This document shows, one piece after another, positions 1-64,000 of a DNA stretch of 64,000 nucleotides. Position 1 is the first letter of the stretch. Each line of letters opens with the position of its first letter. The position numbers and the translations under genes were made by a program. This DNA comes from Hyphochytrium catenoides. Taxonomy: Eukaryota; Protista; Hyphochytriomycota. The notes under the pieces were generated by a model. The model was not told the origin of the DNA. It was given only the letters and a program-made list of their open reading frames with translations, and did not search any database. The stretch is from positions 1 to 64,000 of the forward strand of contig FLMG01000683.1 in NCBI GenBank assembly GCA_900088475.1, written 5' to 3'.

Positions 1-653
1 CCTGCCGGTCAAGGCTGGATTACCCCTATCTAAAATGCGAGCCCTCAGGCTTGCCTGCTGTATTGATAAAAATCATCATTACTGAGGAAATCAACTATGA
101 TTCTTCTTTTACTGATGATGAGCTGGGAGCAGGTTCGAGCTGGGATGCTGGAAGAGCCTAAGGCTTCTTAGCTTTTCTTTTCTTCTTCTTCCTCTTCTTC
201 TTCTTCTCTTTCTTCTTCTTCTAGAATTAGTCTGTTAGTAGCGATAGTAGTAGCAATAAACAATTATCAATCAATCAATAAAAAAGAAAGAATCAGAATG
301 AGCGGAGTTGCAGAGAAAGTGGTCAGTGATTCCTGCTGGTGGGTGGAGGCTAAATGTCTCCTCTTCTCTCTCTTTTCTGCTAATCTGTCTCTTTCTTTCT
401 CTTGGTCTCTTTCTCCCTCTATCTGTCTCTTGGCACCTCAGCACTATGTCTCTTCCCCGAGAATGGTCTTCCCCGAGAACGGACCAACACTCTGTCCTCT
501 ACTGACCATCATTCCTCCAGCACAGAAAGTGGAATAGTAATAACAAAGGTTAAAGCCATTTAGTAGTCTGACTCTCTTAATAATACACCCAGCTGAGATG
601 GAGGGAAGACATTCCTGAGTGGCAGACGAAAAGTTTGGAGAGTATCGCTCGCC

Positions 654-714
654 TTCTCTCTCTCTCTCTCTCTCNNNNNNNNNNNNNNNNNNNNNNNNNN
701 NNNNNNNNNNNTTT

Positions 715-745
<31 letters not shown>

Positions 746-930
746 TCTCTCCCCAATCTCTGTCCCTTGCCCGGTTCTCTTTCTGTTTCTCAGTGGCCTC
801 TCTCTACCCTCTGTGCCTCATCTGTCTCGAACGTCATTCTCTCTCATTGCCTCCCACTCTGTCTCCTTTCTGTCTCCCTACTGCACAGAACTTGCAACTC
901 TCTCTTATCTCTCCTGACCGCTGACATACA
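654..930. repeat. (CT)n microsatellite and CT-rich tract, containing an assembly gap (N 675-711)
   Basis: Visible CT dinucleotide runs on both sides of the N run. A GA-rich run follows at about 1175-1240. Confidence 0.9.
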
Positions 931-1369
931 TTTCTCCTCCCACCAGTCTGCCAATGGGGAAGACATTGTCTTCCCTTCCATCGATCCATCCATTGGCCTA
1001 AAAGCCGCAGCGCTGGGAGGCTACCGTCGCGGCGCAGTGGCTTGTATCTTCTGTCTCTGAAAGCCTAATATAACTTCCCTAGGAGATCTTCCACTCAAGA
1101 GATCCATGATCGTTGTCCAAGAAGATAGAGGCGGAAAGCAACCGCTGAGATATAGAACTATGCGTGTGTGTCTGTGTGAGAGAGAGAGACAGAGAGAGAC
1201 AGAGAGACACAGAGAGACAGAGAGAGAAGAAGAGAGAGGGAGTGGTAAAGACATAAGATATTGGGATGAGGAAGCTGCTCATTGAGTTGGCAGAGAAGGG
1301 CAGAGAGCCTCTCACTTCTAGAAGGACACTTCATACTCTTCTTATGTCCAGATCTTGTTAGGCTTTCGG

Positions 1370-1730
1370 CCTGGTCGTGGAAATCGCCTTACACAGGATG
1401 AGGCACGATGCTAAGACAATACGATGTGAAAGACGGGAGCAGCAACACAGGCAGAGAGGACCTGTGTGTGTCTGTGCAAATCAACGGGCCTTTCTGAGTA
1501 ACAGGAGAGGGTCATCCGTGCGCTGTCCATGTGAGCCTAAAGCGATGCACATCAGTGACCGATGCGTGCGCAAGAGCTATCCCTAGAGCCTCCGAGTTGG
1601 CACCACTCAGAAGAGACAAGTACTTTCTAGTCAAAGAAGAGTCCCTAATATACCTTAGCACATGGCTTGCCTCATATACAGATACAACCTGGTCAGACAA
1701 TAGGACAGACTCACATAGCCAAGAACTCAA
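1370..1730 (+). mobile_element. Highly degenerate Ty1/Copia RT/RNase H-like remnant
   Basis: LASYTDTTWSDNRTDSHSQ resembles the Copia RNase H start (LxGYxDADWxxxxxDRxS). CEPKAMH resembles the NPxxxH motif before it. Only short motifs are left. Confidence 0.35.
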
Positions 1731-2389
1731 CAGCTAAAGCACGGCCACAAAAGTGCCTTAGAGAAGCTCCCGCCTATCCAAAGACAGGGCGTTCACATGG
1801 GCGGCAATCCCGCCACTGCAGACTCTCCCCTACCTCACGTGCGCTGCCCAGCTCCAAATAGCTTATCACGGGCACAGGGCCTAGCCGCCACTCCCGCCAA
1901 GCTGCGGAACTTCACAAGGATTCCGTTCCAGTTTTGTCGAAGAATAACAGGAACAAGGCTTGGTCCTCATTCCTTGTCATTCAGAGCCTCGAGTTACTAT
2001 CCTTGCCCGCCAGGCTAATGTCTGAACTGTGAAACACCAGATCCTCAGCTTCTACTCCAAAGCTTCGCAGATCCTGCTCATCCATCTGCTGTGTGAAGTC
2101 CGGACAAGTCTGTCCATCATAATGACTTGACGTCCGAAGGAGTAACCCGTCCCCGCGATGATAGTATAGTGCAGTAGGGCAGTCTCCCACTAGGGCAGAA
2201 GGCCACACTGTCCTTCAAAGATCGTCTCCCAAGCTGCCATAGATATTTTGTGTGACGAACTTTGGGATTCAGAGTGTGGATGAGTCCCTCTCAGCTAAGT
2301 GTCCAGAAGCATTTTTTGTGAGCGAGGATAGATTACTCATTCCTATTGGGTCAGTGTGGTCTCTGGCAAGGAGTCTGGGCCAGTACTTC

Positions 2390-5300
2390 ACCTGCTGCTC
2401 TTCATTTACTCGATGACATATCGCTTAGAGCTCACTTTGGCTTTTGATGGCGGTAGCCGGTGCGAAAGACTTAGCTGACCTCATCTCCGTCGTTCTATTG
2501 CTGACGGTTTTTTCTCAGAAAGCTGACCAGCGTCTAAAGACACTTTTAAGCAGAGGATAGTACTTGATCAACAGGGTCGATTGGGATGAGTTCCTCTGGA
2601 AGACTCATGGCATCATTGCGAGCTTTCAATGTCTGGTCACTCAATCAGACATTCACCATTAAAAAGTAATAGGTAGTTTATCCTGGAAAAGAGGTACGAT
2701 CTGAAGGCTGAACTGCTACGAGTCTGCGCTATTGCCTTTGCTTCCCTTAAGAATGCACTGAGCAGCATTATATTCCTGGCGTCCCTAAGAGTCGTGTCAC
2801 AGCCCCATCCCTACTGTACTTCGAAGAGCGGTGCCATTATCTCCTAGGGAATAGCACAGGATGATGAGAAGTTCGCCATGCATCGGTGCGAAAATGAGCA
2901 CGAAGGTGAAAGAGCAAAAGCAAGACGTCTCAAACACGTTGCGAAAGATAGAAGATTGATTTGACTTGATGAAAGGAGGTTGGTGCACTTACTGCTAAGA
3001 GCTTCTCCACGCGAATGGACCCCGTCACCAACGTAGGAGTCTCCAGACACAGCTCCATGAACTTTGCCTGGAAGTGCGGAAGATGGGGAAAATGGAGAGA
3101 GGAAGTTGATTGAGTTGAGCGGCAGAACAAGCAAGGAGAACGGTAAGGCTTAGCAAACAGCGAGGAAAAAATGAAGGAAGGCATGATCCTTGCCGTCTTA
3201 CCTGACTAATCATACCATCCGCCCGAGGCTCCATGAGTGTATTGGTGAGCTAGAAGACAGAAAGATCTCAGTGGTCGTACGGATCTTATTATCTTTTTAT
3301 CTTTCTTCGCCTCACCTGCTTCGGTGGCTCTCTCATGTTCTTCAGCAAGCTCTGGAAAGCTCCCTATGGCTGGGTGTGAGTATGGCTGCTGTGGCCTTCC
3401 TTCCTGTTCTCACTTCCTATTGGCTGCTCCGTATATGCGATCAATTAGTACTGGCACATAGAGCTCCACCACCAAGATATGACGTGTCGTCACCGGTGAA
3501 GCCTCTATCTCATCTAAACTTAGCTGATAATCGACAACTTCATCAGTATGATCCAAAACATATACAGTCGATCTTGCTCGGACAAATCCTCCTCTTGTCC
3601 AGTTGGGTGTGAGAGGAGTGTCGTCATCATGTCAGCTCTACAATGAGCAAGACCTAGTTCTTCCCCTCTCGTACCTTAGAATGAAGTGTATTTGCTACCC
3701 ATATGCTGTTTGGCGCATGGACGACGATCACGCAAGCGGCAGAGGAGACAGAACAGTTGGAACTGCGCCGATAACAGTTTACCTGTCTGCAAAAAGTGCT
3801 CCAAGAAGAGTGTCTCTTACCAATTGCTGGCCCAGCCATGGCAGACGACGAAGGGCTCGAATGCTGCATCATCAACCCACGCTTGAGGTGATAGAGTAAG
3901 AAAAGACTTCATTGGCAAAAGGCCCTTAACCTCCCGACAAATCGCGATCAGGTTTGAGGAGCTATGACCGGACTGGCATCTTTTTAGTGGACATCGTCCC
4001 TGGCACAGAAACAGGTGATTATGGAGTTGCGGTGTGGGTTGCCATGAGACATTTAGCCGCCTTGACTAGGTCAACCATCGACCACAGTCTTCGTCTATAT
4101 TCAGGAGCCCTTGACCTCGTTATTCACCGCTTGCGTCGCGATGATGGACGTTGGGCTGGCAGGGGATCCGTTGATAGAGGATCCGTAAAGATGGGCGAAG
4201 ACCTGTGGTCGATGGTTGAACTAGTCATGGCTACAGTTCGCATGGAACCTTGCACCGCAACTCCATAAGCACCTGTCTCTGTGCCTAGGAAGCTGTCCAC
4301 TAGTGAGAACCAATCGCCCCTGAGGAAGTGGACTCTCTTAAGCATAGCAAACAAAGCATTTCACTTTCTTTAACCTTCGAAGAATGACATTAAGGACCTC
4401 TGGCGGCAGGAAGGCGACGGTGGGCTAGTGTGGAATGGTGCCACACGAGTAAACGTTAGGCCCTATCTTTCGACCCCTACAAACGGCCGACATAATAGCT
4501 GCCGTTCAAGAGGCGCGCAATTATGACTTCAGGGCCTTGATCTGCAGAATCTCCAGTGAAATTCACAGATAGGAGGGGATCTTTCCAAAGCGGGACCGTT
4601 CGACTTTGCATCGATCATGGATGTATAGATCTCCGCGAAGAGTAACCTTGCGGGAGGCCGTTTGACGACAGTGATCATACTTAGAGATGCTCACATTGAT
4701 GAAGCAAGGAGGCTCGCCATCGTGCTCCTGGGAGATCGGTGGGCAGATGGCGTACACAATTTCGTGCATGGTCTCATAGCGACCAGTGCTGGCTAGACTT
4801 CCACAGAGCCCGTGAACTAGCCGGCGTTCAGTCTGGTCGTAGCTCCTCAATTGTGATCGTAAGCTGTCAGGGGGTTATGGACCTTCTGTGTGGCGTACTT
4901 CCTGACTCTATCACCTCGAGCGTGGGTTGATGATGCGGCACTGCATGCAGGTCTTCAATGTCTGCCATGGCTGGGCCTAGCCACTTGGTTAAGAGAGCGG
5001 TATACTCTTCCAGGTCAAGCCTTGGCAGATCAGCCTGCGCCTTCCCAACAAGGATAAAGGAAACTCTTCTTGATTTGTGGTGGAGGGTTGAATGTTTCGT
5101 GCCGTTAACAAACCTCCATGTTAATAGTTATCATCTAATGCGGGGCATTGTTCTTCGTGGCGGCTTGGGATTCCGATTCCCCGCTTCCGTTTCCTCTCCT
5201 TGGCCATTGGCAACGATCGTAATGTCTTCAACTTCTGCCAATTTATTGAGATCGGCCTTGCTCTTCACATTAGACGTGAGAGCTAAAGACCTCTTCTCTT

Positions 5301-6920
5301 CATACGTCAGGCCACTCACGAAGCACGAGGCCAAGAAGGAATACTTGGGGCTCCTCAATTTGTTCTCCCTATGTATCCTCCTTAGATTGATAAGCGCTCC
5401 ATGTTTCTCAGAAACAAAATCCTGCCAATCTTGGCAAGTCTTGATAGCAGCCGTGGGCACCATCCAGATTAGGTCTGAAAACGCTTTGGCTTGGTATTCA
5501 TGCAGTAGCTGGCTACACCTCTCTGCCTCAACAGCGTCAGTGTTATGACTCGTTAACGCCAGAATAATATCCGACTTGGTCATTCCTTCCGACACTTTGA
5601 CAGTCTTTACAGACCTGCCCGGCGATGAGGAGTTAACCTGCTCCGAGTCCATCATTCTTTGCTTCTTGTAAAAGCGTATGGGAACCCTGATGTAGGGAGA
5701 ACAAATTGAAGAGCCCCAAGTATTCCTTCTTGGCCTCGTGCTTCGTGAATGGCCTGACGGATGAAGAGAAAAGGTCTTTAGCTCCCACAGTGTCTAATGT
5801 GAAGAGCAAGGCCGATCTTAATAAACTGGCAGAAGAGTTGAAGACATTACGATCGTTGCCAATGGCCAAGGAGAGGAAAAGGAAGCGGTTCGAGAATGAG
5901 AGAGAGGAAATCAAGCCTCAAGAATCTCGTCCATCAATTGACTCTCCCAAGGTTGGACTCTCTAAGGTACAGTGTACCAATTGCGGCGATTATGGCCATA
6001 GAAGGGACACGTGTCGTCAACCTAAGGTTTCTCAAGATGTTATTTTGGAGAAACGACGCGACTTTCTCAGCAGACAGCGTCGTGACGCACAGCGTGGACC
6101 GGAGGACCATACTGACTGGGATGAGAACTTCAATCTTTTGATGGGTGCTTACCGCATGTCTCAGCACAGCACAACGCAGTTCTCTCCTTTCAGGCTCTTC
6201 TTCGGTAGAGAACCAAGACTTCCTTCGGACCATATCCTCGAGACGGAGTTTGGAGAAGCTAAGTTCGGAAGTATGTCTGACTACGTGCAGGAAAGTCTCA
6301 GACAGTACCGCAAGGCCCTCTTGGAGGCTAATCTGAACACTTAACGAGCTCAGGAGCTTCAGGAGCTGTATCACAATACTGAGGTGCTTAAGCACAGAGT
6401 TACTCCTACCTTCCAACCTGGGCAAAAGGTACTCAGATATATACCCGTGACGGCAGCCGGTCAGACTAAGAAGTTGGAGACGTTCTGGATTGGGCCTTAT
6501 GAAGTCATCAGACAAATGAGTCCTGTCATTTATGAGATCAAGCCAACGAGGGAGTTGATCCAGACATGGCAAGCGAAAGGCCTAAGAAAGCAGTGGGGCA
6601 GGAAAGCTGTCCACGTCAAGCATCTGAAAGCGTATCCTACCCCGTCATCGCCTCCAACCTGTATTCCTTCTACTGGGACAAATACTTAAGCTTCCTCTGC
6701 TCACTTCCCTAGATACTGTTGAATTGTTTGATGAGACTGGTGAGAAAGAGCCCATCGAGTCTTTTCTCAGTCGAGTCTTTCTCAGTTCAGCGGGGGAGTG
6801 TTGGAAGGTTGAATGTTTCGTGCCGTTAACAACCTTCCATGTGAATCTTAGTTATCATCTATTGCGGGGCATTGTTCTTCGTAGCGGCTTGGGATTCCGA
6901 TCACCCGCTTCTGTCCTTGG
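2390..6920. mobile_element. Scrambled, degenerate Ty3/Gypsy LTR-retrotransposon fragments in both orientations
   Basis: Frameshifted IY(L)DDI at about 2404-2420, VVYPGKEVRSEG at about 2673-2708 and AFASLKNALS at about 2734-2763 are RT/connection motifs. Gag-like pieces lie on both strands, and there are internal inverted and direct duplications. Confidence 0.75.
5706..6689 (+). pseudogene. Gypsy gag (CCHC knuckle) joined directly to the integrase C-terminal region, interrupted by one in-frame TAA
   Basis: CTNCGDYGHRRDTC zinc knuckle; WDENFNLLMGAYRMSQHSTTQFSPFRLFFGREPRLP (integrase core C-end); FQPGQKVL, WIGPYEVI (GPY/F motif) and VHVKHLKAY. ORFs 5706-6344 and 6384-6689 share one frame, separated by TAA 6342-6344. 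Confidence 0.85.
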
Positions 6921-7142
6921 AAGAAGGGGATTTCGCCATTTTCTCTGTAAGAGAGCTCTTCATCTCTAGAATTGCCAATAAAGAGCTCTGTTGAGCTCCA
7001 GCACGTCTTCAGTTATTGATTATCATCAACCGGACAGGGGAATCTATCCGTTAACGTTTGATAAGTGAAAAGGATCTCGATCCTAGCCGTTAGCCGTAGA
7101 AAGAAGCCGTTATTTTGTCTGTTTTTGGGTTATCGGTACAAA

Positions 7143-10100
7143 ATGACTGGAAAATCTGTGCTCCTTGCTCCTCCCTCGTGAGACTCTTGTCACGCACTCT
7201 CGGAGGAGATTCGCACGCTGCTCTCCGATCTTTCAAGGTGGTGGGACAGTGATGATGATCTTCGGTGAGGGCAAGCCACAGAGCTGTGGCTATTGAGCTG
7301 CGATGGACGCTAGGATGGTCTGATCGGAAGGTATAGTTAAAGACAAGAGTTTAAGCCTAAAGGTGATGTGCAAGGCGGTGAGCCTTCTGTGTACGTGTCT
7401 ATCGGAAAACAGAGTCCTAAAAGAGGAGGAGAAGTCGTGGTTTTTTATAACCCTGGCTGCCCGTAGAATAATAGAGGTGTTCTCCGATGCCTCCTCGACG
7501 AATGCTTCTGCAGAGGTTAGGGCTAGGAGTCCTTGGCGCCCAGGTAGCATACGCTGCACCGATGATACCTGCTATTATCTCTCCTTCAACTATTCTTGAC
7601 TGCGGATACTTCTCGCATTCGCCCTACGTACCTCTACACCCTAACCTCGTACATCGGTGATCTCTTGTCTATGCAGTTTGCTGGCGGCACTGCCATCTAC
7701 CTTGCGGACCCATGGCCGCAACTCTTCCAGCACCCAGTTCCTCCTCCTGTGTACTATGAAAAGATCCAGAAGCAGCGGAGGCCGAGGCTGTAAGAAAGTG
7801 TGATAACATGGCTGTCGCTTTTCCCTCCTTTCTTTTTTGCTCTTGCTTCCATTCGCTCATCCAAAGCTGCTGGCTATCCGCCCATTACCCTTGCACTCTC
7901 CTTTCATGGTGTCCGTGGCTCATCCCTTTGTAATTGACTCTTTAGGGAGGCTGGGAAAGAGTCCAAAGCTGTACAGAGTATGGTGATAAACCCCTTTATC
8001 AACGTAAGAAGGCTATCAGATCAGTGAGGATCAAAGCTACGAATGCTGCATGCACGATTCAACTTATTGGACCCTCTTACTGCCTTTCACTTTCCTTCCA
8101 CTTAGGACACTTGGGAGATGAACCAGTGGGAGAAGCTGAAGGTGAGAGAGAAGCAACGGCCTGGTCGCCTATCTCCAGGCCTAGAACCTTTCCTCAGTCA
8201 TCGTTCCGTTTGTGTCTCTCCTGACCCTACTCTTCCCATTTCCATTCTCGACACTGTCTCCTCCAAGTCTTGTCGCTCACATGACTTCATTAGCTCGCGT
8301 ATGGCAGTGTATCCATTGCACCTTTACGCGCTGGACTGATATACCTCACAGTCGTCTCAGCGTCGGGAATTTGCTCGCTAGCTATCTCAGGTGTTGATCA
8401 TTCCCAGCCCCTCCCTCGGTAAATCGTTATCTTGCAGCTGCCTTGTCACTCTTCGTCTGCCTCCGTGCAGTACCACGGTTTTCTCACTATGGGCTTGCTC
8501 TTCAACCCAGATGGCGGAGGAAACTTCTTGAGCGCATCTTCAGTGTGCATGTGCGGACAGTCCTCTGGTTATTTGGGTTTTATAATATAGAAATAGTGGG
8601 CGAGGTAGGCTGGGTCCTGAAGCTTGTATCGCTTTTCTCTGTGGTCTACTCTCTCCCACTGCCCCCGAACTGTTATCATATCTCTCTGCCAGCTCTGCCT
8701 AGATTTCTTCCTGACCCGTCTCTCCAGCTTTTCTCTCTTGTTCTGATTCTGCACTCACTTAGATTCTGAGCTCGTCCTTGACAAGCCTTTGCGATGTATA
8801 GTGCTTTACTGTTGGCCGCTCCCCCTATAGTTCCTGGGAAAGTATCTGCTAACCTGGTGCTGGTTGTTGCTTCGCAGCGAGCTCCATCCTCTGAAGCCCC
8901 TGTGATCATTTCCAACCACATCTCTCCCTTAGATCCTTTCTTCTTTCTATGGCAGTTCCTTCCTTCCACCGTAGCAGCAGTTCAAAACCTTTCCTCTCCC
9001 ATTCTTCGCAATATTCTAGATGCCATACAGGTAACCTCCATCCTGGTACTGATCCTAACTGATTAACCACCGTGTCCTTAGCTAGTTCTATCTCAACCCT
9101 GACACTTTCCCTGCAACTTCACAACTCGTTGTGGGTTCTTCTCCGTCGATGTAAGTCCTTAACTTTTCTCTTGTCGTGCTGGTTAGATTATCCCAGTAGA
9201 TAGAGAGGTGAAGGAGTCCAGACGGAATTGCGTGAGAGCCATTATCCATAGGGCACACTCAACAGGTTATCTCTACTCTCATCTCGACGCCCCTCGTCTC
9301 TCTCTCTTTCTCTCCTCCTCCCTCCGGTTCTCTCCCTCTCTCTCTCTTTCCTTTCCCTCCTTCCCCACAACACACACTTAACATTCCTGTGCTTAACAAT
9401 GAGACTTGCCTCATATCAGTGTCGCAGCCGTAATGTCTTTGAGGCCTTTTCTGCCTTGCTCGTCTTACATCTTGTTATATGGCTTTGGTAGAGTGGCCTC
9501 CGGTCCTGATATTTCCAGAAGCCACAACAACAAATGGCAAGGCCGTCATTACCTTCAAGAAGGGAGCTTTCAACCCTGGCCTACCAGTCCAGCCGACAGT
9601 GATCACCTATCCACACCAGGTAGGCAAATCCGGCTTACAAGTACACTTCCTCCGTTATCTGTTTATCTGTATTGCAGGCCTGCATTTGCGCGCACTCGTA
9701 AGCCGCTAACTCTTCTCTGCGATACTTCTACCCAGTTATACTTACGAGGTCAACTTTCTTTCAATTGTTGCCTACTCGTGGATGATCCTTTGTCATGTCC
9801 AATAGCACTTGGATCCCTCCTGGGTGGCTGCAGGGCCTGATATTCCTTTCCTTATGCTAAGGATGCTGGTGCAAATAAAGAATAAAATGAAGGTATGAGA
9901 CCACTTCTCTCTACTCCCACATTCCCCCTGAACTATCCTAGTGCAGCAGCGTTAACTATGTTTTAATGTACGTCCTCCGTTAAGGTTGAGTACCTTCCAG
10001 TCTACTACCCCAATGCTGAGGAAAGAGCCGACCCTGCGCTGTATGCTAGAAACGTACAAAGACTGGTGGCAAGTAGGTTCCCATTCATCGCATCAGCTCC

Positions 10101-11431
10101 GGGCTGGCTGTACCTAATTGATACCTTTGTTGTCACTCCTCTTTTATAGCTCGTCTTGGTAATTTGACTGCCTACCTCTCTCTTCCGATGCCAAGTGCGC
10201 TCCACCCTCTAACCACCCTATTCCAACATGCGTTACGTTGCAGGCAAGATGGGCGTGCCCGTTACAGAGCATTCATATGAAGATGTCCGATTATGTGAGC
10301 AGGCACTAGAACTCAGGATGCCTGCAGGTTGGTTCCCTCTTCAGTATCTCTTCCCTTTCATCAGCTTGCTCGTTTCTGGCACCGCCATGCTATGAAAAAT
10401 CGTCTGGTATTCGGCAACTAGAGGTTTATGCTCTCTATGGTTGCACCCATGTATACTGATGAGCTCCACACCCCTTCCACTCACGTCACTCTTTAGGCAC
10501 TGGAGTGGTCGAAATGGAAGCTGTCAAGCGCTTTTTCAATACGAATATTGGTAATATCCAGCGTCACATGGAGACGTTCGCAGACATGGACAGGAACAAG
10601 GATGGCACACTCTGCTTTGAGGAGTTCAAAGCCGCGTTTACCAGAAGGTGCGTTACCACTTTCGGCTGTCCCTTGGCTATTTTGCTCCGCAGTACCATCT
10701 CTCTGTGCTGAATACCCCTCGTGTGTGCTTCTGGGACAGATATCACCCGCCCAGTCCAACACAAGAAGAGGCTCTATGGGATCTGTTCAATCTTCTAGAC
10801 GCTGAAGAAAGCGGGAAGATAGAGTTTCGGGAGTACCTTGTGGGCCTAGCTCTGGTCAATGAGGGACAGAAGCACTCGGAAGATGTGCTGCGGTATGCTT
10901 TCAACGCCTTGGATGAAAACGGGGACGGAAGGTAAGAGATAAGAGATTACTGTGTTCTATCGCTTTTGTTTCTTTCCGCTATCTTTTTGGCTGTCCCACT
11001 TGGCCACCGTACGTGACCTTACATTTTGGTCAATCTGATAGACTTTCGCGGGATGAGGTGCATCGCATAATGGCACGAGTGTATCCTGGGTTGTCCATAA
11101 GGCAGATAGATCGGGTCTTTGACGCCGCAGACGTTGATAAGAACGGGTCAGTAGAATGGGAGGAGTTCAAGAAGGTAAAGTTTGTCCAGTACTGGAGGAC
11201 ATCCTGTGCCCCTTCCAACTTCCACTTGCCATTGCCTGCCCGGGCTTTCACACTTTAGTCTGACATAAAAGCTTCCTAGCTGCTCCTTTCACTTGTTACC
11301 GCTTTTCCACTGACACTTTTGCACTCGTTCTTATTAGATAAACCTCATTCCTCTATTTGCAGGCTGCGACCGAGGCAGGAGCTAGCAAATTCTTTGACTT
11401 GGCCAGCTTACTAGCCAACGATGATGTTTGA
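7143..11431 (+). CDS. Lysophospholipid acyltransferase (LPCAT1/2-like) with C-terminal EF hands; multi-exon, 5' end uncertain
   Basis: Spliced exons give INPF, IISNHISPLD (NHxxxxD motif), VLIFPEATTTNG, FKKGAFNPGLPVQP, VEYLPVYYP and EF loops DRNKDGTLCFEEF, DAEESGKIEFREY, DENGDGRLSRDE and DVDKNGSVEWEEF. Stop TGA 11429-11431. Confidence 0.9.
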
Positions 11432-11862
11432 ATATAGTTGTCATTTCATGGATTAGCAGGGGCCTGGGTAATGTGCTCAATAGTTGTCAATCGCATTCGG
11501 GCATGTACAATGGCCTGTATCACTCCTCGCGGCGAGAGAGGGGGAAGCTGCCCGAGGACGACGACTGACGATGAAGAACCTAATAACTACAGTCTGGGCA
11601 TCAGTAGGCGTCATCTCTTCTGAGGAAGTGGGTGAGAGAAGAGCCTGAAAGAGCTGACTCGCTATGTGGTGAGGTTAGGAGGATTGCCGCTCTCTTATGA
11701 AAGAATATAATAAAGTAAATTAGGGACCACATAGTCTGCAAAGCCCCCTCTCTCCGGTATCAAGTAGGAAAGACGAAAGAAGACATCAGAGAATGAGAAG
11801 CCAGAACGCCCCTAATAGCTGTGGGCTTGTGACGGATGCACAAATGTTCTAATGTTTAGCCT

Positions 11863-14800
11863 TTATGGGCTCTCCTTCTCTGAGCTGGGAGCCTGCTTCT
11901 TCTCTTGCACTGCCGCCTGCTGCATTCTCCACATGTTCGCGTAGAGTCCATCGGGTAGAGAGAGGAGCTCCGAATGAGTTCCCTTTTCCCTCACCCTACC
12001 ATGATCTAACACATAAATGATATCGGCGTCTTGAACGGTGGATAGTCTATGTGCGATGAGAAGGGTGGTCCGACTTTTGACCAAGCTTCGAAGTTCATTC
12101 ATGATTCCAATCTCCGTATGAGTGTCAAGCGAACTGGTGGGCTGTTTCGAAGTAGCAGAGTATGAAGCCGACATTAAGTGAGAGACAACCACTATAGAGA
12201 AACGGTCTATGTAGAGCGTGGAAGCACAGGAGGTAAAAGAATAGGCAAGTTGAGACAAAAGGCCTTGCAGGCATGTCAAAGCCTGGTAAGACCTTCATTC
12301 GATGATTGAGAAGACAACTGCAAGCAGGGTAAGCTAGAGACTTAGGTTAGGAAAAATGGACTAAATAGTAGGTGAGGGGGGAAAAGAGTTACAACCCGAC
12401 AAGTAAAGGAGTCAATGAAGCAGGAGTTGTTGGATTCGCCTCAACGAACGCAGCCAGGTGAAGAACGTACCTCATCACACAGCAGGATCGGTGCATCTTT
12501 GAGCATAGCTGTAGAGATGGGTCAAAAGGTCAACCACATCCATATGGGAGTAGGAGAAAAGACGGGAAGAAAAGGATATCCAGAATGAACAGGCAGGTGG
12601 TTAGAACGTAAACGCTGTGTAGAGGAGGGGAGGACGAGAGAAGCTAGGAACATAGAAAGAGCAAGGTAGCAGAGCGGATGAAAAACAGACAAATCGAGGG
12701 AATGGAAAGAGAAAAGAGAGAGAGAAAGTGAAAAGGCGTTCAAAGTTAGGAATATGTAAGAAACAGAGCAAGCGGCCACGGGGGTCAGGTAGAGGAAGGA
12801 GATACAGGAGCTGGGCAAAAGAAATGGGGACGGATGTGTCCTTAAGCATGTCTAGCGGTGGAGGATAGAGCACCACGATGCACAGAACGAGAAGATGACG
12901 ACAGTTTTGAACCGTCTTACCTCGTGCTATGGCGACTCTCTGCTTCTCTCCTCCAGACAGCTTCAGTCCTCGCTCCCCGACCATGGTATCATACCTAACA
13001 TAAATAGTTACTTGGTCCTCAGCAAGCAGCAGTCCTCCATAGCGCCTCTCAGTCAACTCTACCTTTTCGGCATGCGAAGGATGCTTCCATGGATGTGCGC
13101 CGCCTTCGAGGCTTCGATGACCTAAGTTTAATGTAATGATACAGAGTCAGAGGGCCGTTCAGAGGGCCGGCCAACGACGACTGATAACAGCATATAAGGT
13201 ATGGACAGGTAGCAGGTATCAAAAACGCAGAGGGAGCGGTCGATAAATAGTGGATCGACTATCAAGCCAGTGTGATCCACGTGACGCCATTAGGGATTAA
13301 ACGATATTGACAGCCGAACGGCTACAGCTCCCAACACATAGGGAAAAAACATGCTACGATGGATAGAAAGCTAAAACGACGCAACAGCAGCACGGACCTC
13401 TTGTTCAGAGGCGGTAAGCTTCCCATAGTTGATGTTGTACTTGATACTGTCGTTGAAGAGCACAGTGTCCTAAGGCAAGCAGGAGGAATGATCAGCTGCA
13501 TGGGACACGCTGGCTGAAGTAGGAAGATGAGGAGGGTGAAGGATGGACAATAGCATTTGTTTTTGACTTCGCTCCTGTAGAAGCAAAAGTCCGTAAAACT
13601 TGTTTGTCCTGAGAGAACCGAGGGAGGCACCATCGAAGAGGAGACGGTAAGGAGGAGGCTAGCTACTTTGAGCTAGCTGTGTGCACCTGAGGAACGACTC
13701 CAATAACTTCCCGAAGGCTTGAAGGAGTGATATCCCGGAGATTTCGCTGAGAGAGTGGATCATCAGGATGAAGATTTCTCTAAACGATATCCGTCTACTT
13801 TTCTTTTTCTACTACTTGTGAGACTGTCCTCCCAGTTGCCTTCGTTCTCTTCGTCCATACGGCACGCACTATCTGAATATATCCGTATCTTAACCTTGCG
13901 CTTACCCCTCCAATGGTAACTTCTCCCTCATTCGCGTCGTAGAAGCGATAGAGTAGACGAAGAATAGTCGACTTGCCACATCCGCTTGGACCGACTACGG
14001 CCACTGTCTTCCCATGGGGGATCTAGTGAGGGAAGGGAGATGTATATGATGACCGGCAGGCAGGGGGGGCTTGCGAGAGAAGCAACTGTATGTAGAGCTA
14101 AGCTATTCGCCACAGAACTAGAAGCAAAAGCCGTTGAGTGAAAGTAGAGAGTATATTACCGTGATGTCAACGCCATTCAGGATGCTACGCTCTGGTGTAT
14201 AGCCAAACTTTACGTCCTTAAACTCTATATCAAAGCCTCGCGACGTATCGATGGCAGCGGCATTAGCAGACGGCACAACCTGTTGCAAAGAAGAACGGGA
14301 AGGTGAGAAATGAAACGTGGAGGTTTAAAAGAGTGAACTTGCAACCGTTCGATGTACGTAGATCTAAGGAAAGGCGGTATTCGGAAGGGCTGCACCTTAG
14401 GCTGTATATCTTGCAGAGAGAACATGGCGTTCATATCAATCAGGGACTGGCGGACTTCACGGTAGACGCTGTAGAGCTGTTGTCAGGTGTGTCCCTTTAT
14501 GAAGACTTTTGCGGAGACCGCTGACATCATACGAGGAGGGGGCGGAAGGATGTCGTACGGAAACAGACGCAGGACTATAGCAAACGGTAGATGATGATGA
14601 TCAAGACAAGGGAAATCAGAGGGAGCGCGTCTGCGTGTAGAAAACGCCCAAAGATTATGATCGCAAAGTCCGCTTACCTTCCGATAAAGTTTAGAGGTAT
14701 GGAGAGCTGAAAAAGTAGTCCATTAACAAGGACAAGATCTCCCACCGTCATCGTGCCTGAAGATTTGCCGCCCATACAATTAGACAGAAGTCAAAGGAAA

Positions 14801-17784
14801 GTGAAAACAAACAATGGAACGCGCTGCTCAAAAACATACTCCAGCCATCATGTGAGGGAGTTTAAGACGACCATCATCATAAAGGATAAGTAAGAAACGT
14901 CTTGCAGGAGGAGTTAGAAGAACAAAGAACAAAACCCTCCATGCACGAAGCCATCACGAAGCCATGCTAGAGAAAATGGACGGAAAGTTCTAGCTAGTCC
15001 ATCGAAAGGCTGGGGGTTGGGATTGGGTTGAAGGGAACAGCGCTGCTACGCAAGCGACATAGAAAGTAGAAACGATCCTGGAAGCGTACCCTGAGAGATA
15101 GCATTGGCCGCCATCAGCATGACTCCAGTCAGCCCAACGCTGAAGATGAAGTTCTGTCCCGCATTTAGGAAGGCCAGAGACGTCCAGGTACGAATGGCAG
15201 CTGCTTGATAGCCCTGATAGTTTGATCATTTAAGGAATGAGGAAAAGAGAAAATGAGCTATACACAAAAAGCGAATAACTCTTCTTGCAAGCAGTCAGAC
15301 CTTCAACGCTTCATCATATCGAGCGGACTCGTGCTTTTCGTTGTTAAAGTACTGCAGAGAGCGTGCATTAGGGCATTATAGAGACAAGGATAGCAAAATA
15401 AGAGGGAGACAGACAGAACAACGAGGCGATTAGGCAATGGAAGAGAGGGACAAGCCAGGTGACGGATGGCATTTGAGTCTTCGTCTTCTGTACCTTGACC
15501 GTCTCGTAGTTGATCAAAGAGTCAACTGCCTTTCCACTAGCTTCGTTCTCCATCCGGTTCATAGTTCGCCGAATCTCTGAGCGTTTCTATGTTTATATCA
15601 AGAGTTAAACGCCGCATTTCCCGTTGTCCCCAACACCTTGCCCATTTGCCCATGTAATAGGAATCCAGTCGTGCTATAAGTGTCTCACGCTTTCTGTACT
15701 TTTCCTGCGGTTTAATACTACTATATCATCCTCGTCTATCGCTTAATCTGTGCGTCGTCTCTTCACACTCTCTTATCTCTCACCTGTGTGACGTTTACCG
15801 TGAACCATACGTAGGCGCCTAGAGTGGTTATGGTGACGGCTGTATACTCCACACCACACTGATAGGCCATGATAGCGCACACGAGGGAAATCTCAAGAGC
15901 CGTTGGAAAGACATTGAACACCTAGGGACGGAGAGAAGAAATAACATGGAGAGCCATTCAGTAGACGGAGCATGCAGAGCGATTAGTAGGAGGATGGAAG
16001 CAAATGTTGAGAAGACAGCACGGAAGAAGGAGCAAATGGACTCCAAGATTTGTCGATTCAGAGAAACCGACAGCAAAAGGACCACGCGGAAATGAGAGAG
16101 AGCACGGGAAGAGAGGGCATTGCTCACCATAGAGCGCAATACGAAGTCAATGGACCGTCCTCCTCTGTCGAGGGTCCTAGCAAGCGCTCCGGTCTGTCTT
16201 TCTAGATGGAAAGAGAGGTCTAGTGCATGAAGATGCTCGAATATCTCCCGCGCCACTTTTCTAATGGTGGACTGTGCAACTGTGGAGAACACGGCACTCC
16301 GCAACTCCTGCGCAATTAGCCAGAAGGGCAAGAAAGATAGTCAGGAGGGGCAAGCAGCGGGATGCAGAGAGCATCTGAAGTGAGATAGAAGAAGATTGAG
16401 AAAGAGAGGGCAAAGCATTTCTACACTATATTTGCACTCCTTTGCAAAAAGCGCACTTTGTTGAGGCCTTACCTGGAAGGCGTTGGCGCCTATTCTAGCC
16501 AACCCATAGCCTAGCACCAGCGAAGTAGGGGCGACCACCATCATACTGGCCGCATCAGCACTGGAGCTCAACTGGTCCACAATGTCCTTGAAGATGAAGG
16601 GCACCTGGACAGAAAGTCCACAAAAGGAAGGAGACGTGCCCGGGGCCGAGACAAAGACAGTATGAGGGGATGTCACAAAGACGACGAAGAGAGAGAGAGA
16701 GAGAGAGACAGATACGTGGAGCACCGACAAAAACAAAATGAGAGAAAGAGGGACAGAGACAGAGAGACAGAGAGAGAGAGTGGGAAATAGAGCGTCGAAT
16801 TGAGGCCAGAGCGACAGAGAAAGGGATCCAAAACCTCTGGAACCGATGACAATTCAGCGCAGCATTAAGTGAAAACAGAGCCACGAAAAAGAGAGAAATT
16901 GCCATCAAACAACAGTCAAGCAACACAGTGGCTGGCCGGAAAGCATAGCAGTAAATAAGATTGGGAGGAGTCCACTTGAACAGACGACTGCACACTTTGG
17001 AGGGTAAGTGCTAAGTGAGTGGTCGGAATCAAAGAGGCAGCAGGTAATTGCAGCAAAGAGGAGGCGGCCACCGGCAGCTTGCATACCTGGATGTTGATGA
17101 GCTTTCCACCCACTAACAGACCTAGGGACAGAAGAACTTTGGTCTTGACTTTGTTGGCGTCTTCGCTCGACTTAGAAGAGGGCCAAACGTGCTCAAAGAG
17201 CATTCGGACTATCTTCCTATCTCTTTGTCGCTCCTCTAACGCTGGTGAACAGAGAGAAGGCCCACGGTAGGGGTGACGACATGAGGGATGAGGGCTAACA
17301 TAGACGTTGCGAGACAGACACAAGGAAAGCAGAAGGAGAGAGATCGAGAAGGTCAGCACAAATGAAGGTCGACATATAACACGCGATGATGTTTGTTTTG
17401 GTAAGAAAGAATGAGCAACAGGAGGCTTGTGCCTTTACCTCTTTGCTTTTCATCGTCCTCTGAGGATCCGCGCAGGGGCCCCGCCTGCGCTGTCTTCACT
17501 ACTTTCTGACTAAACCATCGGCGCTGCCGGGCGCGGCATAAAGAGAGAGAGTTAACTGGCTGCCCCTGTGACCATGTGTGAGCCCCTGGGCGAAGACGAC
17601 CAAGTATTCCCTTGCGTAACTCCTGGTGGTCTAGGCTCCATCTGTAAAGTGATGTGTTAGGGCGAGAGCAGCCTTCGGCGTCAATAGTCATGAATGGGGA
17701 AGCGGCAAACCTGGTGGTTGAGAACGCTGCACCCGCTGCACCCGCTCGTGCTGTCCTCACTGCGCCATAGAAAGTACCCAGCAT
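11863..17784 (-). CDS. ATM1: Mitochondrial ABC half-transporter ATM1/ABCB7 (Fe-S precursor export); multi-exon
   Basis: Arg/Ala-rich presequence; [10 protein letters not shown]; [15 protein letters not shown]; [10 protein letters not shown]; Walker [10 protein letters not shown]; signature [13 protein letters not shown]; CDE|PTSSLD; [12 protein letters not shown]. Confidence 0.95.
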
Positions 17785-17918
17785 GCTTTCCCTGTTCCAG
17801 GCCGCATAAGCAGCGCCTCATAAAACTCCGCTTGAGCACAAGAAACCACGTAGAGGAATTGAGAGGATGTGTCCAGCCAACAACAGGCAGAGGAGGATAA
17901 GCAGCCTTTCTTAGGAGT

Positions 17919-17951
<33 letters not shown>

Positions 17952-18832
17952 CGCGACAGGCAAGAGAGAGGAAGTGGATCTCCATCAGGAGGAGGAGGAA
18001 GGGGCTTGACCAGAACGCGGCGATCGAAGGCCGAGGATTCGCAAGTTCTTGTCCCCTCTCCTCCCGCACTATAACGTCAGGCCCCTTCCTCATCTTTATT
18101 CAGCATAAGAAGTATTCCTACTCTTTGATACTAGAATAGTACTGGTATTATTCGTAACGTAATTTGGGCTTCAGAACGCCTCCAGTAGCGCGTGTCCCAA
18201 GATTTTTGGTTAGAGTCATAGATATTCCGCCCAATGCAAATCCACATTCTACTGCATCTAATAATAAGCCGCCCTTTATTGCGAAATATATTACTTTTCC
18301 TCTCCTGAACCTTGATAATCCGCCGCCAAGTTGGTAAGAACGGGCCTCACCCATTAATTCTGGAGTTAGAGCCGTGCTCCTGATAATATTCTCCCCTTGT
18401 CTTCATCCACACTCTCTCCCTCACACAAGCGCGGCAACTTGTCTATCCAGCGCCATCAGGAGCTCGACGAGCCCTCGAGGAAGCTGCAGGCTCATGATCC
18501 TGGGCGAGTGCGTAAGCTCAGTCAGCGCTGAGCAGATTCTCAACAGGCTCTCCTTAGACGCCAAGATTAAAGAACGAAGCAGGAGATCAGCCATTGCGAG
18601 AGTAGAAGGGACGAGGATAGAACAGAATCAGGAAAGATAAGCGAGAGAAGAAGGCAACGCTTTTGGCAATAGGAAGAGGACGTTCAAGAGAGACTGCGGG
18701 CTCAGACGAGGCAAAGAGCGGGTGGAGAAGTACGAAGTAGGGAGCCACCAGGGACCATTAAAAGGTTGCTAGGGAGCTTACTTTTGGAAGTAGAAAGAGG
18801 CTGGGCGGCTCCGTTTCCCTCTCTACGCCATC

Positions 18833-21304
18833 ATGTCCACAAAGAGGAAGGTCCCTACAGGGGCTGAGGAGGACGGAGATGCAGATGGTGCTCCTCCTGG
18901 CGACGTGATGACTATCATGCCCCTGGGAGCGGGAAATGAAGTTGGTAGATCCTGCATCATTCTCAAGTTCAAAGGCAAAACAATAATGCTGGACTGTGGC
19001 ATTCACCCCGGCTACTCGGGCATTGCTGCTTTGCCCTTCTTTGACGAAATAGATGCAGAGGAGATAGACCTTCTCCTTGTGACGCACTTCCACCTGGACC
19101 ATGTGGCGTCTCTGCCTTACTTCACAGAGAAGACAAAGTTTAGAGGGAAGATCTTTATGACTCACCCTACCAAGGCGGTGATGCAGATGATGCTTAGGGA
19201 CTACGTGCGGATCAGCAACATTGCGGCTGAGGACCAACTTTACACAGAGAAGGAGCTAAACAACTGCATAGAGAAGATAGAGACAATCGACTTCCATCAA
19301 GAGAAAGAGGTCAATGGAATCAAGTTCTGGCCTTATAACGCTGGGCATGTGCTGGGAGCGGCTATGTTCATGATAGAGTTTGGCGGTGTGCGAGTGCTGT
19401 ACACAGGAGACTACTCCCTGGTGGACGACCGACATCTGATGGCTGCTGAGCTCCCTTCCGTCCCACCCGACGTGCTTATCGTAGAGTCTACTTACGGCGT
19501 GCAGGTCAGATAAGGAGCCCTGCAGACTGTTTCAGCTGTCAAGCGCTCTTGCTTTGCTGCTCCACTATTTTGGCCACGCCAAATGCTTTTCTTCCCCCTG
19601 TTCTGCTTTTTCTCCAATGTGCCTCTCTTTTCTGTTCTAGGACTGGTATCCTGCTATCTTTTCTTACACCATGGTACCTGCTAGAACTATAGGACATACG
19701 CTCCGTGCATTGTGGTTACGCTGCTCTTCACTGTCCAGCACGTTGCTCATTCTGCAGCTCCTAACACGTCACATCTGCAGGTCCATGAGTCTATCAATGA
19801 GAGGGAGGCCCGGTTTACGGGTCTAGTAGAGTCCATCGTCCGCCGAGGTGGCCGCTGTCTCATCCCATCGTTCGCCCTGGGACGATCTCAGGAGCTTCTA
19901 CTCATCCTTGACGAACATTGGAGAGCCAACCCAGACCTGCATGACATCCCCATATATTTTGCCTCTAAGATTGCCGCAAAAGCTCTTAGAGTGTACCAGA
20001 CCTACGTTAACATGATGAACGAGAGAATGAGAAAGCAGATCGCCGTGAGCAACCCCTTCCGCTTCCAGTTCATCCAAAACCTGAAGTCGCTGGAAGACTT
20101 TGATGACTCTGGGCCTTGCGTAGTCATGGCGAGTCCTGCGATGTTAGACAGCGGCGTCTCGCGGGAGCTGTTTGAGCGGTGGTGCACTGACAGAAAAAAC
20201 GGCTGCATTATTCCTGGATATGTGGTGGAAGGAACGTTGGCGAAGAGAATCCTTTCGGAGCCACCAGACATCACAGCGCTAGACGGTCGGATCCTGCCTT
20301 TGAACTGCAAAGTGGCATATATCTCCTTCTCAGCTCACGCGGACTTCGTACAGACCAAAGGGTTCATTGACAATCTCAAGGTGCCGCCAAATATTATCTT
20401 AGTTCACGGGGAGCATAACGAGATGTCAAGGTTGAAGTCAGAACTCACGAAGAAGTATAAGAACAAGCAGAATCCACCTAACATCCTCACTCCAGCCAAC
20501 TGCGTGGAGGTGAAGATTGTCTTCAGAGGTGAGAAGACAGTCAAGGCGATCGGCAGGCTAGCGAACAACAAGCTTGTAGAAGGGCAAAAATTCCAAGGTT
20601 TGGTGGTGCAACACGACTTCAGCAGCCACATGCTCGCCCCCGAAGATTTGCCCACCTACACCCAGCTAACCATGAGCAAGGTCACTCAGAAGCAGCACAT
20701 TGCCTTCTATCAGAGCTTCGATGTGCTTAGGGCTTTTATTGAGCAGATGTATGAGGAGGTTGTGGAGGACTCTGTCAAATCCGAGTCTACGGGCAGCCCG
20801 GCAGAAAGAAAGCTCTGGGTCTGCTCCCACGTAGCTGTCATCTTTACACCTGGCAAGGTCGTTTTGGAATGGCCTGCCTCTCCTGTCAACGATATGGTGG
20901 CAGACTCACTGATTGGCGTTATCATGCAAGCTCAGGCTAGTCCGTCCTCGTTTAAGCTCTCCAAGCCCCCGAAGTGCGATCACTCAGGATGTAGAGCCGT
21001 CAATGCGGATGCAGGTCCAGCCGTGAAGAAAGAGGTGGAAGCAACGGTGGAGTTGTATACAGAAGAAGAAGAAGAAAAGATCAATCTGCTGGTGGTCTAC
21101 CGCCTGCTGCAGCATCACTTTGGGCATGGATGTAAGCTGAATGAGAAGACTGACATTATTACTATCGAGATGCCAGAGGGACAAACAGCCTCTATTGATC
21201 TGGCCAACAAGGGAATAGATTGCGAGGATGAAAGCCTACGGGAACGCATCAAGGAGCTGCTCAGACGGCTGGAGACTGCCCTGTATCCTATCCCAGACGA
21301 GTAG
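18833..21304 (+). CDS. CPSF3: Cleavage and polyadenylation specificity factor 73 kDa endonuclease (CPSF3/YSH1); two exons, intron about 19505-19780
   Basis: [19 protein letters not shown] metallo-beta-lactamase motif, [42 protein letters not shown] and a C-terminal W...NDMVADS domain. Confidence 0.97.
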
Positions 21305-22410
21305 ATGTTCGGTTTAAGAAGAAGCGTCTAATAATGTGACAGTTAATCATAGCTCACGTCATCCTTCTAGAGAGGTGAAGGCCGTCAACTGTTGTTCTGC
21401 CTGTCCTCGAGATTGAACTCTCTTTCTTATTATTTGCCACCTGTCATCAGCGACACTTTATGACTTAGCGCCCCGAGCCTCTAAATTCCTCTATCTGTAG
21501 TAGGCAAGTGAATCCGCTTCACTCTTCGGTCGCACATCCTTTCGGCTAGCCACCTTGAGGGGATGATGCCTACTAATAATGCTCATAAACATAAACTCTT
21601 CAGGATGTGTTTGCTCAACAGCAGAAAGACATGCATGCATGCTGTGCGCTTGCAGGGGGCAGCCCAGGTAGCTACCGACGGAGCTGCATTCTTCAAGAAA
21701 TATAATTAGTTGACAAGGGCCAGACTGCTTCAAGGGCCTCTAGAGGATCTTCTTCTTGCAGCCTCGGAATCGCTAATGAGGTGCCGCCAGAGCTTCCAGC
21801 TCATCATTATCCACCCGTCCTCCTCATAGTCTGGGCTTTCCCATCGATCTGGCTGTCAAACGCGGAGCTCGCTGCCACCACCGCCCATCGCCGATCGCCC
21901 ATCACCCAGACTGCATCTGATCAGTTGAGCGTGTTGACGGGCTGAGCCGCTGTGAGGCATAGAAGGATGAGACCTACATCGCTGCTGCATACACCTACAC
22001 AATAATTCACGTATATGGCCCCATATTGACATAACTCGGGAAACTATCGATTATTCACAAAGTCTTGATTACACAATAATAAATGACGCGATGACCTTCC
22101 CTTTATTTTGTAAACATCTGCTTTATTGACAATTTGGTTTGCTTGATTATTCTTGACAAGTGGCGCTTCCCCTACCAAACAGTACAAGTAAAGCGGCGGG
22201 AGGAGGAGGGAGGTCAGCCGATGCCATCGAGCTCGTTGACGCGATGAGGAGGAGGAGCTTGCCAATGCGTTAAGAGCGGAGGTCCAGGCAGTTATGGGAC
22301 TGGATGGGCTAGTGCAGAGGGTATTCAGCATCTGAAAGGGCTAGCAGAAAAGGACGGGGCTCGTACAAGTGCTGGAGAGGGAAGGGGAGCTGCTTCCCTA
22401 GTAGGAAGGG

Positions 22411-23466
22411 ATGTTCGAGGAGGTTCTGGCGGACGAAGAAGAGGACCGTCATGAACAAGTGCCTGTGGTCGTCGCTGAGGTACAACCGAAGCAGTGTGGT
22501 GCCCTTCTCAATGAGCTCCAGGAGCTGCTGCCATTGAAGGAGGTGGCGCTTGGCCATCTTCGCAGGGTGAAGAAGGTCCAGGATGCCGATGCCAATGGTG
22601 CTCCAAAGCTGCTCGTGCTCTTAACATCAGAAAAGGCGTGGGCGTCCCTACCGGCGGATACAAAGCTTCACATAACGTCATCATACTCGACGGTTGTCTC
22701 ACATGGCTTTGAGGTGCCTCGGTACCCGTCCAGCACCAGGGCGGAGTACGAGATCGCAAGCAGAATTTGGCCGATGTCCTTCCACCCTTCCACTACCATA
22801 GAACGGGAGAACGTTTCAGCGGAGGAGCTCTCATCAATGCTGAACTATCTCTCTCAAGCTTTGGAAGATGCACAAGGAACTTCCTTTCTTCTTCACGACA
22901 ACTCTGGCTGTTCATTCTCCGGAGGGGTGATTGTAGACCCAGCATTGAACTCTGTCATTGCGGCTGCAGGGACCATTGAGATGCTCGCGGGCTTCCCTTT
23001 TCAACATACAGCTATGCGTTGCATTGAGGGAGTGGCGCTTCGGGATAGGAAAAAGCGCCTTCAGCTCTCTTCGGGCCATAGAACGACGGGAGAGCCAACA
23101 AAGCCGCCGCCAAAGAGAGCTCTGAATTCAGCGCCATCTTCCACCATAAGCAATGGTGGGACTACTGCCGACAACTCGTATCTGTGCACTGGTTATGACA
23201 TCTATCTCTTGCGAGAGCCTTGTATAATGTGTGCTATGGCGCTACTGCACAGCAGAATCCGCAGAGTTGCTTATGCTCTCAGCAACCCGGAGACTGGAGC
23301 ACTGGGTTCACAGTTCAAACTCCATTCCAACCGTGCACTCAACCATCACTTCAGGGTTTTCCAGTGCACAGACTCAAAGCTACTTCGTGACGTTACTGCG
23401 CTAATGTCAGCCAAAGATCAGTTGATAGGCAACAACGCGCCACAAAGCAGAGAGACAGAAGAGTAG
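22411..23466 (+). CDS. TAD3: tRNA-specific adenosine deaminase, non-catalytic subunit TAD3/ADAT3; intronless
   Basis: HLRRVKK, WPMSFHP, QHTAMRCI (catalytic Glu of HxE absent), YLCTGYDIYL, EPCIMCAMALLHSRIRRV and LNHHFRVF. Confidence 0.93.
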   Translation: MFEEVLADEEEDRHEQVPVVVAEVQPKQCGALLNELQELLPLKEVALGHLRRVKKVQDADANGAPKLLVLLTSEKAWASLPADTKLHITSSYSTVVSHGFEVPRYPSSTRAEYEIASRIWPMSFHPSTTIERENVSAEELSSMLNYLSQALEDAQGTSFLLHDNSGCSFSGGVIVDPALNSVIAAAGTIEMLAGFPFQHTAMRCIEGVALRDRKKRLQLSSGHRTTGEPTKPPPKRALNSAPSSTISNGGTTADNSYLCTGYDIYLLREPCIMCAMALLHSRIRRVAYALSNPETGALGSQFKLHSNRALNHHFRVFQCTDSKLLRDVTALMSAKDQLIGNNAPQSRETEE

Positions 23467-23748
23467 GATCCGCAGTTGCGAACAAGCACTAAAATGTGCA
23501 GTAGCTCAGATGCTACCCAGACATAGGCAAGAAACTCCTTGAGGAGTAGACACAAGTTTAGAGCGCATGCCTTGACATGCCGTTATTTTGAAAGCCGGCC
23601 GCATTGCTATAGTCTGGGAAGCTCTTGCATCTCCTACAAGTATGGAGGTCCCTTCAGGAAGTAGAGAGACATTGCAGAGAAGCAAAGGAGTCGCTCTGCA
23701 AAGCCTTAGCAAGGTCGTCAGAGTAAAATGTAAATCAAATATTTATTC

Positions 23749-25841
23749 TCATGAGCTTGACTCAAGGAGAGGCGCTCTCTCTATCACGCCGTGCTCTAGA
23801 GGTTTGTTTTTGATGAGCTCATTGGGTCCGTACACTCCCTTATTGAGCCTTGTGAGGGGATAGATATGGGTCCGGGGACCCACGAGAGTGCCAGGATCGG
23901 AGACGCTACTGCAACCGAGCTGGGCATAGTCTCCCAGTATAATTCCCAGCTTCCTATATCACCAGAGACGAGGACTGTTAGAGAGAAAGGGGCGGATATA
24001 TGCATCTCAATAAGCAAAAAATGACGGAAGAGAGCGCGGGATAGATGGTGTGAATATGGAAGTGAACAAGGCTTTAGAAGAACACCATGAAGTAGTAGTG
24101 ATATGAGGAGTAGATAGATCGCCAGAGCTGACCTCCTGCTGGTGTCATAGTCTACATCGTCTAGAGTTATCCTTATGGTCCCAGAAGGGAGAAGAGGGAG
24201 GTTGGCGGCGGTAGCTTGGTTCCCAAAATGACTTCTATACCCGCAGATGGAGTCTCCCAGGTAGCCAGGATGGCAGAACTCAGCCTTGTCCATGATCAGT
24301 ACATTCTTGCATTCGCAGCGAATGTACACTCCGTCCCCTAAGCGATGCGTTGAGAAAGAATTTGGTTAAGGCATTAAGATGAGAGTACTCGCCGCCAAAA
24401 CCCTAGGAGAGAGGATAAGAAGTGGGGCAAGTCTAAAGTACTGAGGAGTCCAAATTACAAAGAACGATGGAGTCACTCCGACAACGGCCAATGAAACTAG
24501 CCTGCTTGCTTCTACCCTAGAAGTGCTTGTTGAAGCTCACCTATGACGGCGTCACCCCTGATGTACGCCCCAGCTCTCATCACGCAGTCTGAACCAATGA
24601 TTGCTGGTCCAGCGATGGTAGCCCCAGGCTCCACAACGGTGTTCGGACCTATATAAATGGAGCCGTTTCGGGTATCGAAAACGCCACCGTACACCTGGCA
24701 AGCCAAGGAGAGTAGCGTCAATGATTTCTAGTCAGCCTGACGGCTGATGAGTCAGTTTTGAAGAAGTCAAGAAGGAGAGGAAAATCGGGTATATTGTTTA
24801 AGGATCATGAAAGAGAGAATGTCGTGAACTGGGCTTTGCCAGAGGTGTTGGAGAAAGACCTTAGATTAGCGGAGGAAGACGACGGCAGGTAGGACACAGG
24901 TCACACGTCACTAGTCCTAGACTTACCTTCACGCCGCTACTCAGAGCTATGCTTGCACTGGTCCTTGACGAATCTACGTCCGCCACTATCCTTTCCGGAG
25001 CAAAGAGGACCGTATCCGTCGGAGCTGAGATGGAGCGACGAAGAAAGTAGCCGAAGCAATAGAGAAGACCAGAGAGAGGGGAAGAGAGAAGGTAGTACAG
25101 AACAAGATTAGGGTACACGTAAGGGAGTAGAATATATCAGGAAAGGGCTTCTGTTCGGCACCTTGGATCACTTCAACCTGTCCAAAGACTCCAGGTCCCT
25201 CAGCAATAATACTGGAGCTCCACCTATACGGTATCACTTTGCATCAGACAGGTAGGGCAGCGTTTTGAGACCCAATGTTTTTTAAATGACAGGGCGTACC
25301 CCTTCGCCAAGCATTCCTTCACTCGCAGCTTCAGCCAACCTTCTGCATAGCTATGTATATGATCGAGGACACTGACGACATCCTTGATGCCCGAGTAGCC
25401 GAAAATGGCAGAGTGCGCGAATTCTCTCTCCTCAAAGAGGAAGTAGAAGTCGTACTTCAGCGCACGAGGGATGTTCTCAATAGGGAGAGAGCGGAGCAGA
25501 AGAGTCTTCCTTTCTTTGCGTCGCTGAGAAGAGACTGTGCTACGTACGTGAAGTTTGACATCACTGATGGAGCTAAAAGACTTACTGCAAAGGGAATATA
25601 AAGGGAGCTTTAGTACCATCAATAGACTCAGGAAAAGGGTCGCCACTGACATTAGCTTGCGAAGACTTTGTCCTTGGCGCTCAATATTCTTCTTCACTGG
25701 CTCTTTGTACTTCATAACAGCGACCATCAGCAAGAATGCTGCTAGCGTTTCGCCTTGCCCCAGGTCGAGTCGCAGAACGCCCGGACTCCCCATGTCTCCG
25801 AAGAAACGGAGCAGCCAGTCTTCAAGTCCAGACTCTGCCAT
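23749..25841 (-). CDS. Stand-alone left-handed beta-helix (hexapeptide repeat) acyltransferase, GlmU C-terminal-like; about six exons; start at 25841 or 25652
   Basis: IYIGPNTVVEPGATIAGPAIIGSDCVMRAGAYIRGDAVIG; ECKNVLIMDKAEFCHPGYLGDSICGYRSHFGNQATAANL; RKLGIILGDYAQLGCSSVSDPGTLVG. Stop TGA 23751-23749. No nucleotidyltransferase domain was seen. Confidence 0.85.
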
Positions 25842-27034
25842 CGTCCTCTACAAAGCACAATGTAGAGCTAAGCAAAGTGGTGTCAAATAGTAACAGATGA
25901 ACTTGTACTGTCCTCTGGGACGGCCTCTCGATTGTCACCTCACAGAAGGCAATGTCGCCAGTGAGATCAAGGGCTTCAGCTTCAGATTGCCATCATGATG
26001 ATGATGACCATCAGTCTCAAGCTCATCGCAACAGGAGGAGGAAGAGATCATCACTCTCATAAAAGGAACTGAGAACTCTTCATTGTCTTTGCTGATTCTG
26101 AGGTTTATATCTCGGTCATCTCTGTGTGACGGACGTACCTCTCAAGCCTATCGAAATAACCCCACGTTGTGGGTGACATCTGTCTCTTGGTCGCCTCTGT
26201 CTCAGTGTTGGGTACTACAGGTGCTGCCTCGTCTCAACCTTCATTCTTCATGTCACACTCCACTTTGCCTATTACAGTCCACCCCCGCGACCACCTGGTT
26301 CACCTACCATCAAAGTGCGCTCGTTACATCAAAAAACCTTGCAAATCTTCTAGAGATGATGATGATGAGAGCTGATGATGCATGAGGGAGGAGGAAGTGG
26401 AGTGGGAAACAAGCAGAGCAGCTGGTGGCTTGGAGAAGACGTCTCGACTTCATCGAGATGGAGACAAAGAATGTGTCTCTATCATCATCAACGGCATCGC
26501 AATGATGATTCTGCCGACTCAAGAAGATGATGATTCTCCCTTCCATAATATACATATTGTAAGGTTCTTCCTGCGGTCGAGAGAGCGATGGGATGGGAAA
26601 ACAAGACTGTTTATTGACTTCCTGATGAGAGCGCGTCAGCGCATCCTGGCCAGCCCACTGACTAGGTCCTGGGGGATGGGTGCCTACTCAACCCCTCATC
26701 CCTTACATGCCCCCCTTCAGCTCAATGGTGGATGCAAAACAGTAGTATTACTTACAGTATGAATTTTCGCTCTATATTATAGTACTTATATTTGGGAATG
26801 AGGTGTGAGTAGTGCCTTCTTAGGAGTTATTTAATGATAGTTTCATCGCTGAAGAGGAAAAACCTCCCCTCTCTCTGTAGAGCTGTGCGTGAGCCCTGAG
26901 AAAGGTGAAGGAAAACAGTTCAGCGGTATTTGTGGTGGCAACTGGTGTTGTTTTGTCGTTGCCCTTGGGAATGTGTTTTTGAAGGGGTGGTTTATGGTCT
27001 TCTTCTAATCAATGTTGTTTGTTGTTGATCAGTG

Positions 27035-27800
27035 TCATTGTGACGGTCTAATATTTTTCCCGTGCACAATGACAATTTTCTTGCGGGTTTTGCCTGTTTT
27101 TATTGTTCTTGTATAGCCTAATTTGTGTGTTAGGGCGACCACTTCTTCGAGAACGGTGAACCCTCCTTCCCAATAGGTGGCAAGCTTTTGTTTCGGCTTG
27201 GATTCTGTCATGCCATTATTTTCTTCTTGTTGAGACAAGTGGTTGTTGCCTTTTTGTGCTCTTTTATGTTTGTTTGTTTTTGGTTGAATCGAAGAGACAT
27301 TCAGGCGGCTTTTTGCCCAATATGAAGTGCTTCCTACATGTACCTGAGGCAAGCGAGGTTTTAATAGCAATCTTTGTTTTTGATCTGCTAAGTGCTGCCT
27401 GTAGGTGATGGAATTTTTGATGATGTCGTTGAAGATTTTTGTCATTTCATCGACATATCTTTTGGTTTGGTGTACATTTTTGTTGGTGTACACTCGGAGT
27501 CTGGTATTACCTCTGGGAGGCGGGGATGCATGAGTGTCCTCATATATATAGGGAAGTAACCAGTGCTTGATGATATACACATCGCATGGGCTTTATATAC
27601 TGAACCTCATTTAAATCCCAATCAGTTTGGTTTTTACTGATCACTTTTGACAGCATTTTGGTGGAAGTTCTTATTGTCCTTTCCACTTTGCTTGGTTTTC
27701 CGCGGCTCCCTACTGAGCTAACACGCGCCTTTATTCCATACATCTCACGTAGACATTTTATAACGTCAGACAGGAAAGTATTATGTGCGTCGTGCTGTGG
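27035..27800 (-). mobile_element. Degenerate Ty3/Gypsy integrase fragment (AT-rich, a different family from the 5.7-6.7 kb one)
   Basis: FLSDVIKCLREMYGIK, KVERTIRTSTKMLSK and NQTDWD (integrase core C-half); KLATYWEGGFTVLE (GPY/F-like) and IVHGKNIR; frameshifted. Confidence 0.8.
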
Positions 27801-28554
27801 TATTTCAGGGAAACCGCCGATCGATTGCGATTGGATCCGTGAGCCCGTGGTTCCAAGGATGTGGACAACTGGACCTGTGTGACGACTGTGCTGCTGGGGC
27901 AAGGAGGCGGGTAACCATTATTGTTGCTGGCGGTTGCGTACTACGTACAGCACGGATGGTGTTGAGGAGACGGTATCCCACCTACCAATACTACACCTAC
28001 ACACTACTACGGTAATTAATGATAACTACAACTGGCTATCACTACTGTTCTGTTTTACGAAGGAAGGGAAGAAGAGTGGCGGGAGGGTTAGTTCTACAGG
28101 CCGCTGATACTCCGTTCGCTCCTCGCAACACCAGCGTTGATGATGTTGCACCTTCTCGAGAGAAGATCCGTAATAATAACTGCGTGCGCTGCAGCATAAG
28201 ACGGATGCTTTAGCTTTACTCTTTTTTTCTCCGCTGTTCCTTGAGTTGCTGCTCCTCAGCGTTCTTCTGTCCTTCCTCCCTTGTTCGTTTTTTTCTCCTC
28301 CTTCTTCTCTACAATGGTATTACTACTGCTTCTGCTAACTGCTTGATGCTAAGGTTGATTTACCTCCAACTTGTTATTTAGATCCACGGTCACTATTACC
28401 ACCGGTAGGGAGCCGCGGCAGAATCTTTGTCCTTCACGATGGTGTTGTAGAGGATGATAACTTTAGCTGCTGCTCTGAGGGAGTTGTGGGCAGTTCCATC
28501 CTTTATTTTCTCCATCCGGAACAACCATTATCCCGCATACCGAACCGCTTCGCT

Positions 28555-29235
28555 TAAGCTGAGCGCTAGGAAGAGCATTCTCTGACAAGCTTTGTAAGCT
28601 GGTTGTTGGTGCTTTTGCTTTGCTTGGTAAGTTGAGAAGTAATATGCATTAATGAAGTGCTTGTTGAGCTCATGGAGCTAATTTGAAGCTTTTAATAGTA
28701 TGAAGAACTATGAGTTATCGCTAAAGTCCCTAAGGATGCTATTATGTTGCTAGAGTTAATTAAGTCTTCTTCCTAATGCTATATGAGGAGCTGTAAGAAG
28801 AGACAACCTCAAACTTACCTTTGATGGCTGCGCTTTGGCGCTAAACGGGTAGGAGTTAAGAGATAAAGTCATAGAGTTTGAAGTAAGGGCGGATGGGCAA
28901 AGCAAGTAGTAATAAGCTGAAAATGCAGAGAGGATAAGTTTAGCAGAGATGAAGTAGGGTTGAGATAGAGCCTGCTGAAAAGATCCTGAGATTGTGATGT
29001 AGAAGTTGAAGAAGAAGGGAAGATTTGCCTGTCCTTTGGAAGTCTAGCTGTTTGCCGCTCGCTCTGTAACGGATAAAGCGAAGGTTCAACAGAGTTGAAA
29101 TTTCACTTTTGCTGTGCTGATGTCTTCGCCATAGGTAATGTTCTAAGGCAGAAGTCTGGTGACAAAGCCAGAAATAGATTCAGACAAGAGCCAAGAAGGG
29201 TCAGCAGCGTGGACTGGACGAGCCAACTTTCAACA
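28555..29235 (-). repeat. 3' LTR of the Copia element (about 680 bp)
   Basis: On the minus strand it starts TGTTGAAAG right after the purine tract GAGCAAGAGTGGGAG (29250-29236). Its distal end (about 28557-28637) matches about 32304-32395. Confidence 0.8.
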
Positions 29236-32200
29236 CTCCCACTCTTGCTCAGTCCATGCCGCTGAGCGAGTAGAGACCAGCTTTAGCTCGAAGGTCTTCA
29301 AAGGCAGGAGCTGGGAGAGATTTGGTAAGGAGATCAGCAATCATGACTTTGGGCAATGAATGATAGAGATCTCTCCGCTTTCTTGTCGCTCTCGGACAAA
29401 GTGATGGCGGATAGCGATGTGCTTCGTCCTTTGGGGGAAAACGGGATTCTTCACCAAGTCAATAGCGCCGCGATTGTCTTCCATAAGAGTTGTAGGAGAG
29501 CGTTGCTCGAAGCCTAAATCAGTCAGAAGTTGACGAAGCCAAATAGCTTCCTGTACTGCTGTTGATGCAGACATGTACTACTCGGCGGTTGCTTTTTGCT
29601 CTTTCAGGAGATTGGACCACCACAGAGCATGAAGATGTAACCAGAGGTGGAACGTCGATCGTCTGGGCTGTTGCCCCAGTCAGCATCAGCGTAACCAAGA
29701 AGTCCCAGTCCGTTGGAGTCTGAGGCTTTAAAGCAGAGACCTAGGTGAGTTGTGCCTTTGAGATACTTGAGCACGCGTTTAACTGCCTGCCAATGGGCAT
29801 GACTAGGCTTGGAGAGATGACGGCTAAGAACTCCCACTGAGTGTGCAATGTCCGGTCTTGTACCAGTCACAGCGTAGATAAGTTCCCCGACTGCGCTGCG
29901 GTAAGGCACTTCTTCAGGCAGAAGATCCTTTGAGTCCGCCTGTTTCAATTGCTGCCCTGGTTCCATTGGGGTCTTGACCGGGTTGCTCTCTTTCATGTTA
30001 AACTTTTCTAACAGCTCTTGCACGTAGGAATGTTGAGTGAGGAAGAGAGTCTTCTTTGTTCTGTCTCGAACGACTTGGAGTCCCAGGATGTATGAGACTT
30101 CTCCTAGATCTGACATCTGAAAACGCTGAGAGAGGTTTTTTTGAGGGCTTTGAGTTGTTCCGCCGAGGTTGCTGCCAACAGTAAGTCATCCACATATAGT
30201 ACAAGGATGAGGAGTTGCTGATCGGACCGTCTGAAAAGAGCCGCCTTTATGGATTGAAACAAGCCGACCGAGAATGGAACCATGTAGACGCAGCTGTACG
30301 CCTTTGAACGGGAGAAGCCTTGCTCCGTGAGGAAGCTGTCGATTACATGGTTCCATTCTCGGCCGGCTTGTTTTAATCCATAAAGGCTCTTTTTCAGCTT
30401 GCAGACTGTAGCTTCTCAGTGCCGGGCTTAATCAAACCGGGAGGTTGCTTCATGTAGATGAAGCTCCATGTCCAGATGAGTAGCAATACCCAGGACCGTA
30501 CGTATGGACGTGAACTTTGCCACTGGGGAGAAAGTCTCTGTGTAGTCAATCCCTTCTCTTTGTCGGAACCCTTGAGCGACTAAGCGCGCTTTATACTTAG
30601 CTATGGAGCCGTCGGGGTTTTCCTTGATCCTTAGCACCCACTTACAACCGATTGCATTCCTCCCACTTGGAAGTGGTACAAGGTCCCAAGTGCCATGGTC
30701 GGTAAGGGACTGGATCTCGGCTTGGGCTGCTTGTTGCCAAAGAGAGGCGTCAGGGCGTTGGAGGGCTTCGGCATAAGTAGAAGGAGCTTCGGTAAGCTGG
30801 GAAGCAGGGGTGGTAGTTCCTTTCCCAGAGCACACCCTTCACAGTCGGGAAGTCTCCCACTGGCTAAGGGAGGTAGGCCAGTAGCGACAGAAGGTAGGGG
30901 ACGAATATTGTCGACGCCGAGGTGGCCGGTACGACGGTGCCAGAGAGAGGGAGAAGAAGAAATAGAGCTGGGGGTGTTGGCGAGAAAAGCACTAGGGGGA
31001 GGAGAGGGGGAGAGCACAAAGAGCTGGTCTTGTACGTAACCTTGGGCATATGTTATGCGAGTAGAGGGGTCGCGGAAGAGAACGTTGGCGCCAGAGAAGA
31101 CGGCTTCAAGGCCATGGGCGGTAGCGGCGGAGACACTGAGGAGGTTTTTGGCCAGCTCGGGTATGTATAGGACGTTCAGGAGTTGGATGGTGGAGGATTG
31201 ACCATCAACGTCAACAGAGAGAAAGATGTCGCCGCGACCAGTGGTGGTGACAGAGCGGTTGTCAGCGGCGTAGACTGGGGTGGGATCCGTGGGGTGAAAG
31301 GTAGTGAACCACTCCCGTTGGCAGGTCATGTGGGTGGTGGCTCCGCTGTCAATGAGCCAGATGGTTGGCTCCTGGAGGGCTGGAGGCGTAGAATGAGTGG
31401 CGGCGAAGGCGCAGGGCTGGCGGGAGGCTTCGTCTCGTTGCTTCTTCCGGCAATCGTGCAGCCAGTGGCCGGGCTTGTGGCAGTAATCGCAGACGCCTTT
31501 GCGCTGCGGAGGGGTCAGGACCGCCGCGTTGAGTCACATTAGCGCTGCGGAAGCGCACCTGTTTCAGTGGTCGTGCTTTGACGTCTGACACGGCGTATGC
31601 TCTCGTGCCAGGGTAGGTATGGGCCTTCGAAGGGGAGTCAAGGCGACGGGCCTCTTCGTTGAGGAGGCGGGCCTTCAAGAAGTCAATAGACAAGTCATCT
31701 GGTCGGCTTTCAAGGGCTGTGACCAGGGAGTTGTAACTGTCAGGTAGGCTGTTCAGGACGACAAGCACTTGCTCGTCCTCGTCAATAATGACGCGGATGG
31801 CCCGTAGCTTATGGAGTAGGGTGGCCATCCGGTTGAAGAGCGCCGTGATGCTCTCTTCATCAGCCATGCGTAACTGCAGGAGTTGCCTGCGGAGGTAGAT
31901 TTTGTTCGCGAGGACTGGGGTCTCGTACTGGCGCTAAAGGGCTTGCCAGGCTTCGTCAGCAGTGGTGGCGCTGCGGACGTGAATGAGCTGGTCGTCGTCT
32001 ATGGAGAGGACGATAGCTGCCAAGGCTTTGACGTCCTTGGCCTTGTCAGAGACCTTGAAGGTAAGGTCTAACGCTTCAGCGCTCTCAGCAGTCTGGGTGC
32101 TGGACTTCTCGACGCTGGATGAAGAGATGGCACCGCTGGGCTCGTTGATACAGTGACGGAGGTCCTTTTCCACGAGGACCATGAGCATCTTAAAGTTCCA

Positions 32201-32274
32201 ATCGTCGTAATTGGAGCCGTTGAGCTTTTGGATGCGGTTGACGAAGGTAGCCGTCTCCATTCTGAGAGATTTAG

Positions 32275-32287
32275 TGGGCCCATAACC
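32275..32287 (-). promoter_or_regulatory. Primer-binding site complementary to the initiator tRNA-Met anticodon arm (half-tRNA priming)
   Basis: Minus strand GGTTATGGGCCCA lies directly after the LTR remnant and about 15 nt before the gag ATG (32260). Confidence 0.8.
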
Positions 32288-32395
32288 TAAAGAAAGTAGA
32301 TTTAGCTGAGCGCTAGGAAGAGCAGTCTCTGACAAGCTTTGTAAGCTGTAATGGAGCTGGTTGTTGGTGCTTTGGCTTTGCTTGGTAAGTTGAGA
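32288..32395 (-). repeat. Truncated 5' LTR remnant of the Copia element (about 105 bp of its 3' end)
   Basis: AGCTGAGCGCTAGGAAGAGCA...CTTGGTAAGTTGAGA occurs here and at about 28557-28637; it abuts the primer-binding site. Confidence 0.8.
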
Positions 32396-32498
32396 CGCGT
32401 AACCCCCCTCCTAGCTTGGTGTGGGCCCCGATTATCCCAGGTGTTGGGCGTCCATGCCCCGGCTGTGTCCTCGGCCGATGAAATTCATGTGGCCTTTT

Positions 32499-33135
32499 AT
32501 CCAGAAATTAGTAAGGAGTGTATAATCGACTACTGTTTGAAGAAGATGAAGAGATGCAAATATGCACTACGACGACGCAACAAAGAGAATAGAGAAAGAG
32601 CTCAAATAGGCCAAAGAGAAGAGAAGAGCAGAGAAGCTAGGACCTCACCCGGCCCCCACCACGGGCCGGGCATCATTGACCGAAGGACGCACCACCGAGG
32701 AGGCGGCGGGGAGATGATCGTCCTCCTCCCCAACAATGCGAGAGAGGAAGAAGTCTTGATCCTGCTCACGGCCAGCAGCCAAAGCAGGAGCAGGAGCATG
32801 ATCCAGAAATAAGTAAGGAGTGTATTCTAATTGACTACTGTTGTTTGAAGAAGCAGAAGAGATGGAAATATGTACAACGAAGCAACAAAAGAGAATGGAG
32901 AAAGAGCTAAAATAATAGGCCAAAAAGAAAAGAAGAGTAGAGAAGCTAGGAGCAGAGAAGCTAGGACCTCACCCGACCCCTTCCACGGGCCGGGCATCAT
33001 GGACCGAAGGAAGCACCACCGAGGAGGCGGCGGGGAGATCGTCCTCCTCTCCAATAATGCGAGAGAGGAAAAAGCCTTGCTCCTGCTCACGGCCGGCCAC
33101 CGAGAAGAGGGCGTTGTTGTCAGGAGCAGGAGCAG
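32499..33135. repeat. Tandem duplication, two diverged copies of about 300-330 bp
   Basis: ATCCAGAAAT.AGTAAGGAGTGTAT starts at about 32500 and at 32801. Both copies contain AGAAGCTAGGACCTCACCCG, CACGGGCCGGGCATCAT and CACCGAGGAGGCGGCGGGGAGAT. Confidence 0.9.
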
Positions 33136-35203
33136 GAGCAGCGGCAGGAACAAGAGAAGAAAGAAGAAGAAGCAGAAACGAGTGCAGAAGAAGAGTGAAA
33201 AGCTGCGAGAAACGGAGCAGAAGGGGCCAACCGGGATAAAATCATTTGAGCCGCTTCCTCATGAAGGGCCAACAACGAAATCTGCCTGATGAGGCGGTGG
33301 CGGAAGAAGTGGACCTTCTTAGAAAATAAAATAGCAGAGAAGTGAAGTTATAGTCCTAATCAATAATGATGATAGCAGCAGCTCAAGCTAACCAAAAGCG
33401 CCTCCTTCTTCTTTGACTACTGGCGCCACAACACCACCAACTACGCCCCTCATTCAGAAGTCAGTGGTCGCGTTCTTCTGTCATTACTTGGACCAAAAAA
33501 AAGAAGAAAGGAGGCCACAAGATATAACTTTATGAAAAAAGTGGACGATTGATTGAGCACTCTCGCAGAAAAAAAAGTAATTGAAGAAGGCAGACCAATC
33601 GGTGCGACGCAGAGAAGCTCGGCGGGTAGTATGGTGATAAGCGAGCCGAATAAGCCTGCTTACTGCAGCAGCAAAGTGTTGTGCTGTCGTCTTACTGATG
33701 AATACCGTGAAGAAGCGGCAGGGAAGCTGATTGTGAAAGGCGAGTTACTGTAGAACGGCCTTAGTAAAATACCAGCAGCTAGTGAAAAAAGAAAGCAATG
33801 GGAGAGCACCACCACCACACAGCAAAATGAGCTCGCTGCTAATGTAAAAGCGCTGAGTGTTGACGATTCAAGTCAAGAGGAGAGACCTCCTATCATCGTA
33901 TCATCATAATAAGCATTAGTCCTTTGCCCTAATAACATAAGTTGAAGGCTTAAGAAGCACTCCGGATGAGCCTTCGCCGCGATCCTCTACATCCGGATGC
34001 CTCTGCTTTGGCTTCTTTACGCCAACTTATGACACATCCACCGGCATATGAGGAGCGGGGGTTGAGACCCCACATGATGGTGAGATCATGCTGTATGTGC
34101 TGTCAGCAGGGGGTGTCATAAAAAAAAATAAAAAACAGGATTCGCATGATCTTGGTACTCCTCCTCCATCTGCAGCGGATGGTTCATTTCAGGGATATGT
34201 GGATGGGGGTAATGCTCTGCCTAAAGCCGACTTCAACTGACATCTTTACATCTATGAGCAAGTTTCTCTTCTTGCATCTGCCGATAAGCGTCGTCGTCAA
34301 CGAGTTCCGCCTACTCCGCCTGGATCTTCAAATTAATCTGATACCGCGTTCGGTAGTCCGTGCTCCTCCGGAACCTCTGGAAGCGCCAGCATCATTCTTA
34401 CCACGTTCACCTTTCCACCGCACCAGCAGGTTCAGCTTCGGAATCAGCCGGCGACCATCCGCCCCACTGAACTCAACCATTCTTGCAGTGCTTTCCCCAT
34501 AGAAGCATAACTCAAGCGCACTGCAGAGCCGGGAGGAGTCCATCGATCGACCGGCGGACCTACAGTAGGATCTGGGTGAAAGTCTTCATGACTCCAGTCT
34601 GACCGAGAGAGAGTGTCCAAGCCTGCGACGATAGGAAGTGGTGCCGCATCTGGAGTGCATCCTTTCTTACTGATCATCCGATGGGCACACATACTTTCTA
34701 CCTTAGCAAGATAAATTCGAGAGTTTGTATGTTTGTATGGCCATATCCGCTCCGACTGGTGCGCTTTCAAGGATTGAGATGGTTAAAACCTGTGATCGCC
34801 ATACATAAATGCGCTCGTAACTCCAACTTTGTGGGCGTACAAAAGAAGGCGCAAAATCTAGTTCTATTTTCGTGAGTTCAGCCCTTCTTTTTTTTAAAGC
34901 GGGAATATCTTTTGAACGAAGAACTTTCAGCTGCCCCTGACCTCTATTCTGGACCAGATCTGCACTAATCCTCCCTCTGTCCTCTCCTGCTCCCTGGTAA
35001 CAGGTTTGCTACGCTGCATCACTATCGGAGTACCTTTAGACGATTGAGTCCGCTATCTAAGAGTAAAGAGATCGAGGGCGGTTAATGTTCTGGAGTTGAG
35101 AGGAGAAAGAAGGAGGAAGATTCAGCTGATGGAAGGAAGCTCGCCATCAAAGAGGAAAGAACTCAAAAAAGCTTTTGTGAATGAGTCAAGAGCTCTCTGC
35201 TTG

Positions 35204-35204
<1 letters not shown>

Positions 35205-35247
<43 letters not shown>

Positions 35248-35378
35248 CTCTCTTTCTCTCCCTCTGTCTCGGTCTCTATCTGTCGGTGTCTCTCTTTCTC
35301 TCTGCTGTCTGTCTGTCTCTGTCTGTCTGTTTTCTCTCTCTCTCTTGTCTCTGTCGTCTGTCTCTCTCTCTCTCTTCC
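35205..35378. repeat. (CT)n/CTGT microsatellite upstream of the next gene
   Basis: Visible simple repeat. Confidence 0.85.
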
Positions 35379-35649
35379 TGTGGAATCGTCAATGTCCGTT
35401 CAGTTCTGCCAACGCGTCCCAAAAATTCAAAATCTCCATTCTTCTCTCTGAGCTGCAGACGCCGATCCCCCTTTTCTTTAGTTGAAGATCTTTGAGCAGA
35501 CTAACGAGTCTTGACTCTCGAAGAAGAGGTCACTTCCAGGGTTGTCTCTTCGACCAGTTGCAGCTTTTTGCTTAGCTTCCACGTGGGTCAGCACAGAGGC
35601 CAGCGCCAATAAATTTGAAGGACAGGATCCACTCATCTCGAGAGGAAGC

Positions 35650-37504
35650 ATGTGGCGGACGGTATCCTTCGTGCTGCTCGCTGTGATACTAGCTGTCTCA
35701 GGTAAGAGCGTAGCCTCACAGCTTCTCTTGAGCCTGTCCACTCTGCTAGGGCGACCTGCTGACATTTGCCCCTCCTATTGCAAACTAGGCCCTGGAGCTT
35801 CAGGCTATACCGCCGCATCCTTCTACACCCGCAGAGACTTCATTCCGGTTTCTGAGACCGCTCTGATTCATGTCATAGACGGCCGATGTAAGCGGTGCTT
35901 TGCAACGGACTTCAGTCTATTTGTCGGCTGCTCTTATTCTCTTGTACCCTGATATTCTTGCGCACCCTCATCACGGTTTACTGTTGCTAGTTCTAGAGCC
36001 TTTCTGGTGTCTCAAGAAGTTCCCTATTCTGCAGCAGAACAGTTGTTGTCTCCTTCGTCCTCCTTTCCAAGTTTTCACGGCGATCTCTTTGTCATTGTCT
36101 TTCCCCTTCTATCCTATTCAGCTGTCAAGGACCCCCAGAACACCGACAAAGTCTTGAGGAAGCAGGCAGAGATCCATTCTCTGCTCAGACGTTTTGAGAA
36201 AGAGGAAGAAAAGCTCATAGCTCTCGTACATTTGAGAGAGCGCCTTAAGGATGGGTTCTTCTGGTTCTTTGACCCTGACAAGCAGCTCTCAGTGGAGAGG
36301 ATGCAATTCCAGGTATCTGATTACTCGTGCCGCTCTCTTTCTGGTCAGCTTTCAATCAGTTTCTTGAGTCTCCTTCGCTTTCCGCGGCGCTCATCCGCCT
36401 CAGTCTATAGTCGTTCAAGCTTTTAGAGTGATGTCTCGACGCTCTCCTACCATGTCTTTCTTTTATAAAAGAGATGTCGTCATCCACGGCCTCATGCTCC
36501 CTGCAGTCTTTCTTAAGTTTTCGTCCTTTTGCTCTATTCTCTTGACAAATGCTTATCTTGCGGAGTCAATCGAACTACTCAGGCACTTGCCCTTACACGT
36601 TGGCCTCTAAGTCTAGGGTTAATTCTTTTCCTCACATGGCCGGAACACTAGCAAAACCTTATTCCCCAGCAAAAGCTCTTTTATCTTAATCCCCTGTCCT
36701 GTTCCTCTCTTGCTGTTCCCTGTTTTTGCTTTTATGTTAGGTGAATGCGCAGCATCGGCGTTGCGAGAATGTCCTCGATGACATTCACTTTCATGTTAAG
36801 GAGGTGAAGCCATACATAGGACCGATCTCACAACTCTGCGCGTGGGATCTTTGGTACTCCTTCATCAAGCCTCTGGAGATTGCCTACGAGTTCTTCTTCT
36901 CTCTTCCCTTTGATTACTCTCTTCTTTCCCTCCTTGCCATTGTCCCCTTTCTTCTTTATGGCTCTCTCGTCTTCTGGACCTTTGGGGTGGTCCTGGTCCC
37001 CATCTTGGCCCAGCTCTATCTCCTGTTCTGGCTGGTAAAAGTGCCGGTCATCCTCATTCAGGTGAGAAAAACCATAGCAAACGATGATAACATTACCTTC
37101 AACTTCGTATTTGTGAAGCTCGTTGCACTTCCACATGTGGCTGCACAAGTGTCTGGTCATTGAATCACCCTAGTAGTAGCGCTTTGATTACACTCTGATA
37201 GATAGGTTCTGCCGAGGCCAGAACTCGTTGTCTGGTTAGGTGGATAGGCACGTGGATCCTTGTCCTTCTCTTGTCATCATTCTCGACTTTATTTGACTCT
37301 GCAAGCGTCATGATCTTTGTCTCATCACCATTTGTTCCTCTGCTGTTGGCGACTTACCTATTATTCGCTCGTTGCTAGTACCGGCCAGATCCTACGGAGT
37401 TTACGGCTTTGTATTGCGGCTGTATCGTCCTTTGTGTGGGACTGTGGCAAGGGCTAACAATGCTCTTCAGTCGCCACGGAGCACTAGAAAGTAAAAATCT
37501 ATGA
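35650..37504 (+). CDS. Uncharacterised membrane protein (signal peptide, helical soluble region, 3-4 transmembrane segments); multi-exon
   Basis: MWRTVSFVLLAVILAVS followed by a GTAAG donor; coding exons about 36122-36312, 36741-37061 and 37380-37504 with GT-AG borders and consistent phase; hydrophobic C-terminal half. Confidence 0.7.
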
Positions 37505-37879
37505 GGGCCCGGCATGAGGACATAACATGCTGAAACCCATACCGCCCCCATGGAGAACTGCAGAGTCAACGCTCGTCTTAGGGACCGTACTCTTCAACAT
37601 AGCTCTGTTTCATCTGCGGCCGACGGCCTATCTCTCTCTATCCACAATGCGTAACGTAGTGCCATACTTTTTTATATGAACATTATAGTACATGACCTAC
37701 AAAAGCAAGTGTGACACCTATCTTACATTAAGTAGAGGCTTTCCTTACTGTTGGACTCCCTCTTCGTCTGTTGTCACTCTTCCTCCTATCTTCCAACAAG
37801 CGGCTCTCTGCTTTTGTCTCATTTCTGCCGGTTCCTTAAAGGAGCGCTTCTCTACCTGCTTCTCCTCAGTAGTCTGTGG

Positions 37880-40369
37880 CTAAAAGTAGGAAGACAGACA
37901 GGGAGCGCGAGAGGAGGAGCTTCTGTTTCCTTCCTTGTAAGGTCTCTTTTGCCGCCTTCCCAAGCTAGGGCCTTCGTCCTCAAGCAGACAGGACCCTGGA
38001 GCGGTTATCTTCTTGGAAACATCCGAGTCCTCTGCAAGCCAATCATCTCTATCTTCCGACGCGATACAATGACGGAGGACAAGAGTCCGGATAGAAAAAA
38101 GAAGGCTTTTTCTCAACACACCCAGGGTTTGTGCGTCGCCACTTGCGTTATCGTCAGGGACACAGACTTCCCTCACGATCTCATAGAGTTTTACCAGTTG
38201 CTCCTTGACCGTTCTTCGTATGTTGTCATCCTCGGTGGGTGTATGTTCTGTTCCTCTCAGCGAGGCCGCTTCCTCCTTGATGATGTAGCTATAGACGTGC
38301 TCAGAGTGGCACTCCTCCGCGGTAAAGTTCTTTCCTCCTAGGTAACCGATTTCTCTTAGCATGTCACGGGTAAGGACCACTTCACTGTCTCTCTCCGCCC
38401 TCCGAGAGAGGTAAAGCTCTGCAAGAAATAGCAGAAGGCGGAGCTGGAAGTTCAGCCTCGGGCTCAGGAAAAAGCTCTTCCGAAAAGCAATTTTAGCCAA
38501 TCCACCTAACGAAGGCGTGTGATGGACCCGCTGACCTACCGTTCTCTCCCAAAGAATCTCTATTCGGAGATTGAGTGGATCACCAAGGCTGTTCACGATC
38601 TCTGCCCATGAAAAGTAGTTGGTCCAGGCTGAGCGAATCTCGGCCAACAGAAAAGGAAGAGAATTAATTGGAGCCCGATGTTCTCTCCCTACGCCATCAC
38701 TTTCCCTCTCACTTTGGCTCTTCGAAGAGCAAGAAAAGAAGTCGAGCGGGGTTAAAGGAGAATGAGCTATTATACTCCTTGCTGAAAGCTCTGCCCGCAG
38801 AGAGAACTCTGTCTTTAGAGAGTCATAGAGAAGTGCCCAGTTCCTATTTCCTAGCTTGTTCATAGCTTTCAACACCGATCTCTCGGTTGTAACGCCAAAG
38901 AGGCTGGCCCCAAGATCGTCCGGAGCTACGCCTTGAGCCTGATCCGCCATTTGCCGTAGGGTTCTCCTTAGCCACTCCCATCCACCGCCAAAGGACTCCC
39001 ACTCTCTTTTCCTCTTAAGATCCAAGTAATAGACTTTTGCCAAAAAGTACCAATCCTTCTCGCCCTGAGACGTGGGAAGAGAAAGGGCGGCAATAGAGTC
39101 CGCCGTAAGCCTTCCCCGTCCTGCTTCCCCACGTTCCTGGGTTGTGCACGTGACTTGCTTGACGGATAAAAGGGTAGAGTAGAGCTTGGTCGTGCTGCCT
39201 GAGGACGAGGTTAGGGAGCCCGTAGTAGCTTGGCTTCCTCGTTCTCCACTTTCCTGTAGTCCAGAGGTTCTCGGCAGCTCAAATGCGCACATCTCACAGA
39301 CTTCAGAATCTCTTCTGGCTTGTATGAGGCCACATGCAGGGCAAATACGAGTGCGGGCTCTTCTTCCCGCAGCATCTCCTCCCTGACCCATTTCGTCTCT
39401 TCCTCTTGCCTCATCTCCTCTTTCTTCTGCCGATGCAGTCCTACGCCGATCATCCGAAAGAGAGGAAGCGCCAGCACCGGCGCCATCTTCCGTCTTCTCC
39501 AAGACGTAGCTTCGAATCACGTACTTGTTATCAAGATACTGCGTCGCGCTGGACTTAGCAATAGAAGAGAGCACAGACTCCCAGAGACTACCTCTCTCTG
39601 CTCTCACATAGAGGCGCTTAGAAAGGCAGCGGAAGACCAATATGTCAGGAATAGAGACAAAGAGAAGGATTGCCTCTATCAGCTGGTCAGGAAGGCCTGC
39701 AGTGAAGGAGAAGGAGTCGTCTTGACGAGAGAACGCCCTGTCTCTCTTGGCGAACAGCACCAGTTGTTCACTTCCCTTTTCCGCCTTAACCTCTCCCGTC
39801 TCCTCCCTATTTGCCTCCTCACCTTGACCGGAAGGAATCTCACCCTCCTCTCTGCCCACTGTCATGTCATCCAAGTCACTTAAGTCTTGCAGGTCTTCCT
39901 TCTCCTGCTGAAGCTGTCTCGCCAGCTCATTCTCCTGCGCCTCCTCCCATCGCTCTCTCTCTTCATGGAGAGCAAAGATCTTGGCCCTCACCTTCGGCTC
40001 CTCGAAGTCGCAGACAGCACATGCTGAGGATATGCTATCAAACGCGTTCACAAAGGAACAGCGCTGACATGTCCAGGTTGATAAGGAGGAAGAAGGCTCT
40101 CTTCGACGACGCTTATTTGGCTGTTGTCGTTTCTCCCCCGGACTGATAGAGAAAACTTTGAAGATCCCGGTCTCGGCTTCCTTCTTTAGCCCCTTCTGGG
40201 GCACGGAAGGTAGAGGCGAGAAGGGAAGCAGTGCACCGTGGAAGCGCTGTTCAGAAGCTAAAGTAGAGTCTTCTCGATGGAGCGGCGCGGCTGGGGAGAG
40301 AGAAGAGGACGGAGAGCGGACCGGAAGATGGATCTCAAACCCTGAAGAGAAGAGTCGTTTGGTTCCCAT
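37880..40369 (-). CDS. F-box protein with RanBP2/NZF-type zinc finger(s) and a putative cullin-repeat-like C-terminus; intronless, 829 aa
   Basis: WTCQRCSFVN...CAVC (NZF); ENELARQLQQE (MIU-like); LPDQLIEAILLFVSIPDILVFRCLSKRL...SLW (F-box); CPACGLIQ...CEMC; cullin-like helices in the C-terminal third. Confidence 0.85.
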   Translation of the reverse strand: MGTKRLFSSGFEIHLPVRSPSSSLSPAAPLHREDSTLASEQRFHGALLPFSPLPSVPQKGLKKEAETGIFKVFSISPGEKRQQPNKRRRREPSSSLSTWTCQRCSFVNAFDSISSACAVCDFEEPKVRAKIFALHEERERWEEAQENELARQLQQEKEDLQDLSDLDDMTVGREEGEIPSGQGEEANREETGEVKAEKGSEQLVLFAKRDRAFSRQDDSFSFTAGLPDQLIEAILLFVSIPDILVFRCLSKRLYVRAERGSLWESVLSSIAKSSATQYLDNKYVIRSYVLEKTEDGAGAGASSLSDDRRRTASAEERGDEARGRDEMGQGGDAAGRRARTRICPACGLIQARRDSEVCEMCAFELPRTSGLQESGERGSQATTGSLTSSSGSTTKLYSTLLSVKQVTCTTQERGEAGRGRLTADSIAALSLPTSQGEKDWYFLAKVYYLDLKRKREWESFGGGWEWLRRTLRQMADQAQGVAPDDLGASLFGVTTERSVLKAMNKLGNRNWALLYDSLKTEFSLRAELSARSIIAHSPLTPLDFFSCSSKSQSERESDGVGREHRAPINSLPFLLAEIRSAWTNYFSWAEIVNSLGDPLNLRIEILWERTVGQRVHHTPSLGGLAKIAFRKSFFLSPRLNFQLRLLLFLAELYLSRRAERDSEVVLTRDMLREIGYLGGKNFTAEECHSEHVYSYIIKEEAASLRGTEHTPTEDDNIRRTVKEQLVKLYEIVREVCVPDDNASGDAQTLGVLRKSLLFSIRTLVLRHCIASEDRDDWLAEDSDVSKKITAPGSCLLEDEGPSLGRRQKRPYKEGNRSSSSRAPCLSSYF

Positions 40370-40639
40370 TCTGCCCTTGAAACCTTTCCGCCACCTCTTC
40401 TACGGTCAAGGCAGAAGTCTCGTTTGTCCTTACACCTTCCTTTCAAACCATAGGATAGGCCTATCAAGCCCGTCTCATCGCTAAGGGAGAGGCCAGTGGT
40501 CTCTGCGATCTGTTAGCCAAGTGTTGGGCCAACTCTTCGTGGATGACAGAACGACAATGTGAGACTTCCAGAGCTTTGTAAGAAGATGAAGAGAGAGATC
40601 CTTCATAGCAAAGGACTCAACATGTGAGAGTTGAAGTGT

Positions 40640-40708
40640 GGAAGAGAGAGCAAGAAAGGGAGAGGGAGAGAGGGAGAGAGAGAGAGAGAAAGAAAGAGAA
40701 AGAGAGAG

Positions 40709-40747
<39 letters not shown>

Positions 40748-40748
40748 T
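40640..40748. repeat. (GA)n microsatellite upstream of the F-box gene
   Basis: Visible simple repeat. Confidence 0.85.
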
Positions 40749-41106
40749 CAGAAAGCAAGCTATTGTTTTGGCGTAACACCTTATGATCAAGTCGGAGAGA
40801 ATCGGGAATAAGCTCCATAAGTTAAGTCCGATCGGCGATAGCTCTGAATGGAATAATGAATCCATGTCCAGTGTAAGTAATGTTGGTGTTCTGTGTTTGG
40901 AAGACTCCACAAAGGCGACAGTGAGTGCGGCACTGGATGACAGATCAGATGTGTATCCTGTCATAAGAAGACGGCCACTGCACCCTTCATAAAGCACCAA
41001 GCTTGAGGCTTGAGGCTTGAGGGAGGCAGCACTGGTGCCTTGACAAGGAAGGTCTACCTGCTGCAGTCTCGTAAGGATTCAGTGGGAAGCTGCCGAAGGA
41101 GGAGGT

Positions 41107-41942
41107 ATGGAGACTGGACCGATTGATTTGGAATACTATAGGCAGCTTCAGGTCTTGCCTTCTTGTAGGTAAGATTCAGTCCCTCTTGTTAGCCCACAGC
41201 GATGGTGTCATGGTGCTACCTAGAGACATATTGCCACGTTGGCCTAGGCTCTCTATTTATCTCTGACCAAAAACTTATTCTTTCTGGGCGTTAATACTAG
41301 TACGGACGAAGTGACGCGAGCATACAGGAGGTTAGCTCTGCGGTATCATCCTGATAGGAGGCTGTCAAAAGCCTCAATCGCGGAGGATGACGATGCAGAG
41401 TTTAAAAGAGTTGCAGATGGTGAGTTGTTTAATTTGTAGTGCTTATCTTCTCATTATGCTTACCCTTACCGCCGCAGCGTACAAGGTGCTGTCGGACCCT
41501 GACCTAAGGCGGAGATATGACGCCTATGGTCCATCCCTAGCGGTAAGAGTTGAACTCTGATGCAGAAGCATCTTGTTACAGGGCGCTAGGGAGCTGACGA
41601 TTTGTCCTGATGTCTTCTTCTGCGCGATATGACTGTATGCAGCCCAAGGCAGGTGCTCAGATGAGTCGCACAATGACGCACTTGGTCCCCTTGTGCTCCT
41701 CAGCCCTGATCAGCTTCATCCTAGGAGCTATATCGACGTTGGGGTTCCTCCCTTTCTTCGTGTGTCTCGTGGGTGAGATGGCTGGTCTCCTTATGATGGT
41801 CTTCTTCCTACACAAGAAACGAGTCGGAGGACAAAGTCGACGGGAGCTTTTGACAGTTGGAGGGATGGGGTTGACGGTTGGAAATCTAGCAGGCTGGCTG
41901 CTGAGTGCTACTTCTCTCTTTCTTGTCGGCTTTGTCATTTAG
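41107..41942 (+). CDS. DnaJ (J-domain) protein with C-terminal transmembrane segments; four exons, start uncertain
   Basis: Spliced EYYRQLQV..S|TDEVTRAYRRLALRYHPDR...EFKRVAD|AYKVLSDPDLRRRYDAYG with HPD intact, followed by a hydrophobic final exon. Confidence 0.88.
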
Positions 41943-42734
41943 CACAGTTAGCGGGAGCATCATCCGCTTACATTGAAAGCCGATCTCTTGGGCAGCGGGC
42001 TGAGAAAGAGTGAAAAAAAGGCCGACAATTTTGCATAACGCGACTGAAGAAGGAGAAGAAGCTCGCTCGGCACCCGGCACGTGCCGGCTCATGGCAATCA
42101 TATAATGAGTGGATTCCTTTGTTACACCAGTCATTCAAGAGCAAGTCTGTTAGCGCGAACCTATCGATCGATTTGAGAGGTGCGGCGTATCCTGGTTCTC
42201 GATAAGATGACCGTCTTGGCGGTGGACATGGCTATGCAACCAGGTTGTTATTGGACTAGGATGGAGAAAGCCAAGCAAGAGCCAGCTTGGAGGAGGAGCA
42301 AAGTGTCCTAACCTAACGTCCCTACGTCTTAGATGCTAACTAGGTTAAATCACAAAGTAAACTTCCGACAACGAATAACAGAGTCTACTGCCAGGGTCTA
42401 CTGCCTGCACAGAAGGTGCGATAACTTCTATGGCGACCGGCGGGCTCGCGGGCGACCTGCAGCAGCAGAACACTGAGATGGAAGAGAACCATCATCACCA
42501 AGAGCGCCTGTCTCGCCTCTTCAACTTCAAAGATCCTCGCCGAAATGTCCATACAGAGCATTTCAGCTCTCCCCTCGGACCTCCGAGAGCTACCCCTGGA
42601 GTCATTAGATACTCACCTTCGTCTGTTGGTTGTTCTTGAAGAAGCACGGGAAGAGAAGCGACAGAAAGAAAGGCGATGAAGAAGGGATCCAATCAACAGC
42701 GTCCCACCACCTCTCATCGCCATGCGCAGAGGGA

Positions 42735-42767
<33 letters not shown>

Positions 42768-43273
42768 CAGAGTGAGCAAGAGAGCAGAGACAGGAAGAAT
42801 GGGAGGAGAGGGGAGAGAGCGCAAGAAAGTATGCGAGAGAGGAAGAAGAAAGGGGAGGACGAAGAGAGCAAGATCCGCCACTTGAACATCTTCCTGCCGC
42901 TGTACTTGTGGCCCCAGGGCTTGCCACATGCACGACAGATAGAATATGTACAAGGATCCTCTCGTATATGCTTGGTCTTCTAGCCTTCACTCGTCTGTCA
43001 AGCAGCTTGCTTCCTTATTCACGCCCTTCTAGCTACTATAGTTATATACCTCTCGATTGTTAGAGGTCCATCGGGAGGTTATGCGTGGTCGCCCTTAGCA
43101 GCATTTGGTCCGCGTGGACCTCTATATTTTACTCTGTTTGACCGCTGTGAGGACCCTCTCCTGCCGCTAGGGGTAGTCGCCTAATGATCTTTTAGAGGAT
43201 CGGCACCTACGGCTGCGAGGACTGTCGGGAGAGTGACCTGTTACTGCCATCTGAAGCACACTTCTGGTTCCAC

Positions 43274-44919
43274 ATGGCCAGGCCCCCACAAACGAGCCGA
43301 AGTGCAGCTTTGGATGTCCAATTCGGCCATTCTGAAGTCCATGAGGGGAAAGCTGTGCCGCAGACACGAGAGTCCATCCCGCGCTGCCAAGAAGAGAAGC
43401 GAGGGTATGACCCCCTGTTGGATCCCACCGAAAATGGCCTTGGACTATGGATCCTGACGCTAGTTGAGGGAGAGGCTGGCGCTAGTAAGTGTATGCTTTG
43501 TTAATCTATAGAAGCGTCTCTAAATGCTGTCTACTCTTTGCCACTCCCCAATGGCTTCTTCTTTTTGTTAGGGTCAGCGGCAAAGGAAGCAAACACCACC
43601 TTCGCTGTCCTGCTAGGCCTGGCGGAAGTTGGCCTTTGCTTCCTTCAGTTCCTTCTCTGCCTTTGTGCATCTGTCCTGCTTAGGACGGCCGTGGCCTCAC
43701 TGCTAGCCAGACTTTTACCACCCACATCGGACTTGCAGGCACGGCTTGGCCTTCACTCTGGTCTAGCTGGTAGCTTTCTGGACACGTCCCTCGCCAGTTG
43801 TCTTATCATCTGGAGATACGCGAAATACTTTCATCTGTCTATTCCTCAGCTTCTTCGAAAGTAAGCAAGCCGGCAGCTGTTTCCCTTCTGTCGTAGACGC
43901 TTCTCTAAGAAGTATGCGAACAGCAACATCAATCTAACTTTTGTCTGTCCGCATAGATGGGGTCTACTGGGCTATTTACTGACCCCAATGGCCAAACTTG
44001 TCATCACGTACCACGTCTTAGGGTTTGCAGCAATGTTAGGGATCCAACAGTACGCGGGCGACTGGTTCTTCTCTTTGGAAAACTTCATTGTGAAAGACAG
44101 CAAGCCCGCTGTTTATGATTTTTCTCGAGCATTTGAGATCCTATTCTTTTCTCCAGTGAAGGAGGAGCTGCTCTTCCGGGGCCTCACCTTCCATTTGCTA
44201 TATAACAGGTGCGTAGCGTCTCCGGCTGTCATTATTCTAGCCTGTGCCCATTGATGAGGCCAACAAACCGCTCCTTTCCCTGGGAAGCAGATGGCGATCA
44301 CCCTATCACTGCCTAATCCTCACCAACATCCTCTTTGGAGCCATCCACCTAATCAACTGTCTTAACGAGAGGTACTCCAATCTCTATGTACTGCTTCAGG
44401 TGCGTCCCTTTAGAGGCAAGCATATTGAGAAGTCTTCTCACAGTTCTGTTATATTATAGGTCACAATGGGAGTCCTCATTGGAAGCTTCTATTCTTTGCG
44501 ACTGCTGCTGACTGGCTCATTATGTGAATGCCTCGTTCTGCACATCGTTAACAATGTTTGCTCGAGTGCAATGCCTGTCAGTCTCCTAGCCACCAGAGAC
44601 CTAAGAGATTCCATTATTATGATCCCAAGTGAGTCCACACTCCCATCAACGTCCACTTAAGTGCCCACCACAATCTAACCCTAGCATTCTGCATCTGGTA
44701 GTGATTCAAACGGTTTGCCTATACTTCGCACTCTGTCTAGTGTCAATGCAGTCTTTGCGCAGCATGGAGAAGAGATCTGCAGGCAGCCCAGATGATGCAG
44801 CACACAGTGTCCTCTCAGAAAGCCGTAGCGAAGCTATTCATAGCTCCATAGACGAAGCAGCAGAATCATCAGATATGCTCTCATTTGTCAGGAGAGCGCC
44901 CGGTAATACTTCATCATAA
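43274..44919 (+). CDS. CPBP family (Abi/Rce1, type II CAAX) intramembrane glutamic protease; multi-exon
   Basis: PVKEELLFRG (EExxxR), LFGAIH (FxxxH) and LVLHIVNN (HxxxN), with several hydrophobic helices and short GT-AG introns. Confidence 0.88.
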
Positions 44920-45781
44920 ATACTGATAAAATTCAGAATCTATTGCGCCTGTTTTCCTCCGTCAGTAATAACAAACGTTATGATCAAGAACCTTCATGCA
45001 TCTTACGCCAGTATTAAACTGCAGTCAATACAGCATAGAAACAGAGAATATTGCGCTTGGCTGCAGCCTCTTTCAGAGCTCCGTCATTAGCTTCACCGGT
45101 CTCAAAGTTCCCGAGCTATTGTTGGCAAGCACGTGCATCATAAACCAGATCTCTGAGCTTCTCACCCAGAGCGCTCAATTGACGTATTGCAGTGCCTCGT
45201 CGCAGCTACTTATAACCTCGAAGTAGAAGAGCTTTAGAATCATGGGAGGTTGGGACGCTGTGCCAGGCCTATTTGTAATCTTCGTCGCGCTTAGTGGCAT
45301 GGGCGCTGGCCAAATCCTCATAAACAAGACGTTCCGACCAAATCAGGTATAGCTTGGCTCCTTGACTCCTCTCCTGAAAATCTATCTGAAAATCTATCTC
45401 TATTGATCTGCCCGATTGGGTCAGAGAGCTTCAATCTGCTTGTGCAGACTCTTTGACCTATCTCCCTCTTACCATGACCAACTATATATTCATTAATTTT
45501 ACCCTTCACTTCTTACTCTGAAAGGTGAAATTCAGCAACATCGACGCTTTTGAGTTCGCCATGATTCAGAGGGACGAGCGGATCCATGAAGAGCGGGCAA
45601 AAAGGCAAAAGCAGCAGCAGAAGTAAACAAGCTGTACCATCAAGTCAACCCCACATTATCTCCCTTACTGAAGAGCTCGAGAAGGGCATGGCGGCCAGGA
45701 AGGACCTTTAGCTTTCCGGCAATGTGTACTGATACATTCGTTCGAACTGTAACAAGTCAGGACTGTTGACAGAAGGTGAAC

Positions 45782-48700
45782 TTATTTACTTGGCTGTGTA
45801 TGTAGGGCATCCTTAGGCTGTGGCTTGGGGCTATCCTCAGAGATATTGGCTTCGTAGTTTGAGTACTGAAGGTTTAATTGCAAGCGTAGCGACTCTTCAT
45901 TGAGCCCAGATGCGAGAATTCGTTCGGTCTTTAGAAGCAGGTCCCGTTGGTCTCGATAGGCCTTGGAAAGGAATGGATTGAGGGGTGAGAGGACCTTGGT
46001 ACTGACGATCTCTCGGATGCGACGGGCATCTCGAACAACCTCCTCCGGAAAACCGCAAATGTCAGCCATCTTAATGCCATAATCGCTGTATGGGTTGAGT
46101 AGTCCGTCTTGAACTTTGTAAACGAACTCTAGCTTGTCCTTGTGAAGGCAGGGAGAAGGCAGGGACCAAGTTACTGAAGACATAGGTGGAGTATAAAAGA
46201 TTCCCTTACCTGTCTCATGCTTACTTGGAGAGAATGATTTCTGACGTTGCTATAGAGTTCTGATAGCTCACATAGAGAATGGTGATGGGTCACAAAGAAA
46301 GTGATGGCCTTTGAAAGCAGTAGATTCTCAGCAACACTCCAGCAGATAGCTATCCCATCCTCGTTGGACGTTCCGCGACCAAGTTCATCCATGAACACGA
46401 TAGAGCGATCCGTAAGGTTCTCGAAAATGTAAGCAGTTTCAACCATTTCTCTCTTGAAAGTACTGATGTTGCTCTCCATGTCATCGCTGCTTCCTATTCT
46501 TGTAAAGATTCTGTCCTTGGCGGAGAGGTATGCCTCCTCTGCGGGGACGAAGCTTCCACATTGGGCCATTATTACCAACAGGGCCACTGCTCGAATGTAT
46601 GTGGACTAAGTTTTGTGAGGCATCAGCGGATTGACTCGTGCCGCTCATGATAACAAGTAGCACACCCTACCTTCCCGGAACAATTAGGCCCAGTAACTAT
46701 GTGAAAATTCATGGCGGGGTTGGCAAAAGTATCACTCGGCACGAACTGGGAANNNNNNNNNNNNNNNNNNNNNNNNNNNNNNNNNNNNNNNNNNNNNNNN
46801 NNNNNNNNNNNNGGAACCTGTATAGGTCGATTGGTAAATGGAGTCCACAAGACAGCGAGAGATAGTAGCGTTACCATCGTCGGTAAGCTTGGGTCGGCAA
46901 TAGGGCTGCCCGGGCGGTGCCTCTAAGGCCAGGATGGCGAAGCTTCAAGTAACGTGAGAGTTAGCAGTAAGCAAAACCACATTAAGAGGTATTAATACGA
47001 CTCCATGACTTCTGTGATCTCGGCGGGGGAAACGCTTCTCCTTCTACCTGGCGAGCATATCCAAGATGGCAATACTCTCAGTGGCGGAGAATAGAGTTTC
47101 GATGTTGTCTTTGATCTGTTCAAGCATGCCCTGTATGCAGTGATGGGAGAGCATATAAATGTCTCTGAGGGACTCATTGGCTCTCTCGTTGAGACTTTCC
47201 ACTTCTTTCGTTGAGCAAACGAGGCCTTTAGAGCTTGATCGCACAAGGCGGATAAAGCAACTTGGGACATCCTGAGTATTGGCGGATAGAATGAAATGGT
47301 AACCCCTAGAAGCGCTGAGTGACAAGTGACCTTGAGTGGACGGAGGCAACGCTATTTGGCTATAACTCAAACCGCTCCGCCGGCCGACCTGAAAGTTAGC
47401 TTCAGGGAACACCTGAACTCCTCAGCATATTGTTCTGCGAGGTCTTGGATATCCTCAATTGCAGCGAGATAAGCCTTTCTAGCGACGTCTAGAAGTCCAT
47501 CAAGCCCTGCCTTGACAGCAAAGCATTCCTGCTGCCTCATCTGCACACCTGACCGAGTCCATAGGGCGCTGGGATCCACGGTGGCGTGAAACACCAAGTA
47601 AATGAGTAAGCGCTTTGTCTCGTCACTACTAGTAGTAGGGTTATTGGTGGTGGACTCACTTCTCGTTGATAACCGAGGTTATAATGGCCTGAGATTCTCG
47701 GTGAACTGGACTGGAAAGACTGTTGGAGAACATCTTTAGCTACCATTGAATCGAGCCCGTTGATCGAACTCACGGAACGATCAAACTCACGCCTCAGTGA
47801 TGGCTCTCAATAACCCAGCGGCTGGGAAGGGTAGTTGTCCTTGGTTAGGGTCAGAGTGCTCTCCCAACATGATTCTTAACTGTTCAACCACGCGAGGAAA
47901 CTCATCCAACGCCTGCTTCAGCGCTAGAGCATTATTGATGCTTGCCCGTGCAATTCTTGGAGTAAGAACCTTGGGAACCATGACCAGCTGACCCTAAAAG
48001 CAGCGTCATTGATCCTTTCGTCCGTGGATATGGCTTCTCTCTTACCAGAAGCTTGTCGTGGTCAGAAAGACTCCTGAGCACATCACATAGGGACTGCAGA
48101 GCCTCAGGTTTTGCCATCAGACATTCCACCGCTGCCAAACGAGCTTCAATTGTTGGGACATGAACACTTGGGCTACGCAACTGGGGTCCGTCAAAAGCGT
48201 ATTGTAGGTTTGGCCCATGCCGTTGCGGGGGACCTACCGTAGCTCTCAGAAGCCGCGAACCCACGGAGGTGCAACATCGATTCATGATGCCAAATAGAGA
48301 TTGCTTCTGACTCCCAGTCCTGGCATTAGCCAATACTTCTAGTTGTCTCACAGTCTAGCAGGGCAGCGGTGTCAGAAGCGTGACGCAGTCGCATCTCTTG
48401 GCTTCCTACCTCATGATCTAGCGTAAGCTTGCCTTTCGCAGATACGCTCTTGATAAATACAGAATGGTCGCGAAATGTGAAGCCTTGAATAAACTGCGAG
48501 CGCATATCAGCAACTAAGCATACAGGTTGATGCGATCTCAGCGACGAGGACAGTTACCTCTACATACTTAAGGAGGCAGTTCACAGCAGCTGTGATGACA
48601 TACCCCTTTTTGACTATCTCAGGTTCTAGGCAGTTGATCGAGATCCTCTTCATCTCCTGGCTGCCTCTTGTTTGACTGCAGCAGAGAATGAGGTCAGGCT

Positions 48701-49318
48701 TAATAAGCCCAATGGAGGATGTGGAGCGCATCCAAAGGGCATCCTGTTCGTTACTCGTAATATTGGCGGGAGATCTTGACAATCTTGATGTGCGAGGTCG
48801 GAGTCTCGAACGTCTGTCTCAGTATCTTTTGGAGTGGACGATCTTTGTGGCTCTCTATCGTGAGAACTTCTACTGGCTAAGAGTCCGTTAAGTGAGCCAA
48901 GTACAGTCGTTGTTTCTAAAATGTGATTACCAACCTCATACTCCTTAAGCAGTGCAATGGTGTTAGCAAACTTTTGAGAATCCAAAATGTGAGATATAAG
49001 GAGCTCGTGAGGGCTCTGCAGGTCGAGTGCACATAGCCCAACCTCACGGGCCCTATTTTCTGCAAGCGCTACTATATAAAGTGTGTCACGATTGCTCCCA
49101 CAACCAGGCTTAGCCGCTTCTGACTCTCCGGCATTGAAACTAGATGCTCTGCCACTACTTCTACTTCCTGTACGGCTGCGATGCTGTGAGTCCTTCTTTC
49201 TTCCATTTATCTTAGCTGACGAGGTTCGAACGTTGCTATCTCGACCCAGAGGTCCCCCCACTGCGAGCGTCTCATACCTAGAGACAAGCACAGAATCATC
49301 AGATCTGAAGCTCAGCAT
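45782..49318 (-). CDS. MSH4: Meiosis-specific MutS homolog MSH4; multi-exon, spans N gap 46753-46812
   Basis: IVALAENRAREVG; CFAVKAGLDGLLDVARKAY (MSH4-typical); TGPNCSGK|STY; STFKREMVET; DELGRGTS; YGIKMADICGFP. No N-terminal mismatch-binding domain. Confidence 0.92.
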
Positions 49319-50147
49319 CTCTTCATTGGATTCTCAGTACTGATCAGGCTAGCAGCAGCTTAATTCTTGAAAAACCACCCAGATGACCCAGGAAGCAAAA
49401 CAGCTAATGAAGAAAGCCTCCTCTTCAGCATTTATTCGTAAATCGAGGGACTAGTTCGCCAACGACCTTCGTTATTCTTCTGGCATCTATCGCGCTGGCC
49501 TGCCTTTCAGTGGAATCTCGCAAATGTCCAGCAGAAATTGGTTCCCTACCATTTGATTTGGAAGGAGATTCCTCAATGACCATTAGAATCTCGCAGCTCA
49601 TGGGTTATTAGAACTAAATTCCGGGGTCAAGTAGTTCTTGAAGCAAGAGACCTTATTTTACTCCAAGTCATCAGAATCCCAAATTGAAGTATCTCTTACA
49701 AACGCAGAGCGGTTCGTTGGAAGTACTGATACTTGCGTTACACCTGAGAACTGATAATCAGAGACTTCAGAATATTAGTTATCAGCAGTGTGGCACGAAG
49801 ATCTGATCTAATACTTTTCAAGCGTTGCTGATGGAGCTGATGGATCTGAACTCTCATGATGGATCTGGTAAGAAGCACTACTTTGCATTCCTCCTTGATG
49901 TGAATGTATGACAGTGGGCCTCAAAGCTGGTGGAGGCTTCTTCTTCACTGGCGTCCAAAGATCATTATCCCTAGGAATCTCATGCCACGACAGTGCCTTG
50001 TTTCCGCTTAACCCAGGGTAGCTGCCCCGCTTGATGAGAGCTGCGACGGGGATCCGGCATCGCTTCTTGAAGATCCTTAGCCTATCAGACCGTTCGCCAC
50101 TAGAAGAAAGAGGAAAGCACCCTGGGTGCTCCATCCCGTTAGAAAAA

Positions 50148-52466
50148 ATGGCGGTACTAGGCTTTGAGGTTGTGACGGGGCTAATCACAATGTTCATGTT
50201 GAGCAAGCTGGCACCCTACTACAACCTGGCAATCAAGGTGAGCCCTTAACTATTATAGGTTTCTGCACCTCGTGCTGAATTGCGACACGTCATCAGCTGC
50301 TCTCAGGGTTGACTTATTGCATACCCTTTTCGAGAGAGGACCTGGATACGCTCGATAGAAAAGCTGGTAGCTCAAAGAAGGGAAAGGTAAGGAGATTGAT
50401 GGAAAATATGGACTCAAGAAAAGGTAATAGTTATCATGTCTACAGGCTCCCGCGGCTTCAGAAGTTGGAATATACACTCGGAAGATAGGCCACAACGAGG
50501 ATATATTGGGATTATTATGCTTCACCGAGGTAACGCAGTACATATTAATACTTACATCATCGCGTTCACCGGCTAACTCGAAAGTCCTCAGTACAGCACC
50601 ATAGTCATGTTGGCAGCAGCTGGAACTATCGTCTTTCTCGTGTCAGAAGTTCGGGTACGCACATCGCGCAATTAGCAATGCTGTGAAGAAAGCTTTTTCA
50701 TTATCGGTCGATGTCACCCAGGGATGCTTCACGGAAGGGACACTCTCTGATGCGCCATTCTGGCTCTGTGCTACCGCTACGCTGATTTGCATTGGCTCTC
50801 TTCTGACGGTAGGTGCCTTAGATGAATTAAGGACCTAGGCTAGCTGCTAAATAACTCGCATAGTACTCGGGCCTACAAGCGGGATCAGATGATAGGGCTA
50901 TCGTTATTTTGGTCACTGTATTGGCAAGCATGATTGCTTGTGCAACACTCTTCGTTCCAGGAACCCATCGCCTCTTTGATTTCGGCATTGAAGAGGTGAG
51001 CAATAAGTTAGCTGGCTGCATCATAGTTGGCGTTAATTTCTCTCTTGATGTGTGCTAGGGGCTGATGGAGTTCCAGAGCCGTATTGATACCTTGCTGACT
51101 GCTTTTGGCATGAAGGTGAGATGAAAATTTACCAGACACGTTGACAGTTTTGCTGACGTCTGCTATAGCCTTCACTTAAAGTCAGCCGAGAGACTTTTTA
51201 TATTGTGCTGTCATTTGCTGCTGGTTTGTTATCTGGAGCCTATGTCAATGGATGCATTGCTCTGGCGCGCCTACATAACATATGCCAAGAGCCCTCAAGA
51301 CTCAGCTCTTTCGCTAAACTTTGGACCAGACTGAATATACTTGTCCCTGTCTTGGCAGCTTCCTTATGGATCAAACCATTGAGCTCTGACTTGATTGTAA
51401 GGGCCCTTTCTGCTAGTTGCCATCATTTTTCTCTTCTAATCTCTTCACTTCAGCTTCCCAAGGGGCTTATCCGCTGCCACGAAAACGCTATCTATCGGGA
51501 TTGTCTTCCTGAGACTGAAAGCGAGAAGTATAGCTTCATGTAGGTAGCTCAGGCGAGCTACACGTCTTCGCTTTAGACGGTGGTAGGCTAACATCGACTT
51601 ACAACCTCCTAGCATGACAGAAAGTCGGTGGGAGGCCTTCCGATTGTCCATGCTATTTTTGTTCTTCCTTTCAAGAATGACGGCCTTCAGGACCTACATG
51701 CAAGTGTACCTTGATGACGCCAAAGTCCCTATTATTCTCAAATACTTTAAGCCGAGGGCTATAAGCGGCGAAATGCTGAACCTGAAGGTACTTCTCAACC
51801 TCTATATTGCCCTCTCTTGCATGTCTAACACAAACTAACTCACACTCATTAATCAGATAGTGGTACATTTTGGACGTTTGGGCCCGATCTGCCTGCAATA
51901 CATCGCTCCAACTCTAATTACCTACTTCTTGATCCTATCGTACAAGCAGAAGTCTGCCATAGACCTGGGAGTTTGCCGACATACAGGCGAGGTATGAATA
52001 TGAGGATTATCTCATTCCTACTGTTTTTTCACTGGCTGACACTGTTACTAGGTCCTGCGAAGCCTTGGGCTCCCAGACCACCTGGCGCCAAAAGCCACCG
52101 GTTATTCGCTTCCATCAGCTACCTTGGACCCACTGATGGGTCTCGATTTCAATAGTGAAGAACTGTCAGCGCAGGACGTTATCAAGATCTGGAACCGTAA
52201 GAGTGCAATGGGATAAAATGGTTCTCTCGCCCTATCTAACCAAACTTCTATCGTTCGTATCTACAGGAGTCAGCGCATTCGGCATTGGCTCACCAGTCTT
52301 CTTTCGATCGGTTTTATCCTTCCTTCTTTGGTGGTCAACATCTTCCATCGTCGTTATCTCAGTGCTTGCGAGCACCTACTGGCAGGGCGTAGGAAACGGC
52401 CAACTGACAATTGCAAGCAGAGCAGACGCAATCGCGGCCGGAAAGAAAGCCAAAAAGACCAAGTAA
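50148..52466 (+). CDS. TMEM161: TMEM161 family multi-pass membrane protein; many short introns
   Basis: MAVLGFEVVTGLITMFMLSKLAPYYNLA, LNILVPVLAASLWIKPL, RTYMQVYL, CLQYIAP and FRSVLSFLLWW follow the TMEM161 pattern as I recall it. C-terminal KKTK is a di-lysine ER-retrieval motif. Confidence 0.8.
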
Positions 52467-52691
52467 TGCTTCCCTTGACCTGTTGAAGATTGAACTGATC
52501 TCCTAGTAGGCAGATAATATTCAATCCCCCAGCCTCCCGTTAGCTAGTAGCTCATCAATGTTGACCATATGGCCCCTGCTCTACAACTCTATGATAAGTC
52601 TGGTTGCCATTTGTCTTCCACCCCGTTTGAGCCGTAAACGTGACCGATGTAGTGATAGTCTTTGGGGAACGGGCCCTAGGATGGACTGACG

Positions 52692-55600
52692 ATGAGACAG
52701 GAGGATGGAGAGAGCTTGGACATGAGCTTGCAAGCAGCAGCTTCTGCTGGAAGTCGGCTGGTGTCTGTGCGAAACTGTAAGAGAACAATGGAAGGCGAAC
52801 AGCAAGAACTGACGTGGAGGGAAGTCCCAATGAAACTTACTTCTCCTGGAGGAGCTGTGGATGCCGCATCCGTTACAGAAGCTTTGGGCAGACACTGCAC
52901 TCGTAGTCTTCCTCTCCCTCTCTCTTCCTTTCCCTCCCTCTCTTTGTCTCTGCTCTTATTCTCTCTCGTTCTTGTTCTCTCTCTTTCACTGTCTCCTTTT
53001 CTGTTCTCCCTCTGCTCTCTTTTTGCCCCACAGGGTCTTTCCCTCCTTGACTTTCTCTCTCTCTCTGTCTGTCTCTCTCTGTCTCTCTCTCCCCACCCCC
53101 TCTCTCTCGTTGGCTACTGTTCAGTGCAATCTTCCTTCGCCTCGCCCAATCCTTTTCTCTCTCGGTCACGCCCCTCTCTCACCTCTTCCTTTCGGATCTA
53201 ACCTTCTGACTCTTTACCCTCACTGCTCCTTTTCTAAATGTTATCTCTCCCATTGCGTAAGCCAGTAAACTTCATCAATAGAGATCGTGCTCTGCTTCCA
53301 TTTTCCTCTCTTTTCTTTCTTGGTCTCTCTCTCCCCCTCTTTCTTTCCTGTCAAAGACAACACTGGCTAGCGCTTGTTCCCTCATCTTTTCCTCTTTGTC
53401 CGGTCTTCTTGACTCGTCCTGTCTTTTACAAGTGATGAGCTGAGTCAAGCATTATCTTATTCCCTCCTCTCCTTGCGCAAGCAGAGACTAGCTTCTTGGA
53501 AAAAGCGCTTTCTTAATCGGACTTGCCACCCTCTCACTGAGCTTTAGCTCTGCTCGTTCTCCATTTGCCTCGCTGTCTGCCTTCCTTTCCTTTAACTGCA
53601 GCTCTCGTCTCTGCCTGTGTCATTCTACTCTTCTTGTTCTCTTGATCAAGGGGACCTTCCTCTGTCTCTCTGTCTGGGCTCTCCTCTGTCATATTTTTCT
53701 TTGGTTACCATAGCTCTGAGTGCCATTGTGGTCTTGGTGCAGACAGAGGGTGGGCAAGGATATCTAGCGGAACCAAAGGTTTGAGAGCAATAGAGAAGAA
53801 GAGAGACAAAGCGTATAAAAGCAGGAAAGAGGATGTAGGAAAGGTATCTTAACTTTTTCCCTTGTGGTCAGCAGTCTGTGAGGCTGCTGCCGGCTGTTGC
53901 AGCCCGCTTGGCTGCTTCATCATATCTGTCTGGGACTTTCAGAGGCTATGTCTGGGAGTAGGAAATGGCTGCTTAACCAGTAACTTCAAGCAGCCAGCTC
54001 TGACTCCGTACGAGGCTGCGTGGCCTTATGACCTCTCGGAACTGAGTAACGGACTCTAGAACAGGGTCCTGGGTGTCTCATAAAGCAGACAGCGGAAAGA
54101 AGGAACATAACGGAGAAAAAGATGGAGGGAACCGCTCCCGTTCAGGAGGAGGTGCAGTGGGCGAACGAGTGGAGCAAACTAGATCAGCCTCTCTCGGATT
54201 CCAAGCTTTCAGAGCTTTATTCCCGATCCTCTGACCTCCAAGCAGTGGTGAGTTACTTCCCATTTCAAGCTAAGCCCTGACCGTGCTCCTTGCACTCATA
54301 GTAAGGACTCCCTCCGTCTTTGCGTCGCTTGCACTCCCTGGCTCTCCCGCATTGTGCCATATTTTAGTGTTACAACAACTGCATCAAAGAGAAAGGGCTC
54401 CCTGTTGCCGTGAACGCGGTGGATGCACTCAGCCTCTTCCAGAGCAAAATTCAGTCCCTTTGGAGTCTTGGTGTCTTTAGGAATCTTAGAGAGCTTTCGA
54501 TTATCCAGCACTCCGCGGTCAATAGTTTGATTGGTAAGCGGCTGTCACCACAGTCCCCGCATCTCGTCTATCTCATACTCCTTCTACTGTCTCTCCCTCT
54601 ATTCATCTTCTCTCTCTCTCTCTCTTGGCCTCGCATGCGTAAGCTATGTCTCTCGTTTGACAAGTCCGTCTCGGCGCGCTTTCTTGCCGTCGAATTCTCT
54701 CTTACTATATGTAGACGACCCTGTTTATCTCTTTGTTCCCCTATTCCTTCTTTCTATATCTTCTGTATGCGCAGGTAGCTCTGTATGTCCTCGCCCATCT
54801 CTCTCTCTCTCCTTTCATTCCTTGCCCTCTTCCTCAATACTCTTCACTTCTTCTTACATACCGCTATATATCTGTATACCATAGGTCTCCAGCACTGCAA
54901 GGCACTGGAAAAACTCTGGGTCTCTGAGTGCTCTATAACCTCGATTGATTATATTGCTGAATGTGAGAACCTAACGCATGTGGATCTGAGCTGCAACGCC
55001 ATAGAGAAGATTAAAGGAATAGAAAGACTGAGCAAACTGGAGTCACTCTGGCTGAACGAGAACCGTATTAACACTATTGAGGTGGGTGAGAAGCGACCAC
55101 AAGCCAAGCTGGATCCAATAGAAAGAGCCAGAGGATGGATGAAAAGAGAGAACGATGGGCTGAAAAAGAGAGGGAGGGAGAGCAAGAGACAGAGAGAATG
55201 AGAGGGGGCGAGAGAGAGCAGCAGGAAGGAGACTCCCCTCCTCGCCCAAAAGTGTACGTCCTCTGTTCTTGCACGATCAAGGGTTATCTAGGCAGAAGAC
55301 TTCGCTGTCCAATGCCGGCATCACAATGCACTCTCGGGTTTTTTATTTCCGACCACCTCTACCCTGCCTGTGACCGCCCTCGCTTATGATCTGGACCTCC
55401 TGTCTGTTTTCCTATGCCAGGGCCTTGCAAGTCTGAAGTCTCTGAAGTCTCTATACTTGGCTCGTAATAGTATTAAGACGATTGGGGATGGTCTAAGCAA
55501 GAATGAAGCCCTGAGAGAGCTAAATCTCTCCGATAACTTGCTTTGGAGCTTTTCAGATATCGCCAAGCTCCGGCGACTACCGAGCTTAAGAATCCTCTCC

Positions 55601-57463
55601 CTTGCTGATCCGCACTTTGGTGCCAACCCTATCTGCTCCATCAACAACTACAGAGTAAGTGGTCACATCTGCTGCCTAAGTGGTCAAGCAACGCATGGAG
55701 GATTGATATAAGACAGGACTAGCCGTAGTACGAGCGAGTGTTTGCGGGAAATGAGAGAGCTGGCATAGGTGCGGAATCACGCTTACCACGGCTTGTTTTT
55801 CGAGAGGGACTGCACCTTAGTCCTGTGGGCCTCTGGCTGTTAGCTAACTCATGTCTTGTCCAGCTGTCGATGGTGAATTCTTTCCCGTATCTTCAGTACC
55901 TAGACGCTAGGAGAGTGGACGATGAGGAGATGAAAGGCGGAGAGGCTACGCTTGCGAGAAAACGGATGTACTATAACATGAAGATGAAGGCGTTAGAGGG
56001 GCGCGCAGCAGCCATCACACAGCAGGCAGAGGTTAGACAAGCCTCCATTGAACATATCCATTCCTACTTACGTATATCTCCGCCTTCTTTCCTGGCCTTC
56101 ACTCTCGTAGAGGCTTTGTCAGGGCGTAGAAAGTGCTATTGACAATTACGTCTTCGCGCTAGAAGAGAAGCGTCATATACTTCGTTTCCTGCAGAGTCAG
56201 AAGGAAAAGCTTCAGATCACCGCTGCCGATGGAGCAATAATCGAGGCAAGTTGCCTCATGGAGCTTGACTGTGCCCACATAAGAGCTTTCGCTCTCTGTC
56301 TTTCTCCCTTCTCTTTCTCTTGCCCTTATCTCTGCACTTACGTCCTAGTCGACGTCTAGGTTACACCCCCTCCCCTTCCTGGAGCTCCCATGTTCCGGTC
56401 GTCAATGTCTCAAGATTACCCCTTTCCGCCCATTTAGCTACCTTTCTTATTGTCACACACGTAACATCCTGCCTATGTATTGCTGCAAGAGTCCCCATGT
56501 GTTGCTCGATCTTGCTGCGCTGAGGTTGAGGTCTTATGAGCTTGTTACCTTTCCAGGGTGAAGCAGCCCACGTTTCTCTCGCGTCCTCGCTACAGCAGCT
56601 TCAATTAAGGAGGAATGATGTGCGGGAGCGTTGCAAAGCGACTACCGCTGAGGTTCAAGGTGCCCTGGAGTGGAAGCTTAAGCTGCTGACCAGAGAACTA
56701 GAGACCTGTGGAAACGTGAAGCTCAGCTATCTCGAACCGAGTGACGAAGGCCACAGGTCAGGGCAATGCGTGGCTGAGGAGGAAAGGGAAAAGGCAATAA
56801 GGAATGCAAGGAGAGAGAAGATCCAATAGAAGAAGGAGAAGAGGGGGTCTGACTAGGTAGTCAAAGAAGGAGGTGTAAGGCTAGAGTACCGACGAAGGGC
56901 AACGATCAGTTGGTGGTTGACCAACTCCCGTGTCCTCTTTTTAGGTCCGCGTCAGAGCTGCTTCTCTCTAGCTTCAAGCCTGCAGACTTCAAAGACTATG
57001 GAATTGTAGGCGTCAGGGTACGTACGCGAGAGAGTCGATTGGGAACGAGAGGGCTAATCTTTCTTCTTTGGCCTAACTTCGGCAGGGACGAGGGTTGCAT
57101 TTCTTTCCTTCCAGACCCTTCGTACTTATCCGTTCCCTGTTGTCTACCTGTCGACTTATATACTCCTCTGTCTCTCCGTCTCTCTCTACCTTGAGCTTTG
57201 ACTTGCTTGCTCTCTCCACCAATGTATACGCTCCATTTAACTTCCATCGGTCCCCTGTCGGCTATATAGGTGATTGCGGTCTGCCAGTTTACGAACACAT
57301 TTCTGAAGCTTCGATCCGAATCGCAGAGCGTCAAAAGTCAGCGAGCAGACGATGAGAGGAGACCGGCAGCTGGGAAGAGTTGTTCGGAAGAGGAAAAAGG
57401 TAAGGAAAAAACTTGACTATTGGACGAAGAGGCAGAAGAGAGATGGAAGCAGCCAGCATTCTC

Positions 57464-57500
<37 letters not shown>

Positions 57501-60500
57501 CTCTCTCTCTTTCTTGACCTTGCGTTGTGGCTCTCTATAATCCAGCAGCCGTCACCGAGGGTGGCAAGGGGGAGACACAGACCAAGCCATTGCCAGAGTC
57601 ACGACTGTTTGTCATCCCCAAGACCGACGGAGGGAGACCTCTCCATTTTGAAGAGGTCTTGCTTAAGCTTCATCTCCCTTTGTGATTCCTGGCCGCCATC
57701 TATTATTTTTTATCTTCGCCTCTTCTCTTTCCCGTTCTCTTTCTGTCTCGCTATCGTCTGACCCACAGTTTGAGAAATATCAGTTCATTTTTCTTTCCAA
57801 TCTTTGGCCTCTCTCTCTCTCCTTTGGACCTTCTATAATGCTCTCACCCTTTCCGGGGTATAGTTGCTGACGATCACTTGTGTCCTAGCTGACTGATGTC
57901 TGGCCAGAGGGAATGAAAGTCTGCTGCAACTCCCTTAGTCCGCTTGATCTTCCCGAGCTCTTAGCACTTATTGCCACCAAGGGGCTCAACGGTAGAAAAC
58001 CGGTAAGAGGCATAGTAAATCGAGCGGCTCTCCTTTTCTTCCATGTCTCTTTCTTTCTCTTTGACACCTTACTATTGGACTGATTGCCTGCAGTGTTGCT
58101 TTACACTGTTTAGTACATCGACAGAAGATCTGTTTGACGTACGCCCTCCTTAACACACTCGCCCCTTCCTCTCTTCCTCTTCCTTCTTCCCTCTCTCACC
58201 ACTCTCTCTGCCTATTCGTCATTTCCTCTGTTCCTCCTCCCATCTCAATCCGTCTTAGGTGGCTGAATGCAACTATGATTTGGAGAAGGTTGGTTGGGAG
58301 GGTCCTCCTCTATCTGACAGCACCATCAGGGTTGGGCTCCTAGGCCTACAGAAGGTACGTGGGGACAAGGTGGAGAAACATGGCACTCAGCTTATCAACG
58401 CCACTAATAACAATCCTCTCTTCTATGCTCGCTGGTTCCCGCTCTCCCTAATGTCTCTGTCTCTGTCTCGCTCTCTCTCTCTCGGTCGCACTCATCTTCT
58501 CTCTCTCTCTCTCCCTCGCACTCGTCTTTCCTCTCTCTACATAGATATATAGACCTATCTATCTATCCCCCTGCCTTTCCACACTGCCCATCGAGCACTA
58601 GATTATGTCCGTAGGGTTGAAGTGTGATGTGTCCTGAATATACTGCGCCTCTCTCGCGGCCCATCCTTTCCTATCTTACGCCACTATCTTACGCTAATAG
58701 AAGCCAATGGGTCTCTCTCTCTGCCTTTCTCGTAGGGAGACTGGTCCCTTCCTCTCCGAAGGCTGGTAGTCGCCAAGGTAGGACGTCTACTTGAGTGCGC
58801 TTGTTGCTTTGGTTGCCATCATAGCTCTATAGTCTTTACTCTCTATCTATCCCATAAGCTTACGCTTTGATGCAGATGCAAAGTGAGGTGCCGGTTCTGC
58901 CTGCGGCTGGAAGGAAGAGCGCGGATCCCAAACAAGTTTATGTGACGGAGAAGCCTGTACGATTTTGATCATACCTCTCCTCGTGTTGCTACTTCTTCCT
59001 TCCTCTTCTTTCCATCTACTCCTCATCACACTCCGTCTGTTTATCCAGCAACTTTCTCGTCTTCCTCTTGGTTTATCGCCATCATGGGTTCATCCTTAGG
59101 CTCGCATGGCTTATCTGGAGACGTCCTTCAGATTTTGATGACAGCACCTTCAAAGCTGATCTTTGAGCTTTCTGATCATGTCGTTCTTTTGCTCCCTTTA
59201 GTGCTCTATATGTCTCTGTCTCTCGATTAGCTTGTCTCAGGGCCTCACGCCGCCGTCTAAGGATTGACTTCTCACTTACGGAGAATTCTTCCCTGTTCTC
59301 TTAACCTCTTTTGCCCTCAGTCTGACCCTGAGCAGAAGAAGTGGACGGTAGGAGATGAGGTCTCTTTAGTGCCTGAGTTTATTATCGAGTATGAGTACGT
59401 TGTGGAAGACTCGTTCGCCATCAGACTTCCTCAGAAGGAAAGGGCCGACATAGGAGCCTCCGTGGAAGGAGAAAAGAACGGGAACAGCGAGGCCGGGGAG
59501 GAAATCACTGCAGATAACTGGGCTTCCAAGAGCGAGAAATCTCTTCTGTCTTTCTCTGGGCTACCGGGAGGTGGAGACGCCTCTTCATCGGAGCTGAGAA
59601 CCCTCCTGGCGCCCCTTGTGAAGTTGAAGTTTGGCCTGCAGAACATGGGCTACCTCTCATCTCCCCAGGTCTGCCAGTCATCGTAAAAAGTTGCGCTTCG
59701 GCCATTCTCTGGCCTGTTGTCATCTCCCTTACCCTTGCCGCTTCACTCTCATCGCGCCATACATCCATTCCAATGTTTCTCTTGCGGTACGCTGTGCTCA
59801 GTTCCCATAGCTCATTCATCCCGCGTGTCCCCATCTTCTCCTCTTTCCCCGTGTACCTCTCTCCCCGTGTATATTCTTTTTTTCCTCCTCTCAATCTTCC
59901 CGTTCCTCAGTCCAAACTGGAACAACTGGCTCGTGGAGCGCTGGACAAGTTGTCGTGTCTCGGCATACCCAGAGATGCAATGCCTTCCCCTTCTCTAGAA
60001 AAGGCAGAGCTGCTGTTGCTGAATAACATGGAGACAGCGGAAGACTTAAGGGAGCTGGACATCAGTCACTGCAGGTAAGGCCGGACGAGTATACAGATTC
60101 CATTATGTGGAGGAAGAGAGCGAGGGGTTGAGAAGCGTTATGCAGCAGTCTAGCGCAGAAGCAACAGGACTCAGACTTACCAGGACCTCCTCCATCTCTG
60201 TTCGACCCCTCTTTCTCTTTCTTGCTCTCTCTATCCCCCCTCTCTTCTTCGTAGGGAACCCATGCTGCACAAGCTGTCCCAGTTTCCCTTGCTGCAAACC
60301 TTACGAGCGCAGTTCTGCGGCCTATCTTCTCTCTCGTTCTCTTCTACCGCGTTATCGTCTTCCTTCGACATCTCCAACATCGCCTCTTTTCAAGGTCTTA
60401 CCTCCCTTGACCTCTCCTTCAACCGCATCCTGAGGCTAGACAGGGAAACCTTTGAGGGGCTCTCGGTACTGCGAGAGCTCACTCTTCAGCACAATCTCTT

Positions 60501-61140
60501 CGCTCATTGTGCAGGTATCAAAGACGGCATGGCAGTTTTCGCTGGTCTGCGGCTACTCGCTTTACATTGTGTTGCTTCCTCCAGAAAGCACAACATTGTT
60601 TCTCACAATGGCCAACTCTCTCTCCGATTGTGAATCAGATGTGACCACCATTGCTCCCGCTCTCCCGAACCTCAAGTGCCTCGACCTTCGGATGAATCCA
60701 GTGTGTTCGGTAGGATTCCTCTTCCCCTCGCTTTGGCGTTCACTAGGCGCTCTCGCTAGCTCTTCCTCGTGCTGTCCCCTTGTAGCGTAATGTTCACCTA
60801 GACCCCGGAGTATTGGGCGTGTCATTGCTCCTCTGCCCTTTCACCTCGTCCGCTCTCCTTGTCACTAAGGGACTCTTAGAGTACTTTCTGTTACTGCTGC
60901 GTTAGGGTGTTCTTAGCAGGTTGTCGCCCCTCCGTTATCTTTGGAGACTCCCTAACAACTGACTTTCCTAGTCCCGAGCCTATCCCCGACCGTTGATCAA
61001 GGCCTTTCGGACTCTAAGTATGTTGGACGGACAAGACGTTCAAGAACGAGGAAGAGAGGACCTAGCTACGGAGATCACCGTGGATTTGGTCCTCAAGCAC
61101 TCCAAATGTATATAACATCTATACTGTCCTTTCTCTCTCT

Positions 61141-61176
<36 letters not shown>

Positions 61177-64000
61177 TGCCTTTCTCCTTTTCACTTCCAT
61201 TGCTTCGCCTCTCTCGTTCTCTCTTCTTGATTATACAAAAATATACACGCGTGCCCACTCTCTTCCACCCTTTCTCAACTCCTGAATCCCACTCGACTTC
61301 ACCATATCCTCTAAGACATTCTGCCATTATAGTTTATGAGGAGGATACGGCGGATACCTCTTCCCATGACAAGGTAAGCAGCAGCCCGAGCGCGTCATGG
61401 AACCAGCCTTAATAAGTCTTCTTCCCTCGCTTGTTAGGCGGAGCTCTCTGCAGTTCTCTCTGTAAACCTTTCCAAGCTCCGCATCTCCCGGTTGGAGAGT
61501 CTTCCTTGTCTGCCTCGGGCCCAGAAGCTGCGACTCTCTTATAATGAGATCGAGGATATACCAGTCATTGCTACCTGCCAAGAACTGCAGGAGCTCTTCT
61601 TGGTAACTTTCTCTCTGCCATATATGCACCGTCTTGCCTTGCCTATTTTCTTCCCTTGTCTCTCGCTTCACTCTCTTCCATTCCCTCTCTCTCTCTCCTA
61701 AACAGCTGTAGCATGGACAATGTCTTCTGCCGGTCCTTGTCTTCAATCCTCTTCTTCCATCATAGACCATACATATCAAGACTCCTCTCTACTATGTTGT
61801 CACGTGTCGAATCTGCTCTCCTAGATCATTTCTGACCCTTCTGTGCACTCTATGTAGGATCACAATTCTCTTGAGTCTATCTCCGGCCTGCAGGTCTTTG
61901 AGAAGCTTCGTATTCTAGAGTTAGGGCACAACCGCCTGACGTCTCTCCTCTCCTTGCAGCCGCTCACCGCCCTTGTATCGGTAAGTCCGTCCTCCTCTTT
62001 TCTTGTTCCCCCTTTCTCTCTCTTTCGTCTCGTTCAGAAAGAACTCCTTCACTTCGCAGTGACCAAGAAGTTCTTCAATTCGCTTTACTGACACGCCATG
62101 TGCCTCGCTTCTGTCTTTGTTCTATGGAAACAGTTGAGCTTGGAGGACAACCATCTCTCTTCTCTCGCGGGCTTGCAGGCTCTGCTGAACTTGTCAGAGC
62201 TTTACCTGGCAAACAACAAGATATGTTCCTTGCAAGAAGTTCAGGTGCATAAATCTTGCCAATCGCTCTTCACTTCTCTGGCCATGACCTCGGTTGCTAC
62301 ATTGCTCACTTTCCTTGATGTGATGTAGTCCTAGCCCCTTATCTCCTCACAACCGTCCTGTTATACACCTCGCTTGGCTTTTTCTCTCGCAAACTTCCTC
62401 TGCCTCTCTCTCGTTGGGTCGCTTCTCTCCCGCTTTCTCTGTTATATGTTGTCTCTCTGCCTTCCTCTGTCGGCCTGTGACTCTTGAATCTGAACCATTC
62501 GCGGCCTTCAGCATCTCAAGGAGCTAAACAAGCTGTGCATCTTGGACCTGAGTGGCAATCCTCTGACAAGGGAAGAGAACTACCGCAGTTATTGTGTCTA
62601 TTACCTTAAGAAACTCAAAGTCTTGGATTCCATAACTGTCACGTCAGAAGGTAGAGAAACTCGACTCCCCGCCGCTCCGCTCTCTCTTCTCGTACCCCTG
62701 GGACTACCGAGGACACTCTTCGCGTAAACCGCTCTTGTCTCTCTCATAATTTCCTCTGTTGCTCTGTTCCTCACTGTCTCTTTTCCGCCTGACTCTCTCT
62801 CTCACTCCCTGTCTGTCTGTGTGTGTGTCTCTCTCTCTCTGTCTATTTGTCTCTCTTCACCTGGTTCTTACAGAGCAATGCGGTGCCCGAGAGCGGTACA
62901 GCGGGCGCCTCACTTTGGAGTGGCTTGGAGAATACCTTCCAGGTGTCACTTTATCTGGCCTTACCACGCTCAACCTCCAGAACTGCAAACTTAGGGAACT
63001 GGACAGCATCAAAGGGTAAATGGAGCCTGCCTCGGTTAACCATGCTTATCTCCTCCCTTTCTCTGCACGTTTGCACGATGAGTACCCTTAGGTCTAAGAC
63101 AACATCTCCGTAGCTGGCCTTCAACTCTCCTTCACCTACCCAGTACAGATAGCTGTGTCCCTTCGTCTATCGCGCTTTCCCTTCTCCTCTATTCTTCCAA
63201 CTCTATCTCTTTTCATATGTTGCCTCTAGCACTCTCAAGCTCAGCCTTCAATGTAAAAAGGTTTCTCTTGCTAGCTTAGCGGCCAGATCTGAAGCATTTT
63301 CACGCTCACGCTCTCTTTCTCTCTCGCTCTCAGTGTACACTTTCCATCGCTGACCGCCTTGGATCTGAGCTATAACATGATCAGCGGAATAGATGCAGTG
63401 GAAGAGCTGAGCAACCTCTTGGTACAAGCGATTTCGTCCGCTTCTCTATTTTTATATCAGCTCCTGGCTCGTCTCTATCTCTGTCATCCTCCTGCCCGGT
63501 ATCTGTTTGAGGATCTTTCGCTGTTTAATCCTTCCCCGCTGCGGAGCGCCCATACTATTGTTCATCCCTGACCAGCGCGCCGCTCCAGCTTCTGATGTGT
63601 GTCTTTCTCTCCTTGCCCTGCTTTTCGACACGATACACGATACAGGTGCTGAATCTCAGCCACAATTGGGTGGAAAGTCTCTTTCTCCCTCTGAGGGTAG
63701 ATAGCACGCCTCCTCGTCCATCCTCTCCATCCTATCCCCGCACAGGGGTGGCGGCTTGTCCATCTCTCCGCTCTCTCTTTCTGTCGCATAATCAGATCAT
63801 GGACGTAGCCGCGTTAGGGCTGTACTTTCTACCGGAGCTGGAGGTAAGAGAAAGACATGGGCACTGTGAGAAGAAGAGGCTCAGCACAGAGTTAAGGGCA
63901 ACAGCCAAGGAAGAGCACCATTGAAATTAGCCTGTTCCTGCAGATATCCTCTCTTCATCTTCACTCTGTCTCGCAAACCCACTCTCTGAGGAAAGCCCTC
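52692..64000 (+). CDS. LRRC9: LRRC9-like leucine-rich repeat protein; many exons, start uncertain, truncated at the window end
   Basis: SDS22-type repeats (LESLWLNENRI, LRELNLSDN, LSELYLANNKI); LRRcap NPICSINNYR...LQYLD and GNPLTREENYRSY...LKVLD; RKRMYYNMKMK, ELETCGNV and LVPEFIIEYEY match LRRC9 as I recall it. Confidence 0.85.

Follow-up and report, generated by a model that had tools for sequence, protein, structure and literature searches.

An F-box protein of Hyphochytrium catenoides and its relatives form a conserved family with a probable diverged cullin N-terminal stalk

An uninterrupted open reading frame of 829 codons in a 64,000-nucleotide stretch of Hyphochytrium catenoides DNA (the window) is probably a genuine single-exon gene whose product belongs to a conserved stramenopile/alveolate F-box family and contains a diverged homologue of the cullin N-terminal stalk, a reading to which we assign a probability of roughly 0.6. 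The protein carries, in order, zinc finger 1, a charged helix, the F-box, zinc finger 2, a cullin-like domain and a tail (Table 1), and all of the motifs listed in a preliminary description of the locus were found where it had placed them. An SCF ubiquitin ligase is defined by its F-box receptor and its cullin scaffold, which are normally separate subunits. The conserved core of the family is, on balance, likely to be an F-box followed by diverged cullin repeats 1 and 2, to which the H. catenoides protein and other long members add an N-terminal RanBP2/NZF-type finger and a second Cys4 ribbon.

Table 1. Positions of the open reading frame and of its protein features within the window.
Feature	Residues	Nucleotides	Strand	Basis
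Whole single-exon ORF	829 aa + stop	37880..40369	-	ORF list; colinear with Ectocarpus P0001
Zinc finger 1, RanBP2/NZF type	99-120	40010..40075	-	Homologue pattern
Charged helix ENELARQLQQE	146-156	39902..39934	-	String present
F-box	222-268	39566..39706	-	Pfam PF00646 and family profile
Zinc finger 2, Cys4 ribbon	343-361	39287..39343	-	Conserved in long members
'(M)LP' block and helix 0, before the cullin-like domain	431-456	39002..39079	-	Conserved block A
Cullin-repeat-1-like five-helix unit	457-645	38435..39001	-	Superposition on CUL2; hhalign
Cullin-repeat-2-like unit	646-783	38021..38434	-	Structural alignments; block D
Low-complexity C-terminal tail, last residue aromatic	790-829	37883..38002	-	pLDDT <50

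Between the N-terminal finger and the C-terminal tail, both included, the protein is colinear with the 1019-residue Ectocarpus protein P0001, in agreement with the original view of the locus as one intronless ORF, and in the alignment its tail ends where P0001, P0003 and P0013 also terminate. The gene is present in a single copy, as a family HMM run against the genome returned the protein itself and one F-box. Elsewhere the genome encodes its own Skp1 (102 bits), and its four ordinary cullin loci sit on other contigs.

A family search of 1.84 billion proteins yielded 13 representatives (E 3e-9 to 8e-4), most of which carry an F-box and some a RanBP finger. The named members come from Ectocarpus, Hapterophycus and Vitrella and further ones from metagenomic eukaryotes; H. 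catenoides itself is a relative of the water moulds. No member is annotated as cullin-like, or as anything beyond 'F-box'. Throughout the family the F-box and the stalk form an obligate pair, and in short members the (M)LP block lies a few residues after the F-box (in P0036 an MLP-type block, MPTA, starts at 122 after an F-box that ends near residue 112). A literature search found no paper describing an F-box joined to a cullin-like stalk, in keeping with the preliminary description, which knew of no protein with this architecture; the architecture is nevertheless not unique, being that of a conserved and unannotated family. A word-indexed homologue search limited to residues 430-829 returned no relatives, its candidates having been swamped by low-complexity words, ESM Atlas look-ups gave either no usable match or only F-box clusters under 0.9, and an exact look-up of the relative P0008 found no contig.

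The F-box passed the curated Pfam threshold (PF00646 at residues 226-255, 20.9 bits against a cut-off of 20.5), and the family profile matched solved F-box proteins with E-values of 2.7e-8 to 1e-4, those of FBXW7, FBXL5 and Skp2 lying at 2.7e-8 to 6e-5, confirming the F-box that had been recognized from the sequence. F-box or F-box-like Pfam matches were obtained in 11 of the 17 aligned members, mostly under the gathering cut-off. In FBXO-class proteins, too, a protein-interaction domain comes after an F-box that lies N-terminally or centrally, whereas here the receptor position is taken by the predicted cullin-repeat stalk, an arrangement that the literature search found in no described F-box protein. 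It is not described among the 18 Toxoplasma F-box proteins inventoried in PMC6685633. One Toxoplasma protein, TgFBXO7 (TGME49_275780), has an F-box string that resembles the H. catenoides one and lies at a similar position.

AlphaFold2 gave an unusable model of residues 430-829 from the single sequence (pLDDT 36), whereas the model built on a shallow family alignment of 17 rows reached a pLDDT of 74.7 and a pTM of 0.75. In the latter, helix 0 (model residues 11-27) exceeded pLDDT 90, the repeat-1-like unit contained a disordered insert at residues 537-570, and the repeat-2-like unit, in which block D (VpDD...TQ...llP) is conserved, scored pLDDT 80-94 outside a variable, low-confidence insert at residues 661-706. 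In a Foldseek search, as had been proposed at the outset, the N-terminal domains of CUL2, CUL5, CUL3, CUL1 and CUL4B led the matches with probabilities of 0.8-1.0, at E-values of 0.017 or worse and TM-scores of 0.3-0.46. VIA-align, run against 48,161 representative PDB chains, placed cullins at all of ranks 1-9 (Z 10.1-13.3), followed by Exo70 (Z 8.0) and, within Z 6.9-8.0, by the Munc13 MUN domain and Cog5; re-alignment of the top 1000 Foldseek chains returned cullins at all of the top 50 positions with Z up to 14.8, on a scale where helical-repeat models can reach Z near 13 by chance, without kinship.

Model residues 28-216 superposed on CUL2 residues 7-159 with Z 12.4 and an rmsd of 2.4 Å (131/141 residues). 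The VIA-align cullin matches began at cullin residue 7-25 (15 in Cul1, 7 in CUL2), and for chains extending past repeat 1 they ended at cullin residue 257-285. Over VIA-align and the re-alignment together, the structural alignments continue to model residue 336-354, equivalent to cullin residue 262-293. These comparisons support the assignment of residues 457-783 to the predicted fold of cullin repeats 1 and 2, with the register kept from the start of the cullin chain onwards, and in the model this region superposes on both repeats of CUL1, CUL2, CUL3, CUL4B and CUL5. The proposed resemblance to the adaptor-binding end of cullins is thus borne out by two independent structure searches, both led by cullin N-terminal domains, and while the preliminary description had recognized one cullin repeat, repeat 1, the likeness extends over about two.

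Sequence-level evidence for cullin homology is weak, all of it falling under accepted thresholds. When the family was compared with 10 cullins by hhalign, the sole match was to cullin H4-H5 on residues 573-640 (P 0.0022-0.009), with a probability of 5-13%, below accepted thresholds; the real alignment scored 29.9, whereas 300 column shuffles never exceeded 20.6 and the reversed alignment reached 16.8. Colinear with this match, positions 42-122 of the 620 in the Pfam Cullin model matched the short relatives P0036 and P0011 (E 0.11), which at 11.7 bits are the best family members relative to a PF00888 gathering score of 33.2 bits. PF00888 gave no match in the H. catenoides protein at E<=10, a six-frame PF00888 scan of the genome missed the contig, and the family HMM searched against PDB sequences returned F-box proteins only, with no cullin at E<=10. 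The single sequence was not significant against the cullin profile (P 0.78); it is the family profile and the predicted structure that support the cullin likeness. The profile match of the C-terminus anticipated for this protein was not obtained with significance from its own sequence, but weak and colinear hhalign and Pfam matches to repeat 1 were obtained from the family.

The four strings originally read as cullin repeat 1 fall within residues 511-674. Three of them lie inside blocks conserved across 17 homologues, but the fourth (RRAERDSEVVLTRDMLREI) lies where the homologues vary and the model has low confidence, and 'ER.GE' is not conserved in the family. The cullin motifs W..L (H1), LY..LK (H3), W..Y......LN (H4) and (F/W)R (H5) occur in the same order in the family, which has two additions absent from cullins, HTP before H5 and VPDD...TQ in repeat 2. 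Block-wise hhalign left the 'W.LLYDSLK' block ambiguous between cullin H2 and H3, the alignment range of the P0036 Pfam match favouring H3, and the mapping of H2, the main adaptor contact of cullins, onto the model is uncertain. Under the better-supported mapping, no residue of the cullin H2 consensus can be recognised in the H2 equivalent ('aV.KL..r'), so that cullin-style binding of Skp1 or BTB proteins is not implied.

Compared with cullins, the family stalk has no third repeat and is fused behind an F-box, and the family has no cullin homology/winged-helix C-terminal domain, Rbx1 site or neddylation lysine. Only 40 low-complexity residues follow the stalk, too few for a cullin C-terminal domain, and neither Cullin nor Cullin_Nedd8 (PF10557) produced a Pfam match in the H. 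catenoides protein, in line with the initial remark that the Rbx1-binding and neddylation C-terminus is missing. The protein therefore carries a cullin-like stalk and is not a cullin.

Zinc finger 1 (WTCQRCSFVNAFDSISSACAVC) has the pattern W-x-C-x2-C-S-F-x-N-x8-C-x2-C, and its columns are conserved in homologues as W.C..CTF.N......C..C. It has the Cys4 spacing and the W.C..C(T/S)F.N of NZF/RanBP2 fingers such as those of Npl4, TAB2 and HOIL-1L, but its loop is two residues longer (N-x8-C rather than N-x6-C, relative to the model pattern W-x-C-x2-4-C-x3-N-x6-C-x2-C) and Ser replaces Thr in the TF dipeptide. The finger of homologue P0006 passes PF00641 (27.2 bits, cut-off 27) and that of P0013 scores 14.8 bits, while PF00641 gave no match in the H. 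catenoides protein even at E<=10; the best match of the region among PDB sequences, the HOIL-1L NZF with its following helix, was weak (E 0.24). The finger named as an NZF in the preliminary description can thus be called RanBP2/NZF only through its homologues, being under the Pfam threshold in the protein itself. The ubiquitin-binding signature of Npl4-type NZF fingers is TF / hydrophobic; zinc finger 1 reads SF...V at these positions and its homologues read TF...G, TF...V, TY...M or TL...A. Zinc finger 2 (CPACGLIQARRDSEVCEMC), the second Cys4 finger of the first reading, is conserved across the long members as C.VCGLIQA....CE(M/F)C with C361 invariant, and no Pfam family exceeded threshold there. 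The helix proposed to be MIU-like fared differently: MIU/UIM helices are acidic and have the core Leu-Ala-x-x-Leu/Ser, whereas the L-A-x-x-L of this protein is kept in none of the aligned homologues, which share with it only the charge of the helix and an acidic L.D.LED motif, and no UIM Pfam match was found in the H. catenoides protein, leaving ubiquitin binding by this helix unsupported.

It is very improbable that two adjacent genes, or a cullin pseudogene fragment, have been read as a single ORF. The protein as such is missing from a collection of 15 billion proteins, as such an artefact might be; however, the frame stays open over its whole length, conserved blocks cover the full protein, the true cullins of the genome are located on other contigs, and the same domain order recurs across independent genomic and metagenomic sources, among them unbroken ORFs on contigs of 31-39 kb. 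Distinctly unlikely, though less remote, is a C-terminal domain that is an unrelated helical-repeat receptor (CATCHR/Exo70-like or a generic alpha-solenoid) whose cullin likeness is convergent or a modelling artefact. The low hhalign probabilities, the Foldseek E-values and TM-scores, the placing of Exo70, Munc13 MUN and Cog5 behind the cullins and the Z-scores attainable without kinship all speak for that reading, but cullins fill the top 9 and top 50 positions of the wide search and the re-alignment at 2-5 Z above CATCHR folds, the alignments run in register from the cullin N-terminus with close superposition on CUL2, and two independent sequence methods converge on one cullin segment with the order preserved. 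Furthermore, none of the 17 members produced a Sec10/Exo70 Pfam match, even at E<=10. Cullin repeats and exocyst helical bundles have been classed together as 'cullin repeat-like' folds, and Rcy1 works together with Skp1 but not within the SCF. Yeast Rcy1 and S. pombe Pof6 pair an F-box with a C-terminal helical-bundle domain homologous to the exocyst subunit Sec10 (PMC2175155). On the stalk model, exocyst-type folds reach no more than Z 8, in contrast to 13-15 for cullins, and Rcy1, unlike the H. catenoides protein, lacks zinc fingers and carries a CAAX box.

A further alternative takes the cullin likeness at face value and concerns what the stalk binds. The cullin-like repeat 1 might occupy the Cul1-docking face of the protein's own Skp1/F-box module, or that of a second copy arranged head-to-tail, which we regard as unlikely; the outcome, of similarly doubtful standing, would be the exclusion of Cul1 and either a non-SCF Skp1 complex or sequestration of Skp1, perhaps at ubiquitinated cargo bound through the NZF. 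In the SCF, Skp1/F-box is gripped by the end of the cullin to which this domain corresponds, the F-box and stalk are an obligate pair that is directly adjacent in short members, and cullin N-terminal fragments without the C-terminal domain act as dominant negatives that trap adaptor-receptor modules. Non-SCF Skp1/F-box precedents also exist in Rcy1 and in Roy1, which is reported to be a non-SCF F-box protein. Against these points, the H2-equivalent helix has no residues recognisable from the cullin H2 consensus, the partner may have changed over a very long divergence, and the short linker of minimal members may prevent fold-back onto Skp1. A natural 'pseudo-cullin in cis', a Cul1-excluding Skp1 complex or sink brought to ubiquitinated targets by the NZF, is a tentative proposal with the odds against it; if this is true, stramenopiles and alveolates would have conserved an ancient, built-in means of regulating SCF assembly.

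On the preferred reading, that of an F-box protein with a diverged cullin stalk, the F-box would dock the protein on Skp1, and the stalk would occupy the position of the LRR or WD40 receptor of other F-box proteins, serving as the module that binds partners or substrates; affinity for ubiquitin may come in addition from the N-terminal finger. Cullin repeat 1 generally binds BTB-fold adaptors, namely Skp1, Elongin C and BTB proteins. By analogy, the stalk would most plausibly bind a BTB/Skp1-fold protein, either the Skp1 docked on the same protein or a third protein. Engineered dominant-negative cullin N-terminal fragments and CACUL1-type partial cullins have, as here, a stalk without the catalytic-side C-terminal domain, but the present stalk is natural, anciently diverged, predicted to span two repeats and covalently joined to an F-box. 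The family may be a natural counterpart of the laboratory dominant-negative fragments. Given the predicted fold, a conserved family in which an F-box is linked to a catalytically dead stalk of cullin type points to a hitherto unrecognised mode of building or regulating Skp1 complexes, for which self-capping, competition with Cul1 and recognition of BTB-fold proteins are possible roles, in a large eukaryote branch to which brown algae belong, as does a chromerid closely related to apicomplexan parasites.

The longest ORF in the window by a wide margin is an uninterrupted one of 829 codons, and every string quoted in the preliminary description was located within its product (hereafter the query; see table). 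Pfam placed the F-box barely above its cut-off (PF00646, 20.9 bits versus 20.5), consistent with the earlier assignment, and reported no cullin-like match in the query even at E<=10. Searches against PDB sequences produced weak matches only, to the NZF finger and following helix of HOIL-1L (E 0.24) and to the F-box of Skp2 (E 1.1). Past the stalk region come just 40 low-complexity residues and, as had been proposed, no counterpart of the cullin half that binds Rbx1 and is neddylated; the query is therefore no cullin. A long microsatellite rich in CT (CTCT/TTCT runs) is located ~300 bp upstream of the start codon.

Features of the window, the query protein and its C-terminal model (model residue 1 corresponds to about aa 430; strings of the query protein are those quoted in the preliminary description, blocks are from the 17-sequence alignment A1, and cullin chains are VIA-align matches)
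Feature	Position	Strand	Details
CPSF73-type ORFs (18833-21304)	nt 18833-19513, 19712-21304	+	adjacent
Deaminase-type ORF	nt 22411-23466	+	351 aa
LTR (copia-type) retrotransposon ORF	nt 30631-31329	-	232 aa
Query ORF	nt 37880-40369	-	829 codons
CT-rich microsatellite	nt 40640-40790	-	
Cys4 finger 1	aa 99-120		string found
ENELARQLQQE	aa 146-156		string found
F-box	aa 222-268		string found
Cys4 finger 2	aa 343-361		string found
Four 'cullin-like' strings	aa 511 to 674		strings found
Block A	aa 430-472		MLP..dW......W..l..GW.WL
Block B	aa 495-533		v.KL..r.W.LLYDSLK.E..LqAE
Block C	aa 572-646		aW..Y..W...V......LN..i..ER....HTP.v.E.a..AFR
Block D	aa 722-765		VpDD.l....Tq...r..llP
CUL3 8gq6_C	model 26-354		cullin 25-262; Z 13.3 (48,161 chains)
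CUL1 1ldk_A	model 29-336		cullin 15-275; Z 12.7 (48,161 chains)
CUL2 4wqo_D	model 28-216		cullin 7-159; Z 12.4; rmsd 2.4 A, 131/141 residues, 17% identity

A word-indexed search found one relative only, an unnamed protein of 1019 aa from Ectocarpus (E 4e-17), whose parts follow the same order: first a W.C..CTF.N finger, then an F-box-like motif and a CGLIQ...CEMC finger, and lastly the C-terminal region, which is conserved over a long stretch (query aa 439-647, 31% identity) and in an additional block close to the end. An exhaustive HMMER search with aa 430-829 returned 13 representatives (E 3e-9 to 8e-4) and nothing closer. Most full-length matches carry an F-box and two a RanBP-type finger; those with a named source belong to Hapterophycus, a brown alga, and Vitrella, a chromerid ('F-box domain-containing protein'), the remainder to metagenomic or SRA-assembled eukaryotes. 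Short members (350-405 aa) consist of the F-box and C-terminal domain alone, with few residues between. Since relatives keep the same architecture, two of them in ORFs that run uninterrupted on contigs of 31-39 kb, and the query gene is single-copy in its genome, the architecture is that of a conserved family and not a one-off fusion or assembly artefact; nor is it unique to this protein.

The C-terminal domain was modelled with AlphaFold2, giving a pLDDT of 36 without an alignment and a mean pLDDT of 74.7 (pTM 0.75, 166 residues at pLDDT >=90) with the shallow, 17-row A1. The latter model is all-helical, and its confidence is low solely in two inserts and the tail. Foldseek comparison with the PDB placed the N-terminal domains of CUL2, CUL5, CUL3, CUL1 and CUL4B on top (probability 0.8-1.0, 340-400 columns), with nothing below E 0.001. 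VIA-align, which is independent of Foldseek, ranked cullins 1-9 among 48,161 representative chains, followed by Exo70 (Z 8.0) and the Munc13 MUN domain (7.9), the cullin scores of Z 10.1-13.3 being read with the caution that helical models may attain Z near 13 without kinship. Over Foldseek's top 1000 chains the top 50 were all cullins (Z up to 14.8). In the predicted model the match starts at the extreme cullin N-terminus and continues through repeats 1 and 2; thus the cullin likeness first described is retained, over a longer region than the repeat 1 originally assigned.

Sequence comparisons point to the same place. The family profile matched only F-box proteins among PDB sequences (FBXW7 at 2.7e-8 and others), with no cullin at E<=10. 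Against an alignment of 10 cullins, collected by searching with the cullin of this genome, hhalign gave one match, of aa 573-640 (probability 12.9%, P 0.0022) to the segment fL..y..W..y......lF.YLnRywi...vy.v..l.l.iw, corresponding to helices H4-H5 of repeat 1; a re-aligned, domain-only alignment gave 5-11% (P 0.003-0.009). The real score was 29.9, compared with a maximum of 20.6 (median 12.3) among 300 column-shuffled family alignments and 16.8 for the reversed alignment. Pfam Cullin matched two short members, P0036 and P0011 (E 0.11; residues 233-321 on positions 42-122 of 620), from 'RLYESV...' through '...AFRDHVVL', limits that set block C on H4-H5 and block B, with its LY..LK, on H3. The query alone was not significant against the cullin profile (P 0.78), its best alignment falling at the same place. 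This evidence is consistent and colinear, the hhalign match falling where the preliminary description had put the cullin likeness, and stays below threshold throughout. The four conserved blocks of A1 are set apart by variable, low-complexity inserts; three of the four strings originally read as cullin-like fall within blocks B and C, and the fourth, RRAERDSEVVLTRDMLREI, lies inside a variable insert. Because cullins fill the top structural ranks, the register is identical in all alignments and the sequence signals share place and order, we assign the C-terminus a cullin-stalk fold, and probably cullin homology, with a probability of roughly 0.8.

The N-terminal parts were compared in an alignment of the long members. 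Finger 1 follows W.C..C(T/S)(F/Y/L).N......C..C, the RanBP2/NZF pattern; in the query the loop has two extra residues, and the finger was not reported by Pfam. Npl4-type NZFs bind ubiquitin through a TF/hydrophobic signature, which the query approaches by having SF together with a hydrophobic residue in the interval of its last two cysteines. Finger 2 (C.VCGLIQA....CE[MF]C) is kept across long members, bearing out its first identification, and matched no family. Conservation does not extend to the 'MIU' helix, relatives having in common just an acidic L.D.LED stretch and a charged helix. The 'several ubiquitin-binding motifs' are therefore reduced to one plausible NZF.

Searching the 61.0 Mb genome (4759 contigs) identified Skp1 and four ordinary cullin loci, the latter on contigs other than the query's, indicating that canonical SCF parts coexist with this protein. 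The genome's cullin is nearest to oomycete cullins (~38% identity). The best cullin gene of the genome (L001, G000:C2453:1-4268) has two exons, an N-terminal one encoding H1-H4 of repeat 1 and a second of 697 aa. The CT-rich intron that divides them interrupts repeat 1 after the H4 start and ahead of the FSYLNRYW motif; its CT-rich runs resemble the microsatellite upstream of the query ORF. Elsewhere in the window, the CPSF73-type mRNA 3'-end endonuclease ORFs (metallo-beta-lactamase, Beta-Casp, RMMBL and CPSF73-100_C domains) are presumably two exons with a short intron between. At the C-terminus of the 351-aa ORF is a zinc-binding region of the cytidine/deoxycytidylate-deaminase kind (best Pfam match MafB19-like deaminase, E 2.9e-9), and the retrotransposon ORF (Pol beta-barrel and GAG-pre-integrase domains) lies within the 2-kb stretch of highest GC content in the window (0.553).

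A full-text literature search found no described protein joining an F-box to a cullin-repeat-type domain, in agreement with the initial impression, and no annotation of the family as such was found. An inventory of 18 Toxoplasma F-box proteins lists no cullin-like domain in any of them (PMC6685633). Among them, Toxoplasma FBXO7 (TGME49_275780, 978 aa) carries its F-box, LPDDLLCEMLLFL, at residue 211 (PMC6685633), compared with LPDQLIEAILLFV at residue 226 of the query; FBXO7 could be an apicomplexan member of the family. The closest precedent is Rcy1/Pof6, which combines an F-box with a helical domain of Sec10 type (PMC2175155). In contrast, the query family is without any Sec10 or Exo70 signal in Pfam, and VIA-align put cullins at least 2-5 Z units above exocyst folds.

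On the predicted structure, the F-box and a stalk resembling cullin repeats 1-2 are an obligate pair across the family, which would class it as a family of FBXO-type F-box proteins whose receptor domain is a cullin stalk. The F-box would dock on Skp1, and the stalk would take the place of the receptor domain of other F-box proteins and bind a partner. The partners of cullin repeat 1 are generally adaptors of the BTB fold, and a BTB/Skp1-fold protein is therefore the most natural guess. The query may be an SCF receptor that presents such a partner. Cullin N-terminal fragments act as dominant negatives, and the protein may instead be their natural analogue, a self-capping pseudo-cullin that fills the Cul1 site on its own Skp1/F-box. 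Such capping would also have an analogue in non-SCF Skp1/F-box complexes, as described for Roy1; however, with the helices mapped in the better-supported way, the H2 equivalent is unlike the cullin H2 consensus, which argues against self-capping in its simple form.
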